Shown here: one piece after another, positions 1 through 64,000 of the stretch
Position numbering within the stretch: position 1 is the stretch's first letter
Layout of the letters: every line of letters starts with the position of its first letter
Source of the DNA: an uncultured Methanoregulaceae archaeon
GTDB lineage: Archaea; Halobacteriota; Methanomicrobia; Methanomicrobiales; Methanospirillaceae
Reading direction: 5' to 3'
DNA length: 64,000 nucleotides
Assembly (NCBI GenBank): GCA_963705255.1
Contig: OY970061.1
Span: 1,760,001-1,824,000, forward strand
Made by a program: the position numbers and the translations under genes
Notes under the pieces: generated by a model
Told to the model about the DNA's origin: nothing
Databases searched by the model: none
What the model saw: only the letters and a program-made list of their open reading frames with translations

Positions 1-91
1 TGAAGTTCCCGGCAGCCATCGACCACCCGGCCATCGCGGCGACCACGGATGCCGTGAGCAGGGTGCAGAGCAGGTAGGTTATCCGTTTCAT
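1..91 (-). CDS. N-terminus of a secreted/surface protein (partial, runs off window)
   Basis: ATG at 91 reads MKRITYLLCTLLTASVVAAMAGWSMAAGNF, signal-peptide-like; lies directly downstream of the 96..1352 gene. Confidence 0.55.
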   Translation of the reverse strand, partial: MKRITYLLCTLLTASVVAAMAGWSMAAGNF

Positions 92-95
92 GGTA

Positions 96-1352
96 TCAGC
101 CGCCGAGGGTAAACTGCGATGTCCCGGAGACGTTGCCGAACACGATTTTTCCGGTCGCCGGGTCCCGTTCAAACGTGGACGCATTTACCTCGTATACCGA
201 GGGCCTGAGGGACGCCGTTTCGATCGTCAGCGACCAGAGGTTTATGTCCCCCGTGCCCCGGACCACGTCCGTGTTACCCATAACGCCGGAGAAGAACCCG
301 CCTTCCGTCCCGGTCCGGGGATCGATGGTGAGGGAATAATCCGAAGTGAACGACGGGGTTACCTGTACCATAATCTCATCGCCTGCCGGAAGGTTCGTGG
401 TGCCCGTGATCGTGAGCCGTTCCCCGAAAACGGGCTTGATCCCGAGGGTGTCCACGGTGATGAAGGGATTAGTATTTGTCCCCGTTCCTGGTTGCGCTGG
501 TACTGCTGTGGTTGTATCTTCCAGCGTAAAACCGGTGGACCCGGAGAGGTCTCCCGGCGAGATATTTGCCTCGCTGATATTTCCCTGTATGGTGGAGACG
601 TTCACGAGATACGGGCCGGGGATCAGCTGCGCGGTGTCCACCCCAAAGGACCAGCGGTTGACGCCTTCCGTGCCCGGGAGAACATAGAGGAGGCCTGTCA
701 CCGTTGCCCCGCCCAGCGTCGTCATCTCACGGGTCTTTGGGTCGAGAGAGAACGTCGATGTATTGTCCTGCTGGATAACCGCGTAGAGCAGATTTGTATC
801 CACCGGCATGCTCGTTATACCCGTGACAAGGAATTTTTCCCCGATCTGTTTTGTGCTGATGGGATTAACGGCGATGAACGGCGTCTGGTTCACCCGTGAA
901 CTCCGGGCTCCTGCCGGTCCCCCGGCCGGGCTGCCGAGCGTGAACCGGGACGTTGCCAGCAGGTCCCCGTGGGTAACGTTGCTATCAGCCCCGCTGATGA
1001 TAAGATTATTAACGTTTATGCGATATTCCCCGGGGGCGAGACTGGTCGTGTCCACCGCGGAGGACCAGGTATTGGTCATACCGGAACCCCGGACAACGAT
1101 TGCATCTGTCCCGGCAGCGGTGCCGGATCCCGCACCGGACGCCGGGAAAATGCCGATTTCCAGTTCCGCGCCGACCGGAAGGTTCGTCGTTCCCGTGATG
1201 ACCATCAGATCGCCGGCATTCCGGTCGGCGATGGGATCGATGGATGCCGAGGGGAAGAGGGTGAAGGTGCCGGTCAGGAGGATACTCGCAAACAGGATCG
1301 CGAGGAGCCCCGCGGCGACGATACCGGCCCAGGTCAGGTATTTTTTTTTCAT
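96..1352 (-). CDS. Surface protein with three S-layer-type Ig-like repeats
   Basis: N-terminal hydrophobic anchor; 3 copies of (P)xIxxDPIxxxxxGxxxxITGTTNLPxG...GxxxxNxWSxxxDT, resembling Methanomicrobiales S-layer glycoprotein domains. Confidence 0.75.
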   Translation of the reverse strand: MKKKYLTWAGIVAAGLLAILFASILLTGTFTLFPSASIDPIADRNAGDLMVITGTTNLPVGAELEIGIFPASGAGSGTAAGTDAIVVRGSGMTNTWSSAVDTTSLAPGEYRINVNNLIISGADSNVTHGDLLATSRFTLGSPAGGPAGARSSRVNQTPFIAVNPISTKQIGEKFLVTGITSMPVDTNLLYAVIQQDNTSTFSLDPKTREMTTLGGATVTGLLYVLPGTEGVNRWSFGVDTAQLIPGPYLVNVSTIQGNISEANISPGDLSGSTGFTLEDTTTAVPAQPGTGTNTNPFITVDTLGIKPVFGERLTITGTTNLPAGDEIMVQVTPSFTSDYSLTIDPRTGTEGGFFSGVMGNTDVVRGTGDINLWSLTIETASLRPSVYEVNASTFERDPATGKIVFGNVSGTSQFTLGG

Positions 1353-1358
1353 ATGCGA

Positions 1359-1381
1359 ACAATGTAATATATTTTGTGCAT
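1359..1381 (-). promoter_or_regulatory. Conserved 23-bp upstream motif, copy 1
   Basis: ACAATGTAATATATTTTGTGCAT, identical to 3437..3459; just upstream of the ATG. Confidence 0.6.
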
Positions 1382-1614
1382 CTGGTAAAAAATGTTTAGC
1401 TTTTGTTTTTCCTTGACAGCGTTCTTATAAACGTTGATGAACGTGCGCATCCGGAGAACAATGGTCAGTTTTTTTCGCCGGAAAATATGCCATGATACAA
1501 CGCATTTTTGATCCACCCCCAGCCTTTCAGCTCATAGGAGGTTAAGCATAACCCGTTTTCCCGGTCCTGGATCATATCCTTTACCACCGGCACAGGTTCA
1601 TCCGGGGCAAACTC

Positions 1615-2187
1615 CTATTTCAGGGTAAAGGAGGCGTATCCATAATGGTCCCCAATCTCAAGATCCGTAAAATTACCTTTCATTTCACCCACCAGGGCAA
1701 CCCACTTCCCCGGTCTGACATCGTCCCCGGCCATGCCGACATCGAGCGATATCCGGTTTGATCTGCCGTCACCTTTTACTACCCAGCCATTGCCAGTTGT
1801 AACGCCCCTGATGGTGCCGGTCGGAGGTTTCCCTGTATCCGGCATGAGCTGCCAAAGGAGCTCGGTACCAGCGGGAAGGCTGGTAGTTCCGGTTATCAGG
1901 ATCTTCTGACTGTCGGACACGTCACCGATCGGGTCGAGCATTATCCCGGTGGAAAGAACCGGTGCAGGTGTGGGCCGCACCGTTGCCGGTTTTTCCGGTG
2001 CCTTCACGGTCACCGGTGCGGTTGGTGTACCTGCAGCCGGCTGTTCACTCTGCTTCCCGCTGATAGTGGTAACCTGGCTCTGGTTCTCCGGGGCGGACCC
2101 CGTGCACCCGGCGCTCACAAGGGTCGCGATGGTTATGAATACTGCGAGGCAGATGAGCGCGCGGCCTGATTCCTGGCGGCTTTTCAT
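1615..2187 (-). CDS. Putative lipoprotein with one S-layer-type Ig-like domain
   Basis: Lipobox-like VSAGC, Pro/Thr linker, LDPIGD...ITGTTSLPAG domain. Confidence 0.7.
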   Translation of the reverse strand: MKSRQESGRALICLAVFITIATLVSAGCTGSAPENQSQVTTISGKQSEQPAAGTPTAPVTVKAPEKPATVRPTPAPVLSTGIMLDPIGDVSDSQKILITGTTSLPAGTELLWQLMPDTGKPPTGTIRGVTTGNGWVVKGDGRSNRISLDVGMAGDDVRPGKWVALVGEMKGNFTDLEIGDHYGYASFTLK

Positions 2188-2223
2188 GATTTCTCCTGAA
2201 CATCCCGCGGTATGTATACCTGG

Positions 2224-3429
2224 CTAGTTCAGGGTAAAGAATGTGGACCCCGACGGGTACCCTGTTTTGGCCTGGCCCGGGTCCCCTACCAGCAGCGCTG
2301 CCGACACGTTGTATTCGCCCGGCTGGAGCGCATTCGTGTCCATGGCAAAGGACACCCGGTTGGCGGTGCTACTGCCTTTCGTTACTTGGGAGTTTGCCAT
2401 CATTCCCGAAAAGGTCCCTGCCTGGTCAGGGTTCCCGGCAAGTGCTGCCGGTGTGACCTGCCAGAGTATGCCGGTCCCTACGGGAAGACTGGTCGTCCCG
2501 GTGACAAGGAACTGGTCCCCGGACGACCGGTCGCCGATCGCGTTCAGAGTGATGAAATCATCTCTGGTCACCGTAGGCTGGACCGGCGTATCGGTACCGA
2601 GATACGGCCCCTCAAGCGTGAAGAGCGCGGTGCCGGTGGCATTCCCGAGGTGTGCCGTGCCTTTGGACAGGTCCCCTTCCCAGTTCGTGACCGAGACGAG
2701 GAGTTCGTCCGGTTTGAGGATCGAGGTATCGATGGGGCAGGTGAACCGGTTGACATTTCCGGTGCCCTTCATCACCAGGGCCGAGGACCCGATCCCGGTA
2801 TTCGTCTTACTGCCGGGCTTCGCTTTTACCATCACCATAAGCTCCGTCCCGGCCGGGAAGTTAGTGGTGCCCGATACAACGATGAGGTCTCCCGTTGTCT
2901 TCGGGGCAATCGCGTCGATGAGGATGCACGGTTCGGTGCACGAGGACGCTGAATGGGCGGAGACTGCTGAGTCTGCCGATGCAGCCGGGTGAACGGTAAA
3001 TCTTGTCGATCCGAAGATCTCCCCTTTTGTGTAATCCCCTTTTGAGATGTCTCCCTTGAATGACGACACGTTGACGAGATATTCCATCGGCCTGAATGTT
3101 GAGGTGTTAAGCGGGAATGCCCATGTGTTGGTACCACCTGTACCTCCGGCGATCGTAACGGTCCCTGTCGCCCCGGTAAATTCACCGCTCCCGGTCCCCG
3201 TCTGGTCTTCAAAGGATGCGGGGTAGACTTCCGCGAGAATCTCCGTGCCGGCCGGGAGGCTGGTCTTGCCGGTGATGGTGAACTGGTCGCCAACGTTCTT
3301 ATCGCTCACCGGGTCAACGGAGATGAACGGTTTTGCGACCGAAAATCCGGTGACCATGCCGACGCATATCATGGCGGCAATGATACCGACGGCAAGGATG
3401 CTGCCGTACATGAGAGTCTGGTGTTTCAT
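2224..3429 (-). CDS. Surface protein with three S-layer-type Ig-like repeats
   Basis: Probable start MKHQTLMYG at 3429, signal anchor, 3 repeats including PFISVDPVSDKNVGDQFTITGKTSLPAG. Confidence 0.75.
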   Translation of the reverse strand: MKHQTLMYGSILAVGIIAAMICVGMVTGFSVAKPFISVDPVSDKNVGDQFTITGKTSLPAGTEILAEVYPASFEDQTGTGSGEFTGATGTVTIAGGTGGTNTWAFPLNTSTFRPMEYLVNVSSFKGDISKGDYTKGEIFGSTRFTVHPAASADSAVSAHSASSCTEPCILIDAIAPKTTGDLIVVSGTTNFPAGTELMVMVKAKPGSKTNTGIGSSALVMKGTGNVNRFTCPIDTSILKPDELLVSVTNWEGDLSKGTAHLGNATGTALFTLEGPYLGTDTPVQPTVTRDDFITLNAIGDRSSGDQFLVTGTTSLPVGTGILWQVTPAALAGNPDQAGTFSGMMANSQVTKGSSTANRVSFAMDTNALQPGEYNVSAALLVGDPGQAKTGYPSGSTFFTLN

Positions 3430-3436
3430 TGTTCCC

Positions 3437-3459
3437 ACAATGTAATATATTTTGTGCAT
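3437..3459 (-). promoter_or_regulatory. Conserved 23-bp upstream motif, copy 2
   Basis: Identical to 1359..1381; lies between a TTTATA box (minus strand, about 3464-3469) and the ATG. Confidence 0.6.
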
Positions 3460-3832
3460 TGTGTATAAACTTTTTGGCATATTGTGAAAATTTTTTTGCA
3501 AAATCGAGAGATTTTGATATGGAGGCTCGACCGGTCGTTGGTATCTGGCATGACACTCCTGAAAGGAGGAGGTTTTGTTTTTCCCGTTTATGGTAACGCC
3601 GGAGTGATCCCCCCTTTTCCGGAGTTGCCCGGACATACCATCCCCTGAAAAATAACTCCTCAATTTAGCCCCAGTTTGCCGAAATAAGCCCGATTTGAAA
3701 GGTCGATTTTCCGGGTATCGCGTTTTTTGGCGAATTATAGTACAGTGATTTTTGGATACGGCTGTATTATCGTTATTTTGCTCATCTGAAGGGCATTTCA
3801 GCCTCTGAAAAATGTCTCTTTATTGCCTTTTG

Positions 3833-4015
3833 GATGTGCGATTGCTACCCGAAGGGTAGCAAGAGCTTGAGAAGAAGCCGGAGGCCTTCTTCGAACGATG
3901 TGCGACTGCTGCCCAATGGTGGCAGGAGGCTGGAGAATATTGAGGAGCATCAGACCCGAAAGAGGAGAAGACCGAAGGTCTTCGACTGAATGCCGAAGGC
4001 GTTCTTCGAACGATG
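3833..4015. repeat. Cluster of short hairpins (dispersed palindromic element family)
   Basis: TTGCTACCC-GAA-GGGTAGCAA, GAAGACC-GAA-GGTCTTC, GAATGCC-GAA-GGCGTTC; direct repeat TTCTTCGAACGATG twice. Confidence 0.6.
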
Positions 4016-4244
4016 ATCCGGGAGCCGGGATCCTGGGGAAAAGGTTGGCCGGGGGAATGGCGGGGGGTGGGATCCGGGGTTTTGTGATCGGGGCAGTTAC
4101 GTTGGGAGGATAGTATTTCATATAAACTTCCCGCCTCCGTTTGAGAGGAACGCGATCGCTCAAGGTTTCGAGGGTATTGAACTTGCGACTGCCGGTACCG
4201 ACTGTTTTTGCATAGGTATCAGTGTAGGCGACCAGTCCTCTGTA

Positions 4245-6101
4245 TTATCGCACAGTTCCGAACCGGCCGATCACGCACTGGATCTCTGCTGCCACCCTCT
4301 TCAGTTCATCAATCCGGTCCGCAACCTTCTCTTCATGCCGTTTCCGCTCTGCAAGTGCCGAGTCGATCGCGCCATGGGTCGCCCCGATGGTCAGGCCAAG
4401 ATTAGCATCGAGATCGGCGCTGAACTTCCTGAATGCCGCATCAATGTTCTGCAGGGTCTCCCAGCGGAGGTTCTCGAGGTTGCGAATCACCAGCGTATCG
4501 ATCTGTTTTTTTAACCGGTTCCGTGCCCGGCTCTCGCGCAGCGATCCGGGCAGGAGGCGCCCGATGACCCCGGCCGGGATTGGTGAGAACGAACTGTCCC
4601 AGCAATGCTCGACCCAGTAGGGTTTTTTTACCGGCTCATAGGCGTATTCACCGTTCGGTGGATGGTACGGGATGTCAAAGAGCTCCGCTGCTGCCTTCCG
4701 GATAGATTCTGTGAGTTCGTCCGCCCTCTGTTCGTGATCTTTCAGCCTGGCAGCAACCTCTTTGTCCATCATCGAGGTGATCCTGCCAAGTTCGCGCTCG
4801 AACCATACCGGAATCTCGTCTGCCACGGCCTGCTGCGCCGCAGGCTCCGGGTCCTGCGGGGATGCTGCGATGGCCGATTCGGCAATCTTCGTGAGACGCT
4901 CACGGAGCGGGGCGCGAAGATTCTGGATATACGCTTCCAGCTGGGCGTGTACCCTTTTCTGGTCGCCGGTGAGGATATCCTGTGCGTGGATCCGCTGCTG
5001 CTGTGCCTTCGCGATCTTTTTGTCGAACAGGGCCAGTCTGTTCTCCAGCTGGGCGAGCGGCAGTTCGAGCGCCCGAATCTCAAGCTCGATCTGGAGCTGG
5101 ACATCATGGAAGAGATCGAGCGCTTTTCTCCCGATGGCGTCCCGCAACACGCGGTTCTTCTCACGGGCGAGAAAGGCAATGAGGTGATCGAAGATTTCAG
5201 CGAGCCCGCTCACCTCCCACAGGTCCTCATTGCCCGACTCTTTTGCCCGCAATCCCTCCCGTGCAGATATCGCAAAGATCCGGGTGCCGGGATCAATACC
5301 TACATCGCGTGTCAGGACCGTGCGATAGAACCCCAGTGCCACCTCCCGCTCCGCATCGGTCAGGTAGTCTACCTTATTCAGTACCAAGAATACCTGTGCG
5401 GCCCTGCTCCGGATCTCTTTGAGGAAGGTAACTTCGACTTCCATGATCGGCGGGTCGGCCGAGATGACGAAGAGAGCAGCATCGCACTGCGGCAGGAAGT
5501 TCATCGTCGCCTCGGTGTTGTGCCGGTAGGTCGAACCGATACCGGGCGTGTCGATGAGGACGACATCGCGGAGGATCGCAGCAGGGTGGGTGATCTCCAC
5601 CTGGAGAACTCCCTTTAAGTTCTTCGGATTGGAATCCTCGGTGACGAATCCCATGAGCTGTTTTTGCAGCCACCGGTTCCCGGAGGGAGGAGATGCGGGA
5701 AGACCCGTGTCTTCGATGCACTTCGTCGGTTCACCGTTGAGGACGGTATCCGGGCGGCTGTCATGGTACCGGACCCGGAGCAACCGCTGCTCCCCGTACC
5801 GGATGAATGTCGGGAGTGCCGTGAGCGGGACGACCGAACTCGGCAGGATGTCCTCGCCAAGCAGTGCGTTGATGAGCGTGCTCTTGCCCCGCTTGACCTG
5901 CCCGAGCACCGCGAGGTGGAACCGGCCCTGCGCGAGACGTTTTTCGAGTTCGTCCAGGCGCTGTGCATGGATGGCATAGCGGGGATCCATGGCCTCGAAG
6001 CGCCGCCGTTCGGTTTTCAGGATCTCCGCAAGGTTTTCCAGGACAGGGATCGTCCGGGTGTTGTGTGGGGGTAACGGGGTCGGGGTGCCGGTATCATCCA
6101 T
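4245..6101 (-). CDS. Dynamin-like GTPase A (bacterial dynamin-like protein family)
   Basis: G1 GQVKRGKS, G2 VVPLT, G3 DTPG, G4 NKVD, long helical C-terminus; GGGAGG RBS before ATG at 6101. Confidence 0.88.
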   Translation of the reverse strand: MDDTGTPTPLPPHNTRTIPVLENLAEILKTERRRFEAMDPRYAIHAQRLDELEKRLAQGRFHLAVLGQVKRGKSTLINALLGEDILPSSVVPLTALPTFIRYGEQRLLRVRYHDSRPDTVLNGEPTKCIEDTGLPASPPSGNRWLQKQLMGFVTEDSNPKNLKGVLQVEITHPAAILRDVVLIDTPGIGSTYRHNTEATMNFLPQCDAALFVISADPPIMEVEVTFLKEIRSRAAQVFLVLNKVDYLTDAEREVALGFYRTVLTRDVGIDPGTRIFAISAREGLRAKESGNEDLWEVSGLAEIFDHLIAFLAREKNRVLRDAIGRKALDLFHDVQLQIELEIRALELPLAQLENRLALFDKKIAKAQQQRIHAQDILTGDQKRVHAQLEAYIQNLRAPLRERLTKIAESAIAASPQDPEPAAQQAVADEIPVWFERELGRITSMMDKEVAARLKDHEQRADELTESIRKAAAELFDIPYHPPNGEYAYEPVKKPYWVEHCWDSSFSPIPAGVIGRLLPGSLRESRARNRLKKQIDTLVIRNLENLRWETLQNIDAAFRKFSADLDANLGLTIGATHGAIDSALAERKRHEEKVADRIDELKRVAAEIQCVIGRFGTVR

Positions 6102-6166
6102 AGGAGAATTCCTCCCTGTATCATCCGATCCTGGTGTGCCGCATGGCAGCACCGGCGATCGGGCGG

Positions 6167-6213
6167 GTAGGAGTTATCAGCACAAAAGGCGGTTAGCGGT
6201 GAACTCCATCACC
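6167..6213 (-). ncRNA. Fluoride riboswitch (crcB motif) upstream of dynamin A
   Basis: GGTGATGGAGTTCACC-GCTAACCGC-CTTTTGT-GCTGATAACTCCTAC: P1 GGTGA/TCACC, pseudoknot GGAGTT/AACTCC, conserved AACCGC and GCTGAT. Confidence 0.92.
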
Positions 6214-6322
6214 GGATACAGAAATTCTGCATGTGCTGATAATTAAGGGTTTGTCTCTTCCCGTACCATGAGGAAAAAAGAAAACTATTAGTGACAGGAA
6301 CCAGCATTTCTGATCTGTCAGT

Positions 6323-6368
6323 GGCGATGAAGTCCGCCATAACCGCCCGCCGGGGCTGATGACTTCTG
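6323..6368 (+). ncRNA. Fluoride riboswitch (crcB motif) upstream of the enolase remnant and dynamin B
   Basis: GGCGATGAAGTCCGCC-ATAACCGC-CCGCCGGG-GCTGATGACTTCTG: P1 GGCG/CGCC, pseudoknot GAAGTC/GACTTC. Confidence 0.92.
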
Positions 6369-6450
6369 TTTTACCGGTGATGAGGTCTGCTGTACCAGTA
6401 CGGCCAGCGGGTCTCTCACAGAAACTGGCCTGAACAGGGAGGGCAATTAC

Positions 6451-6599
<149 letters not shown>

Positions 6600-6611
6600 C
6601 CGGTCCTGACC

Positions 6612-8651
6612 ATGGCCCCGGATCCCGACACCCTGAACGAGAGCCAGGTTCGCCGTCTCCGTGTCACCTGCCAGCATATCGACAGGACGCTCAGCGAGAT
6701 CGAAGGAATCCTGAACGAGTCCGCATCACGGGCCGCGTTTCCCGCGTACATTGCAGACCTCTCCCCGCCCCAGCGGAAGACTCTCGAGGACTATATCGCA
6801 CGCGTCCGCGCCCGGCTCGTCCGGGTACTGGAAGGCCAGGGCATTGCCGCCAGCCAGCCGGGTATCCCCGTCTCGCGGGCAGTCCGCGGCAGGCTGTATT
6901 CGATTGACATTGCAGCAGAAGAACTCAAACCGAAGTACATGCGGGGATATGGCGAAGTCTCGGATACCGTTGCGACAGAACTGGACGGTATCGCGGGGGA
7001 GTTGCAGTCACTGGTCGTACGCCTTGACCAGTACCTTGCGGGGGGAGCCGGGCAGGATTTTAAGGAACGCCTGCAGCGGCTGGAAGGGGCAGGCAACGAC
7101 CTCGGCCTCCTCTCCTGGATCGAACGGGTTGTGGCGGATCGGGGCCTCGTTGAATTCCGGGGGACGATCGCTTCGATCCTCGACCGGGCAGAAGACCGGA
7201 GTTTTGAGATCGCGGTCTTCGGGCGTGTCAGCTCCGGGAAGTCGTCGCTCCTCAACGCCGTGCTCGGTACGGATCTGCTGCCGGTAGGCGTGACTCCGGT
7301 CACCGCTGTTCCCACACGCATCACCCACGGTGAGGAACCGTCGCTTACGGTATCGTTTGCCGATGCCCCGGCAAGAAAGTTCGAGATCCCAAGGCTCGGC
7401 GAATTCGCAACCGAGCAGCAGAATCCGGGGAACGCAAAGCATGTGACACGGATTACCGTCACCATCCCGGCATCAAGGCTCGCGAGCGGTGTCTCCTTTG
7501 TCGATACCCCGGGTCTCGGTTCGCTTGCAACGAGCGGGGCTGCCGAGACCCTCGCGTACCTGCCGAAGTGCGATCTCGGGGTGGTCCTGATAGACGCGGG
7601 ATCCACGCTGACCGGCGGGGACGTGCGGACGATCCTCGCATTGCAGGAAGCAGCCATCCCCGCACACATCCTGCTCAGTAAAGCCGACCTTCTCGACCGC
7701 CCTGATTGCGAAAAGACGATTGCATACGTGAAACAGCACATCGGTTCGGAGACCGGCCTTGACCTGCCGGTCCACCCGGTCAGCGTCCGCCCGTCGCACC
7801 GGCACCTGCTCGACCGCTGGTTCGGGGGGGACATCCTTCCGCTCTTCGACCGATCACAGGAACTCAGGGCCGCATCACTGCAGAGAAAGATCGGTCTGCT
7901 GCGGGAGTCAGTAATTTTCGATCTCCGGAAGAAGATCCAGCGGAGCCGGCAGGCATCACCGGAAGATACGGAAGAGCTCCGTGAAACCGGGGCCCGCCTG
8001 CGACGGGCAACCGGGCTTATCGGAGAGACACGCTCCGGATGCGAACGGGCAGCCGACGCAATCGCCGGGGATATTCCGGCGATATACAGCGCTGCCGCTG
8101 CCAGCGTCATGAAGATGAGGACGCATGAAGCCGATACGGGGAATACCGCTGACGATGTGATCCGCACTGCGGTTCTCCGGATTGTACAGGAGCGGGCAAA
8201 GAGTGTCCAGAGTCTCGTCGAAACCCTTGCCCTCCGGTTGCAGGAGGATCTGGTCAAAAGCGCGGCAGAAACCACGAGTGCCGACATGCCCGGCGATGAC
8301 GAATTCCCGTCGCTTGTCCGCGGTATGCCGGTTTTCGATCCCGTGACGATCCGCGTCTCCGTACCAAAATCCACGTATACCGCATTGCTGGGAAGGCGGT
8401 TTGAAGAGGAGCACCTTGTACGTCACATCCGCCGGCAACTCGGCGGATCCTTCGAGCCGGCTCTTGCAGGTTATAGCAGAGTCCTGAAGGAATGGGCAAG
8501 GCAAGTGACGGACCGGATGGGTGCAAAGTTCGAAACCTATGCTGAACGCTACCGTGCCCGGGCCGAGCGATCCCCTCATGGAACGGAACTGATGCCGGAA
8601 GAGATAGGGGCTGTTGAAGAGACCCTCAAAATGCTTGGGGACAATCCTTAA
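6612..8651 (+). CDS. Dynamin-like GTPase B
   Basis: N-terminal helical extension, G1 GRVSSGKS, G2 VTPVT, G3 DTPG, G4 SKAD, helical C-terminus. Confidence 0.88.
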   Translation: MAPDPDTLNESQVRRLRVTCQHIDRTLSEIEGILNESASRAAFPAYIADLSPPQRKTLEDYIARVRARLVRVLEGQGIAASQPGIPVSRAVRGRLYSIDIAAEELKPKYMRGYGEVSDTVATELDGIAGELQSLVVRLDQYLAGGAGQDFKERLQRLEGAGNDLGLLSWIERVVADRGLVEFRGTIASILDRAEDRSFEIAVFGRVSSGKSSLLNAVLGTDLLPVGVTPVTAVPTRITHGEEPSLTVSFADAPARKFEIPRLGEFATEQQNPGNAKHVTRITVTIPASRLASGVSFVDTPGLGSLATSGAAETLAYLPKCDLGVVLIDAGSTLTGGDVRTILALQEAAIPAHILLSKADLLDRPDCEKTIAYVKQHIGSETGLDLPVHPVSVRPSHRHLLDRWFGGDILPLFDRSQELRAASLQRKIGLLRESVIFDLRKKIQRSRQASPEDTEELRETGARLRRATGLIGETRSGCERAADAIAGDIPAIYSAAAASVMKMRTHEADTGNTADDVIRTAVLRIVQERAKSVQSLVETLALRLQEDLVKSAAETTSADMPGDDEFPSLVRGMPVFDPVTIRVSVPKSTYTALLGRRFEEEHLVRHIRRQLGGSFEPALAGYSRVLKEWARQVTDRMGAKFETYAERYRARAERSPHGTELMPEEIGAVEETLKMLGDNP

Positions 8652-8746
8652 AAAACTGCCAGCCCTGTAGGCTCAGCCATTCCTGATCGCCCCTGTTCGG
8701 AGTTTATCGCATAATTTACCTTCGAACATTCCGGATCATCAGCACT

Positions 8747-9400
8747 TCATCGATGACATCTTTCCCCCGGACTGGCTTTTTTCCATGATGGGGCAATACC
8801 TGCTGTATACTGTCGTTCGAGTGTTTCCTGCATACTGTTCAGGAGCTGTGCGAACCCTTCACCAAGACCGCCATGCCGGATATCCCGGATAACCGCATGC
8901 AGGAAAATCTGATGATAGATACAAAGGTCGTCAAAGACCGGATCAGAAAACCCGTAAAGCCGGTTTATGAGAAGCGCGGGCTGATACATCTCCCGGATCT
9001 TCTCCGGGGTGTCGTACCTGCAGATCGTCTCAAAGAACGTGTGCGAGGCCCGGACCATCCCGTCGATGAGCAGGGGGAGTTCCTCCGGCAGACCGGAGAA
9101 TTGCTGGGTGAAGACCGGGCAGAACCACGGTGCCTGACGGATCTCCGGGCGCAACGCACGGAACTCTGGGTAATGATAGATCTTCAGGATGGTTTCCCTG
9201 TCCGTGACGAGCCGGTACGCATTCCCGGGACCGGCTGAATTTTTACACAGCACGATGAATCCCGCATTCCGGAATGATTCGATCCACCTCCGTATCGTCG
9301 CCGCTTTCGTGAACCCGGCAGCGGTGGCGAGATCGATCTCGCTGTGTGACCCGCCATCGAGCAGGATATGCATCAACCGGGACTTGACCGGGGATTTCAT
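8747..9400 (-). CDS. Putative winged-helix DNA-binding protein
   Basis: N-terminal HTH-like segment (HSEIDLATAAGFTKAATIRRWIESFRNAGFI); ATGA overlap with the upstream gene. Confidence 0.6.
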   Translation of the reverse strand: MKSPVKSRLMHILLDGGSHSEIDLATAAGFTKAATIRRWIESFRNAGFIVLCKNSAGPGNAYRLVTDRETILKIYHYPEFRALRPEIRQAPWFCPVFTQQFSGLPEELPLLIDGMVRASHTFFETICRYDTPEKIREMYQPALLINRLYGFSDPVFDDLCIYHQIFLHAVIRDIRHGGLGEGFAQLLNSMQETLERQYTAGIAPSWKKASPGERCHR

Positions 9401-9792
9401 CGCGGTGCACCTTCCGGTACTACGCCGGCTGTCTCATCACATGCTGTTCGCACAACCGGGGATGGATGCTCCCTAAGTCTGCCGATCAGCTGTTGGCTGG
9501 CAGGAGATTTGATCCGTGACAGTGCATACACAATCTCACGCAAAGTGTACACGTCCTGGCCGGCGCGTATCATTGCTTCAAACGCCGGGACTGCCCGTTT
9601 GTATCGCCCCTGCCCGAGGATTTGTATCGCCATCATCCGGTGCTCACGGAGCGGGTGGTGCAGGGTGAGGAGGAGCCGCTCTTCATAGGGATGATCTTTC
9701 CAGTGTTCAATGGATCTTCCACACCGCTTGCAGATCTGTTCGTCCTCCGGGCTTTGTTTCCCGCAGAACGGGCAGAAGAAGGTCGTGCCCAT
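9397..9792 (-). CDS. Zn-ribbon + HEAT-repeat protein
   Basis: CPFC..CKRC ribbon followed by HEAT-like repeats; GAGGTGA RBS before ATG at 9792. Confidence 0.72.
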   Translation of the reverse strand: MGTTFFCPFCGKQSPEDEQICKRCGRSIEHWKDHPYEERLLLTLHHPLREHRMMAIQILGQGRYKRAVPAFEAMIRAGQDVYTLREIVYALSRIKSPASQQLIGRLREHPSPVVRTACDETAGVVPEGAPR

Positions 9793-9799
9793 CGTCACC

Positions 9800-10684
9800 T
9801 CAGTCGCAGCACTGCAGGGGATTGCCTGCATTCCTGCTGTCCGGGTTTTCCCGTATTCGTTCAATCGCTGTGAGTGCGTCCAGCGCGAGATAGGTATTTT
9901 CGAGCGTTGCCGATCCGCCGAATACCGACCGGACATATCCGCCGTTCTCACGGCAGCATTTCCTGATGAATTCTTCGCACTGCACCAGGATGGGCGAATG
10001 GTAGCCGTGCACTGAGCATGCGAGTACGCCGGCATGAATGTGTTCAAGATACGCGGGTTTTGTACCGGGCACCGCAAGGAAGCCATAGACGAGGTCTTCG
10101 CACTGTTTCAGAAAGTTTGTTGAACCTGTTGAGGAGATCGGATAACCGAGGGCTCTAAGGATGGCAAGCGCATGACCAGTCTCGATGATCGTGGATCGGG
10201 GATACCCGAAACCGGTGTCCGGGTACCGATAGCGGAGCACGGCGGTGACGATCTCATCTTTTTTCCCGGCGGAGATTACAGTTCCGGGAAGTGTGCAGAG
10301 ATCGGTGAGGAGATACAGGTGCCCGAAAGAGGAGGAGGATTCGACCGGCCGGATAGTGTCACCGGGTGGCAGCAGGGATGACAGAATCCAGTTTGAGGGA
10401 TCGATATGCGGTCGCTCACCAAGAATGTCCAGACTCCGGATCACTGCGTGCCCGACATTCACGTTCGAAAATTTTCCATCGGGATACTGGAACGCGTGAA
10501 GAAACGAGCAGGTAGTTTCATCATCGTCCGGTAATGCACCCAGCATTTTAAGCGATGCGAGTGCATGGAATGTGTCTCCGGCATTCGGCTCGTCGAGCCG
10601 GTAAAAACAGTAGCCACCGGAACTGCACCGCCGTTCCCGGATATACCGGATGGTTGTCTCCTGTTGAGGGATCATCGGCATCAT
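9800..10684 (-). CDS. Prenyltransferase/squalene-oxidase-repeat protein (COG1689-like)
   Basis: Repeated xxGGF/Y...T(F/Y)xAL motifs (SGGYCFY..DTFHAL; NGGYVRS..ENTYLAL) typical of alpha/alpha-toroid repeats. Confidence 0.75.
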   Translation of the reverse strand: MMPMIPQQETTIRYIRERRCSSGGYCFYRLDEPNAGDTFHALASLKMLGALPDDDETTCSFLHAFQYPDGKFSNVNVGHAVIRSLDILGERPHIDPSNWILSSLLPPGDTIRPVESSSSFGHLYLLTDLCTLPGTVISAGKKDEIVTAVLRYRYPDTGFGYPRSTIIETGHALAILRALGYPISSTGSTNFLKQCEDLVYGFLAVPGTKPAYLEHIHAGVLACSVHGYHSPILVQCEEFIRKCCRENGGYVRSVFGGSATLENTYLALDALTAIERIRENPDSRNAGNPLQCCD

Positions 10685-10697
10685 CTACCATACACTG

Positions 10698-10745
10698 GTA
10701 GAAGTCATCAGCCGGAAAGGGCGGTTTGTGGCGGACTTCATCGCC
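10698..10745 (-). ncRNA. Fluoride riboswitch (crcB motif) upstream of the COG1689-like operon
   Basis: GGCGATGAAGTCCGCC-ACAAACCGC-CCTTTCCG-GCTGATGACTTCTAC, ending 13 nt before the ATG. Confidence 0.93.
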
Positions 10746-11050
10746 GGTACGATAGTGTGGGGTGCGATGATAATTGAAGGTTACGACAAAACGGGTTGGA
10801 GAATGAGAATGACGGGAGAATCCCGGGGCGTAGCGGCCCGAACGTACTTCGTGAGTCCAATCAACAGCGACGAACAGAGTGCGGAGCATGGGTGAAGAGC
10901 GGGCCGGGGAAGCTGCTGGCGCCTTCTGCATCTTCCCCTCAATCATCTCATGGACCGTCTTCTCGATCGAGAAAGAGGGTTACCCACATATCTGCCTCAG
11001 ATAAAAAAACAAAATCAGTGGGAAAGAAGGATTTCAAAAGATCCGGCGGG

Positions 11051-12145
11051 TCAGACACTGTCCCGTGGCACTGCTGTCCGGGGCTTCCTCGCCCGCTTCG
11101 GTTTCGGCTTCCGTTCGTGTGTGCCTTCCTCTCCATCGTCGGAATCTTCATCCAATCCTATCTCTTCGGATTCATGGGGGAGAGGAGACAGAATATCCGG
11201 AGCCCTCTTCCTCTCCTCCGGCGCCGGTTTGTGGATGAGGATTGCGTCGAGCACAGCCTCCACCCCCTCACCCGTCTGCGTGGACATCGTCAGGTAACCC
11301 TCTGCCGCAACGATATCCGATTTGTTTGCCACGACGACCACCGGCACACCCACCATCCCTTGTACTTCCTCAAGCAGGTTGAGCTGCACGTCTATCGGGT
11401 AGCCGCAGTGCTCCGAAGGGTCGAGGATGAAAAGGACAACGTCGGCGACATTCATCATGGCGGAGAGTGCCTGCCGTTCGATCTGGTTCCGCTCTTCGGC
11501 AGGGCGGTCGAGGATACCCGGGGTATCCACGAACTGGATCCGCTCCCGTCCCATCTCCCTGTGCCCCACGATGATGCCTTTTGTGGTAAACGGATAGGAG
11601 GCAATCTGCGGTTCAGCAGAGGAAACGCGCCGGATGAAGGAGGACTTGCCAACGTTCGGGTATCCTGCGATCACCGTCGTGAATGCGTCCTCGACATGGG
11701 GAAGCTTGCGGAGCACATTCCTGACCTCGTTGAGGAAGAGGAGGTCGTTGTCAATCTGGTGGACCATGGAAGCGAGCCGGGCGACCGCACGTTTTCTCAG
11801 GACAAGGGTATCGTCCGCCCTCCGCGACTGCATGGCAAGCTGGCCCCCCACCATCTTGGTGTGTTTTGCAGCCCACCCGACGGCACCGAGGGACTGTTTG
11901 ATGGTGTCTATTCCGTAGAGGATGTCCGCCAGTTCCCGGTAAAACGGCGGGATGCTGTCGAACTCGGGAAACCCCCGTATGATATAGACAAGGCGGTCGT
12001 GGATCGCCGCACCGACCGCACGGACGAACTCCTCGTTTGCCCGCTCCTTGTTGATCTTCTCCTTCATCTTTTTCGCCGCACGGCGGAAACTCCGGTCCAG
12101 GATCTCGTCGGCAGTCGGGACCGTCGGCATTTTTTCGAATTCCAC
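11051..12145 (-). CDS. NOG1-family GTP-binding protein
   Basis: PTVPTADEILDRSF N-terminus, GYPNVGKSS, YPFTT, DTPG, NKSD; probable GTG start. Confidence 0.9.
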   Translation of the reverse strand: MEFEKMPTVPTADEILDRSFRRAAKKMKEKINKERANEEFVRAVGAAIHDRLVYIIRGFPEFDSIPPFYRELADILYGIDTIKQSLGAVGWAAKHTKMVGGQLAMQSRRADDTLVLRKRAVARLASMVHQIDNDLLFLNEVRNVLRKLPHVEDAFTTVIAGYPNVGKSSFIRRVSSAEPQIASYPFTTKGIIVGHREMGRERIQFVDTPGILDRPAEERNQIERQALSAMMNVADVVLFILDPSEHCGYPIDVQLNLLEEVQGMVGVPVVVVANKSDIVAAEGYLTMSTQTGEGVEAVLDAILIHKPAPEERKRAPDILSPLPHESEEIGLDEDSDDGEEGTHERKPKPKRARKPRTAVPRDSV

Positions 12146-12191
12146 AAATCGCCTACCTATATATTTATGGAATGCCATACGGTTTATCGTT

Positions 12192-13070
12192 ATGGACCTG
12201 TCCCTGATCCAGAAGGATATCCTCATCACCCTGATCACCCTCTACCACCAGCAGTCGCATTCCATCAAAGGGGAAGATATTGCCGAGATGATCCAGCGCA
12301 ACCCCGGGACGGTGCGCAACCAGATGCAGGCCCTGAGAGCCATCGGGCTCGTGGACGGAGTACCGGGCCCGAAAGGGGGATACATACCGACGGCCCTTGC
12401 CTACGCGGAACTCAACCTGAACGTTTCCGGAGGCGACTATGATGTCATGATCAGCAGGAACGGGGAGCCCGTCTCGGGAGCAAATGTCAAGGAGATCGAT
12501 TTTACCACGCTCTGCCACCCGGATGTCTGCCACGCGGTGATCAAACTCGTCGGCTCGGCAAAACTCTTCGAGATCGGTGACCAGATCACGATCGGTCCCA
12601 CCCCGGTCAACAAACTCATGATCCGGGGAGAGGTCTTCGGCAGGGACGAATCCCGCCAGTCCCTCCTCATCTCGACATCCGAGATGATCTCGCTGCCCAA
12701 GAAGCCGATAAAAAACTACATGAGCACCCCGTTGAAGACCCTGAAAAGCCCGGATACGCTCATGGACGCCCTTCTCCTATTCAACCGTGACCACATCCAT
12801 GGCGCCCCGGTCATGGATAATGGCCGGCTTGCCGGTATTATCACGATGAGCGATATTGCAAAGGCCATTGAAAAAGGACTGCCGCTCACCACGCAGGTTT
12901 CCGGGGTGATGACTGCTGATGTCGTCGAAGCGTCCTCGGATACGAAACTGTTCGAGGTCATCCGCAGGTTCAAGGAGCGGGAGATCGGCAGGCTTGTCGT
13001 GGTCGAGGACGGGAAACCGGTCGGCATCCTCACCCAGTCGGATATCATCCGGGTATTCCCCTCGTTTTAA
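12192..13070 (+). CDS. Winged-helix + CBS-pair transcriptional regulator (COG2524-like)
   Basis: RNPGTVRNQMQAL..GPKGGY N-terminus; two C-terminal CBS domains. Confidence 0.85.
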   Translation: MDLSLIQKDILITLITLYHQQSHSIKGEDIAEMIQRNPGTVRNQMQALRAIGLVDGVPGPKGGYIPTALAYAELNLNVSGGDYDVMISRNGEPVSGANVKEIDFTTLCHPDVCHAVIKLVGSAKLFEIGDQITIGPTPVNKLMIRGEVFGRDESRQSLLISTSEMISLPKKPIKNYMSTPLKTLKSPDTLMDALLLFNRDHIHGAPVMDNGRLAGIITMSDIAKAIEKGLPLTTQVSGVMTADVVEASSDTKLFEVIRRFKEREIGRLVVVEDGKPVGILTQSDIIRVFPSF

Positions 13071-13124
13071 ATGCAATATCTTTAGATATGTCAAGGTAAA
13101 TTGTATGGGAGGAACCGAGGTTTT

Positions 13125-13334
13125 ATGTCAGAACTTTCCCAGGCAGCTGTTGAACGCATCATCAAGAAAGCCGGTGCCGGGCGTGTGAGCTCCGATGCCA
13201 TCGAGACCCTTGCCGCCCTGATGGAGGAATACGGTATCTTTCTTGCAAAAGAGGCAAAGAAGATGTCCGACCATGCAGGAAGAAAGACCCTGCGGGGGTC
13301 CGACATCCGGATGGCAGCTGAAATATTCAAATAA
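13125..13334 (+). CDS. Archaeal histone (HMf family)
   Basis: ELSQAAVERIIKKAGAGRVS...HAGRKT histone fold. Confidence 0.92.
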   Translation: MSELSQAAVERIIKKAGAGRVSSDAIETLAALMEEYGIFLAKEAKKMSDHAGRKTLRGSDIRMAAEIFK

Positions 13335-13420
13335 CGTTTGTGCGTTATTTGTCCTGAAAAATACTCTTTTTTCTTCGGTTTTTAGAACAATTTAAATATT
13401 TATACATCGTCAATTTTTTT

Positions 13421-13675
13421 ATGACTCGTATATTTGCCCGCAGCCTTTCGAGAAAGAAGATCATGAGCAATGACGGCAAGCTCATCGGCACCCTCAAGAA
13501 CATCCGGGTAGATTTTGATTCCGGGCAGGTCTGCGAGATGATCATCCACCCGGACCAGGCCTTTGCCACCGATGGTTACAACCTGGAAGATGACAAGCTC
13601 CTCCTCATCCCGTTCGAGGCGGTCAAGGACATCAAAGACTATATTGTCGTGGATCGCTATCTCGCGAAAAAATAA
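13421..13675 (+). CDS. PRC-barrel domain protein
   Basis: DGKLIG..IPFEAVKDIKDYIVV. Confidence 0.85.
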   Translation: MTRIFARSLSRKKIMSNDGKLIGTLKNIRVDFDSGQVCEMIIHPDQAFATDGYNLEDDKLLLIPFEAVKDIKDYIVVDRYLAKK

Positions 13676-14355
13676 GACGAATATTTTTCGACGGCTTCGG
13701 TGAACCCGTCGCCATATCCTTTTTCCGTGACATAATCGGCCACCGCTTTTGTCTCCGGATGCGCATTTGCCACCGCTATCCCTGTCCCGGCAGTCCTGAG
13801 CATATGGATATCGTTGACCGAATCGCCGACCGCCAGGAAATCGGCCGGGGAAAGACCCATCTCCTCCGCGAGTGCTACGAGCGCTGTCCCTTTGTTGATG
13901 CCAGGGGACTGCAGGTGAATTGCATACCCGGTGTCAATCACCTGCACCGGGTGATCGCGGAGGACGGTCTTCACTTCTTCGACAGGGACCGTCCGGGCAA
14001 ACGCGAGGTCCGCAAACCGGTACGCCGGGTTGAAGAGCTCGAGTTCCCGCCCCTTCTGCCGGTAATACGCCTGGACTATTCCGAGGGCATCTTTACACTC
14101 TCCCTGGTCTCCGGTAATATGGAGGGGACCGGTGAACCCTGTCCGGAATACTCCCCCGTTTTCTGCAATGAACGTGCCGTCAGTCCCGATCATCTTGCAG
14201 AGTGCGTCCATGAAGCAGGACGTATTCCCGCTTGCCAGTACCACCCTCACCCCCCGATCGGTGAGGGACCGGATCGCCTCAATGGACCCGGTGCTGATCC
14301 TCCGGGAGGGATCGGTAAGTGTCCCGTCAATATCGGTCAGGAGCGCTTTCAGCAC
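13657..14355 (-). CDS. Phosphoglycolate phosphatase, archaeal HAD type
   Basis: DIDGTLT, ASGN, NKG, GDSVND motifs. Confidence 0.88.
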
Positions 14356-15327
14356 GGTTTGAGACCCGCCTCTTCAACAATGAACGGGGCTTCGCCCTCA
14401 GGAAGGTTGGGACTGTCCACGAGACGTGCAATGCGTTTTCCGCCTTTGCTCTTGCGCAGGTAAAGACGGAATGTTGCTGTGTGGCCGACGATGTTGCCAC
14501 CGATCGGTTTTGTCGGGTCGCCGAAGAAGACCGCCGGGTTGGACATGACCTGGTTGGTGACAAGCCCGACCGCGTTGTGTTCGTCGATGAGCTTGAAGAG
14601 TTCGTGCATGTGACGGTTCAGCTTCTGCTGCCGGGCTGCGAGTGTCCCCCTTCCGGCATATTCTGCCCGGAAGTGGGCCGTGAGCGAGTCGATGATGAAG
14701 AGCTTGACCGGCTTGTCGCTCTCTTTCAGTTCGTTTGCCAGTTCGCGGGAGTTGTCGATCAGGAGCATCTGGTGGTCCGACGTGTGGGCCCGGGCAATAT
14801 GGATATTATTCAGGAATTCCTGGGCATCCGGGATATCGTCGAGCCCGAGGCCGTTGACCATCTGCTCGATACGCTCGGGACGGAAGGTGTTTTCTGTATC
14901 GATATAGATGACGCTGCCGGGCAAGACCGCCCTGTTCTTCCGGGAGCTGGACGTTCACCGCCATCTGGTGGACGATCTGGCTCTTGCCGGAACCGAATTC
15001 GCCGTACATCTCCGTGATTGCCTGTGTCTCGAGGCCCCCGCCCATCAGATTATCCAGTTCGGGGACCCGGAACGAGAGTTTCCGGACATCCTTTCTCTGC
15101 TCAAAGATGTCCTTCCCGGTCTTGAATCCCCCGACATCAGCTGCCTCGCGGGCGGCCTTGATGATCTTCTTTGCGGTCGACTCGGAGATCTCGGAGACCT
15201 CCGAGAGCTCTGCCGGCGATGCGGTTGCGATGCTTTCTACCGAGAGGTAACCTGCTTCCCGGAGCTTGTCTGCGGTGCTCGGGCCGACACCCGGCAAATC
15301 TTCAATTTCCAATGGTCCTTCAGCCAT
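14349..15327 (-). CDS. radA: DNA repair and recombination protein RadA (1-bp frameshift near 14920, probably artefact)
   Basis: HhH N-terminus, [27 protein letters not shown] split across two ORFs. Confidence 0.95.
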
Positions 15328-15406
15328 GTCTTGTACATCTCCTATGGCACAACAAGATGTTAAAGACTGACATATAAAGTCCCGGACTGCGTGGGGTGAA
15401 AGTGAA

Positions 15407-16706
15407 TTACCGGGCCAGTCGTTCCCTGAAACCGCGGATCCGGGTAAGGATATCGTCCGCGTTCATACCGGCAGGTTCGATCTGTTCAGGTTTAATCCTG
15501 CTGCCGGAGAGGATGCCGGTCACGCTTATCCGGCTCCCCTCGGCAAACTCGCCCTCGATAAGGTAACGATGTATGCCATCATCGATGAAGGTGCACCCCG
15601 GCCCGGAGATGATGGTACCGCAGAAGACGATGGGACGGGACACCTCGTTCGGTACCCGGAACGCGCTGCCTCTTCCCACACCCAGTTCGATCCCCCCAAA
15701 CCGCCCGGCCCGGGCAGTGGCGTGGTAGGCCTCGATCCGGTCCCCGGGACCGAGCGGGACAAGTGCATTCTCCCCCCACAGGTACAACCCTGAGATCATC
15801 CTCCCCCTCACCCACGACAATATTCCGTACCCAGGACGTGGCACCGTTCCGTGTGGTAAACGATCGCGGTTCTTTTACTTCTTTTACTACCCCCTGTATG
15901 GTGTAGATGCCCCGGTCACTGACAGAACCCAGGGGGGAAAACGGGACCGGCACCTGGATATCGGTCATCGTAACGCTGCTCTTCTCGTCAAGGCTGTAAT
16001 TTCTCCCTTCGTCGCGCACATTCGGTTTTGCCCCGGTTATACGGACGCTTGCACCGGCAGGAATACCGAGGAGCAGTTCCGGCACCCAGGCAACGACCCG
16101 GGCGGTCCCGAGCGCATCACCAATGACTGCTTCCACCATCCCGCCGGTTGTGCCGTCTCTCTTCGTAAATGTCCGGGGCCCTTTCACTGCGATCAGGACC
16201 GCATCAAGATCTACCGGTTCATCTGACAGGCTCCCGGCCATGGTCCCGTCAGGAGGAGCGGGGCAGATGATCTCGCAGCTGGCCTTCCGGAGGGCAAGGG
16301 CATAGATCTCCCGGGTGCTCTTTCCCGGGTGCCGGCCGATGATCTCGAGTACGTCACCGGCAGCTATGTCAAGGACCGCCCCCGCCTTCTCGTCCCAGAG
16401 CACGACGCGGGTCGTCCCGGTCTCGTCCCCCAGCAGCAGGGTGGCCACCCCCCCTTTCTCGCCATCGGCCCGCTCGAACTCCTTCGGCTCGGTCTTGTCG
16501 ATGACTTTCCCGAAAAAAGAGAAGAGGCTGGACTTTGCCGACAGCCCCCTGATCTTCACGTGCTGCCGGCCCAGTTCGCCGACGACGAGCATTGCCGCGG
16601 TCGGTTCGTCGACGAGGTCGCCGCACTCTTCGATCTTTGCCTCGACCCGCCGTTCGAACTCCTCTTTTGTTATGAGGTCGTCGACCAGCGCGTGGTGGAA
16701 GAGCAC
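15407..16706 (-). CDS. Replication protein A-like multi-OB-fold protein (frameshift near 15781)
   Basis: Repeated OB folds ([13 protein letters not shown]); adjacent to radA. Confidence 0.8.
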
Positions 16707-16720
16707 GGCCAGGCCTCCGC

Positions 16721-18012
16721 CTACCGCTGCCAGGGCGGCTGTTCCATCGCTGAGGTGAGGTCGCTGACAGTCTCCCCCCGCCTCATCAGAGCGACATCGG
16801 GGCCCCTGACCAGCACCTCGGGACAGCGGGGGCGGCTGTTGTACTGCGAGGACATCGCAAACCCGTAGGCCCCGGCATCGAGTACGGCGATGATATCGCC
16901 GGCTTCCAGCTGCGGGAGCTTCCGGTCCGGCGCAAGGATGTCCCCGCTCTCGCAGATCGGCCCGGTGACCGTGTATTCCGTGGTAAGGGGCCTGTCCGCC
17001 TTGTTGGCAACGATCACTTCATGGTAGGCGTCATACATCGCGGGACGGATGAGCAGGTTGAAACCGGCGTCTACGTTGGCAAACCTCTTGTGGGCGGCCT
17101 TGGTCGAGTTGACCCGGGTGAGGAGGACGGTGGAGTCGGCTGTGAGCGACCGCCCGGGCTCGACCCAGAGTTCCGGGGTGATGCCGCATGCCTCGACACC
17201 TGCTTTGAAGACCGGCACGACCTTTGCCGCGTAGTCCTCCGGTGTCGGCGCCGGGTCGGTGTCATGGTGGTACGGTATGCCAAGCCCGCCGCCGAGATCG
17301 ATGAACTCCAGGTTCACGCCCGTCTCCGTGATCTCCTTCGCTATCCGCACCATCACTTCGGCGGCCCGCGCGAATGGTTCGACATCGAGGATCTGCGACC
17401 CGATATGGCAGTGGATCCCGACCGGCAGGATATTGCTGCACGCAAGGGCTTCCCGGTAGGCCGCAGGGATCTCCCGGTGGGGATCCCGAATTTGCTGGTC
17501 GCAAGCCCGGTTGCGATCTTCGGGTGCGTGGGGACTTCGAGGGCCGGGTTCACGCGGAACGCGATCTTCGAAGTCGTCCCCGCCGCCCGTGCTGCGGCAT
17601 CGAGCTGGTGGAGTTCGTCAAGGGAGTCCACCGAGACTTTCACCCCCTTTTCCACGGCGAGCTTCAGGTCTGCCGGGGTCTTCGAGCTGCCGTTGAAGAG
17701 CAGTTTTTCCGGTGCCATGCCGGCGGCAAGCGCGAGAGTGAGTTCTCCTGAAGAGAAGACGTCCGCGCCTGCGCCCAGCCGTGCGAGCGCCCGCATGACC
17801 GCAAGGTTGCCGTTCGCCTTTGCTGCAAAGAGCACCTGCACCTTCGGGTACCGGGCAGAGAGCGCCTTCCGGTACCTCAGGAACTGTTCGCAGACCCGGT
17901 CCTCGCTCGTGACATAGAGCGGCGTCCCGTACTGGCGTGCGAGGGAAACGCAGTCGTGGCCGCCAATATGGAGGTGGCCCTGCTGAACGGTGAGGTGGCC
18001 GGGGAGGTTCAC
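16721..18012 (-). CDS. lysA: Diaminopimelate decarboxylase (frameshift near 17480)
   Basis: YGTPLYV, FAAKAN, SKFG, HCHIGSQ, DLGGG, EPGR, GPICESGD, YNSRP. Confidence 0.93.
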
Positions 18013-19157
18013 AGATCCATCCTCCGCATCCGCCCGATGGCCTCCTCTATCCGTGCGGCCGGGCGCGTAATGGCGAACCGCACGTAGCCTTCCCCGCTCG
18101 AGCCAAAGCCCACCCCCGGGGTTGCGACAATGCCCGCCTCGTTGAGCAGCCGTGCGCTGAACGCCATGCAGTCGCTGACCGGGAGCCAGACATAGAAGGT
18201 CGCCTTTGGTGACGGCACGTCAAAACCGAGACCCCTCAGTCCGGAGATGAGCACGTCCCGGCGCTCCTGGTACGTGGCGCAGGCCTGCTTCACGCAGTCC
18301 TGCGGCCCCGTCAGCGCCGTGACCGCCGCGTGCTGGACCGCGTTGAAGACCCCGGAGTCGACATTGGTCTTCACCCGCCCGAGGCCTGCAAGGACCGCCG
18401 CGTTGCCGACCGCCATGCCGATCCGCCAGCCGGTCATGTTGTAGGTCTTGGAGAGCGAGTGCACCTCGATGCCGACCTCCATTGCCCCCGGGGTCTCAAG
18501 GAATGACGGGGCGCGGTAACCGTCGTAGGCAATCTCGGAGTACGCATTGTCCGAGACTACGACGATGCCATGCCCGCGGGCGAAATCGACGACTTCTTTG
18601 TAAAACCCGTCGGGAGCGACTGCCGCGGTCGGATTGTTGGGATAGTTGACGAACATGAGTTTCGCCGCTTTTGCGACCTTTGCAGGGATATCGTCCAGCA
18701 CGGGAACAAAATTATTCTCCCGAAGGAGCGGCATCTCGTGGACCCTGCCCTCGGCAAAGAGGGTGCCGGTCCGGTAGACCGGGTAGCCGGGGCTCGGGGC
18801 AAGGACATAGTCGCCCGGGTTCACGAACGCCTCGGCGATATGGGCGATGCCGTCCTTGGAGCCCATGAGGGCGAGGACTTCCTTTCCTGCATCGAGGGTA
18901 ACGCCAAAGCGCTTTCTGTACCAGCCTGCCACGGCGCTGCGGTATAAGGGCATGCCGGCATAGGAGGGGTAGTGGTGGTTCTCCGGGTCCTGCGCTGCCC
19001 TGCAGAGGGCGGCCACGATATGGGGTGGCGTCGGGAGGTCCGGATCCCCTACGCCGAGGTCGATGATGTCGACCCCTTTTTTCAGCTGCTCCGCTTTCAT
19101 CTCGTCGATCCGTGCAAAAAGGTACGGCGGGAGATTATCCATGCGTGATGCGTACAT
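18009..19157 (-). CDS. dapL: LL-diaminopimelate aminotransferase
   Basis: PPYLFA, NYPNNPT, SLSKTYNMTGWRIG; operonic with lysA. Confidence 0.85.
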   Translation of the reverse strand: MYASRMDNLPPYLFARIDEMKAEQLKKGVDIIDLGVGDPDLPTPPHIVAALCRAAQDPENHHYPSYAGMPLYRSAVAGWYRKRFGVTLDAGKEVLALMGSKDGIAHIAEAFVNPGDYVLAPSPGYPVYRTGTLFAEGRVHEMPLLRENNFVPVLDDIPAKVAKAAKLMFVNYPNNPTAAVAPDGFYKEVVDFARGHGIVVVSDNAYSEIAYDGYRAPSFLETPGAMEVGIEVHSLSKTYNMTGWRIGMAVGNAAVLAGLGRVKTNVDSGVFNAVQHAAVTALTGPQDCVKQACATYQERRDVLISGLRGLGFDVPSPKATFYVWLPVSDCMAFSARLLNEAGIVATPGVGFGSSGEGYVRFAITRPAARIEEAIGRMRRMDL

Positions 19158-19278
19158 AAGTACCCACTATGTGCGCTGTATTCTCTAGAATTTAACTCCC
19201 CGTGCCGGCAGGTTCATTCCAACCGGGGGGTAGGAAAAAGAACTATCCTTATTATCCCGCAGTCCAACATTCATCGTC

Positions 19279-19620
19279 ATGGTGGAATCAGAAAGTCCGG
19301 ACCCGGTGCCGGAAATTTGTGTGATCCTCTCCACGGTCCCCCCGTCGAGATCCGCAGAGATTGCACGGGCACTTCTCGACCGTCACCTCGTGGCCTGCGT
19401 AAATATAACACCTGTCAGGTCATGGTACCGCTGGAAGGGGGAGTTCTGTGATGACGAAGAGCACCTGCTCATCCTGAAGACCCGGAAGGAGCATACCGAA
19501 ATGGTCATCCGGGAACTCCGGGCCCTGCATCCCTACGAAGTGCCGGAGATCATCGCAGTGCCGGTTACTGCCGGGCACCCTCCCTACCTTGCATGGGTCC
19601 GTGGCGAAACGCAGGTATGA
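19279..19620 (+). CDS. cutA: Divalent-cation tolerance protein CutA
   Basis: LVACVNI..SWYRWKG..E..HPYEVPEII. Confidence 0.9.
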   Translation: MVESESPDPVPEICVILSTVPPSRSAEIARALLDRHLVACVNITPVRSWYRWKGEFCDDEEHLLILKTRKEHTEMVIRELRALHPYEVPEIIAVPVTAGHPPYLAWVRGETQV

Positions 19621-19714
19621 TACGAACATTTCCGGCGGGTGCGGCCGTGATGCGTAAAGTTATTTCCTGTAGCCGAGTAAAGAAACTGTACCCTATCGCA
19701 GGGGACGTGAAATC

Positions 19715-20188
19715 GTGACAGGTGAACCGACAACAAAGCCCGCAACAGCACTCCTCGTGCTCGGGTGCCCGCAGGTACCGGTGCAGACCAGTATCGCGCT
19801 CTATCTCATCAACCGGCTGAAAAAGGCCGGGATAACACCGGTTGTTGCCGGCAACAGGTCAGCAAACACCCTGCTTGTCGTTTCGGATCCGGACCGGCAC
19901 TACCTTGGCGAGGTCATCGACCTCGATCGTGCCGTCGCGCTGATCACGGAGAAGAAGCGGGACTTTGACCAGTGCTTCGTCTTCATCCACAACGACGCGG
20001 GGGTCAGCTACGCAGCGACCATGGGAGCAATCTCCCGAGCGAAACTGTATGCCCTTGTATATGGCGAACATTTTGATGAGCAGGTGAAGAAGATCGAGTT
20101 TCCCTGTACGATCATTGCGGCAAAGGCGGTCCACAACCCCCTGCCCCTGAAAAAGGCGATCGACGAGGTGGCACCGTGGGCTGCGTAG
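19715..20188 (+). CDS. DUF1890 family protein
   Basis: LLVLGCPQVPVQ...AVHNPLPL. Confidence 0.8.
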   Translation: MTGEPTTKPATALLVLGCPQVPVQTSIALYLINRLKKAGITPVVAGNRSANTLLVVSDPDRHYLGEVIDLDRAVALITEKKRDFDQCFVFIHNDAGVSYAATMGAISRAKLYALVYGEHFDEQVKKIEFPCTIIAAKAVHNPLPLKKAIDEVAPWAA

Positions 20189-20451
20189 AATCGATGAACT
20201 ATGAGATCGTGCTGCGGGACGCGACGTTCAAAGAGTCCCGCGACTACATACGGAGTAATTTCAGGGAATCGATCGATGTCCAGCCCGGTTTCAAGATCTT
20301 CGATGTCCATGTCATCGGCCTCCCCCCGATTGCGATAGGGCTCGATGGAGATTTTGTCATCTTCCCGTATACCAAACCCTGTCACGGAACCTTCCTGCTC
20401 CGGGTGGAAGACAGGGAAGAGGCAACAAGGCTGCGGGCATTGAAGAAATAG
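20176..20451 (+). CDS. DUF1894 family protein
   Basis: MGCVE..FPYTKPCHGTF. Confidence 0.8.
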   Translation: MGCVESMNYEIVLRDATFKESRDYIRSNFRESIDVQPGFKIFDVHVIGLPPIAIGLDGDFVIFPYTKPCHGTFLLRVEDREEATRLRALKK

Positions 20452-20622
20452 CGGAGACTCACACCTTCGCAGGACTGGCGGATGGCAGTGAAATCAGCGA
20501 TTACGAACATCATTACCATGGTGAAGTCCGGCTTCGGGGGAACCGGCTGTCCGGGCCGCTGATATATGATATTCTATATAGTATATGCAGCAAGAAATAG
20601 TACGTAAGGGAAGAGGCCCTGT

Positions 20623-21009
20623 ATGACCAGCAAGGGAAAGATCCTCCTGATGGATGATGAACAGATCATCCTCGATGTGACTCTCGAGGTGCTCACATTC
20701 CTTGGGTATGATGCGAGTTTTGCCAGGGACGGGGCGGAGGCGCTGGATCTCTATACAAAGGAAAAAGCTGCCGGACATCCTTTTGATATCGTTATTCTCG
20801 ACCTTTCGATCCCGAACGGCATCGGCGGGAAAGACGCGATTGAACACCTCAGGGCATTTGATCCTGCGGTAAAGGCGATCGTGTCCACCGGCTATACCAA
20901 TGATCCGGTTGTGCAGAATTTCGAACAGTACGGTTTTTCCGGGATACTCTCCAAGCCCTACAAGATCAATGACCTGAAAACCGTTCTTGAGCAGCTGATG
21001 CAGAAATAA
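20623..21009 (+). CDS. Single-domain response regulator
   Basis: ILLMDDE, VILD, KPY receiver motifs. Confidence 0.9.
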   Translation: MTSKGKILLMDDEQIILDVTLEVLTFLGYDASFARDGAEALDLYTKEKAAGHPFDIVILDLSIPNGIGGKDAIEHLRAFDPAVKAIVSTGYTNDPVVQNFEQYGFSGILSKPYKINDLKTVLEQLMQK

Positions 21010-21054
21010 GGGATTTCATGGGGGCGGTCAAGCCCTTTTGCCGGCATCTGCCCT

Positions 21055-21945
21055 CTATTTTTTGTTCAGTATCTTGGTGATCGCGTCGTCTGCCGCACGG
21101 CGCACGTAATCGTCCTTGTCCTCAAGCAGATTTTTCAGGGGTTCAAGTGCCTTTGCGTCACCGATGTTTCCCAGTGCATCCGCGGCCCCCCAGCGGACAT
21201 ACCAGTCGGGATTTTTGAGGGACTGGATGAGGGCGTCGACCGGGGCCCCGCTGCCCAGTTTGCCGAGTGCCCAGGAAGCCGGTACCTGGAGAAATGAATC
21301 CGATTCCTTCAGTGCCTTGCCAAGGCACACCGCCGCCTGTTTGTCCCCGATCTTGCCGAGTGCATCCGCGGCGCTCCAGCGGACATACCAGTCCTGGTCG
21401 TTGACGGACTGGATCAATGGTTCAACGGCACGCCGGTCACGGATCTCGCCGAGCGCCCATATTGCCCTGACCCTGACCCACCAGAGCGGGTCTTTCAGCG
21501 CAAGGATGAGGGGCCCGACCGCAGGATCGCCTATGAGGGAGAGGGCAAATGCACTTCGCCACTGGACATCGCTGTCTTCATCCCGGAGGGAGGCAATGAG
21601 CGGCTGGATGGACGGTTCACCGATCCTGGCCAGGACCAGGGTGGCATGCCACCGTAAATCATGATCATCGTCAGACAGCGCCCGGATGAGATGGGGGATT
21701 GCGACCTCGCCGATCGTCCCGAGAGCAAGCCCTGCGAGCCACCGGACATCCTGGTCGTTCTCCTTGAGTGCGCGGATCAGGGGTTTTACCGCGGGTTCCC
21801 CGATCTCCCCAAGGGCGAGTGCCGCTCTCCACCGGATCCCGAGGTTGGTATGCCGGATAGCCTTGATCAGGCCATCCATATCCATCCCGCTGGTGGTGTG
21901 GACAGAGTAGGCTTTTTTATCTGATATCAGGCCATTCGTATTCAC
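21055..21945 (-). CDS. HEAT-repeat (PBS-lyase-like) protein
   Basis: About 8 repeats of VRWxAAxALGxIG.xAVxPLIxAL. Confidence 0.88.
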   Translation of the reverse strand: MNTNGLISDKKAYSVHTTSGMDMDGLIKAIRHTNLGIRWRAALALGEIGEPAVKPLIRALKENDQDVRWLAGLALGTIGEVAIPHLIRALSDDDHDLRWHATLVLARIGEPSIQPLIASLRDEDSDVQWRSAFALSLIGDPAVGPLILALKDPLWWVRVRAIWALGEIRDRRAVEPLIQSVNDQDWYVRWSAADALGKIGDKQAAVCLGKALKESDSFLQVPASWALGKLGSGAPVDALIQSLKNPDWYVRWGAADALGNIGDAKALEPLKNLLEDKDDYVRRAADDAITKILNKK

Positions 21946-22221
21946 TATTTCCTCTCCTGCTCTGCGCTATCCGGATATCAATTGAACGAATTGTATACCA
22001 TGTATCGATATTTTTGCAAACGTACGGGCCCGGCCAGATAGAAGATAGAATGACTCTGTATAGAACTGATGATTGGTGCCAGCCGGGTTATATACCTATT
22101 GGGAATAGTTTGCCTGGAGCAGGGTGTGTGAAATACCCGGATCTTCCTGATGAAAACCTGCCCTCCGGTATCCCAATCTATATACCTGTGACGGCTGAAC
22201 CAGAACATGCGGCGAACCTGC

Positions 22222-23876
22222 ATGAAAGAAGTATCGGTTTTGATTGGCGGGAAGGCGGGAGATGGCATCAACAGTGCCGGCTCGATGGTAGCCCAGCTGC
22301 TGAACCACCTGGGGTACCGGATTTACCTGTACTTCGACTACCCCTCCCTGATCCGGGGCGGTCATAATTTTACGGTCGTCAGAGGCTCAGAACAGGATAT
22401 CGGGAGCTGCAGGGATACTCTCGATTTCATTCTTGCCCTCAACCAGGAGACCATCGCCCGGCACCGGGAGCGGCTCGAACCCGGAGCATGCGGTCATTTT
22501 CAATGCTGACCTGGTGAAATCTGACGGCCAGGGTGTCCCGGTAAAGTCCGTCCTCGAAGCTGAGCATGCCCCGGGCATCATGGGCAATTCCGCGATCATC
22601 GGGGGATTTGCAAAAGCAGCGTCTATCGAATGGGAGACGGTTGAAGCGGTGTTCAGGGCCCACATCCCGAAAGGTGTGGACCTCAATCTCAAGGTGGCGC
22701 GGCGGGCCTACGACCAGCTCCAGCCGGCCCGGAAGATCAGCCGGTGCGACAGCCCTGCACTGCCTCTCCTGAGCGGCAACGAAGCGATCGGTCTCGGGAT
22801 GGTCAGGGGAGGGCTCGAGGCCTATATATCGTACCCGATGACGCCGTCCTCCAGTCTCCTCCATTTCCTTGCGGAAGAGCAGGAACGGCTGGGAATCACC
22901 GTCGTGCACCCGGAGAACGAGATTGCGGTCATCCTCATGGCGCTTGGTTTCTCCTGTGCCGGGAAACGCACGGCGGTGGGCACATCCGGTGGGGGGTTCT
23001 GCCTGATGTCGGAAGGGCTTTCCTTTGCCCGGCATGGCCGAACTCCCTGTCGTGCTCGTGGTCTCCCAGCGGACCGGGCCTTCCACCGGTCTCCCGACCT
23101 ATACCGGGCAGTCCGATCTCCGGTTCATCCTCAATGCCGGCCAGGGAGAGTTCCCGCGGCTGATCGTCGCTCCCGGCAATGCACAGGAGGCGCTCTCCTG
23201 GTCGGCCGTTGCCGTTGACCTGGCATGGAAATTCCAGATCCCTGCGTTCATCCTGGCTGACAAGACGCTTTCCGAAGGGACCTACAGTGTGAACGACGTC
23301 GAGACCGGGCCACGGGGGCACGGTGAATTTTTGCCATGGGACCAGGCCGCACCGTACCGCCGGTATGCAGATTCCCCATCAGGTATCTCGCCGCTCGCCT
23401 TCCCGGGCACGAAGGGAGCGGTTGTCAAGGTGAACAGCTACGCCCATGACGAAGCGGGCATTACGACGGAGGAAGCGCCGATGGTTGAGAAGATGACCGA
23501 GAAGCGGCTGCGGAAATGGGAAGGGCTTGCGGCAGAGATGGAGAGGTACCCTGCGCTCAATGTCCTGGGCAATACTGCTGCTTCCACCGCCCTCCTCTGC
23601 TGGGGGTCGACCCGGTGCGTATGCACGGAGGTTGCGGCACAGCTCGGCCTGAAGGTGGTCCAGCCCGTGGTCCTCTCGCCCCTCCCGGTAGAGCGGTTGA
23701 AAACAGCGCTCCGGGGAGTTGAGCGGCTGATTGCGGTCGAGGAGAATGCAACAGCGCAACTGGTCGCGCTTATCGAACGGGAGGGAATACGTGCTGACAA
23801 GAAAATCCTCCGGTATGACGGCCGTCCCTTTACGGTCGACGAACTTGTACGCAGGGTGAGCGGGGTGATCGCATGA
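22222..23876 (+). CDS. 2-oxoacid:ferredoxin oxidoreductase alpha subunit (frameshifts near 22480 and 23030)
   Basis: GGKAGDG, YPSLIRGGHN, YPMTP, TSGGGF, QRTGPSTGLPT across three ORFs. Confidence 0.88.
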
Positions 23877-24724
23877 CCGGGCGTCCAATCATCACCGATA
23901 CCCAGAATACCTGGTGCCCGGGATGCGGCAACTTCTCGATCCAGTTCACGCTCAAGAACATCCTGACCGAGCTCGAGCAGGAAGGCAGGTCCCTTGACGA
24001 CGTCGTGCTCGTCTCCGGGATCGGCTGCCATGCAAAGATCGCCGACTACCTGAACATCAACAGTTTTTACTCCCTCCACGGCCGCACCATCCCTGCTGCA
24101 ACCGGGATCAAACTCGCGAATCCCCGCCTTACCGTAATCTGCTGTTCCGGTGACGGCGATTCCTATGCCGAGGGCCTCGACCACCTCATCTTCGCGGCAA
24201 AACGCAACATCGACATCACGGTCATCGTCCACAACAACCGTGTCTACGGGCTCACCACGGGCCAGTATACCCCCACGTCCCCGCTGGGGTTCAAGGGGAA
24301 GTCCACGCCTGCAGGCACCCTCGAGTACCCGTTCAACCCGCTCGAACTGATGCTCGCAAGCGGGGCAACCTATGTGGCACGGGGGTATACCCGGAAGATG
24401 GACCAGCTGAAGGGCCTGATCAGGGAAGGGATCGCTCACCGTGGGTTCTCCTTCATCGACACACTCCAGATCTGCGCCACCTTCTTCCCGGCCGCCGACT
24501 ATTACACGCCGAGGGTATACGATCTTGCCGATCATGATACATCCAGCTTTGAAGATGCCTGCCTGAAGGCCAGGGAATGGGATTACAACAGCGACGCCCC
24601 CATAGCGCTCGGGGTGTTGTACCAGAAAAAGTTCCCGACATTCGACGAGCGGATGGCAAGGAAAGAGATGAGCCGTGAGGACCGGGAACGGGCAATCCGG
24701 GAACTTCTTGCAGCAAGGGCATGA
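23873..24724 (+). CDS. 2-oxoacid:ferredoxin oxidoreductase beta subunit
   Basis: WCPGCGN, SGIGC, GDGD, NNRVYGLT TPP motifs. Confidence 0.92.
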   Translation: MTGRPIITDTQNTWCPGCGNFSIQFTLKNILTELEQEGRSLDDVVLVSGIGCHAKIADYLNINSFYSLHGRTIPAATGIKLANPRLTVICCSGDGDSYAEGLDHLIFAAKRNIDITVIVHNNRVYGLTTGQYTPTSPLGFKGKSTPAGTLEYPFNPLELMLASGATYVARGYTRKMDQLKGLIREGIAHRGFSFIDTLQICATFFPAADYYTPRVYDLADHDTSSFEDACLKAREWDYNSDAPIALGVLYQKKFPTFDERMARKEMSREDRERAIRELLAARA

Positions 24725-24815
24725 CGTGAGCTGCCGCAGGTTCCCCCGCAGACCTCATGGCAACAGACATCTGGTGGGAGAACATACCGGTAATCCGTCT
24801 TGATACCGTGATGAC

Positions 24816-25661
24816 ATGAACCAGAGTGATGCTGCCTCCCGGAAAGAACTGGCCGGAACGCCCCCTACGACGTTTATTCAGCCGGTGCTGAGGCTGCTGG
24901 TGATCCCGCTCCTGGTGTACAGCATCTGGCTCATGGAGATCTTTTTGCTGGAGGGTAATGTACGCCTCTTCTCGCGACCCGACTCCGCGGGACTTGTCAT
25001 CTATACGCTCGTGGCATGCATCCTGATAGGATCGGTTGTCCCGCTCTTCCTCATCCGCCGCTCCTTTCTTTCCGGCGCAGTGAACCTGTTCCAGATCGGG
25101 TTCCGGTCAGCCCGGCGCGCCGTTCTTATCTGTGCAGTAACCCTTGCCATCTGTTCGGTGGCGGTTGTCCTTTTCATCCCGCCGGGGATGGACAGCCAGT
25201 CCTTTTTCCGGGTATTCCTGCTCCTCCTTCCCACCGGGGTTGCTTCGGTCATGGTCTGCTGGGTGCTGGTCGGGACCCATGTCCAGGCGCTTGTCCGCGG
25301 CAGCGGGGCACTGGCCTCCATCTGCGCCGGCGTCGTGGTGACTTCACTGCTGTTTGGTATTGTCCCCCTTGTCCAGACCCCGGGGGTCCTGCCGCAGGAA
25401 ATGACCCTCTGGCACATCGGTTCGGGGATCATCGCCGCGCTCTTCTTTTTTTCCGTGCGGGATGTCTATGCAACCAGCATCGTCGCCACCGTACTCATGG
25501 TATTCCCGGTGACCGCCGGGAGCGGTATCATATATCCCGGTTACGCGATGACACCGGTCCTGCTCTCTGCGGCCATCTCGCTGGGGACCCTGATCGGGAT
25601 CCACTGGTACCTGTCCCGGAATTTTGTCACGATTGCTGTTCCGGAGATGCAGCGGACATAG
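24816..25661 (+). CDS. Hypothetical multi-pass membrane protein
   Basis: About 8 hydrophobic segments. Confidence 0.65.
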   Translation: MNQSDAASRKELAGTPPTTFIQPVLRLLVIPLLVYSIWLMEIFLLEGNVRLFSRPDSAGLVIYTLVACILIGSVVPLFLIRRSFLSGAVNLFQIGFRSARRAVLICAVTLAICSVAVVLFIPPGMDSQSFFRVFLLLLPTGVASVMVCWVLVGTHVQALVRGSGALASICAGVVVTSLLFGIVPLVQTPGVLPQEMTLWHIGSGIIAALFFFSVRDVYATSIVATVLMVFPVTAGSGIIYPGYAMTPVLLSAAISLGTLIGIHWYLSRNFVTIAVPEMQRT

Positions 25662-25948
25662 GTGTCATGTGTTTTCCAGCACCGCCCGGTTGAGCACCTG
25701 CGGGAAGAACAGAGAGCAGGAAGCAGGCCGTCCTGCCCGGGCACGCCGATCACGTTTGACCGGACGGTACAACCAGCTGTCCATCCTCTGAAAAGGTGAT
25801 GAACCTCGGCTGGCTTTCGTGGACGTCTGATGAAAAAGTCACGGACTTTTTATGCCCGGTGTGAGCGGTTCCGGGACGGGCAGGAACACCGGCAGATGGT
25901 GGGGAGGTACAAACCATTAATTTCCCTTGCGGAATATGATAGGTAGGA

Positions 25949-26542
25949 ATGCTGGAATTCGCTCTTTCCCCCGGTATTTTTGCGTTTGTCATTGTACCCC
26001 TCCTGATATTCTGCGCCCGGGTCTGCGACATGAGCCTTGACACCATCCGGGTCATCTTCATGTCGAAGGGGATCCAGTACCTCCCGCCATTCATCGGGTT
26101 CTTCGAGGTTATCATCTGGCTCGTGGCCATCGGGCAGGTCATGAACAACCTGACCAATTTTGTCTGTTACATTGCGTACGGCGGAGGGTTTGCCACCGGC
26201 ACGTTCGTCGGCATGGCCATCGAGGAGAAACTCTCGCTTGGCCTGACCAGCGTACGCATCATCACCAAGGAAGACCCGTCGGAACTGATGCAGTTCCTGC
26301 GCTCCCACAATTACGGGGTCACGAGCATTGACGGGGAAGGGAGCACCGGCAGGGTGAAGATGGTCTTCACCATCATCAAGCGGCAGGACCTCCGGCACGT
26401 TGTCGGCATCATCAAGGACTTCCACCCGAATGCTTTCTATTCCATCGAGGAAGTGAAATCGGTTGCCGAAGGAGTCTTTCCCGCACGGAATTCCCATCGC
26501 ATCTTCCGGTGGCTCGATACGTTCAGTTCCGGACCGAAATGA
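25949..26542 (+). CDS. UPF0316/DUF2179 membrane protein
   Basis: ARVCDMSLDTIR, GFFEV, YGGGFATG, YGVT. Confidence 0.85.
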   Translation: MLEFALSPGIFAFVIVPLLIFCARVCDMSLDTIRVIFMSKGIQYLPPFIGFFEVIIWLVAIGQVMNNLTNFVCYIAYGGGFATGTFVGMAIEEKLSLGLTSVRIITKEDPSELMQFLRSHNYGVTSIDGEGSTGRVKMVFTIIKRQDLRHVVGIIKDFHPNAFYSIEEVKSVAEGVFPARNSHRIFRWLDTFSSGPK

Positions 26543-26710
26543 CGATAACGGTGAAGGGACGCCGGAATTTCTGAAAACTCAGGCAGACCGGCAGAACGTC
26601 GTCGAAACCTATTTTTTTAATCATCGGCCGCGATAATAATTTTTAGAGGATTTAGTCATATCAATCATATAATACCCAATAAAATTTATCCTGTTTATGA
26701 GATATTCCTG

Positions 26711-26768
26711 ACCCCCCCCCGCAACAAAGAACTGCCTGCCCGTGGCGGCAGTTCGACTTGTGGGGGGT
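26711..26768. repeat. Long intergenic inverted repeat
   Basis: ACCCCCC...GAACTGCC-N10-GGCAGTTC-GACTTG..GGGGGGT. Confidence 0.55.
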
Positions 26769-26906
26769 TGGGGGGCGTTCTTATCCTAAACGTGGGGTTC
26801 AAGATGTGTTCTCCCGATGGCCCTGTAGTGCACGCAGGATCATGCACAACCGGCCCGACCAATACCTTCTTTTTCTTTCAGGATGACGATGACACAGGGA
26901 ATTCGT

Positions 26907-28173
26907 ATGCCGATACTGAGGATCCATGTCGAAAATTTCAAGAGTTTTTCCTTCGTCGATGTTGAGCTCTCCCGGTTCAATGTCGTGATCGGTTCCAATG
27001 CGGCAGGAAAGTCCAACTTCACGTCCATCTTCCGGTTCCTGCACGACATTGCCTCCCACGGGCTCGTCAACGCGATCGCCATGCAGGGGGGCGCGGAATA
27101 CCTCAGGAACGCAAAGATCGGCACAGAACGGGACCTTGCCATCAGGGTGGTATACCAGCCGGACATGGCGATGGAGGTCGTCGATACCGGGCAAAGAGAC
27201 CTCCCGCTGCTGGGCCTGAGGGCCTGCGAGTCGTCCTACGAGTTCGCGATCAGGTTCGGCGGGGAGGGGGACGATTTTGTCATAACCCGGGACCGGCTCG
27301 TGATCGGCTGCATGGTCTCCGCCTGTGAATGTACCGGGAGAGAGACCGTGGAGAAAGAAGCTCTCGGCCACGCGGAGATCCGGGTCTCGTGCGAAAGCGG
27401 CGAGGTTCACTACGAGGTGGATCTGCCCGGGGGGTGCTGTCTTACCCGGGACGAGATCATCCCGGTCCTGTTCCGGAACAAACGCCTGCCAAAAAGGACC
27501 CTCCTCCTCGAAACGATCTACGGCTCCCCGATTCCGCACCTGGACCGGTTCTTCGACAGGATCGCCATCTATGACATCGACCCGAAACTGCCGAAAAAAG
27601 GGGTCGTGATCACCGGGAAACGCGGAGCTCGAGGCAGACGCGGGAAACCTGGCCCTTGTCGTCAAGACCATCCTCGGGGACCCGGAAAAGAAGAGGAAAT
27701 TTTCCAACCTCCTCCGGGATATCCTGCCGTTCGTAGAGGAGGTTTCCGTCCAGAAGTTCATGGACGTCTCGCTCATCCTTACCCTCCGCGAACGCTATAC
27801 CAGGAACCGCGACCTGCCCGCCTCCTCGTTGTCGGACGGGACGATCACCATCTTTGCGCTGATCGTCGCCCTCTATTTTGAGGACAAACCCTTCATCATC
27901 ATCGAAGAACCGGTGAGCCACATCCACCCGTTCCTGGTCTCGCGGGTGATCGCCATGATGAAAGAAGCATCGGCGCAGAAGCAGATCATGGTCACCACGC
28001 ACAGCACGGAAGTGGTCAAGTACGCGTCCCCGGACGACCTCCTCCTCATCTCCCGCGACAGCGAGGGGTTTTCCCTGGTCTCCCGTCCTTCGGACAAGGA
28101 GGAGATCAGGACGTTTCTTGAAAACGAGATAGGGATAGAGGAACTGTTCGTCCAGAACCTGCTGGGAATGTGA
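26907..28173 (+). CDS. ABC/AAA_21-type ATPase (frameshift near 27621)
   Basis: ENFKSF, Walker A GSNAAGKSN, signature LSDGT, Walker B IIIEEP, TTHS. Confidence 0.85.
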
Positions 28174-28713
28174 ATGAAAAAGCGCCTGTTCGTCATGGTC
28201 GAGGGAGCGGACGACGTCCGGTTTTTCGGCCGTATCGTAAAACCCCTCTTCGCACCTCAGTATGATTCGGTCGAGATCGTCCCGTATGCCTGCATCAAGC
28301 GCGAGAAGGTGAACAAGTTCTTGAAAAGCGTCGGCCTGATGAAGAGCGACTACATCTTCGTCGCGGATATCGATTCCGAACATTCGGTAGGAGACAAAAA
28401 ACAGATCCTCTATCACCGCTTCAGCAATGTAGACGGCGGCAGCATCGTGGTTGTCATCATGGAGATCGAGAGCTGGTATTATGCAGGGATTACCGGGACT
28501 GTAGCGCAGGAACTGGGCATTGCGGAGATGCCATCCACGGATGAGCTCACGAAGGAGGATTTCAATGCCCGCATCCCCCGCAGATTCGATTCACGGATTG
28601 ATTTCATGTTCGAGATTCTCAAGTCCTTTTCCCTCGAAACGGCTGACCGGAAGAACCAGTCGTTCCACTTTTTTGTCAACCGCTACTGGATTTATAAAAG
28701 CCCTGAGGCGTAA
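28174..28713 (+). CDS. TOPRIM-like partner of the ATPase
   Basis: VEGADD, DID, EIESWY; starts immediately after the ATPase stop. Confidence 0.65.
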   Translation: MKKRLFVMVEGADDVRFFGRIVKPLFAPQYDSVEIVPYACIKREKVNKFLKSVGLMKSDYIFVADIDSEHSVGDKKQILYHRFSNVDGGSIVVVIMEIESWYYAGITGTVAQELGIAEMPSTDELTKEDFNARIPRRFDSRIDFMFEILKSFSLETADRKNQSFHFFVNRYWIYKSPEA

Positions 28714-28817
28714 CACGGCCCGGTGAATTGCCGCTGTTCCCTTTTGTTGGCATAATCGAAACCATTTTTAAAACCTGACGCTATTCTCTTATGCCCAGAA
28801 ACAAAGGAGGAGATTGT

Positions 28818-28979
28818 ACGGACAGATACGTATGCACGATATGCGGGCATGGATATGAACCGGAGAAGGGCGATCCTCTCCAGGATATCTCTCACGGAAC
28901 AGATTTCAAAAATCTTCCGGATGACTGGCAGTGTCACGTCTGTTTTCCGGGAAAGAAATTATTCACCAGGGAGTGCTGA
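28818..28979 (+). pseudogene. Rubredoxin, start codon appears as ACG
   Basis: (T)DRYVCTICGHGYEPEKGD...FKNLPDDWQCHVC after an AGGAGG RBS. Confidence 0.65.
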
Positions 28980-28987
28980 ACGGTTCT

Positions 28988-30172
28988 ATGGTATCGCGTG
29001 AAATAACCAGGGGGATCTCCTGGGTCGGGGCCCTTGACTTCGACCGGAGAATTTTTGACGAACTGATCCCGCTCCCTGATGGCACGAGTTACAACTCATA
29101 CCTCGTCAGGGGCAGCGAGAAGACTGCGCTGATCGATACGGTTGATCCCACCAAGGAAGAAGACCTGATCCTGAACCTCATAAAACTTGGCGTGGACCGG
29201 ATCGATTATGTGGTCATCAACCATGCGGAACAGGACCATTCCGGTGCCCTCCCGATGCTCCTCGAAATGTGCCCGCAGGTAAAAGTGGTGACCAATGAGA
29301 AGTGCCGGGACCTTCTCGTCGCCATGCTGCAGATCCCTCCCGGGAGCGTTCAGGTGATCAGGGATGGCGAGACCCTCTCGCTCGGGGATAAGACACTCCG
29401 GTTCTTCATGACACCCTGGACGCACTGGCCCGAAACCCAGATCACGTTCCTGGAGGAGGATAAAATCCTGTTCCCCTGCGATCTTTTCGGGTTCCACATG
29501 GCGTCAAGCGAGCTGTACGTAACCGATGAAGCAGCAGCCTGCCGCTCGGCAAAACGGTATTATGCCGAGATCATGATGCCGTTCCGGAACAGTATCAAGG
29601 GATATGTGGAGAAGGTGAGGGGCCTCAACCCCACCATGATCGCGCCCAGCCACGGCCCGATACACCGCAACCCGAAGTTCATTCTCGATGCATATGCCGA
29701 CTGGGTATCGGACAGCGTAAAAAATGAGGTCGTGATTCCCTACGTCTCCATGCACGGGAGCACGAAGAAGATGGTGGAACATCTCACAGGGGCGCTCATC
29801 GAACGGGGAATAAACGTGAAACCCTTCAACCTCACGCACACCGATATCGGCGAGCTTGCGCTCGCGCTCGTAGACACGGCGACGATCGTTGTCGCAACGC
29901 CAACGGTGCTCTTCGGGCCCCACCCGCAGATCATCAACGCGACGTACCTGGCAAACCTCCTGAAGCCCAAGGTGCGGTTCGCCTCGGTCATCGGGTCCTT
30001 CGGCTGGGGGGGAAAATCGGCAGAGACGATTGTGAAGATGCTGGACCATGTCAGGGTTGAAGTCCTTGAACCGGTCGTAATCAAGGGGATGCCGGATGAG
30101 GCAGCGATCGTGGCGCTCAACCGGCTTGCAGACGACATACTGAAAAAGCACAAGGAGATCAATATCGCGTAA
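28988..30172 (+). CDS. fprA: Flavodiiron protein (FprA family)
   Basis: GTSYNSY, HAEQDHSG, HWPET, PSHG, SMHGST, GSFGWGG. Confidence 0.9.
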   Translation: MVSREITRGISWVGALDFDRRIFDELIPLPDGTSYNSYLVRGSEKTALIDTVDPTKEEDLILNLIKLGVDRIDYVVINHAEQDHSGALPMLLEMCPQVKVVTNEKCRDLLVAMLQIPPGSVQVIRDGETLSLGDKTLRFFMTPWTHWPETQITFLEEDKILFPCDLFGFHMASSELYVTDEAAACRSAKRYYAEIMMPFRNSIKGYVEKVRGLNPTMIAPSHGPIHRNPKFILDAYADWVSDSVKNEVVIPYVSMHGSTKKMVEHLTGALIERGINVKPFNLTHTDIGELALALVDTATIVVATPTVLFGPHPQIINATYLANLLKPKVRFASVIGSFGWGGKSAETIVKMLDHVRVEVLEPVVIKGMPDEAAIVALNRLADDILKKHKEINIA

Positions 30173-30392
30173 AAGAGTGGTGCGCCGGAATGACATCCAT
30201 GTCCGAAGGGTACATACGTGCAGATATCTGAATTGCAGCTGAATTTTTTTAAAGAAGGAATCATCGGCCGGGATGATGCGAAGATGCATTCCCGGGTTCC
30301 CCGGCGATGATCCTCCGCCTCTTCCCGCAACACAACTTTACTTTTGTTAACATCAGGAGATCTAATATAAATTGCCATCCCATAGTATCCTG

Positions 30393-31206
30393 ATGAAGCA
30401 GGTCGCCCTGTATGGTAAAGGGGGTATCGGGAAGTCCACGACTTCGGCGAACATGTCGGCAGCGCTCTCCGGCATGGGACTTTCCGTCCTGCAGATCGGC
30501 TGCGATCCCAAGCGGGACAGCACGCGGATGCTGATGCAGGGTGTATTTATCCCCACGGTCATGGACCTGGTCCGGACCCGGGGCGAAGCGGCCCTCTCTC
30601 TTGATGACATCGTCTATACCGGCTACAATGGCGTCCGGTGTGTCGAAGCAGGAGGGCCCGAGCCCGGTGTCGGCTGTGCCGGCCGCGGTATCATTGCGAC
30701 GTTCCAGCTTCTGGAGAAGTTCGGCGCACTCACGGGCGACGTGATTGTGTACGATGTCCTCGGGGACGTGGTCTGCGGCGGGTTTGCCATGCCCATGAGG
30801 CAAGGCTACGCCCAGGAGATCTACCTGGTCACCTCCGGGGAGATGATGTCCCTCTATGCAGCAAACAATATCTGCAAGGCGATCCAGCGGCTCTCCTTAC
30901 GGGTGAAGAGCAAATGCCGCCTTGCCGGTATCATCTGCAACGCGAAGGGCCAGCCCCGCGAAGAGGAGCTCGTGACCGAGTTTGCCCGGCGGGTGAACAG
31001 CTCGCTCGTGCAGTACATCCCCCGCGATCATATCGTCCAGCTTGCCGAAGTCAACCGCCAGACGGTGATCGAATACAGCCCTGATTCGGACCCAGGCCGG
31101 GCAGTACCGCTCCCTTGCCAGGCATGTCATGGAGAATACCCGGATGTCGATCCCCAGCCCCCTTGAAATCGATGAACTCGAATCCCTTATCCGTGAATTC
31201 TTCTAG
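30393..31206 (+). CDS. NifH-like Fe protein (frameshift near 31092)
   Basis: [41 protein letters not shown]; shifted frame ends ...[10 protein letters not shown]. Confidence 0.9.
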
Positions 31207-32209
31207 GCTCGGGGGCTGTACCCTGACCGGGGCTCTCTCGGTGACCTCCCATGTCAGCGATGCCGTAAGTATCGTGCACGGCCCCAAAGGGTGCACCCAC
31301 CACAATTTCTCCCTGCTCCACGCAACCTGGCTTGACAACGGGCAGGTCATGGCACCCGGACTCTTCTCAACAGGTCTCCGGGAAAACGACATTGTTTTTG
31401 GCGGTGAGAAGGCACTTGAACAGGCACTGGCGAAGGCAGCTGACCGGGACGTGCATGCCATTTTCGTATTATCTACCTGCATCGTCGACACCATCGGTGA
31501 CGACGTAGACGCCGTGTGTGCCGGGGATTACGGGATACCGGTCATTCATGTCCCCACGGCCGGGTTCCTCGGGGGGACCTTCCAGGATGGTCTGAACAAT
31601 GCCCTCATCGCCCTTGCGGGGACCGCCGGGCCCTGCCCGAAGGGGAGGGGTGTCAACATTATCGGCGAGATGAACCTCGAGTATGAAGTGGGAGCGAATT
31701 ATGCCGAGGTCTCCCGTCTGCTCTCCGGGCTGGGACTGGCAGTGAACCTGCGGTTCGTGCATGCCATCACCTTCGGAGAATTTTCCCTGCTCGGTGCGGC
31801 CCGGCTCAACATCCTCAGGAACCCTTCGCTTGTCCCCGTTGGGGAATACCTGCAGAAGAGGTTTGGAACTCCGTTCATCGCCTCGTTTCCCCACGGCCTG
31901 TCAGGCACTCTCTCTTTTATCCGGTCAGTAGCGGAAGCCTGCGGGATTGACGGGGCATGTGCAGCCGAACGTGAAAAGGCCCTCCAGGACGAGATGATAG
32001 CTTCTTTTTCGGATCTCAGGGGTTCCCCTGTCGTGTTCGACACTACCCTGTCAGGCCCGGAGAGAACCGGGACCGCACAGGAGCTTGCCGGTGCACTTGG
32101 ACTCTCCCCGGGAAACGGGTGCGGGAGAGTCCTGCCGGTCAGCCCGGCGGTCGGGACCGCAGGGACGAGACGGATGCTCCACCGCTGGCGAAGGGCGATC
32201 CATGCCTGA
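31172..32209 (+). CDS. Nitrogenase component-1-like subunit (NifD/E-like, short)
   Basis: [39 protein letters not shown]. Confidence 0.82.
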
Positions 32210-33323
32210 GTGCGACAACCCCCTCTGGCCGTGTGCCATGACGGGGGCAGCTGCCTGCCTTGCGGGATTCGAGGGCATGGCAGTTGTCATCCACGGCTCC
32301 AGCGGGTGCTATTATTACCCGACTACCCTCCTCCACGCCCCGCTCCACGGCACATTCATCCTTGAGAATGAGGTGATCTTCGGATCCGAGGACCGGCTCC
32401 AGGAAGTGATACGGGAGCTTGCCTGCACCGGGAAACGGATTGCGGTGATAACGACCTGCGTACCCGCAATTCTCGGGGAGGACATCCGCTCCATGCTTGC
32501 AGGACATGATGTCATTCTCGTGGACAGCCCGGGTTTTTCCGGTGATGTGGAGACCGGGTATGCAAACGCCCTTGCCATGCTGGGACCCCGGGTCGATCCG
32601 GAAGCCCGGGGGGTGAATATTGACGGGGCATGCCTGTTCGACCCGTTCTCCCGGGGGAATGTTCAGGAGATCCTGCGACTGTTTTCCATGGCATCCGTCC
32701 CGGCAGGAACGGTCTTTTGTCAGGACCGTCTGGAAAAGGCAGGTCGCGCTTCGCCGTACACCATTGGAACCAACGACGATTTTTCATCTGGTGTCGGCAG
32801 AAACCTCGGCGGGACTCTGGGATTTGAGGAGATCAGGGTCACATTTACGAATATCGGCGATACAGTTGAAGGAGCGGACATTGACCCCGTCCTGTCGGAA
32901 CTGCAGCAGCAGGAGGAGCGGGTCGTGCGTGCGTGCGACAAGTACCTGCGCAGGTATGATCCGCCGGCTGTTGCAATATTTGCCGGATGTTCCTATGCCC
33001 TGTTTGCCGCAAAGACGCTCGGGCGATACCTGGACGCCGATATCTGCTGTGTCGGTTCCCGCAACCGGGTGGAAGAGGTCCAGTTCCCGGTCGTGCATAC
33101 GGACGGGCTCTCGCAGGTAAAAGAGCTCATCCAGGTCCATGGCCCGGATCTTGTTATCGGGTCCGCATTCGAGCGTGCGGTCAGCGGGGACGTGGCATTC
33201 TGCGGCATTGTCCCCCCCCTCAGGGGGACAGTCCGGTTGTATCCCGCCCCTCTTGCAGGTATCAACGGTACACTCTCATTTATTGAGAATGTCCTGAATG
33301 CGTGCATGGATAAAAAGACCTGA
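32202..33323 (+). CDS. Nitrogenase component-1-like subunit (NifK/N-like, short)
   Basis: PCAMTGA, HGSSGC, EVIFGSE, ITTCVPAILGED. Confidence 0.82.
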   Translation: MPECDNPLWPCAMTGAAACLAGFEGMAVVIHGSSGCYYYPTTLLHAPLHGTFILENEVIFGSEDRLQEVIRELACTGKRIAVITTCVPAILGEDIRSMLAGHDVILVDSPGFSGDVETGYANALAMLGPRVDPEARGVNIDGACLFDPFSRGNVQEILRLFSMASVPAGTVFCQDRLEKAGRASPYTIGTNDDFSSGVGRNLGGTLGFEEIRVTFTNIGDTVEGADIDPVLSELQQQEERVVRACDKYLRRYDPPAVAIFAGCSYALFAAKTLGRYLDADICCVGSRNRVEEVQFPVVHTDGLSQVKELIQVHGPDLVIGSAFERAVSGDVAFCGIVPPLRGTVRLYPAPLAGINGTLSFIENVLNACMDKKT

Positions 33324-33454
33324 CCTGGTTACCGTCTCATCCTGCTGATATTTTCGACAGTGAACTCTTCGGCACATTCACTTTCACCCTGCGCACGGTG
33401 ACAGGATATATACCAATCCTGCCAACGCCAGTATACGACAGAAGGCGGTCGTAT

Positions 33455-33865
33455 ATGATGGAAAAAGCAGGGTATCTCCAGCAGACCCGGTACAGGGCTC
33501 AGGACAGCGAGGGAACAGCGCATGATGTCGTGGAACTGCATATTCTCGGGAACCGGTATGCAATCCGCAGAGCAGATCTCATCAAAGCGGTTTCAGGGCG
33601 GGTATTTGTCCAGGTCGAAGAGCTCTCCCACAACTGGAACTACTATCTCGGGCAGACCCGCGGCCTTGCGCATGTCTCGGCATCGGGCAAAGCCCTGAAC
33701 ATCGAGCTGTTCGAAAACGGGAATTTCACCCTCTCCCTTACCACGCTCCGTGCCGTGGTACATGGAAAGGAACGCTCCGTCGTTATCGTGAAGATACCGG
33801 AGACGCCTGCCATAAAGATACGCCGGATCGTAGACGGCCAGCAGAAGATCAGTGCGGTTGTCTGA
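33455..33865 (+). CDS. Hypothetical protein
   Basis: Open frame with host-like codon usage filling the intergenic space. Confidence 0.55.
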   Translation: MMEKAGYLQQTRYRAQDSEGTAHDVVELHILGNRYAIRRADLIKAVSGRVFVQVEELSHNWNYYLGQTRGLAHVSASGKALNIELFENGNFTLSLTTLRAVVHGKERSVVIVKIPETPAIKIRRIVDGQQKISAVV

Positions 33866-33974
33866 ACCTGAATGCATGTATCGGCAAAGCTGATTTACCC
33901 CTTAATTTCCTTTTTCCGTTCCCGGATTTTTGCATATCGTGCAACATTAATAGTTCCGCAGCAGAAGATCCTAA

Positions 33975-34962
33975 GTGAAGACTGGTCCTCCTTTTAACCG
34001 GCAGGAACGTCGTGGACCGGCACAGGAGAATGCAGGAATACGTATGGAAGATGCGGACACAGTATATCGGGATCTTGTGGAGAACCAGCAGGACCTCCTC
34101 GTCAAGTTCAACCTTGAAGGGCGGCTCCTTCTTGTCAATTCCGCGTACTGTGAGACGATGGGGAAGGACCGGGAGAGTCTGGTCGGCAGCGTTTTCATGC
34201 CAGTCACGGATGAACGATATTCCGACGTGATCGCGACCCAGATGACCCGGCTCTTCCGCCCCCCGTTTGTCTGCGTTGTGGAGCAATGGCTGCAGACACC
34301 AAAAGGGATGCGGTGCATCAGCTGGTCGGCCAAATCTATCCTGGACGGGGAACGGACGGTTATCGCCATCGTCGCGTCCGGGCGGGATATAACACGGCTC
34401 AAGAGCGAACAGAAGGCGATAAAAAAGAAGGACGAGGAGTTGATGCTCGTCCTCGAGAGCGGGAGCAGGATGTACCTATTCCCATACGCCGGACCACGTG
34501 ATGACGTATGTGAGCCCGAGGATCCGTGTCCTTCTCGGGTGTCGCCAGGGTGCCGGTAAACATTCATGGACCGAGTACCTCACCGACAACCCTGTCAATG
34601 CCTCAGGACTCGAACGGACGATCCGGGCAGTCACTTCCGGGAGGCGCGAACCGCCATACCGGCTTGAGATGGCAGTATCTGACGGGAGCAGGATCTGGGT
34701 TGAAGTCGACGAGATCCCGGTCGTGAAAAACGGGAAAACCGTAGCCATTGCGGGTTCCGTGGTCGATGTTACCGATAGGATGCATGTCGAGGAAGGCCAG
34801 GCAGAAGCCGAACTCCTCTTCAAAGGCAGCCGGACAAAACCTGCGGCACCCGGGCGTGCTGGCGAAAAGTCCTCGATAGGATTTTTCAGGTCAATTTTTT
34901 CCAAAGAGGGGAGTGGGGAAGAGGAAGACGGTTTTTCCGGGATACCGGAGAACCTGAAATAA
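33975..34962 (+). CDS. Two-PAS-domain protein (frameshift near 34476)
   Basis: YRDLVENQQD..VNSAYC..GRDIT and YVSP..DGSRIWVE..GSVVDVT PAS/PAC motifs. Confidence 0.75.
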
Positions 34963-35029
34963 CCTGTTTTGAAAAAGCGGGTGAGGAAAATTCCGGGTCC
35001 GCCGGTCCCGGCCTCGCCGGTCTTGGGGT

Positions 35030-35437
35030 TCAATAATCGTCCTCGGGTTTTGAAGTGATGACCTCTTCCACCTCGGGCTGCAGGAGCGAGAGGGCCTCCC
35101 GTACCTTCTTCCGGATCGCGGGGTTCTTATCGTCCTGCATGGTATCGAGGCACGCGATTACCCCGTCACTGATAAGCGCTTCTTCCTCGCCTGACGCCGC
35201 AACGGCGATGATAACCTCAAGGGCAGAAAGGACGATGTGCGGGTTCTTTTCCCTGAGCAGGTTCCTGATGATCTCGATCCCTCCCTGCCGTATCAGCTCG
35301 TTCGACCTCCAGTCTTCGTCCTCCGTGCTCACCGCAAGGGCTTCTATTGCAGCCTCCCTCCCCTTTTTCCCTTTTCCGGAGAGACGGCCGAGAATGTCCT
35401 GCATCAGCTCCCGTTGTATCTGCAGATCTTCTACCAT
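35030..35437 (-). CDS. ARM/HEAT-repeat protein
   Basis: LIRQGGIEIIRNLL, LISDGVIACL armadillo-like repeats. Confidence 0.65.
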   Translation of the reverse strand: MVEDLQIQRELMQDILGRLSGKGKKGREAAIEALAVSTEDEDWRSNELIRQGGIEIIRNLLREKNPHIVLSALEVIIAVAASGEEEALISDGVIACLDTMQDDKNPAIRKKVREALSLLQPEVEEVITSKPEDDY

Positions 35438-35570
35438 CGTTCCTCCCGTCCCTGCCACCAACATCCGTTAAAGGCCGGATCGGATGGATGATACTGCACC
35501 TCATAGGTAAAAAACCCATGGAATAGGGAAGTTAACCGAGTGTGGGAGGGACTCTTCGGATTATGTACCG

Positions 35571-35960
35571 GAGAGGGTATCCCACCCACGTACCGGGAGG
35601 GGTGGGGAGGGGGGTACCCCCCGACCCGGATCCGGCCTGCAATTTGAGTCCTCCGGCGAGAGTTCCACGCGAATCTGAGCTTGGGTGTATGCAAACAAAG
35701 AGGGGTAGCTACCCCTCCCACTGAGGAAGGGGAGGGTAGGATGGGGGGTGGTCCTCAGCAATGAGGGGTAGGGGGGAGGGGTACCCCTCCAGGCAGAGGA
35801 CAGGGGGGGTATTCCCCTCAGCCGAGGAGGGATCGGTATTCATCTCCCCCTTTTTTCCGGGCCGGCCAAAGTATCTTTTACCGTCGGAGTTTCCATGAGA
35901 AGCACAGGTTCAGAACATGCGGCAGAGGAGGGGTAGCTACCCCCCCTACCCCTCCATGAG
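35571..35960. repeat. Array of G-rich palindromes GGGG-TA(GCTA)-CCCC
   Basis: GGGGGGTACCCCCC 35609-35622; GAGGGGTAGCTACCCCTC 35700-35717; GGAGGGGTACCCCTCC 35775-35790; further variants near 35803 and 35927. Confidence 0.7.
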
Positions 35961-36149
35961 CTGGAGGGGTGGGGGTATGCCCATGGCAATGAACAGGTGG
36001 GAGAGGGGGGGTCCAATACTCCAAAAAGTGATGAACGCCGCCGCCCCCGGCGGGGCGCCCCCGCGGCGGATCGATTATCCTTTTTGCAGACCAATGTAAG
36101 CATTAAAGAGATTCATTGAAATATCCGTTATGCATTCAATGAAATAATT

Positions 36150-36896
36150 ATGGACTTCAATTTCCAACGAAAACGAATAGATACAATACCTGAAGATAAA
36201 AAATTAGAAGAACTTGAAAAAGCTGCAAAACATTTTAATTATATTGAATTTTCATGGAGAGATTTTAACAAAGTTTCAACAATCAGTGCGAGCGCGATAA
36301 AGACGCATTTTGGTAGTTGGAAAAACGCACTTGCAGCATTAAAAAAACATCTTCGACAAAAAGGATTAGACTTATCTCCACGTCCTTATGCTCCACAACG
36401 GATTTATTCCGACAAAGACCTGTTTGAGGAGATGGAAAGGATATGGCAACACGTAGGTCAACGGCCATCCAGAACTGAATGGGAAACATCAAAACCAAAA
36501 ATTAGTGTAGGTGCTTATAAAAAGCGCTTTGGTAGCTGGACAAACGCATGTCAAAAATTTATTGAATATAAAACGGGGGGAGAAATTTCATCCGACAATT
36601 TTGTCCGGTTCGAAGGAGAGGAATTTCCCGTTCGTGAGAAAAATGGTAAGGGTGGATACTCAAAAGAGAATTCTAGAAATGTCTCAGTTAGCTTGAGACT
36701 GAAGGTACTGAACCGAGATAATTTTAAGTGCGTATTTTGTGGAAAAAGTCCTGCGACGGATTTTGGAACAAAATTGCATTTAGATCATATTGTCCCGTTC
36801 TCCAAAGGTGGAAAAAGCACCTTGGGAAATCTTCAAACTCTTTGTGAGGAATGCAATCTGGGTAAAAGTGATTCACAAATTGAAAATAAAAAATAG
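36150..36896 (+). CDS. HNH endonuclease with two homing-endonuclease-associated repeats
   Basis: Two ..HFGSW/RFGSW repeats; CVFCG..LDHIVPFSKGG..NLQTLCEECNLGK; visibly AT-rich. Confidence 0.85.
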   Translation: MDFNFQRKRIDTIPEDKKLEELEKAAKHFNYIEFSWRDFNKVSTISASAIKTHFGSWKNALAALKKHLRQKGLDLSPRPYAPQRIYSDKDLFEEMERIWQHVGQRPSRTEWETSKPKISVGAYKKRFGSWTNACQKFIEYKTGGEISSDNFVRFEGEEFPVREKNGKGGYSKENSRNVSVSLRLKVLNRDNFKCVFCGKSPATDFGTKLHLDHIVPFSKGGKSTLGNLQTLCEECNLGKSDSQIENKK

Positions 36897-37026
36897 GGGA
36901 AAAAATTCAATTTGTGTCCTATTAAACTCCCTCACCCAGCGAGGCCCCGACGAGGCGGCCGAGCGACCCCTATCAGGGGGTGGGGAACCTCGCAATTATT
37001 CAAACAAAAAATAAATTCTTTCCTGT

Positions 37027-38145
37027 TTACTTCCCCGTCTTCACGCACTCAGCAATATAACTGCCAGCCTTCGTCGTCCGTGCCGAGCCGCCCAGGTCCT
37101 TTGTCACCACGCCGTCCCTGATACTCTGCTCGATGGCGCTGATGACTGCCGCTGCCGCCCTGTGCTCCCCGATATGATCGAGCAGCAGCGACCCTGCCCA
37201 GATGGTGGCGATGGGGTTTGCCACGCCCAAGTCCTTGTACTTGGGTGCCGAGCCGTGGATTGGTTCGAACATGGAGGTGCCCTTCGGGTTGATGTTGCCG
37301 CCCGGTGCAAGCCCGAGCCCGCCCTGGATCATGGCGCCGAGGTCGGTGATGATGTCCCCGAACATGTTCGGCGTGACCACGACATCGAACCACTCCGGGT
37401 TCTTGACAAACCACATGGTGATGGCGTCCACGAAGGTGAACTCGGTCGTGACATCCGGGTAGGACTTCGCTGTCTCGGTGAATACATCCCGCCAGAGCCC
37501 GTACACTTCAGAGAGGACGTTTGCCTTGTCGACTGACGTAAGTTTCTTTTTCCGCTGCATGGCAAGTTCGAACGCATAGGTCTGGACCCGGCGTGCCCCT
37601 TCGCGGGTGATGACCCCGATCTGGTAGGCTATCTCTTCCGCATCGCTCGTGACATCAAGGCCGAACTTCACACGGTAGAGATCGCGGATAACCTCCAGTT
37701 CCTTCTTCTCGTGGTTCCTGAACCGGGACCCGATGCCTACGTAGAAGTCCTCGGTGTTCTCCCTCACTACGACAAAGTCGATATCATGCGGTGTCTTGCC
37801 TGCGAGCGGGGTTTCCACTCCGTGCAGGAGTCTGATTGGGCGGAGGTTGACGTACATGTCGAAGTGGAAGCGGAGCGCGAGGAGGATCCCTTTCTCAAGG
37901 ATGCCCGGCTTCACCCGCTCGTCCCCGATGGCACCGAAGTAGATCGTCTTGAACATCGAGAGTTCCTTCAGTTCTTCCTCGGTAATGAGTTTCCCTGAAT
38001 GGACGTAGCGGTCTGCCCCGATATCGAAATCCGTCCACTGGATATCGAAGTTGAACTTCTCCCCTGCCGCTTCCAGCACCTTCTTTCCCTCGGCCACGAT
38101 CTCCGGGCCGATCCCGTCCCCGCTTATCACCGCGATTTTGTGCAT
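37027..38145 (-). CDS. leuB: 3-isopropylmalate/isocitrate-family dehydrogenase
   Basis: [34 protein letters not shown]. Confidence 0.8.
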
Positions 38146-38693
38146 ACCGGTACCTCCTTCAATGACCTGGCATACTCCACGAGCCCGCCGGCATCGATGA
38201 TGCCCTGCATGAACTCAGGCACGGGCTCGATCCCGTATCTCTCCCCGTCCGCTTCAAGATAACCTTCCCGGATCTTCAGGGTGACGTTCGCCCCGTCGGG
38301 GATTTCGTCCGCTTCCGGGCAGACGACCGGGAGCACGCCGACGTTGATCGAGTTCCGGAAGAAGATCCGGGCAAAAGACCGTGCCACCACGACCTTCACC
38401 CCGGCCCCCATCAGGGCGAGCGGGGCATGTTCGCGGGAGGACCCGCACCCGAAGTTCCGCCCCCCGACAATGACATCCCCTTCCTTCACCTTCTTTGCAA
38501 ACTCGTCGCGGGTGCCTTCAAAAGCGTGCTTTGCGAGCTCGTCCGGGTTATTGAGGGTCAGGAACCGCCCCGGAATGATCGCATCCGTATCGATGTTGTC
38601 TCCGAACTTCCACGCCCTCATATTCGTGGTGGCCTGTGGCGCTCTGACGACAACGCTCTTGACCGGTGCAGACTTACGGGCCGCCATCATCAC
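38127..38693 (-). CDS. leuD: 3-isopropylmalate dehydratase/homoaconitase small subunit
   Basis: [27 protein letters not shown]; alternative start at 38621. Confidence 0.8.
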
Positions 38694-39940
38694 ACCTCCC
38701 TCGGATCGGTGATCTCGCCTTTCATGGCGCTCGCAGCCGCCGTTGCCGGTGAGCAGAGGTAGACCTTTCCTTCGGTACTCCCTTGGCGCCCCCTGAAGTT
38801 CCGGTTCGAGGTCGAGAGCGAGACCTCGCCGGGCGCGAGGAGGCCGAACGCCCCGCCCATGCAGGGCCCGCAGCAGGGCGCCTCGACAAGACCTCCCGCC
38901 TTCACGAACCTCTCGACAAGGCCCGCCCTGAGGGTTTTGAGGTACTCGTCCCGGGACGCCGGGATGATGATGACCCGGACCTTCGGGCTGAACTTCTTCT
39001 TCCCGAGCACGTCCGCTGCCTCTGCAAGGTCCTCGAACCGCCCGTTCGTGCAGGACCCGATGAAGACCTGGTCTACGTGCGTTCCCGCCACCTTGCTGAC
39101 CGGCACACCCGTATCGACATTATGGGGGACAGCTACCTGCGGCTCAAGACCGGAGACGCTGTAGGACCGGGTCTCCGCAAACTTCGCGTCCGGGTCGCTA
39201 TCCAGCTCAAAGGGCTTCATCTTCCGCCGCCCTTTCATGTACTCCCACGTCACTGTATCCGGTGCCACGATCCCTGCCTTTGCGCCCATCTCGATCGCCA
39301 TGTTGCAGAGGGTCATTCTGCCTGCCATGTCCAGCTTCGAGATGGTTTTGCCGGTGAACTGGATTGCCTTGTAGGTCGCCCCGTCGGCACCGATGTCGGC
39401 CGCGATCGAGAGGATCAGGTCCTTTGCCCCGACCCGTTTCTGGAATTTCCCGGTCACTTCAGCCCGGATGGTCGCGGGCACCCTGAAGTACAGCGCCCCG
39501 AACTTCAGCGCGAACCCCATGTCGGTCGATCCGATACCGGTTGCAAAAGCCCCGGTTGCACCGTACATGCAGGTGTGGGAGTCCGCACCCACAACGATCT
39601 CGCCCGGCGCAGCCCGCCCTTTCTCCATGGTCACCTGGTGGCAGACACCCTCGTTGATATCGTAATTGAGGATATCCTGCTCGGCAGCAAATTTCCGCAT
39701 GTAGACATGGTTGTTCGCCGCTTCGATCGAGTCCGCAGGTATCTGGTGGTCAAAAAGCATGATGACGCGCCCGGGGTCGAACACCGTGGAACCCCCCATC
39801 TCGTAGAACTTCTGGATGGCAAGCGGGCCGGTTATGTCGTGGATCATCGCCCCGTCAAGAGGGGCCATGACCACTTCGCCTGCCCTGATCTCGCTGCCAC
39901 ACTTTTTTGAGAATATCTTCTCTACGATTGTCGCTGCCAT
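38690..39940 (-). CDS. leuC: 3-isopropylmalate dehydratase/homoaconitase large subunit
   Basis: [31 protein letters not shown]. Confidence 0.8.
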
Positions 39941-39998
39941 ACTCTGGTCGCCAGTAGTATTGACACTCAGCCGTCTTGTAGTTTCCCGATGCCGAACC

Positions 39999-40067
39999 CG
40001 AAGTGGTGAGGCAGGAGAAGAACCTTCAGGTTCTTCGACTTGCCGATTCCAGCTGAGCCACACTTCG
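39999..40067. repeat. Nested hairpin element
   Basis: CGAAGTG..GGCAGG-A-GAAGAACC-TTCA-GGTTCTTC-GA-CTTGCC..CACTTCG. Confidence 0.6.
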
Positions 40068-40157
40068 TACCGCTCCTGCCCATCACGGATAACTGCGACC
40101 GTTTTCGCAGTCAAAGCAATCTTTAACCCCCTCTATGGTCAAGATCATGCGATTACC

Positions 40158-40889
40158 ATGATGCGAAGACTCATTCTTGTATCAGCCATCCTCGTCCTTG
40201 CGACTATGGCTCTGGCCGGCGGTGTGGCCGCAGCAGGTTCCGATACCGTCAGCGAAAAACTGATCCATGCCGACGGGAGCGGGACCGTGACCGGAACGCC
40301 CGACCGTGTCCAGATCTCATTTGCCGTGGAAACCGAGAACCCGGATGTGAAGACGGCCCAGTCAGGCAATGCGGCACAGATGACCCAGGTCATCAATGCG
40401 CTGGCCGGCGCCGGGGTCCCACGGGATTCCATGAAGACAACCGGGTATTCCATCTACCCGGAATACCAGGACTCAACCATCCTCAACCCGGTAATAAAGA
40501 CCTACCATGTGACCAACACGCTGCTGGTGACTCTGGATGACGTGAGCCAGGCAGGAGACGTGATCGACCTTGCCGTTGCAAACGGAGCCAACCAGGTAAA
40601 CTCGATCCAGTTCATGCTCTCGGACGCGCAGGCCCAGGCGCTCAGGAGCACTGCCCTGAAAAATGCCGTTTCCAATGCGCGGGCGGACGCGGGCACTGTT
40701 GCAGATGCCATGGGCGTCAATATCAGCGGGACCCGGGATGTTGTCATCACCCAGGGCTACACACCGGTAGTCTACAACTCTTACTCGGTCGAGACCATGG
40801 GGGCAGCAAAGTCCGCGGTCCCGACCCCCGTGCAACCGGGAGAGGTCACGGTCACTGCAGATGTATCGATTGACTACTCCTACCAGTAA
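40158..40889 (+). CDS. SIMPL (DUF541) domain secreted protein
   Basis: Signal peptide; G.GTV...PD, GANQVNSIQF, PVQPGE. Confidence 0.85.
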   Translation: MMRRLILVSAILVLATMALAGGVAAAGSDTVSEKLIHADGSGTVTGTPDRVQISFAVETENPDVKTAQSGNAAQMTQVINALAGAGVPRDSMKTTGYSIYPEYQDSTILNPVIKTYHVTNTLLVTLDDVSQAGDVIDLAVANGANQVNSIQFMLSDAQAQALRSTALKNAVSNARADAGTVADAMGVNISGTRDVVITQGYTPVVYNSYSVETMGAAKSAVPTPVQPGEVTVTADVSIDYSYQ

Positions 40890-41085
40890 TTCACAGGATC
40901 CCTTCACAACTTTTTTACATAAGCAGCGTGTGATTATTCCTTACATCACCAGTAGCAGCAACCGGCTCTTCCGGGCCGGCAATCAACCGTGAAAAACGCG
41001 GGTGAATCTCTGGAGACCTCCCCGCATTTTCAGATCAAACTTCGAATATCCCAAAACCTGCGGATACAATAGGACTGATTTTCAT

Positions 41086-41529
41086 ATGGAGCGCAATATC
41101 GGCTTTAAAGAGCGAAGGTATATTGAAGAATTACGGATCCTGACCAAAGCAACAGCACTTGACTGCGTAATTGATGACCGGTTCGACCGGGTGATCTACG
41201 TGATCCGCCCGGGGGACATGGGCCTTGCAATTGGCAAAAAAGGCGAGAATATCAGGCGCCTCCAGAACGTGCTCGGGAAACGGATCGAGATGGTCGAGTA
41301 TGCAGAAACGCCGGATACATTCATAGCCAACATCTTCAAACCCGCGGAGGTCATTAAGACCGAACAGGGCGAAGGGAACGCGCCGGTCAATGTATTTGTC
41401 CGGCAGAGGAGTGATCTTGGCATTGCCATCGGGAAGGCCGGCTGCAACATCGAAAAGGCCCGCATCCTGTGCCGCCGGTTTTTCGGTCTCGAGATCGGGG
41501 AAGTCCTGCTCCCTGCGGAGGCAGCATGA
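41086..41529 (+). CDS. nusA: Archaeal NusA-like factor
   Basis: Two KH domains with GLAIGKKG and GIAIGKAG. Confidence 0.88.
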   Translation: MERNIGFKERRYIEELRILTKATALDCVIDDRFDRVIYVIRPGDMGLAIGKKGENIRRLQNVLGKRIEMVEYAETPDTFIANIFKPAEVIKTEQGEGNAPVNVFVRQRSDLGIAIGKAGCNIEKARILCRRFFGLEIGEVLLPAEAA

Positions 41530-41828
41530 AAGAACCCGCCGATACCCGTATCCTTGCAGAGATCTGGGAAGTGATTGGGGAACGTGCACAGAATCCCCGT
41601 CCCGATTCGTATACGACCCGGCTCCTCACGGATGAAAAAGGGATTGACAAGGTACTGGAGAAAGTGGGCGAAGAATCGACCGAGTTCATCCTTGCGGTAA
41701 AAAACGGCGTGGACGAACGCACGGTCGAGGAAGCTGCAGATCTCCTTTTCCACCTGCTTGTCGCCCTCAGAGCTGCCGGCCTCGAACTCTCCGATGTAAT
41801 GCAGGAACTCGAGCACCGGAAAAAATAA
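41526..41828 (+). CDS. hisE: Phosphoribosyl-ATP pyrophosphatase
   Basis: SYTTRLL..KVGEE..EAADLLFH. Confidence 0.92.
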   Translation: MKEPADTRILAEIWEVIGERAQNPRPDSYTTRLLTDEKGIDKVLEKVGEESTEFILAVKNGVDERTVEEAADLLFHLLVALRAAGLELSDVMQELEHRKK

Positions 41829-41834
41829 TTTTTC

Positions 41835-42287
41835 CTATTTCCGGAGGAATTCAGCGAGCCCGACCAGCTGGGGAAGATCTTCGGATTTCTGCCCCGCCGA
41901 TTCCAGCACGCACTCTTCGACGAAGATGGGGACATCCGCGCGGAGGGCGATCGCGATCCCGTCGCTCGGGCGGCAGTCGATATATTCCTCGTGGTTATTG
42001 GTCACGAGCACGAGCTGGGCATAGTAGACCCCGTCCTCGATACTGTCGATCTGCAGGAACCGCAATGCGATGGAGAATTTTTCACACAGGTCGAGGAAGA
42101 GGTCATGGGTGAACGGCCTTGGCAGGACCTCCCTGTTCCGGGCGCTGTTGATGGAGATTGCCTCCCAGATGCCGATAAAGATCGGCAGGACACGGTCGCT
42201 GCCGTCCGAGAGTACGACAAGGGGGACTGTTGCCGAATCGCTGACTGCGACAAATACTCCTCTGACCTCGCACCGGATCTGCGCCAT
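41835..42287 (-). CDS. Bifunctional nuclease (DUF151) family protein
   Basis: LPIFIG..EA..I, RPFTHDL, DCRPSDGIAIAL. Confidence 0.88.
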   Translation of the reverse strand: MAQIRCEVRGVFVAVSDSATVPLVVLSDGSDRVLPIFIGIWEAISINSARNREVLPRPFTHDLFLDLCEKFSIALRFLQIDSIEDGVYYAQLVLVTNNHEEYIDCRPSDGIAIALRADVPIFVEECVLESAGQKSEDLPQLVGLAEFLRK

Positions 42288-42344
42288 GCCGTGGAGAGTG
42301 ATTGCCTTTATCGAAGATAAGAGTTCGGTATCTCCCCGGCAGGC

Positions 42345-43372
42345 TTATTCACCGGCTTTTGCCTCCCTGCGGACGATGATGATGCTGGAGAGGATGCCAA
42401 GCGCGATATTGAAATAATAGAGTACTATCCGCCAGATAACAACGAATATCCCGACGATGGATGCGGGTATGAAGAGGGCGTACATCGATGTCGCGCCCAC
42501 CTCCGCAATGCCGGAACTTCCCGGTGTCAGCGGGATCATCATCAGGATAGCGAGGATCAGCTGGATCACGAACGACTCGAAAATGAGCGGGGGCTGTCCA
42601 AGCCCGACGAGGATGAGGGATGCGGTGATGATCTCCGAGACCCAGTAGAGGAGGGTGAAGAGCATCCCCCATAAAAGCCCGCTTTTGGCGGTCCTCACGA
42701 ACCGGATGACCGCCTCGTTGAAATTGTCGATCTCCTTGTCCGCCCTTTCCAACAGTTCCTCCACCTTGTCCCTGTCCCATTTCTTTGTCAGAAAGCGGGC
42801 ACTGCGGTTCACGACTCTCTTGACAACATCCGGGCGCCGGACTGCAAGGTAGAAGAGGAACAGGCACCCGGCAACAAAGATCCAGGTGACATAGACCATC
42901 ACCGTCGAAATTGCCCCGAGGCTGTTCCACTGTTCCGTCAGCACGATCATGGCAAACGCGGCAAGGGCTGCAAGCGCGATACCGTCAAGAACCCGTTCCA
43001 TGATCACGACCGCTGTCGCGTCGCCGATCGGGACATTTGCCTTGTACAGCTCATGGATCCGTACCGGTTCCCCCCAGCCTGGGCCGGCGTGACCGCCGCG
43101 GCGAGCAGGTTTGCAAAGACAAGGTTCAGGCTGTAAAAAAACCCTATATGATACCCAAGGGAACCGGACATCTTCTTGACCCGCATTGCCCAGAAGCACA
43201 TGGTCAGGATGTGGGTAAGAAAAGCAAGGAGGAGAAACAACGGGTTGATCTCCCGGAGGTAATGGAGGGTGTTCTGGTTGATGGTAAGATACAGGATTAC
43301 CACGAGGACGAGGAGGGAGAAACCGACAGAAACATAGAGCCATCTCCGCTGCGATTTTTCCATTGGTTTCAC
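42345..43372 (-). CDS. UPF0104 / LPG-synthase TM (flippase-like) protein (frameshift near 43070)
   Basis: VTPAQAGGEP.R, ERVLD, PLTPGSSGIAE, WR. Confidence 0.82.
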
Positions 43373-43466
43373 CCCGTAAATGAGAGCTTGCAGCCCGTCA
43401 ATGCCGGTTATCTTTGGAAGTTATTGTGCATAGTATTAACGCTTTTATGGAAAAAGGTGCCGGGGG

Positions 43467-44357
43467 TTATTTCCCGATCCTGACCAGCATCTCTTCGAGG
43501 GACGGGTACCGTGACTCGATCTTCTCCACCCTGCCGCCCGCTTCCGTGATGACTGCCGTGCACTCATTGAGCCCGGTCATGTCCTCCGCCTCGCAGATAA
43601 AGAACCCTTCTTCCTGCCGGTAGGGTTTCGAGTGGCCGTGCATCTTCCCAGGGTCATCGATGGAGAAGAAGACCGCATAGGTGATCGAGCCGAACTGTTC
43701 GCGGAGTTCCTTCATGCTCCCGAAGGCGACCATCCTGCCGCGCCTGAGGATCATCACCTTGTCGCAGATCGCCTCCACCTGGTAGAGGTTGTGGGCCGAG
43801 AGCACGATGGTCTTGCCGTCCTCCTTAAGCCTGCGCAGGTAATCGGCTATGAACCGGGACGTCATCGGGTCGAGCCCGCTGGTCGCTTCGTCGTAGACCA
43901 GGAACGTGGGGTCGTGGATGAGCGAGCGGGCTATCGCGGCCTTCCGCTTCATGCCCTTTGAGAACTCACCGATCTTCTTGCCATTGGTCTCGAGCGAGAG
44001 CGCCGCGAAGAGCTGGTTCGAGCGGACCCGGATCTCCTGCGGGGAGAGCCCGTAGATCTCGCCGAAGAAGGCCAGATAGCTCTCGGCCGTCATGGTCTCG
44101 TAGAGCCGGGATTCCTCGGGCAGGTAGCCGAGGTTCTCCTTGAGGGCGGCCGGGTTCTTTACCACGTCGATATCGTTGATGAACAGTTCCCCAGACGAGG
44201 GGGTGATCAGGCCGGATACGATCTTGAGGAGCGTGGTCTTGCCTGCGCCATTGTGGCCGATGATCCCGAAGATCTCGCCGTCCTCGAACTCGAAACTGAC
44301 GCCGTCGAGCGCCATGAAACCGTCAAAGTCCTTTGCCACGTTGCGGGCAGTGATCAT
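43467..44357 (-). CDS. ABC transporter ATP-binding protein
   Basis: GHNGAGKTT, FSKGM, YDEATSGLD, H-loop. Confidence 0.92.
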   Translation of the reverse strand: MITARNVAKDFDGFMALDGVSFEFEDGEIFGIIGHNGAGKTTLLKIVSGLITPSSGELFINDIDVVKNPAALKENLGYLPEESRLYETMTAESYLAFFGEIYGLSPQEIRVRSNQLFAALSLETNGKKIGEFSKGMKRKAAIARSLIHDPTFLVYDEATSGLDPMTSRFIADYLRRLKEDGKTIVLSAHNLYQVEAICDKVMILRRGRMVAFGSMKELREQFGSITYAVFFSIDDPGKMHGHSKPYRQEEGFFICEAEDMTGLNECTAVITEAGGRVEKIESRYPSLEEMLVRIGK

Positions 44358-44558
44358 GGTTGGCCGCCTTACCGATCAGACTTGCTCCGGTATGGTGATA
44401 TACATTGCCATGGGGACAGGTTTTTACACCCCCGTGTCCACCGGCACCGATGGGTTTTTGATGGATACCCGGTATTATTCTGTACCCAGCCTTGCACGCT
44501 GCCCCGGCCCGGGAATGGCAGGAGCAGCAGACTGCGGGCATCACGGAGAATACCGGTC

Positions 44559-46367
44559 ATGGGCATGCTTGCCGACATTGCCACTATCGCGCGGTGGGAA
44601 GTGAAGAAGTCCTTCTCGCTCATGGGACGGAACGTCCTGCCGGTTGCCGTGATATTTTTCGTGCTCCTCGTGCTCGTGACCGGTTTTACCGCCCAGACCG
44701 GCCTCCACCTGCAGGACGGGATGTACACGGTAGGTGTCGATGACCCGCAGGTCGGGGCACTCCTTGCAAGCGACGCCCGGTTCTCTGTCTATGTCATGGA
44801 CGCCCCGTCCCTGTCCGCACACCGCGACCAGTTCGACGTCATCGTGGTCCAGGGCAGGGCAGCCGGGAGCGGGACCGAGAAGGCGAACTCGGCCCTCAAC
44901 ACGCTCTCGCGGGGCTATGCAAAGTACGTCAACAGCGTCTACGACAGCGAGAGCGATCTCTTCGCAGCCTATCCCCTCTGGATCGATACCCAGAGCGTGA
45001 CGAGCGAACTCACGTTCCTCTCCACCCAGAGCGGCCAGTACGTGAGCGCTGCCCCGGGGCGGGCTCCCCCGGTGCCGACCGGTGTCGTGCAGAACGTCCC
45101 CACCCCGTCGCCGACCCTCTCGGTGACCGAGGACCAGCTCAGGCAGGAACTCGTGCAGTCCAATACCCAGAACACGCAGATCTCGCGGTACACGGACGTC
45201 CTGTCCTCCGGCAACCCGGCGATGGGCACCTTCAAAACCCCGTCCCAGCTCTCGCCTCCCCTGCCCTTTGACTCGATCATCCTCGTCTTCGTCTTCATCT
45301 TCCCGCTCTACTTCACCTCCCAGTTCTTCATGATGAGCATCATGAACGAGAGGATCGAGCGCAAAGGTGAGGTCCTGCTCTCAACCCCGGTCAGGACTGC
45401 CTCCATCATCCTCGGCAAGATGCTCCCGTACTTCCTCGGCATGGCCGCCATCTGTGCCGGGCTCACCCTCTACCTGAAGGCATCGCCCCTCATCCTGCTC
45501 CCGCTCATCCCGATCATCTTCTTCTTCCTCGCAAATGCCCTCCTGATCGGCATGCTTTCCAGGAGTTTCAAGGAACTCTCGTTCATCTCGATCTTCTTCT
45601 CGACTGTGGCCACCTCCTACCTCTTCTTCCCCAGTATCTTCGCAAACGTCCACATCATCAGCCTCATCTCCCCGCTCACCCTCATCGTCCTCACCCTGCA
45701 GGGCACGGCATGGACTGCGACGGACTACCTGTACTCCACCTCGCTCTTCTGGCTGACGAGCGCCATCCTCTTCTATATCGCGGCAAAGAACTTCAAGGAA
45801 GAGCGGCTCTTCTCCGAGAAGCGGCTGCTGACCCGCGCCCGGGAGTTCCTCTCGGAGATCCTGCCGCGGGAGCACCCGTTCCTCTCGCTCTTCCTCCTTG
45901 CCGGCTTCTCCATCCCCTTCGTCTTCATGGTGCAGATGATGTGCCTCGTCCTCTTCTTCAACCTGCCCATGCCCTGGTCGCTCGTCTTCCTGCTCCTCTT
46001 CGCGGCGCTCATCGAGGAGATCGCAAAAGGGATCGGGATCTATACCCTCTTTGTCAGGAACCCCGCATTCTTCACATGGAAGAACCTCGCCCTTGCCTGC
46101 GGGGCGACCGCCCTCGGGTTCCTTGCGGGAGAGAAACTACTCCTCTTCGTCACGCTCTCGCAGATCTCCGACTCGGTCTTCGGCAGCATCCTCTTCCTCT
46201 CGCTCGGGTCCCTCTGGCTCCCGTTCCTCCTCCACTTCGGTTGCGTGCTGATCGTTGCCTGCTGCCTGAAATACGGGGGGAGGAGATGGTTCGTCCCGGG
46301 CCTCCTCATCGCGATGCTCGTGCACTGCCTTTATAACCTCTATTTCATCCTGGGGTGGCTCTCGTGA
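44559..46367 (+). CDS. ABC-2-type permease fused to a PrsW-like membrane domain
   Basis: ER..RKGEVLLSTP..IILGK permease motif; C-terminal EEIAK..GF..E..H..HxxYN. Confidence 0.75.
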   Translation: MGMLADIATIARWEVKKSFSLMGRNVLPVAVIFFVLLVLVTGFTAQTGLHLQDGMYTVGVDDPQVGALLASDARFSVYVMDAPSLSAHRDQFDVIVVQGRAAGSGTEKANSALNTLSRGYAKYVNSVYDSESDLFAAYPLWIDTQSVTSELTFLSTQSGQYVSAAPGRAPPVPTGVVQNVPTPSPTLSVTEDQLRQELVQSNTQNTQISRYTDVLSSGNPAMGTFKTPSQLSPPLPFDSIILVFVFIFPLYFTSQFFMMSIMNERIERKGEVLLSTPVRTASIILGKMLPYFLGMAAICAGLTLYLKASPLILLPLIPIIFFFLANALLIGMLSRSFKELSFISIFFSTVATSYLFFPSIFANVHIISLISPLTLIVLTLQGTAWTATDYLYSTSLFWLTSAILFYIAAKNFKEERLFSEKRLLTRAREFLSEILPREHPFLSLFLLAGFSIPFVFMVQMMCLVLFFNLPMPWSLVFLLLFAALIEEIAKGIGIYTLFVRNPAFFTWKNLALACGATALGFLAGEKLLLFVTLSQISDSVFGSILFLSLGSLWLPFLLHFGCVLIVACCLKYGGRRWFVPGLLIAMLVHCLYNLYFILGWLS

Positions 46368-47442
46368 AGGCAAAACACCTGTCCATCATTGCAAAGAAGG
46401 AATTCCGCGGACTATTCAACGAGCGGACGATCCTCCTGGCCGTTCTCCTCCAGCTCTTCATCGCCCTCTTCTCCTCGTTCCTGATGGTCGGGCTCACCTC
46501 GATGTACGACCCGTCATCGCTCTCCCGGGTACCTCCCACTTCCGGTACAATGTCGCTTACGCGGGCAACGATTCCGATGTGCTGGTCTCCCTCCGCACAA
46601 GCCCGGACTTCCGGGTCTATAAGATGGACCTCTCCACGGCAGTGGCTGCTCTCGGGCAGCGAAAGCTGGCGGCGGTGATCTATGTGCCCGATACCCGGCC
46701 GGACGCTGCGGACCCGGTCAAGATCACCCTCTACACGCTGGAGAACGATCTCCAGAGCGCCATTGTCGATGTGAAACTCAAGGATGTTTTCCTGAGATAC
46801 GAGAGCACCCTGCGGCAGGTCCGGGCGGACCGGCTCGACGAGCGGCCGCTCCCGCTCCAGGTCCCGTCATCGACCGGCGGCGACTTTTACGAGTTCGTGT
46901 ACGGCCTGCTGATCCCGCTCCTGGTCTTCATGCCGGCGATCATCTCTTCCGCTCTCGTCATCGACCTGATCACCGAGGAGTACCAGCACGAGACGCTCGA
47001 GACGCTCGTATCCACGCCGGTCACCTTCACCGAGATGGTCTGGGGGAAAGTGCTTGCCTGTGAACTCCTCGTGCCCATCCAGGCGGGCGCATGGCTGGTC
47101 CTCCTGATGATCAACGGCATCGCCATCCAGAACCCGGGCCTGATCCTCCTCAACGTGGTCGTCACTTCGCTCATCCTCATCCTCCTCGGGACCCTGACCG
47201 CCCTCCACTACCGCGAGCGGACGGCAGCCCAGTTCATCTTCTCGACGGGGCTGGTGATCGTCATCCTCCTCTCTCTCGCCCTGCCTTCGAACCCGCTCAA
47301 CCTCCTCGCCCGGCTCGCGGTCGGCTCTGCGGGCCCGGAGCAGTGGGTCGTGCTCGGCATAACCACCGTGGTGCTCCTCGTGCTCGGGTATACGACCCAG
47401 AAATACGCGGAAAAGATCGCGGGATCGGCCCACGCAGGATAA
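46364..47442 (+). CDS. ABC-2-type permease (frameshift near 46530)
   Basis: IIAKKEFR, EEYQHETLETLVSTP..MVWGK. Confidence 0.8.
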
Positions 47443-47461
47443 ATCTGAAGACTGCCGGGAC

Positions 47462-47941
47462 TTACATGGAGGGAAGAACCAGCGGGCGGTCGATGACTTT
47501 GTAGGTCCTGCCGGCGCTCGTGACGAACACCTCGGCCCGGTCGTTGCCCCGGGTCCCTTCCATCACCAGCTCGTCCCCACGCTGCGGTTTCCTGCTGCCA
47601 TTATCCATGTATTCCTCGGTGACCTGCCCATTGGAGCGGGTGACCCTCATCATGATGCTCTGGACAGCGATCTCGCCTTTTCCTCCGTTGTAGAGGAGGT
47701 GGATCGAGGAATCCGGGCGTTCCTTTGAGAGCTCGAGGCTGACATACTGCTCCTCGGGCAGGGTCTCGACAGGCACCGGTGTTGATACGACGGATGCGGC
47801 TGATGCTGGCAGGGATGACGGCGTTGGCGTGAGGGTGATCACCACAGGCGTGATCCCGTCCTGGGTCGGGCTGGTGCACCCGGCAGAGAGCGCACACAGA
47901 ACCAGGCCGAACACGACGGTGAAGAGGAGGAGATAGTTCAT
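47462..47941 (-). CDS. Putative lipoprotein
   Basis: LSAGC lipobox, Pro/Thr linker. Confidence 0.65.
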   Translation of the reverse strand: MNYLLLFTVVFGLVLCALSAGCTSPTQDGITPVVITLTPTPSSLPASAASVVSTPVPVETLPEEQYVSLELSKERPDSSIHLLYNGGKGEIAVQSIMMRVTRSNGQVTEEYMDNGSRKPQRGDELVMEGTRGNDRAEVFVTSAGRTYKVIDRPLVLPSM

Positions 47942-48137
47942 GAAGAGATCTGGTATTGTTCATATTACTGATTTGTGCTCCGGTCTCCTTCCACCCTAGA
48001 CGTTCGGGAACCACGGTTCCCGGCGCAGAGCCGTACCGGCATCCGCGGGTCCCGGGAAAAATCCGTTAAAAAACAGGAAAGAACAGTTAAATTAAAAAGG
48101 ACACCCGGATTAAGTTTACATATCAGGAGTAAATGGA

Positions 48138-48743
48138 ATGTTCTGTCCAAAATGTGGAAAAGAGACTGATGCTTCCGGGAAATTCTGCCAGTGGTGCGGG
48201 ACTGATATTGAATCAATTCCGGCAAAACCCGTCGCCACTCCTGAAGAGGACGAGGGGCCCGAGATCGGGGTGTATGCGGGGCTGGGCAGGCGCTTTATCG
48301 CATTCATTGTGGATATGATTCTCGTCCTTCTCTCGGGAGGGATCGTCATCGCATTCTTCTCCCTGACCAACGGCCTGAAATATGCCTATTTCATGACGGT
48401 CAGCGGGGTCAGTTACCATGACATCACCGAGGCAGGTACCCTTGATGCGGCACTTGCGCCGGTGGTTGCCGCATTCGGTATGCTGATCATCGTTGTCCCG
48501 TGGCTGTACTTCGCCGGGTTCGAGTCCTCCCGCAGTCAGGCTACCCCCGGGAAAGTACTCATGGGCCTGAGGGTGACCGATATGGATGGGAACAAACCGG
48601 CGGTCGCACGGACGACACTCCGGTTCTTCGGGAAATTCATATCGACCCTGATCATCTTTATCGGGTTCCTGATGATCGGGTTTACGAAAAAGCACCAGGG
48701 TCTCCACGACAAAATTGCCGGCACGGTTGTCCTGCTGGACTAG
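48138..48743 (+). CDS. Zn-ribbon + RDD family protein
   Basis: CPKCG..CQWCG; RFIAFIVD, QATPGK, QGLHDKIAGT. Confidence 0.88.
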   Translation: MFCPKCGKETDASGKFCQWCGTDIESIPAKPVATPEEDEGPEIGVYAGLGRRFIAFIVDMILVLLSGGIVIAFFSLTNGLKYAYFMTVSGVSYHDITEAGTLDAALAPVVAAFGMLIIVVPWLYFAGFESSRSQATPGKVLMGLRVTDMDGNKPAVARTTLRFFGKFISTLIIFIGFLMIGFTKKHQGLHDKIAGTVVLLD

Positions 48744-48953
48744 GCACCTCAATAGAATACTTTTTTTAATTTTTTCCTGCGCTGTTCACGGCTGAATATT
48801 CCCGTACTCTTTTCAGGCTTTTGAGAAATCCTGTTTGGATAATTCAAAAGATCTGGCGTTATAACGAGGGAATTGCTGGCTCGGAAGAAATCATATTTTT
48901 CAATAAATCAGCTTACTATTTCAGATGATTATGAGAATGACCCCTCACTTACG

Positions 48954-49098
48954 TCGAAGAACTCTGATGAGTTCTTCTTATCCTCGAGGTCCTGATGAAC
49001 CTCTTCGAAAATCGAAGAATCCTTGCGGATTCTTCTCCAGTCAATCCTCGCTGACGCGACGATTGACTCCTCGGAGAGGCCCTGATGCGGGGGCTCTC
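48954..49098. repeat. Multi-hairpin dispersed element
   Basis: GAAGAACTC-TGAT-GAGTTCTTC, GAAGAATCC-TTGC-GGATTCTTC, AGTCAATC..GATTGACT; first 42 nt match the reverse complement of 61610..61651 at 39/42. Confidence 0.75.
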
Positions 49099-49224
49099 GT
49101 ACCTAAACGATTTTCATAGTTCTGAAGTGATCACGATTTAATTCATGTTCTTTTCTGCAGAATTCTTTTTTCCATCTCCTACTGCATCCCACAAGCCTGA
49201 TACCGTGTTCCCGTTAAAACCAGG

Positions 49225-49482
49225 TCACTTGTACCGGATCTTCAGGCCGAGCAGGACGATAACCAGGACAAACGTGATCAGGTTGGCGGAGATGATGGGC
49301 ATGGAGGCGACCCAGAGACCATAGACCGTCCAGAAAAGGATGCCGATACCGAAGAGCACGAGCATGGCAAGCGAGAGGTCCCGGGTCTCCCCCAGCTTCC
49401 AGGCCTTCACCACCTGCGGGACAAATGCGATCGTGGTGAGAGCTCCGGCAAGATAGCCGACGAGTCCGATTGTGTCCATCAT
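49225..49482 (-). CDS. SemiSWEET/PQ-loop transporter
   Basis: LTTIAFVPQVVK..TRDLS..YG..PII.AN. Confidence 0.88.
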   Translation of the reverse strand: MMDTIGLVGYLAGALTTIAFVPQVVKAWKLGETRDLSLAMLVLFGIGILFWTVYGLWVASMPIISANLITFVLVIVLLGLKIRYK

Positions 49483-49565
49483 AAGCCTCCGGAATTATTG
49501 ATCCTGAACTGATTTATACCGTTGGCGTGCCCGGACCCGGTCTGCCGGGGGCTGTCCGGCAGCTT

Positions 49566-49973
49566 TCATCCCGTGACAGGCTCGGACGAGAACTGGTCGG
49601 CGACAACCAGCCACCGCCCCTTTTCCTTTACCAGGAAGAACATGTCACGGCCCTCTATGGCCTGCACCTGCCCGCCCGTTTCGAACCTGATCGTGAACAG
49701 ATAGGTTGCAACCGCACATTTTCCCGAAGCGAAGATCTGCACGTGATGATCCCTCTCACTCCATGACTGGATCTTCGCTGCCGCTGCAAAATCCCGCCAC
49801 CCGGCAACATAGGCCTCCTTTCCTTCCAGCCGGCCGGGCGCAGACGGTACGATCGCTACGGCGCCGGTATGGATATACGACCGGAATTCCTCTTCGTTCC
49901 ACGATCCGGTCCATGCCCGGTTCATCTTCCGGATGGTTGTGATAATTTCGCGGGTCAGTGCTGCGTCATCCAT
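49566..49973 (-). CDS. NTF2-like (DUF4440/SnoaL) protein
   Basis: G.EAY..W, GRDMFFLVKEKGRWLVV. Confidence 0.72.
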   Translation of the reverse strand: MDDAALTREIITTIRKMNRAWTGSWNEEEFRSYIHTGAVAIVPSAPGRLEGKEAYVAGWRDFAAAAKIQSWSERDHHVQIFASGKCAVATYLFTIRFETGGQVQAIEGRDMFFLVKEKGRWLVVADQFSSEPVTG

Positions 49974-50060
49974 AACAGTTCCCATCATACCAAGGGAGCG
50001 CCAGCTCAAAAAGCCCCCGGGTGCATGGCGCGAAAGTGTTGGTGAAAATGCCGGGGCGGA

Positions 50061-50660
50061 TCAGGCAACGGGGGGAAAAGTCCTGCGGGCGATCTTCCGA
50101 ACCTCGGCAAGCCATGCCCGCCGCTGGTCGTCAGTGCTGGTGACCATGACCCCGAACATCTTCCGGTGACAGGCAGGGATGCCGCAGAAGGAGACGATGC
50201 AGTCCTTCCAGATCCGTTCGAGGGGATCGCCGAACACGTCCAACTCCCGCCTGTGGGGGGTGTTGGACGTATTGAAGACCAGTACCGCCCGGGCATGGAG
50301 AAGACCATCCGGGATGCCTTCACCGGAATCCGTTTCGCTGAAACGGTACACGACACCGGGACGGAGCACGCGGTCCACCCAGCCCTTCAGGACTGCCGGT
50401 GGCATCCCCCACCAGTCCGGGTGGACGAAGACAATCCCGTCGGCTTCCGCGATCTCCCGGCAGTGCAATGCGACAGCAGCGGGGAGCACGGCACCCCGGG
50501 GGATCTCTTCGCAGGGCAGCATCGGGTCGAACTTTTCTGCATACAGGTCATGGAACAACACCTCATGGCCCGCTTCCGCGAGGGTGTCAGCGGCAGTCCC
50601 GGCTATGGCGTGGTTGAAACTCCCGGGGCAAGGGTGGGCGAGGATAATGGATATTCTCAT
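50061..50660 (-). CDS. NAD(P)H dehydrogenase (quinone), flavodoxin-2 family
   Basis: AHP..SFNHA, DLY..FDP, PDWWGMPPAVLKGWVDRV. Confidence 0.88.
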   Translation of the reverse strand: MRISIILAHPCPGSFNHAIAGTAADTLAEAGHEVLFHDLYAEKFDPMLPCEEIPRGAVLPAAVALHCREIAEADGIVFVHPDWWGMPPAVLKGWVDRVLRPGVVYRFSETDSGEGIPDGLLHARAVLVFNTSNTPHRRELDVFGDPLERIWKDCIVSFCGIPACHRKMFGVMVTSTDDQRRAWLAEVRKIARRTFPPVA

Positions 50661-51484
50661 GGACCGGTCCTGCGGGGGTACTTTCGTGCGGTCGCCTTGA
50701 AGAACGTGTAACAGAAGACGCCGTCCGGTTCGCAGGTGCGGTAGAGAGCCCGGATGCCCCGATCCCACGCTTCCCTCTCCATCAGCCCCTGCTTCAGCAC
50801 TTCGTCCCGGACACCTTCGACCATGGCGGTGAACGTCTGTTTCGTAAAACCTTCCACAAGGGCCGGGCGGGAAGAGTCCACGTACACCATGCGTGGTGAG
50901 ACGTGGACGTCTCGGTATCCAGCATCCAGGAGGAGGGGATAGAGCTCTCTCCCTACCAGCGCATTGCCGCCGATGTCCTGCTGGAGCCTGACGAGGCACC
51001 CGACAGCCTCATGAGCATCGGCATTGTCAGGGTGGAAAAACGTTGACCCGTGATCCCCTTCGATGACCGTGATCGTGCCACCGTCTTTCAGGAACGGGCG
51101 GAGCTGCCTGAGCGCACGCCCGGGGTCTGCAAGGTGTTCGAGCACGAAACAAACGAAGATGTGGTCGAAACTCCCGGGTGGAAACGGAAGGCTGTAGATG
51201 TCCCCAACCCGGAACGTGACATTGGTGATCCCTTCATTCCGGATACGTGCTTCCGCCCCCCGTATCGATTCCGGCGAGATATCGACCGAGGTTATCACGG
51301 CACCGGGGCTGTTCCGTGCAAGGATGACGGTCTGGGCCCCGATCCCGCACCCGGCTTCCAGCACCTGAGAGCCCGCGGGGTAGCGGGTGTCATCGTGCAG
51401 GAGGGCAGTAAGGGCTCCCGCCTGGTCCGACAGGCGCTCCGATTCGCGGGTGGAATAACCGTGGACATAGCGGTTTTCGGGCAT
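50657..51484 (-). CDS. Class I SAM-dependent methyltransferase
   Basis: YVHGY..E..RL..QA, VLEAGCGIG, FDHIF..FVLEH. Confidence 0.88.
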   Translation of the reverse strand: MPENRYVHGYSTRESERLSDQAGALTALLHDDTRYPAGSQVLEAGCGIGAQTVILARNSPGAVITSVDISPESIRGAEARIRNEGITNVTFRVGDIYSLPFPPGSFDHIFVCFVLEHLADPGRALRQLRPFLKDGGTITVIEGDHGSTFFHPDNADAHEAVGCLVRLQQDIGGNALVGRELYPLLLDAGYRDVHVSPRMVYVDSSRPALVEGFTKQTFTAMVEGVRDEVLKQGLMEREAWDRGIRALYRTCEPDGVFCYTFFKATARKYPRRTGP

Positions 51485-51796
51485 ACGATCTTCAATGTTC
51501 CGGGATGGTGATCCGCAGGCAGGAACCTGCCATACAGAATTGCCGTACAAACTTGGTATTCAATGCACAAAAATGTGCTGTGTTGTTGGGATACCAGACC
51601 CAGGATAATTATGATCTTTCCGAGGCCGGACAGGATGGAAAACGGGATGATTGAGACGTTAATAAAGCAGGTTTTCCAAAAAATTACTGGGACCAGGTTC
51701 CCATTGCTTTCAAGGGCCAGTTACTGATAGTAATTGTTGCCTTATGATTATCATACAATTCGATGAAACCAAGATTTTAATTGTTGAGTAAAAGAA

Positions 51797-51869
51797 GGCC
51801 AGGGCCGAGATTCGAACCCGGGTCGGAGGATCCACAGTCCTCTAGGATAACCAACTACCCTACCCTGGC
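51797..51869 (-). tRNA. tRNA-His (GTG)
   Basis: GCCAGGG acceptor stem, anticodon arm GAGGA-CTGTGGA-TCCTC, T-loop GGTTCGAATC. Confidence 0.95.
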
Positions 51870-52120
51870 AGATGTCCCTTTTACATTGATTCCGGACTCT
51901 GATTAATGTATCCTTGCAAAACCCGGCTCCGCGCTGCCGGCCGGCGCCGGACCATGCAACTGCCATCTGCGGTCAGGGTGATAATTAATAGGGTCAGACA
52001 TCCATTAGATATCAGGTGGCTCTGAACACTTTTTCCAGAACGTGAGGCGCAGCACGTCGGTGGCGGTGCACCGGGGATCGCGGATTCCCCGTTCAGAGCG
52101 GGAACGAGGGGTGGCAGGTT

Positions 52121-53899
52121 ATGGCGGAAAACCCGAAGATCAGGACACCGATTGTCTGTGTCATGGGTCATGTGGATCATGGCAAGACCTCGCTTCTCGA
52201 CCGCATCCGGGGATCGTCTGTCGTGAGTTCCGAAGTGGGGGCGATCACCCAGCATATCGGGGCAACGATCGTACCTATCGATGCTATCCGCACCATGAGC
52301 GGGACGATGGGCAAAGTCCCGATCAATATTCCCGGTCTGCTGTTCATCGACACCCCGGGACACCATGCATTCACCACCCTGAGGGCACGCGGCGGTGCAC
52401 TTGCCGATATGGCGATCCTTGTCGTGGATATAAACCAGGGATTCCAGCCACAGACGATTGAGGCCCTCCAGATCCTCAGGAACTGCCGCACGCCGTTTGT
52501 CATCGCGGCGACCAAGATTGACCGGATCCACGGCTGGCGTGTGAACGAGAACGAGTCGTTCCTCGGATCATTTGCAAAACAGAACGAGCGGGTCAGGAGC
52601 GATGTTGAGAACAAGACCTATGAAATCGTTGGAAAGCTTGCCGAACTCGAATTTTCTGCAGACCGGTTCGACAGGGTCACCGATTTCCAGCGCAACCTTG
52701 CCATTGTGCCGGTGAGCGCCCACACCGGCGAAGGCATTTCTGACCTGCTGCTGGTCATGATCGGACTTGCCCAGCGCTACATGGGCGACGAGCTCAAACT
52801 CTTTGTCGAAGGGCCCGGGGCCGGGACCGTGCTCGAGGTCAAAGAAGAGCGCGGCCTCGGGACGACCCTCGATGTGATCCTGTACGACGGAACTCTCGCT
52901 ATCGGGGACGAGATTGCCGTTGCCACCCAGAACGGTGTCGTGGTGACGAAGGTGAGGTCGCTCCTCAAACCACGGCCGATGAAGGAGATACTGGTCGAAG
53001 ACCGGTTCGAGCGGGTGAAATCGGTTGCGGCTGCGGCCGGGATCAAGGTCACCGCCCCGAACCTTGAAGGAGTCATCGCGGGATCCCCGTTTTTTGTCAT
53101 CCGCGGCAACCGCGAAGAGATCGAGGAGAAGATCAAAAAAGAGATGACCGAGATCCACGTGACCCTTGCCGATGAAGGCATCGTCATCAAGGCAGACACC
53201 ATCGGCGCACTTGAGGCACTCTGCAAGGAACTCGAGAGCAAGGAGATAGGCGTGATGCGGGCGGAAGTCGGGGCGGTCAGCAGGCACGACCTGATCGAGA
53301 CCGAGACCATCAAGAACCCGATGTACCGCGTGCTCCTCTCGTTCAACACTCCCGTCCTGCCGGACGCGGCCGATATGATCAAAAATCCGCTCTACACCCA
53401 GATGAAAGTCTTTGAGGGAAGGGTGATCTACCAGCTGATCGACCAGTATATCGCATGGCGTGACGAGCAGAAAAGGCTCCAGGAGAAACAGCGGTTCGAG
53501 CATGTTGTCATGCCAGCCAAGATCCGGCTCCTCCCGGACTGCGTATTCCGCCAGAGCAACCCGGCGGTCGTTGGCGTGCGGGTACTGGGCGGCAAACTGC
53601 GCAGCGACGTGGGGCTGATCAAGACCGATGGCAAAAAAGTAGGACACCTCAAGACCATGCAGCTCAGGCAGGAAGCGATACGGGAGGCCGACGCCGGTCT
53701 CGAAGTTGCAATCTCGATCGAGGGCGCCACAGTCGGCCGTCAGGTCAGTGTCGGCGATGACCTGTTCGTGGACATCCCGGAGCGCCATGTCAAAGTTCTC
53801 GAGAAGGAGATGCTTTCTACCCTGAACGTGAGTACGCAGGAGATTCTTGCGGAGTTTACGACGATGCGCCGGAAAGCCGATCCCTTCTGGGGCAAATAA
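52121..53899 (+). CDS. infB: Translation initiation factor IF-2 (aIF5B)
   Basis: RTPIVCVMGHVDHGKT, DTPGH, FRQSNPAVVG. Confidence 0.96.
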   Translation: MAENPKIRTPIVCVMGHVDHGKTSLLDRIRGSSVVSSEVGAITQHIGATIVPIDAIRTMSGTMGKVPINIPGLLFIDTPGHHAFTTLRARGGALADMAILVVDINQGFQPQTIEALQILRNCRTPFVIAATKIDRIHGWRVNENESFLGSFAKQNERVRSDVENKTYEIVGKLAELEFSADRFDRVTDFQRNLAIVPVSAHTGEGISDLLLVMIGLAQRYMGDELKLFVEGPGAGTVLEVKEERGLGTTLDVILYDGTLAIGDEIAVATQNGVVVTKVRSLLKPRPMKEILVEDRFERVKSVAAAAGIKVTAPNLEGVIAGSPFFVIRGNREEIEEKIKKEMTEIHVTLADEGIVIKADTIGALEALCKELESKEIGVMRAEVGAVSRHDLIETETIKNPMYRVLLSFNTPVLPDAADMIKNPLYTQMKVFEGRVIYQLIDQYIAWRDEQKRLQEKQRFEHVVMPAKIRLLPDCVFRQSNPAVVGVRVLGGKLRSDVGLIKTDGKKVGHLKTMQLRQEAIREADAGLEVAISIEGATVGRQVSVGDDLFVDIPERHVKVLEKEMLSTLNVSTQEILAEFTTMRRKADPFWGK

Positions 53900-54049
53900 G
53901 CGTATCCGGCCGGCAGGGAACGCGAGGGTTTAATAGCGTACCGGTATAATAAAATGGGTATTTCTCATGGGTAGGCGAATCTGCCGGCAGCCGGAGATGT
54001 GAAACAAGACCCTTCGGGTTTTCTGGATAAATAGACGGAGCAAACAGAA

Positions 54050-54481
54050 ATGGTGGAGTTTAAAATCGTTGTATCAGACCCCAAGACCGGTCGTGCCTTT
54101 AATGTTGATGCCAGTGGCGGAGCGGCAGGATCTATCGTGGGCAAACGTATCGGTGACGAATTCGATGCCGGCATGCTGGGCCTTGCAGGCTACAAGATCC
54201 TGATCACCGGTGCATCCGACCGTACCGGGACCACGGCAAAAAAAGGCCTTCCGGGTGCAGGGCGCAAGAAACTGCTTCTCTCCGGCGGGATCGGGTTTCA
54301 CCCGAAGATGGACGGCGAGCGACGGAGAAAGATGATCCGCTCAAATGAGATCACCCAGGACTTCGTGCAGATCAATGCACGCGTCACAGCATACGGTGAA
54401 AAGCCGCTGGACGAGCTCTTCCCGAATGTCGCCGGCGAGAAAAAAGCGGAGAAACCGGCAGCAAAAGCCGGTAAAAGATAA
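54050..54481 (+). CDS. rps6e: 30S ribosomal protein S6e
   Basis: FKIVVSDPKTG..ITGASD..GERRRK. Confidence 0.93.
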   Translation: MVEFKIVVSDPKTGRAFNVDASGGAAGSIVGKRIGDEFDAGMLGLAGYKILITGASDRTGTTAKKGLPGAGRKKLLLSGGIGFHPKMDGERRRKMIRSNEITQDFVQINARVTAYGEKPLDELFPNVAGEKKAEKPAAKAGKR

Positions 54482-55036
54482 AGGCAGATTGCCATTTTAC
54501 CTACCGATTCGTAAAGAGAATTAAAGGGCAAAATGGTAAAGATCGTACCGGAATGTGAGATAAAAAAAATATACCTGCTTTCTCATGGGAAAAGGAAGTG
54601 TTGCCGGTGCACCTATGAATGTACTCCGCACCGGCTTCCACTCTGTTTTACCAAAGATCAATGGAGAGAAATTATCCCCTGGTTTCTCCCGGAACAGAGC
54701 TTTCAGGACATCTCGTCCTGTACCGGTCCAGAACGGAAACGCATCCCAGGGCACTCACACCGGTTCGGACTGCTCTCACCAAAGAGGGATGGGCAGGGGT
54801 TGTTGATGTTGAAACCCTTCAATCTCTTGTCTCACGGAAAGCATCTACAGGTTTAGTCGTTAAACAGGGATTATACCTGAGATCAGGTTCGGAGCGGGTT
54901 CAAAAAAGGGTATGGAGTGGCCGGTCAGGATGCTTTCGTGATCGTTTGGGTCATCACTGCCATGGTAATGGCAGCAGTGATGCGATAGTTCCATTACCAC
55001 TCTAAACTGTTCCCGTTGCACCGGTCGCCGTGTCCC

Positions 55037-55567
55037 TCAACGGGTCTGCGCAGGTTGGGCGACACCCGTTGTGGCGTCCGCTGACAGTGTCACCGTACCA
55101 TAACTGGTACTGACGCTTCCCTGCGTAAGCAGCTTGCCGCCCTTGTAGATCTCGACGGTCAGGGCATGTTTTGTCGAACTGTCCAGTTTCTGGAAACTTG
55201 CCTGGATACTTCCGTTTGCATTCACTATCTCAAAGTACCTGTCACCGGAACTCTGTACGGTCTGCAGATCCGACGGCATTCCGTAGGTCCCTTTAAATCC
55301 GCCAATATAGCTGACATGTACCTGGACACCGGTTGCGGGCGCGGCCTGCGTGGTTGTCTCGACAACAACGATAGTCGGGGCCGCCGACCCTGCAGAAGTT
55401 GTCGGAACAGGAGATACGGTACTGCTCCCGGAACCTGCTGCCTGCCCGGATGACCCTCCGTTTCCCCAGAAAAATACGAGTGCAACAGCCACAACCACAA
55501 TAATACCCACGATCGTGGCAATAGTTACCCAGGGTTTATCGAAAATATCATTTTTCCTCTTTCTCAT
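55037..55567 (-). CDS. Membrane-anchored hypothetical protein
   Basis: N-terminal TM helix, Ser/Thr linker, beta-rich domain. Confidence 0.65.
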   Translation of the reverse strand: MRKRKNDIFDKPWVTIATIVGIIVVVAVALVFFWGNGGSSGQAAGSGSSTVSPVPTTSAGSAAPTIVVVETTTQAAPATGVQVHVSYIGGFKGTYGMPSDLQTVQSSGDRYFEIVNANGSIQASFQKLDSSTKHALTVEIYKGGKLLTQGSVSTSYGTVTLSADATTGVAQPAQTR

Positions 55568-55680
55568 GGTTTCCGTCTCCGGATTCGGTTTATGAAAGAT
55601 AGTGAATCAATCAGCAAAAAACTTTGGGCACCATGCCGGTCCAGGTTTATGCCGGCAGGTATACCGGAACACAACTCAGC

Positions 55681-56142
55681 CTATCCTTTTTTTATCATCT
55701 GCCTGAGCGGTTCCAGGAGGTCTTCAAAGGGTACATCGTATTTTTTGGCGAGCAGGACGAGTGCTGCCGGCGGGAGGAGGTTGCCATCATATCCGTCTTT
55801 GATGATCCGGTTCATCTCTGCGACAACAGCGGTCTCCTCCATCTTTGCGGAGCGGGTAATCCGGATAACGAGTTCCTGCACCGGATCATTGCGCTCGAAT
55901 ATGGCAGATGTCGGCTTGAACCCGATCGGGATAATAACCTCCGATATATCAAACCGGGGGGTATACAGGCCGTTCTCCTGGCCGATCAGCCCTTCCTCCT
56001 CAGCCCGGCGGAGGAGGAGGTTCGCCTGTTCGGTGCTCATCCATTTACGGTCAAGGGCATAGTAATAGACGATCTCATTTTTCCGCATCCCGTTCTTGCG
56101 CGTGTGCCGGAACGGAGCCGCAACGGTGAGCCTGAGGGTCAT
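55681..56142 (-). CDS. DUF2240 family protein
   Basis: LRLTVAAPF..ALDRKWMS..A. Confidence 0.8.
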   Translation of the reverse strand: MTLRLTVAAPFRHTRKNGMRKNEIVYYYALDRKWMSTEQANLLLRRAEEEGLIGQENGLYTPRFDISEVIIPIGFKPTSAIFERNDPVQELVIRITRSAKMEETAVVAEMNRIIKDGYDGNLLPPAALVLLAKKYDVPFEDLLEPLRQMIKKG

Positions 56143-56561
56143 TTCTGGGCACCCAGGAGGATATTTTTCATATCCAGTGCATCCAACCCTTCACCGCGCC
56201 CTTCCTTTGCAATATCGATATCGGTACGGGAGACCTGGTCGGTGAGGCGGAGATAAAAAATATCATTCGCAATCGGGACCTTGCCGCCACCGCGCAGGGC
56301 GAGCGCGAGAACGGATACCCGCAGGTCGGCGGCTTCGGTGATAACCCCGGGCCGCAGGGCATCCGGGGTTATTTCGCCGAATGTCGCACGATCAACTGCT
56401 ATCTCAACTTTTGTCTTTACCTTGACCAGCTCTTTTCCGGTGGTTTTTGTAGATTCCTCGTTGTTCAGGCCGGCGATATATTTCAGGGTCTCGTTAAACG
56501 GCATTCCCATCGCAAACGAGAGATCCACTCTCTGAGGGAAACGATAATAGATCCTTCGCAT
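56139..56561 (-). CDS. Conserved hypothetical protein
   Basis: ATGA overlap with the DUF2240 gene. Confidence 0.6.
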   Translation of the reverse strand: MRRIYYRFPQRVDLSFAMGMPFNETLKYIAGLNNEESTKTTGKELVKVKTKVEIAVDRATFGEITPDALRPGVITEAADLRVSVLALALRGGGKVPIANDIFYLRLTDQVSRTDIDIAKEGRGEGLDALDMKNILLGAQK

Positions 56562-56804
56562 AGCTAGACTTTGAACATCTGAAAGAAAAAAGATTGCTGA
56601 ACCGTGCGAAAGACTGCACCTGTCAAACGGGTTTCAGAAGCAAGAGGAAATTGCGGGATTCCAAAAAGCCCTTCCAGATAAAAGAAATGAAAGAGGTATA
56701 GTCCCATTCTAGCGACTATTTTTTATGAATGGGACATTACATAATTTTCTTTGTGAACGCTCTTGGGGGCTTCGGCATGTTGAATCTCTAAGAGATGAGA
56801 CATG

Positions 56805-57087
56805 AGAAGAACCCGAAGAATTCAAATAAATTCTTCGGCTCTTCGAGGTTCTGATGAACCGCTCAGAACCCGCAGGGTTCTTCGAACAATGGTTCCTCAG
56901 TTCAAGATTTTCCCATGAAAATCTTCTCCACAGCCTTCGGCTCCACCCTCGCCCCGGGCAGCCTCCACAATGCGATAATACTTCAGAAAGTACGTGGGAA
57001 GCGATCGAAGAAATACGCTGACAGGTAATACAGAGCAATCGCAAGCGCAGGGGTGGGTCGAGGGAGGGGACAGGCACTGTCCCCTCC
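56805..57087. repeat. Degenerate multi-hairpin element plus a perfect GC-rich hairpin
   Basis: CCGAAGAATT-N6-AATTCTTCGG, TCGAGGTTCTGATGAACC (cf. 48984 TCGAGGTCCTGATGAACC); GGAGGGGACAG-GCA-CTGTCCCCTCC at 57063-57087. Confidence 0.6.
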
Positions 57088-57255
57088 TTGATTATTGATC
57101 GATTTTAACCTTTATGATTCATCTGAAAATTGAACTTTTTTCAAGTTGAACATAAGAACGGTTAATCAGGTAATTTTCCGTCGTTAACACAGAGCAATGA
57201 TGGTGGTCAAAATGGTACTATTCTTATGGAAAAAAGAGTTTTGATATCGTATCGG

Positions 57256-57633
57256 TTATTCGAGTAACAACGCGTTGATGATACCGTCCTGGCCCGGGCG
57301 GCTCATGATGCGGGCGCGTCCGATCTCGGTCTTGATAATCGCACCCTTGGTAAGGAGGTTCCGGCGCACGTAGTTCGGGTTTGCCCCGTTCTCCTCAACC
57401 TTCTCGATCTTCACCTTTCTCGTCTCGCCGTTTGCCGGGTTGGTAACATTTGCAAAACTCGCACGCAGGGCACGCACCTTGTCGTTCCCGCCGAAAGTAC
57501 GGATGATCCGTCTCCGGTCCTCGCCGATATGGGTGTCTGCCGGTGCAAGCCCGATCTCTGCTCTCCGCTTCATCTGTGCCGGGCGGCGCCTGCCACCGGT
57601 TACCTTTCGTATTGATTCTCCCTGCCACTGCAT
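57256..57633 (-). CDS. rps8e: 30S ribosomal protein S8e
   Basis: RKVTGGR, RTFGGNDKVR, SRPGQDG. Confidence 0.95.
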   Translation of the reverse strand: MQWQGESIRKVTGGRRRPAQMKRRAEIGLAPADTHIGEDRRRIIRTFGGNDKVRALRASFANVTNPANGETRKVKIEKVEENGANPNYVRRNLLTKGAIIKTEIGRARIMSRPGQDGIINALLLE

Positions 57634-57746
57634 GGTGTCACTCTCTTTCCGGTCTCCGGGAGTCCTGCCCCGAAGGTGGTGCTCTATATATTCTCTTCTG
57701 AATTATTTATAGTACTTCCTTTTCCCCGTGCGGTGGGCGGGTCATT

Positions 57747-58394
57747 TCAGGACAGGATGGCATCAAGGAGCGGGGCAACACCGTCTCCGGTCTTGAGGTT
57801 TGTCCTGAACACCGGCATCTGCGGGTTGTACCGGCGGATGTCCGACTCCATGCGGTCAAGGTTTGCCCCGACAAGCGGCGCAAGGTCGACCTTGTTTATC
57901 ACGCCGATCGTACAGTCGCGGAACATCATCGGGTGCTTGTTCACCACGTCGTCACCTTCCGTCGAGCTCACGACAACGATACGCTTCTCGGCCCCGAGCC
58001 GGAAGTCCGTGGGGCAGACCATGTTGCCCACGTTCTCGATAAAGAGGATATCGATGGTATCGAGCGGGAGGTGATCGATTGCATGCTCCACCAGGTGGGC
58101 ATCGAGATGGCACTCCTTGCCGGTATTTGCATTATAGGCCGGGATCCCGAGCGCGATGATCCGTTTGAAGTCATCGTCGCCGTACACGTCACCGGCGATC
58201 GCACCTGCTTTCAGACCTTTTTTCCCGAGCAGCGGAACGATCCGTTCGATAAGGGCGGTCTTGCCTGACCCGATCGCTCCCAGCAGGTCGAACGCCCGCA
58301 CCCCATGGGTCTTCAGGTGGTTCGCATTTTCGTCAGCAAGGGTGTTGTTGGCGTCGTAGACATCCTTCTCAATCCTGACGTCGATATGATGCAT
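57747..58394 (-). CDS. hypB: Hydrogenase nickel-incorporation GTPase HypB
   Basis: GAIGSGKT, ECHLDAH, ENVGNMVCP, NKVD. Confidence 0.93.
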   Translation of the reverse strand: MHHIDVRIEKDVYDANNTLADENANHLKTHGVRAFDLLGAIGSGKTALIERIVPLLGKKGLKAGAIAGDVYGDDDFKRIIALGIPAYNANTGKECHLDAHLVEHAIDHLPLDTIDILFIENVGNMVCPTDFRLGAEKRIVVVSSTEGDDVVNKHPMMFRDCTIGVINKVDLAPLVGANLDRMESDIRRYNPQMPVFRTNLKTGDGVAPLLDAILS

Positions 58395-58448
58395 GGTATA
58401 ACGTGGGAGCGTACACTGTTTATACCTTGACCCACAAACGATCCTGCA

Positions 58449-58723
58449 ATGACAAAAGGTGAGTACACATTATATCCCTGCTACTTCAATGCCGCATATT
58501 CACGCGGGGAAGGCAGGAGAGTCCCGCGCAGCCTCGGGGTGAAAGGTCCGGTGCTCACTGACCTTGAGCGCGCCCTCAGGCGGGCCGGGGTGAATTTCAG
58601 GGTGGATGACCACCACCACCCGGCCCACTGGGCCCGGAGGGAGGCCGCGTCATCGCGGAATGGGGCGAGAGCAAAGAGCGGCTGATCCGGAAAGTTGCCC
58701 AGAAGATGGAGGTACGGAAATGA
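58449..58723 (+). CDS. srp19: Signal recognition particle protein SRP19 (frameshift near 58643)
   Basis: LYPCYF..SRGEGRRVP; shifted frame GRVIAEWGESKERLIRKVAQKM. Confidence 0.85.
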
Positions 58724-59372
58724 GCGGCATGTATGACCTCCATACGCACTCGATCCTCTCGGATGGCGAGATGCTGCCGATCGAGCTGATCCGCAGGATG
58801 GCGGTATCGGGTTATACGACCGTCGCAATCACGGACCATGTGGATACCTCAAATACCACCTCCGTGATATCGACGCTCAAGCGAGTGCAGGCATCGGCTG
58901 AGCTTTTCGGGGTCAGGCTTCTCTGCGGCGTAGAGATCACGCATGTCCCCCCTTCACTGATCGCGGACCTCGCACAAGAGGCAAAAGATGCAGGTGCGGA
59001 CATCGTCGTTGTGCATGGCGAGACCCCGGTGGAACCGGTTGCCCCGGGACCAACCGGGCTGCCTGCTCATGCAGATACGTGAATGTGCTCGCCCACCCGG
59101 GTCTTATCACTCCCGAAGATGCCCGGCTCGCTGCAAAAAACCGTGTCGCGCTGGAGATCACATCCCGTGGCGGGCACAACCGGACAAACGGCCATGTGGC
59201 AATGGTTGCACGGGAAACAGGCTGCCAGCTCGTCATTGACTCGGACGCGCATGCTCCGGGGGATATTCTTGACCGGCGCGCGAAATTTATTGTTGCCCGA
59301 GGGGCCGGACTGAACGAGGGCGAGTCTACGCAGGTAATATCTTTAAATATCGACCAAATCCTCAGTTCCTGA
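58720..59372 (+). CDS. PHP-domain hydrolase (frameshift near 59048)
   Basis: DLHTHS..SDG, AITDH, GVEITH, LAHPG, DSDAH. Confidence 0.85.
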
Positions 59373-59473
59373 AATTTCTATTTATACTTTCACGCAATTT
59401 TTAAATACCCTCGCGTCAAACATATATAGATTACCAAATTATTCCAGCCATTGTATCCTTGAGGTTCTTTAGC

Positions 59474-59698
59474 ATGAAGGTTGTTGGTCGAGCGATGAGC
59501 ACCGTTGGCGATCGGATGCTCATCATCCAGTGCGATGCCGCCCAGCTCCCCCCGCTCTACAGTGAGCTCATCGACCGGAAGATGAAACCGGTCGGAAAGA
59601 TCCTCGACCTCTTCGGAAATGTGAAAGCGCCGTATGCAGCAGTCCTCTGCCGTGAAAAATGCACCGTCCAGCCCAACGAAAAACTCTTTGCAAAGTAG
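59474..59698 (+). CDS. gar1: H/ACA RNP component Gar1
   Basis: VGKILDLFGNVKAPY; upstream of tfb. Confidence 0.8.
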   Translation: MKVVGRAMSTVGDRMLIIQCDAAQLPPLYSELIDRKMKPVGKILDLFGNVKAPYAAVLCREKCTVQPNEKLFAK

Positions 59699-59764
59699 GG
59701 AAACGACATGGGATAGCCGGTCAGAACGTTATCAGATCAACCCATGAAAATCAGGTGAATGTGG

Positions 59765-60769
59765 ATGCAGGAAGTAGAGAAATTAAAAGTCCTCCAGTCT
59801 GAAAGAGAGGCACTTAAATCACGCACAAAGCAGAAAGAGCACGAGAAAAAAGCCGAAAACCATACGGAGACCGTCTGTCCCGAGTGTGGCGGCAGGCAGC
59901 TCGTGCATGACTATGAGCGGGCCGAGCTTGTCTGCCAGAGCTGCGGTCTGGTCATTGACGATGACTTTATCGACCGGGGGCCCGAGTGGCGTGCATTCGA
60001 CCACGACCAGCGCATGAAGAGGTCCCGCGTCGGCGCACCGATGACCTTCACGATCCATGACAAGGGTCTCTCTACCATGATCGACTGGCGCAACCGGGAC
60101 TCATACGGCCGGGCCATCTCCTCCAAGAACCGGGCGCAGTTATACCGTCTCCGCAAGTGGCAGCGCCGCATCCGCGTGAGCAATGCGACCGAGCGGAACC
60201 TCGCGTTCGCGCTGTCGGAACTCGACCGCATGGCCTCCGCACTCGGTCTCCCGAGAAATGTCCGGGAAACCGCAGCAGTCGTGTACCGTGATGCTGTCGA
60301 CAAGAACCTGATCCGCGGGCGGAGCATCGAAGGTGTCGCAGCAGCGGCCCTCTATGCGGCCTGCCGCCAGTGCAGCGTCCCCCGTACCCTTGACGAGATC
60401 GCAGAAGTATCACGGGTCTCCCGGAAAGAGATCGGCAGGACCTACCGGTTCATCTCCCGTGAACTGGGCTTGAAGCTCCTCCCGACATCGCCCATCGATT
60501 ATGTGCCGAGGTTCTGCTCCGGCCTGACCCTCAAGGGCGAAGTCCAGAGCCGTGCCGTGGAGATCCTCCGCCAGGCCGGCGAGCGTGAACTGACCAGTGG
60601 CAGGGGTCCGACCGGTGTCGCGGCCGCTGCAATTTATATCTCTTCAATCCTTGGCGGGGAGCGCCGCACCCAGCGGGAAGTGGCTGAAGTGGCCGGGGTT
60701 ACCGAAGTAACCATCAGGAACCGGTACAAGGAGCTGGCGGAAAAGCTGGATATCGAGATTATCCTCTGA
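59765..60769 (+). CDS. tfb: Transcription initiation factor IIB
   Basis: CPECG..CQSCG ribbon, GPEWRAF, cyclin repeats, [12 protein letters not shown]. Confidence 0.96.
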
Positions 60770-60976
60770 TATTCTGACCTTTTTTATCTGTTTTGATGAC
60801 ATGGATATTTCTACCAGCGTGTCTCCGACAGGTTTGCACAAGGATGATTTCTCAATAGAACCCATTTCAACCAGAGTAACGCTCTCTCTTACCTGTCAAA
60901 CGGATCATTCCCGGGTGCACCCGGACACCAACAACTATATTCCTGCGGCTCAAAACCTATAATCCACACCAGCAGC

Positions 60977-61048
60977 GGGCTCGTAGATCAGGGGTAGATC
61001 GTTACGTTCGCAACGTAAAGGCCGCGGGTTCAAATCCCGCCGGGTCCA
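60977..61048 (+). tRNA. tRNA-Ala (CGC)
   Basis: GGGCTCG/CGGGTCC acceptor stem, anticodon arm TTACG-TTCGCAA-CGTAA, GGTTCAAATCC. Confidence 0.95.
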
Positions 61049-61081
61049 TATAACGCCTTTTAAGATTTTTAAGAGGGAGAA

Positions 61082-61267
61082 TTATTTCTTCTGCAGGATC
61101 TCCTGCACTTCGCTTTCCAGCGTCGACTTCAGCCGCTCAACCGCTTCGTTGAGGTCATTCGTGGTAGTAACCGTGAACGAGTTATCACTCTTGGGGTCAT
61201 GATAGTTGACAGTGTATTCGATCTGTCCGTCTTTTGTCTTCCTGGGTTCGATGATCAGTTTTGCCAT
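61082..61267 (-). CDS. Small hypothetical protein (61 aa)
   Basis: AAGGAG RBS, plausible beta-beta-alpha sequence. Confidence 0.6.
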   Translation of the reverse strand: MAKLIIEPRKTKDGQIEYTVNYHDPKSDNSFTVTTTNDLNEAVERLKSTLESEVQEILQKK

Positions 61268-61464
61268 GAAAACTCCTTTCCGGATCGATTGCCCGGAGTA
61301 TTGTTCTAGTATATCTCCCGGTTCACAAAATGGTTATCTGTTCCGGCAAAAACTGCCCTGAATCAAAAGAAAACGGGGAATGAGTTCCCAAAAAATCCCC
61401 TCGTGATCAGTAACAACTATAAGGAATCCGCAGAAAAATAGTATGCCACAGATCTAACGGTAAA

Positions 61465-61536
61465 GGGCTCGTAGATCAGGGGTAGATCGTCACGTTTGCA
61501 ACGTGAAGGCCACGGGTTCAAATCCCGTCGAGTCCA
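61465..61536 (+). tRNA. tRNA-Ala (TGC)
   Basis: GGGCTCG/CGAGTCC acceptor stem, anticodon arm TCACG-TTTGCAA-CGTGA. Confidence 0.95.
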
Positions 61537-61557
61537 TTCTTATTTTCTGTCATGTTC

Positions 61558-61651
61558 TCGAAGACCGTGAGGTCTTGTCGGGTTCGAAGGGCCGGATCCG
61601 AAGGGATCTTCAGGACCCCGGGGATGAGAAGAACTCATCAGAGTTCTTCGA
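61558..61651. repeat. Multi-hairpin dispersed element
   Basis: AAGACC-GTGA-GGTCTT, GAAGAACTC-ATCA-GAGTTCTTC; inverted homolog of the 48954 element. Confidence 0.75.
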
Positions 61652-61665
61652 GCCCTCGCGTTGGG

Positions 61666-61690
61666 ACGGGTTCAAATCCCGCCGGGTTCA
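61666..61690 (+). repeat. Duplicated tRNA-Ala 3' end (att-like)
   Basis: ACGGGTTCAAATCCCGCCGGGTTCA; 21 nt identical to tRNA-Ala(CGC) 61025-61045. Confidence 0.75.
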
Positions 61691-61892
61691 TCCTTCTGGT
61701 ATCTTTTGTCCGGGACCGCAAGGTCTGGCTGTAAAGGGGATCTCCGGCACCCGGTACCGGAAAGTTAAAACATGCCTTTGCTCCTGATAAGTCTCTGTGC
61801 AGAGGGATGCTGCAAGGGCTGATCCGGGAGGGTCGAATCTTTGGAGCGTTTGTACGGAGGGCGTCACAGGGGTACACGCAATCCGGAAAAAA

Positions 61893-62339
61893 TCAGTCGA
61901 TCCATTCAAGCAGCTGGTGCGGTTTTTCTTCAGCACTCTTCCGGATGAGTTTCTGTTTCACTTTTTTTACCGCTTCATCAGCAGGGGAGGGGGGCCGCTC
62001 GAACTGCCCGTAGTCCATGTAATCGCGGGTGATCCAGTCATCGCCACCGACAGTAATCTCATGGGCAGTTGATTCCGGCCCGCTGACCGGGTCGGGATTT
62101 GCCTGCTGGTCTCCCGTCCGCAGGACATCATGGACCATTACCGCAGGTATACCCTGGTCCTGATGCGTTTCCAGTGCGGTCATCACCGGAGGAGGTGGAG
62201 TGAGAACAGGGGGTGCAGCCGGGGGGACGTCCCGGACCGGCAGCGGACCTGACCGTGAAAGAAGAAAATCCACAAAGTCCTCCACCTCTTTACGGTCGTC
62301 GGGTGACAGCTGGCCGAGTTTGCTTTCCAGTGAGTTCAT
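61893..62339 (-). CDS. Hypothetical protein with DUF2281-like N-terminus
   Basis: QLSPDDRKEVEDFVDFLL followed by a Pro-rich linker. Confidence 0.55.
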   Translation of the reverse strand: MNSLESKLGQLSPDDRKEVEDFVDFLLSRSGPLPVRDVPPAAPPVLTPPPPVMTALETHQDQGIPAVMVHDVLRTGDQQANPDPVSGPESTAHEITVGGDDWITRDYMDYGQFERPPSPADEAVKKVKQKLIRKSAEEKPHQLLEWID

Positions 62340-62420
62340 AGGAGACGCCCGGAATGTCCGGATAATAAAATGTCTCGCTGTAATGATATTTTAAGCGAGC
62401 GCCGGACCGGATACAAAAAA

Positions 62421-63285
62421 TTATTTCCAGTGGTGCTGGTATCCCCGCTTTTCGAGGGGTTTTCCATCCGCCATCACTGCCTTTTCCGGGACGGCTGTGC
62501 CGATGACCGTTGCGGCGACCTCCTGTACCGGAAACCTGCCGGGGGAAATGGTAAAGATCAGTTCGTAGTCCCCGCCGCCATAGAGCGCCAGCTCGCGGGC
62601 CTGGTCCGCGGGAATGCCCGCAGGGAGGGGGAGCCGCGACGAATCGATTGAAAAACCGCACGGGTTGACACTCATCAGATCATAGAGCGAGAGCGCGATG
62701 CCGTCACTGTCGTCCATCATCGCACTCACTCCTGCCCGGCCAAGGATCTGCCCTTCATCCACGCGGGGCTGAGGTTCGAAGAGCGCTTTCTCGTACCTGG
62801 GGGTACCCGTCCAGTCGCGCCTGGGCCTGTCCCGGCGTGCCGGTGATACAGACAAGGTCCCCGGGTCTTGCCCCGGTCCGGCGCACGAGATGATCTTTGT
62901 CCACAAGGCCGAGGCCGGTCGTGACAACGGTGAGCTCGTCGTGCCGGTCTATGTCCCCCCCGATGATGGCGGCGCCGAACCGCGTGCAGCAGTCTTTTGC
63001 CCCCTGCATCACGCCGAAAAGATTCCGCCAGTCATCGAGCCCTACGGCGATGAGCACGTATTTCGGGGCAGCTCCCATGCTTGCGATATCGGAAAGGGTG
63101 ACGGCGGCGCTCATCCACCCTGCCTGCCAGTCCGTCATGCCGGGAACAAAATCTGTTGTCCGGTGCAGCATGTCCGTGGTCGCGACCATGAACTGGTCCC
63201 CGCAGGGCAGGACGGCACAGTCATCAAGGCAGTTTTCCCGCCCGACGATGTCCATCACGGTTTCAAGGAGTTTCCGATCATCCAC
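62421..63285 (-). CDS. thiL: Thiamine-monophosphate kinase (frameshift near 62800)
   Basis: DDCAV, TTDML, SDIASMGA, GGD, DDSDG, GGGDYEL. Confidence 0.9.
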
Positions 63286-64000
63286 CTTTTCGTACCTCCT
63301 TACCCCGTTCGCTTTTGTACTCTTTGAAGATGTGCTCTATCATCTCCGATCTCTTCTCCCGCTCTGCCTTTGCCCGCCGGTCCCTCCAGCGGGTAAGCGC
63401 GGCTCCCAGGGTTTCTTTTCCGCACAAACCCTGGTTTCCCCGGACCTGCACGCCAGCCTCCGTATCGGACAAAAGCGGGACACCGGCTTCCGCAAACGAA
63501 GGCGGGAGCAACGGGTCGCCCTCATAGAGGACCTTTTCTCCCACGATGACTGCCTGTACCCTGAGCTCGGCGAGGTCCTTGATCACGCTCCTCCCCCAGC
63601 CGTCCGTGCGGGTCACAAAGATGAGGTCCCCCTCGTCAATTCCTACGTCATCGGCCAGCCTGCGGAGCCCTTCCCGGGTCAGGGTCTCCATCACTTTCAC
63701 AGGCAGCACATCGCCGTCCATCGAAAGTTCAGCGAACTTTTTGATCCTCCCGAGCCGTTTTACGAGGTTGCGGTTATGCCGCTCTTCCTTGCGCAGGAGC
63801 TTTTTCAGGCTCTTGATTACCGCTTCCTTTTTGAGCACTTCTGCATCCTTTGCCAGCTCCACATCCCGTGAAGTATGCACCTTCCTCAGGCGCGACTGGA
63901 GCCGGTGGACTTCGTAGTCCTTCTCCTTGACTTCTTCCTGAAGTTCGGCAACAAACGTGCGCAGGCGTTTCACTATGCCATCGAGCACCCGCACCCGTTC
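63278..64000 (-). CDS. DUF460-like coiled-coil protein, C-terminal part (runs off window)
   Basis: Coiled coil followed by PVKVME..T; ends IFKEYKSER. Confidence 0.7.
   Translation of the reverse strand, partial: ERVRVLDGIVKRLRTFVAELQEEVKEKDYEVHRLQSRLRKVHTSRDVELAKDAEVLKKEAVIKSLKKLLRKEERHNRNLVKRLGRIKKFAELSMDGDVLPVKVMETLTREGLRRLADDVGIDEGDLIFVTRTDGWGRSVIKDLAELRVQAVIVGEKVLYEGDPLLPPSFAEAGVPLLSDTEAGVQVRGNQGLCGKETLGAALTRWRDRRAKAEREKRSEMIEHIFKEYKSERGKEVRKGG

Follow-up and report, generated by a model that had tools for sequence, protein, structure and literature searches.

What do three fluoride riboswitch aptamers control in an archaeal genome with no recognisable fluoride exporter, and what might the two dynamin-like GTPases encoded behind them contribute? 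Fluoride enters cells mainly as HF and builds up in the cytoplasm, and the classical fluoride riboswitch regulons are reportedly those described by Baker et al. in 2012. A review and Weinberg 2010 name RF01734 regulons of crcB/Fluc, eriC-F/CLC-F, enolase, Na+/H+ antiporters, pyrophosphatase, MutS-like proteins, and formate hydrogen lyase (PMC11139923; PMC2864571). The island studied here lies in a window of 64,000 nt (the whole stretch of DNA that was analysed) within a genome consisting of a single 2,600,650-base contig (2.6 Mb) from a Methanoregula-like methanogenic archaeon, labelled G000, with a marker-gene completeness of 89.5%.

Three fluoride aptamers within 4.6 kb

The entire window was screened with cmscan against Rfam 15 (RF01734 gathering score, 34 bits), and GTPase genes were identified with Dynamin_N (cut-off, 27 bits). 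TATA-like boxes were picked by eye. The features are as follows.

6161-6222, minus strand: fluoride riboswitch aptamer 1 (dynA class), RF01734 52.9 bits, E 8.2e-12
6314-6375, plus strand: fluoride riboswitch aptamer 2 (enolase class), RF01734 53.3 bits, E 6.1e-12
10692-10754, minus strand: fluoride riboswitch aptamer 3 (toroid class), RF01734 55.4 bits, E 1.3e-12
6239-6246, minus strand: candidate TATA-like box TTAATTAT, unit 1
6281-6290, plus strand: candidate TATA-like box AAAACTATTA, unit 2
10769-10778, minus strand: candidate TATA-like box TTCAATTATC, unit 3
4245-6101, minus strand: dynA, dynamin-like GTPase of the BDLP/IniA/mitofusin class, 618 aa from ATG 6101, Dynamin_N 91.2 bits
6399-6596, plus strand: enolase pseudogene scar that keeps the final ~67 codons with one stop inside
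6612-8651, plus strand: dynB, second dynamin-like GTPase, 679 aa, Dynamin_N 83.8 bits over residues 200-340
9800-10684, minus strand: alpha/alpha-toroid protein, prenyltransferase/class II terpene cyclase superfamily, 294 aa, unit 3 (first of three genes)
9397-9792, minus strand: Zn-ribbon and HEAT-repeat protein, 131 aa from ATG 9792, HEAT_2 36.9 bits (cut-off, 27.7)
8747-9400, minus strand: 217-aa protein without a family match, unit 3 (last of three genes)

An earlier note on this DNA had placed three complete crcB-class aptamers within 4.6 kb (6167-6213, 6323-6368, and 10698-10745) and had suggested a covariance-model check. Run on the window, this check recovered all three at 52.9-55.4 bits, approximately 19-21 bits above the curated 34-bit cut-off, with model positions 1-64 covered in each and the earlier coordinates falling within the matches. 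A whole-genome scan of G000 returned these three as the only matches above cut-off in 2,600,650 bases, so their clustering is not due to chance. Each aptamer occupies the sense-strand leader of its own unit (DynA; enolase scar and DynB; toroid, Zn-ribbon/HEAT, and 217-aa proteins), as had been proposed; aptamer 1 sits 59 nt 5' of the dynA ATG, and the match of aptamer 3 stops 7 nt short of the toroid ATG at 10684.

Pairing was evaluated in 25 aptamers from the same archaeal order using 500 shuffles and slid controls. P1 and the 6-bp pseudoknot were paired in 100% of cells, and compensatory double changes occurred at 1 of 4 pairs in P1 and at 3 of 6 in the pseudoknot; the covariation score was reached by 0 of 500 shuffles, and slid controls were paired in 32-58% of cells. 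Compensatory changes in P1 and pseudoknot also distinguish aptamer 1 from the other aptamer classes. The dynA-class P3 is non-canonical (GCC-UUUU-GUGC; two non-standard pairs marked by cmscan) and recurs in 8 of 9 dynA-class aptamers. Across genera, the sequence class of an aptamer tracks the downstream gene, which indicates that switch and gene were inherited together: dynA-class aptamers orthologous to aptamer 1 precede dynA in relatives, the class of aptamer 2 heads a full enolase gene in G046, G009, and G023, and orthologues of aptamer 3 precede the toroid gene in G046, G042, G048, G009, and G051.

Candidate promoters recur as well. By eye, a TTAA(T/C) core lies at equal offset 5' of 9 of the 9 dynA-class aptamers compared, AAAACTATT(A/T) is kept 5' of enolase-class aptamers in the window, G046, G009, and G020, and the unit 3 box is also found 5' of the G009 toroid aptamer, with TTCAACTACC 5' of the G020 crcB aptamer. 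MFE folds of nine dynA leaders revealed no clear expression platform: the Shine-Dalgarno-like GGAGG was paired in eight, with the aptamer pseudoknot strand in only three, and blocking the pseudoknot strands left it paired in most. The stretch was found in no RNA run. Based on aptamer sequence and conservation, fluoride very probably controls the island's genes, presumably inducing them in vivo.

Encoded proteins and loss of the exporter

The dynamin pair named in the earlier note is present, Dynamin_N matching the open frames at 4245-6152 (minus strand, 91.2 bits) and 6612-8651 (plus strand, 83.8 bits) against a cut-off of 27, and G000 encodes no other Dynamin_N gene. The dynA frame extends to GTG 6152, which was set aside as a start since orthologue N-termini favour ATG 6101 as most likely. 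The closest PDB sequence match of DynA is BDLP 2j68 (phmmer, E 1.7e-21), with further matches to Campylobacter DLP1/2 and IniA, and its AF2 model (pLDDT 87.9) matches IniA 6j72 (E 1.8e-21), BDLP 2j69 (E 1.5e-19), SynDLP, and mitofusins in Foldseek. The G1 (GQVKRGKST), G3 (DTPG), and G4 (NKVD) motifs are identical across the 77 sequences compared. An unstructured tip loop containing an invariant Trp joins two long C-terminal helices in the model (pLDDT 49-63 at residues ~475-518); as we read the model, this conserved aromatic loop would be placed where BDLP-class proteins bear their membrane paddle. No transmembrane or strongly hydrophobic segment was found in the five island proteins (top 19-residue Kyte-Doolittle mean, 1.32), and membrane binding is consequently only putative.

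DynB carries the motifs GRVSSGKSS (P-loop), DTPG, and SKAD behind a helical domain (residues 1-150, termed Ndom) that matches no known family and is modelled as five helices (pLDDT 89.5). Ndom is a separate gene in G046, G023, G009, and G037 and is fused in G020 and G042. No aptamer was detectable at a full-length DynB orthologue in G015 nor, among 80 metagenome Ndom loci, at 20 whose upstream DNA spans 1.7 kb or more. The enolase remnant reported behind switch 2 is a C-terminal scar that matches Enolase_C positions 229-293 of 296 (43.1 bits, one TGA) and, by tblastn, residues 394-460 of a relative's 460-aa enolase (52% identity, one internal stop); Logan contig X1 record 3 covers 6318-7223 with 0 differences. 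In relatives, switch 2 precedes a second, full enolase; all 5 relatives checked have the riboswitch-linked enolase as a second paralogue, and that of G009 is likewise fragmented. Enolase has been lost from unit 2 more than once with Ndom or DynB retained (G000 and G037, the latter with Ndom directly 3' of the aptamer).

In unit 3, the toroid protein scores 40.6 bits with PF00432 (cut-off, 26.5), and a profile of nine orthologues matches SQHop_cyclase_C 7xqz (1.7e-6) and FTase beta 3q73 (2.4e-6) in the PDB. The Zn-ribbon/HEAT protein contains CPFC...CKRC, matches zinc-ribbon models below cut-off (18.8-19.7 bits), and has a 131-aa orthologue in G046; a longer version overlapping the toroid gene was rejected, as ATG 9792 is the most likely start and removes the overlap. 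The winged-helix label previously given to the last gene finds a counterpart in HTH matches that are all sub-threshold and in Atlas neighbours at 0.83-0.87, but in no Pfam or NCBIfam match of the 217-aa protein above cut-off; its N-terminus is possibly a winged helix, making it a candidate DNA-binding protein. Its orthologues hold the equivalent position in G046, G051, and G042. Gene order in G046 is aptamer, toroid, Zn-ribbon/HEAT, 217-aa, crcB, crcB, DUF190, and in G000 a contig joins the dynB end to the 217-aa gene end with 0 differences and no crcB-crcB-DUF190 in between.

The statement that no Fluc/CrcB or CLC-F exporter is recognisable extends from the window to the genome: across G000 (89.5% complete) no CrcB and no CLC-F-like protein were detected, the sole CLC resembling Cl-/H+ exchangers. 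That the island is by design the non-exporter system of the earlier note does not follow, as crcB belongs to the island in G046, in G020, where a crcB pair is driven by the aptamer that diverges from DynB, and in G048, where a third aptamer heads crcB. Because relatives keep crcB behind these aptamers, the exporter-free state of G000 is, by this comparison of gene content, derived by secondary loss. CrcB is present in 5 of 13 genomes with DynA and 9 of 48 without (61 genomes); it is thus not rarer where DynA is present, which argues against DynA replacing the exporter.

With enolase and crcB gone, part of the island in G000 is decaying, and one could suppose that all of it is a remnant: the ancestral island acted via crcB and the extra enolase, and the leftovers no longer aid fluoride tolerance here. 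The 67-codon scar with its stop, the absence of both the crcB-crcB-DUF190 genes that follow the 217-aa gene in G046 and any genomic CrcB, and the fragmented enolase of G009 are consistent with this. We nevertheless consider it unlikely, given that the scores of all three aptamers remain at 53-55 bits, level with those of relatives, and that the five protein genes are intact, though other genes of the assembly have frame breaks (dynA and dynB stand whole while the housekeeping enolase and CLC frames are broken). Enolase was, moreover, lost repeatedly with Ndom or DynB kept, and the crcB-less layout is shared by G051 (99% complete), so that this state is maintained in two families.

The switch-dynamin link and possible roles of the GTPases

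In a close set of 61 genomes (60 relatives plus G000), DynA orthologues (E <= 1e-30) occur in 13, G000 counted; 11 of the 12 relatives have an above-cut-off RF01734 match just upstream on the same strand, and the twelfth, G047, has a sub-threshold 26.5-bit aptamer at a contig end. DynA is missing from the other 48 and is thus dispensable. A wide survey of 185,579 species genomes yielded 584 DynA relatives, the best 80 of which (36-79% identity; 55 labelled Bacteria and 15 Archaea on the tree) were analysed using R1, our own aptamer model, distinct from Rfam's. Among these best 80 of 584, 67 have a same-strand R1 aptamer no more than 400 nt 5' of the estimated start, 7 have one at a distance of 646-2331 nt upstream, and 6 have none, including two with <130 nt of upstream DNA. 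When 18 of the 80 loci were tested with the Rfam model, 15 had an aptamer directly upstream at gathering score. For scale, 105 R1 matches were obtained in 0.64 Mb of loci versus 3 above-cut-off matches in 2.6 Mb of G000. Flanks of the best 80 loci contain matches to enolase (31), crcB (7), toroid (8), and Ndom (12).

The pairing of aptamer and dynamin, for which a survey had been suggested, is therefore kept far beyond G000, in bacteria and archaea. The dynamin pair envisaged as the core is not obligatory: most bacterial relatives have DynA alone, and G020 has DynB alone. As the earlier note had supposed, a literature search found no paper joining riboswitch, fluoride, and dynamin, and the recurrent pairing suggests an arm of the response to fluoride stress for which no description was found. 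Elsewhere in the archaeal order, aptamers also precede thermosome genes and the gene of a MutS domain V protein.

Our preferred explanation, held with moderate confidence, is that the three riboswitch-led units constitute a fluoride regulon with membrane-acting GTPases. HF entry would lead to cytoplasmic fluoride accumulation, upon which the crcB-class aptamers would bind fluoride with Mg2+ and raise expression of the genes behind them. Unit 1 would supply DynA, a soluble BDLP/IniA-class dynamin-like GTPase; unit 2 would supply DynB, a GTPase fused to a helical domain, and would formerly have begun with a second, bacterial-type enolase; unit 3 would supply the prenyltransferase-like toroid, the Zn-ribbon/HEAT protein, and a possible DNA-binding protein, running on in relatives to two fluoride channel genes (crcB-crcB) and DUF190. 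DynA and DynB might then bind the cytoplasmic membrane in a GTP-dependent manner and stabilise, reseal, or remodel it under fluoride and acid stress. IniA and other bacterial dynamins have reported membrane actions under envelope stress, and it is solely the BDLP/IniA-like fold class that suggests a remodelling role here. That the GTPases mitigate fluoride stress at the membrane is accordingly a tentative proposal, somewhat short of an even chance.

Metal fluorides (Mg2+ or Al3+) trap GTPases as GDP-bound transition-state mimics, and enolase is a classical fluoride target. If such mimics poison dimerising GTPases, the cell might simply overproduce a fluoride-sensitive GTPase so as to sustain a housekeeping role at the membrane. 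Co-regulation of enolase, matched near 31 of the 80 loci, fits this idea, and its presence as a second paralogue in all 5 relatives checked suggests that doubling an inhibited enzyme belongs to the regulon's logic. Against it, G000 has no further Dynamin_N gene, 48 of 61 genomes lack DynA, implying no housekeeping function in need of protection, and the dynamin genes are found only behind the switch, so that the protein is presumably scarce without fluoride; we regard the idea as quite improbable.

A role away from the membrane, with the GTPases acting on DNA, ribosomes, or protein complexes in a fluoride-triggered general damage response, seems just as doubtful, since the nearest structures by sequence and fold (BDLP, IniA, Cj-DLP1/2, SynDLP, and mitofusins) are membrane-active, and the modelled aromatic tip loop would occupy the paddle position. 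E. coli CrfC is a dynamin-like protein with a reported non-membrane role, and the absence of a hydrophobic segment, weak partial NCBIfam matches to CrfC (40.7 bits; cut-off, 1146), and the aptamers preceding MutS domain V and thermosome genes, which extend the regulon to DNA and protein maintenance, lend this role some plausibility. Finally, that the aptamers are other-ligand variants or non-functional look-alikes, as the dynA-class P3 might hint, is extremely improbable given their scores, a P1 and pseudoknot fully retained with compensatory changes, and co-regulation of the classical fluoride set (crcB, enolase, DUF190, and MutS-like).

Comparison with known systems

The island shares its aptamer family and 5' leader position with classical fluoride regulons, and its relatives carry crcB, DUF190, enolase, and MutS-like genes behind the same aptamers. 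It differs in its archaeal host, with candidate TATA-box promoters and no terminator hairpin seen, in the retention of no exporter in G000, and in its cargo: two dynamin-like GTPases plus toroid, Zn-ribbon/HEAT, and uncharacterised proteins are not named in the available portions of the papers cited above.

Mycobacterium IniA/IniC (6J72/6J73) provides the top fold match of DynA (E 1.8e-21, TM 0.45-0.49; sequence match to IniA, E 2.9e-13), and IniA is likewise a soluble, stress-induced dynamin-like protein of about 600 aa. IniA is induced by envelope-acting drugs, and IniA/IniC are isoniazid-inducible. However, identity to DynA is 18%, and both the signal and the kind of regulator differ; we know of no riboswitch for iniBAC.

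Nostoc BDLP (2J68/2J69/2W6D), the best PDB sequence match of DynA, and the C. jejuni DLPs share with it a G domain and a long helical neck and trunk with a tip between, whereas DynB has an additional N-terminal helical domain that matches no known family. C. jejuni DLP1/DLP2 (5OWV/5OXF) are, like the pair described here, two distinct proteins encoded adjacently, but the island genes are divergent with a switch each, and most relatives have DynA alone.

Fluoride aptamers of the island

A scan of the entire 64-kb window with Rfam 15 returned three matches to the fluoride riboswitch family (RF01734) above its gathering score of 34 bits, each spanning the full model (positions 1-64 of 64 by cmscan) and each enclosing one of the three crcB-class aptamers that the earlier note had read by eye. 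The window's own genome (2,600,650 bases in one contig, 89.5% complete by markers) holds no further match above the cut-off; a fourth candidate, at 22.6 bits, was set aside because the aptamer core was absent by eye. Given that three aptamers lie within 4.6 kb and are the sole above-cut-off matches of the genome, their clustering is not due to chance. Each lies on the sense strand of the unit it heads: aptamer 1 is 59 nt before the dynA ATG, aptamer 2 precedes an enolase scar by 23 nt and the dynB ATG by 236 nt, and aptamer 3 is 7 nt before the ATG of a toroid gene.

Features of the fluoride island (window positions, strand, description)
4245-6101, minus: dynA, dynamin-like GTPase of 618 aa; Dynamin_N 91.2 bits (cut-off 27)
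6161-6222, minus: aptamer 1 (dynA class); RF01734 52.9 bits
6314-6375, plus: aptamer 2 (enolase class); RF01734 53.3 bits
6399-6596, plus: enolase scar, last ~67 codons; Enolase_C positions 229-293 of 296, one TGA
6612-8651, plus: dynB, dynamin-like GTPase of 679 aa; Dynamin_N 83.8 bits (cut-off 27)
behind aptamer 3 (unit 3), minus: 217-aa protein without known family
start ATG 9792, minus: Zn-ribbon/HEAT protein, 131 aa; HEAT_2 36.9 bits, zinc-ribbon models below cut-off
behind aptamer 3, minus: alpha/alpha-toroid protein, 294 aa; PF00432 40.6 bits (cut-off 26.5)
10692-10754, minus: aptamer 3 (toroid class); RF01734 55.4 bits

In a structure alignment of 25 aptamers of the order, the window's three included, base pairing is retained in 100% of P1 cells, 100% of pseudoknot cells, and 86.7% of P3 cells. 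Both-sided changes occur in five pairs, with double changes in one of the four P1 pairs and three of the six pseudoknot pairs. The covariation score was reached by 0 of 500 shuffles of the alignment, a count that is not a probability because the sequences are kin; when the pairing partner was slid by 1-3 columns as a control, pairing fell to 32-58%. Aptamer classes track the downstream gene across genera: dynA-linked aptamers (n=9) carry GGUGAUGGAGUUCACC...UGAUAACUCC, and the enolase, DynB, and toroid classes carry GGCGAUGAAGUCCGCC...UGAUGACUUC, differences that are compensatory. The P3 element of the dynA class (GCC-UUUU-GUGC) is unusual and was flagged as non-standard by cmscan, and is kept in eight of the nine.

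Each aptamer is preceded, at 17-30 nt, by an AT-rich box (TTAATTAT, AAAACTATTA, and TTCAATTATC) that is kept within its class; read by eye, these boxes are putative archaeal TATA boxes, which would place the transcript starts at the aptamers. Fluoride-bound aptamers would very probably raise expression of all three units. All nine dynA leaders examined have a Shine-Dalgarno-like GGAGG 6-12 nt ahead of the start; it is paired in eight of the nine minimum free energy folds, but only in three with the 3' strand of the aptamer itself. Blocking the pseudoknot strands while folding the nine leaders revealed no consistent switch relative to unblocked folds, and we therefore make no claim on translational versus transcriptional control. 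Enolase-class aptamers all finish in CUUCUGUUUUA, with four U right after the pseudoknot strand (window 6368-6375 and regions L039, L042, L043, L044, and L047 of relatives). Since oligo-U is a termination signal for archaeal RNA polymerase, this class might work by transcription attenuation.

Proteins encoded in the island

DynA and DynB are the sole Dynamin_N genes of the genome. The dynA frame is open to 6152, and orthologues begin at MDDT, corresponding to the ATG at 6101. The DynA motifs GQVKRGKST, DTPG, and NKVD are invariant across 77 sequences, and DynB carries GRVSSGKSS, DTPG, and SKAD. The best PDB sequence match of DynA is the Nostoc bacterial dynamin-like protein (BDLP; E 1.7e-21), with Campylobacter DLP2, DLP1, and IniA also matched. 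An AlphaFold2 model built from the 77 sequences (pLDDT 87.9, pTM 0.82) places a G domain ahead of helices at 300-615, and Foldseek relates it to IniA (1.8e-21), BDLP (1.5e-19), SynDLP (1.1e-12), Cj-DLP (2.9e-12), and mitofusins; the helical neck and trunk that the model places behind the G domain resemble in fold those of solved BDLPs. Between the last two long helices the model has a low-confidence loop of ~40 residues with an invariant Trp and near-invariant Phe and Pro. No transmembrane-like segment was found in any protein of the island. DynA of the window further displays a 16-residue insertion (residues ~117-133 of the 635-aa frame, alignment columns 188-203) between two G-domain strands, missing from all seven aligned orthologues and modelled less confidently (pLDDT 60-71).

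The first 150 residues of DynB form a separate domain (Ndom), confidently modelled as five helices (pLDDT 89.5). It has no Pfam or NCBIfam family and no Foldseek match in the PDB at E <=0.001; its best VIA-align Z, 7.5 over 62 residues of helical hairpins, is within the stated noise of helical bundles. A single-sequence search retrieved the query's own cluster alone. Among 55 homologues, those that are named are all called "hypothetical protein" except one. Ndom is a stand-alone gene behind the linked enolase in several relatives, and is fused to DynB in the window's genome and two others (G020 and G042). When 80 metagenome loci of Ndom were surveyed for aptamers on the same strand, 21 had one within 400 nt, 17 had one at 401-2000 nt (mostly at ~1.4-1.5 kb, the length of an enolase gene), and 6 had a more distant one; no aptamer was found in 20 loci with at least 1.7 kb of upstream DNA, nor in 16 with less than 1.7 kb.

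The enolase of unit 2 is not intact, as no frame holds full N- and C-terminal domains; the gene at this place in relatives encodes 430-477 aa. The scar corresponds to residues 394-460 of a relative's 460-aa enolase (52% identity, one internal stop). Short-read contigs from public sequencing runs, all of DNA as no RNA run was listed for this stretch, span 6318-7223 (aptamer 2, scar, and dynB start) and 7754-9044 (the ends of dynB and the 217-aa gene), both with 0 differences and no insertions or deletions listed, the best junction-covering run being possibly the genome's own source sample; a contig from another study covers 6567-6742. Depth peaks at 6410-6630 in two contig sets (X5 and X6) were rejected as evidence, being conserved enolase ends of other organisms.

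The toroid protein has just a 14.7-bit NCBIfam match, to squalene cyclases. Its profile reaches class II terpene-cyclase-like proteins and prenyltransferase beta chains in the PDB at ~1e-6, with matches to 7xqz (1.7e-6), 3q73_B (2.4e-6), and the RabGGT beta chain (3e-6). For the 217-aa protein there are weak hints of a winged helix: HTH_29 at 13.8 bits (cut-off 28.1), MarR at 14.3 and GntR at 17.8 bits in an orthologue (both below cut-off), and Atlas neighbours at 0.83-0.87 that include Penicillinase_R, IclR, and MarR clusters.

To the right of the island lie ordinary genes, namely a NOG1-type GTPase (11051-12238, minus), an HrcA-like winged-helix and CBS-pair regulator (12048-13070, plus), and a HAD phosphatase (Hydrolase_3; 13657-14355, minus). 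An open frame of 548 aa divergent from switch 3 (10796-12442, plus) was discarded as a shadow of the NOG1-type gene. On the left flank, three minus-strand frames (96-1352, 1615-2187, and 2224-3663) have no Pfam family. Three tRNA genes also lie in the window (51797-51869, minus; 60977-61048 and 61465-61536, plus), the two on the plus strand being near-identical and 488 nt apart.

Conservation of the units and of exporters within the order

We compared 61 genomes: the window's own, 36 of the same genus, and 24 of the same order. RF01734 matches above cut-off are present in 19 of these, often clustered, and DynA orthologues (E <=1e-30) in 13, the window's genome counted. Of the 12 relatives with DynA, 11 have a same-strand aptamer above cut-off directly upstream of dynA; the twelfth, G047, has a 26.5-bit RF01734 match upstream, at a contig end. 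Across ten regions of 18-20 kb from relatives, three units recur: aptamer-dynA, with a full enolase behind it in two families; aptamer-enolase-Ndom; and aptamer-toroid-Zn-ribbon/HEAT-217 aa, which in G046 runs on to crcB-crcB-DUF190. G020 has a divergent aptamer pair, with a crcB pair behind one aptamer and DynB behind the second, and in G048 crcB is headed by a third aptamer.

In all five relatives checked the enolase behind the riboswitch is an extra paralogue, there being two enolase loci, the linked one (382-393 bits) and a second (236-243 bits). The window's genome keeps the second type alone, split into two overlapping frames. Since relatives carry the linked enolase and the crcB-crcB-DUF190 tail, the layout of the window is derived, with the unit 2 enolase decayed and the unit 3 crcB-DUF190 tail gone.

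Frame damage was also observed elsewhere. The sole full-length enolase of the window's genome, of housekeeping type, is read as ORFs of 210 and 205 aa (L006 1501-2689, minus; C1 ~1677360-1678548), and the genome's CLC protein (L005 1153-2808, minus) is garbled at the C-terminus once a CBS-like region has begun. Both cases are either true pseudogenes or artefacts of insertion/deletion errors in the assembly, and may explain the 89.5% completeness. Among relatives, the linked enolase of G009 is in three frames with a stop (L042 9300-10505, minus), and one Methanolinea Ndom gene and one toroid gene have in-frame stops (L060 6343-6711, plus; L057 2412-3320, plus), either through sequencing errors in the bins or through repeated decay of the regulon. 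A heavy-metal P-type ATPase (E1-E2_ATPase and two HMA domains) adjoins the island in three relatives of two families (L039 15892-18327, minus; L045 12111-14555, minus; L043 4037-6466, plus) and is missing from that of the window.

In six frames of the window's 89.5%-complete genome no CRCB domain (PF02537) scores above cut-off (0 of 1 candidate), in a search whose control was positive in 11 of 14 named genomes. The genome's sole CLC lies ~1.48 Mb away from the island; against Cl-/H+ CLCs it scores 105.2 (1kpl) and 93 bits (ClC-ec1), and against the CLC-F structure 6d0j 43.9 bits, with GREGP and GGVFAP readable in its sequence. As far as an assembly of 89.5% completeness with broken frames allows, a recognisable fluoride exporter thus appears to be missing, which extends to the whole genome the earlier note's remark that neither Fluc/CrcB nor CLC-F is found in the window. 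CrcB is present in 14 of the 61 genomes, namely 5 of the 13 DynA carriers and 9 of the 48 others, so that replacement of CrcB by DynA is unsupported in these genomes, which are kin and not independent, and the missing exporter is not special to DynA carriers. Of the earlier proposal of a non-exporter system, what holds is that the window's genome has no recognisable exporter; it fails in that crcB lies within the regulon of relatives and that these counts give no support to DynA substituting for it.

Distribution beyond the order and possible roles

When a DynA alignment was run against 185,579 species, each represented by a single genome, 584 relatives emerged; of these 584 loci the best 80 (641,212 bases) were searched with a covariance model of our own (R1), built from the order's 25 aptamers. 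R1 gave 105 matches within these bases. Among the best 80 of the 584 loci, a same-strand aptamer lies no more than 400 nt from the estimated DynA start in 67 and 646-2331 nt upstream in 7; the other 6 have none upstream, two of them with less than 130 nt of upstream DNA. Because R1 was trained on the order's own aptamers, 18 of these 80 were cross-checked with the Rfam model, which at its gathering score gave 23 matches and placed one directly upstream of DynA in 15 of the 18. The linkage of aptamer and dynamin that the earlier note had seen in one window is thereby found by both models well outside the order. Flank matches among the best 80 of the 584 loci were to enolase (31), Ndom (12), toroid (8), and crcB (7).

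At E <=1e-30 the DynA family takes in 1,589 of 1.84 billion representative clusters. In a FastTree tree of 77 rows, 55 are labelled Bacteria (including Thermodesulfobacteriota, Myxococcota, Acidobacteriota, Planctomycetota, Bacillota, Nitrospirota, Spirochaetota, Thermotogota, and others) and 15 Archaea, the archaeal rows lying on one branch with support 99. As the tree has no outgroup, it names no donor for any transfer between the domains. Of the 80 loci, six with an incomplete DynA frame or match (L058, L082, L086, L094, L118, and L121) were left out of the tree, and L081 and L112 were dropped by hand as 5'-truncated.

To our knowledge, the physiological roles of prokaryotic dynamin-like proteins (DLPs) are largely open, and for archaea almost nothing is known. 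The family considered here is spread over many bacterial phyla and Methanomicrobiales, and a cis-acting fluoride sensor in front of so large a DLP family offers NaF as a cheap and specific inducer for its study. The pairing occurs in both domains, is strongly conserved, and lends itself to direct tests with NaF. To this the window adds an archaeal case with three orthologous switch classes and a regulon in which both enolase and exporter have been lost and the GTPases kept, and ties two families without assigned function, the helical Ndom and the 217-aa protein, to the same switch.

While the aptamer family and the DLP superfamily are each already known, their pairing was not found in the searchable literature, an entry in Baker et al. 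2012 or in supplementary gene lists being possible; the earlier note likewise knew of no characterised fluoride-controlled dynamin. Neither dynamin nor GTPase occurs in the main texts of two reviews (PMC11139923 and PMC7266159) and of the discovery paper (PMC2864571); titles and abstract openings of papers on fluoride riboswitches and GTPases yielded nothing relevant, and in the accessible part of PMC9971707 GTPase is confined to the reference list. The available sections of PMC11139923 describe the fluoride response as export, pH and ion homeostasis, phosphate handling, and metabolic compensation, to which the membrane is a candidate added branch.

The induced DLPs are predicted to be soluble proteins of a class that binds and remodels membranes. 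By analogy, they would shield the membrane or alter its shape during fluoride and acid stress, a proposal that we hold tentatively and with some doubt. It is possible, if unlikely, that the DynA family is more specifically an exporter-independent effector of fluoride tolerance, with fluoride serving as the signal: once the riboswitch had induced the GTPase, GDP-Mg-fluoride complexes would lock it into stable membrane assemblies, such that HF permeability is cut or damage is resealed. If true, a methanogen with three switches and no Fluc or CLC-F could live with fluoride at low pH, and prokaryotic dynamins of both domains would have their first defined physiological trigger.

Other readings are less probable than membrane protection. 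That the island is a decaying remnant is quite unlikely. There is only a slim chance that the DLPs compensate for a GTPase poisoned by fluoride, and a similarly slim one that they have a non-membrane role.

Aptamers were also observed before other genes of the order. In three same-genus relatives without DynA, RF01734 matches of 40.4-41.7 bits lie 137-167 nt before a thermosome gene (Cpn60_TCP1, >510 bits): L025 1501-1564 (plus, gene from 1724), L026 1501-1564 (minus), and L028 1501-1563 (minus). Two of the three, and a sub-threshold fourth (L029), have a deviating core, GGGAUGA(C/U/G)GACUUC, and may be variant or decaying; if true, this would add a chaperonin under fluoride control to the targets, one not reported so far. 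A fourth aptamer of G042 (L040 4776-4836, minus, 46 bits) precedes a 95-aa ORF without family and also a 544-aa MutS domain V protein (L040 2951-4582, minus), MutS-like genes being a known riboswitch partner in Weinberg 2010 (PMC2864571).
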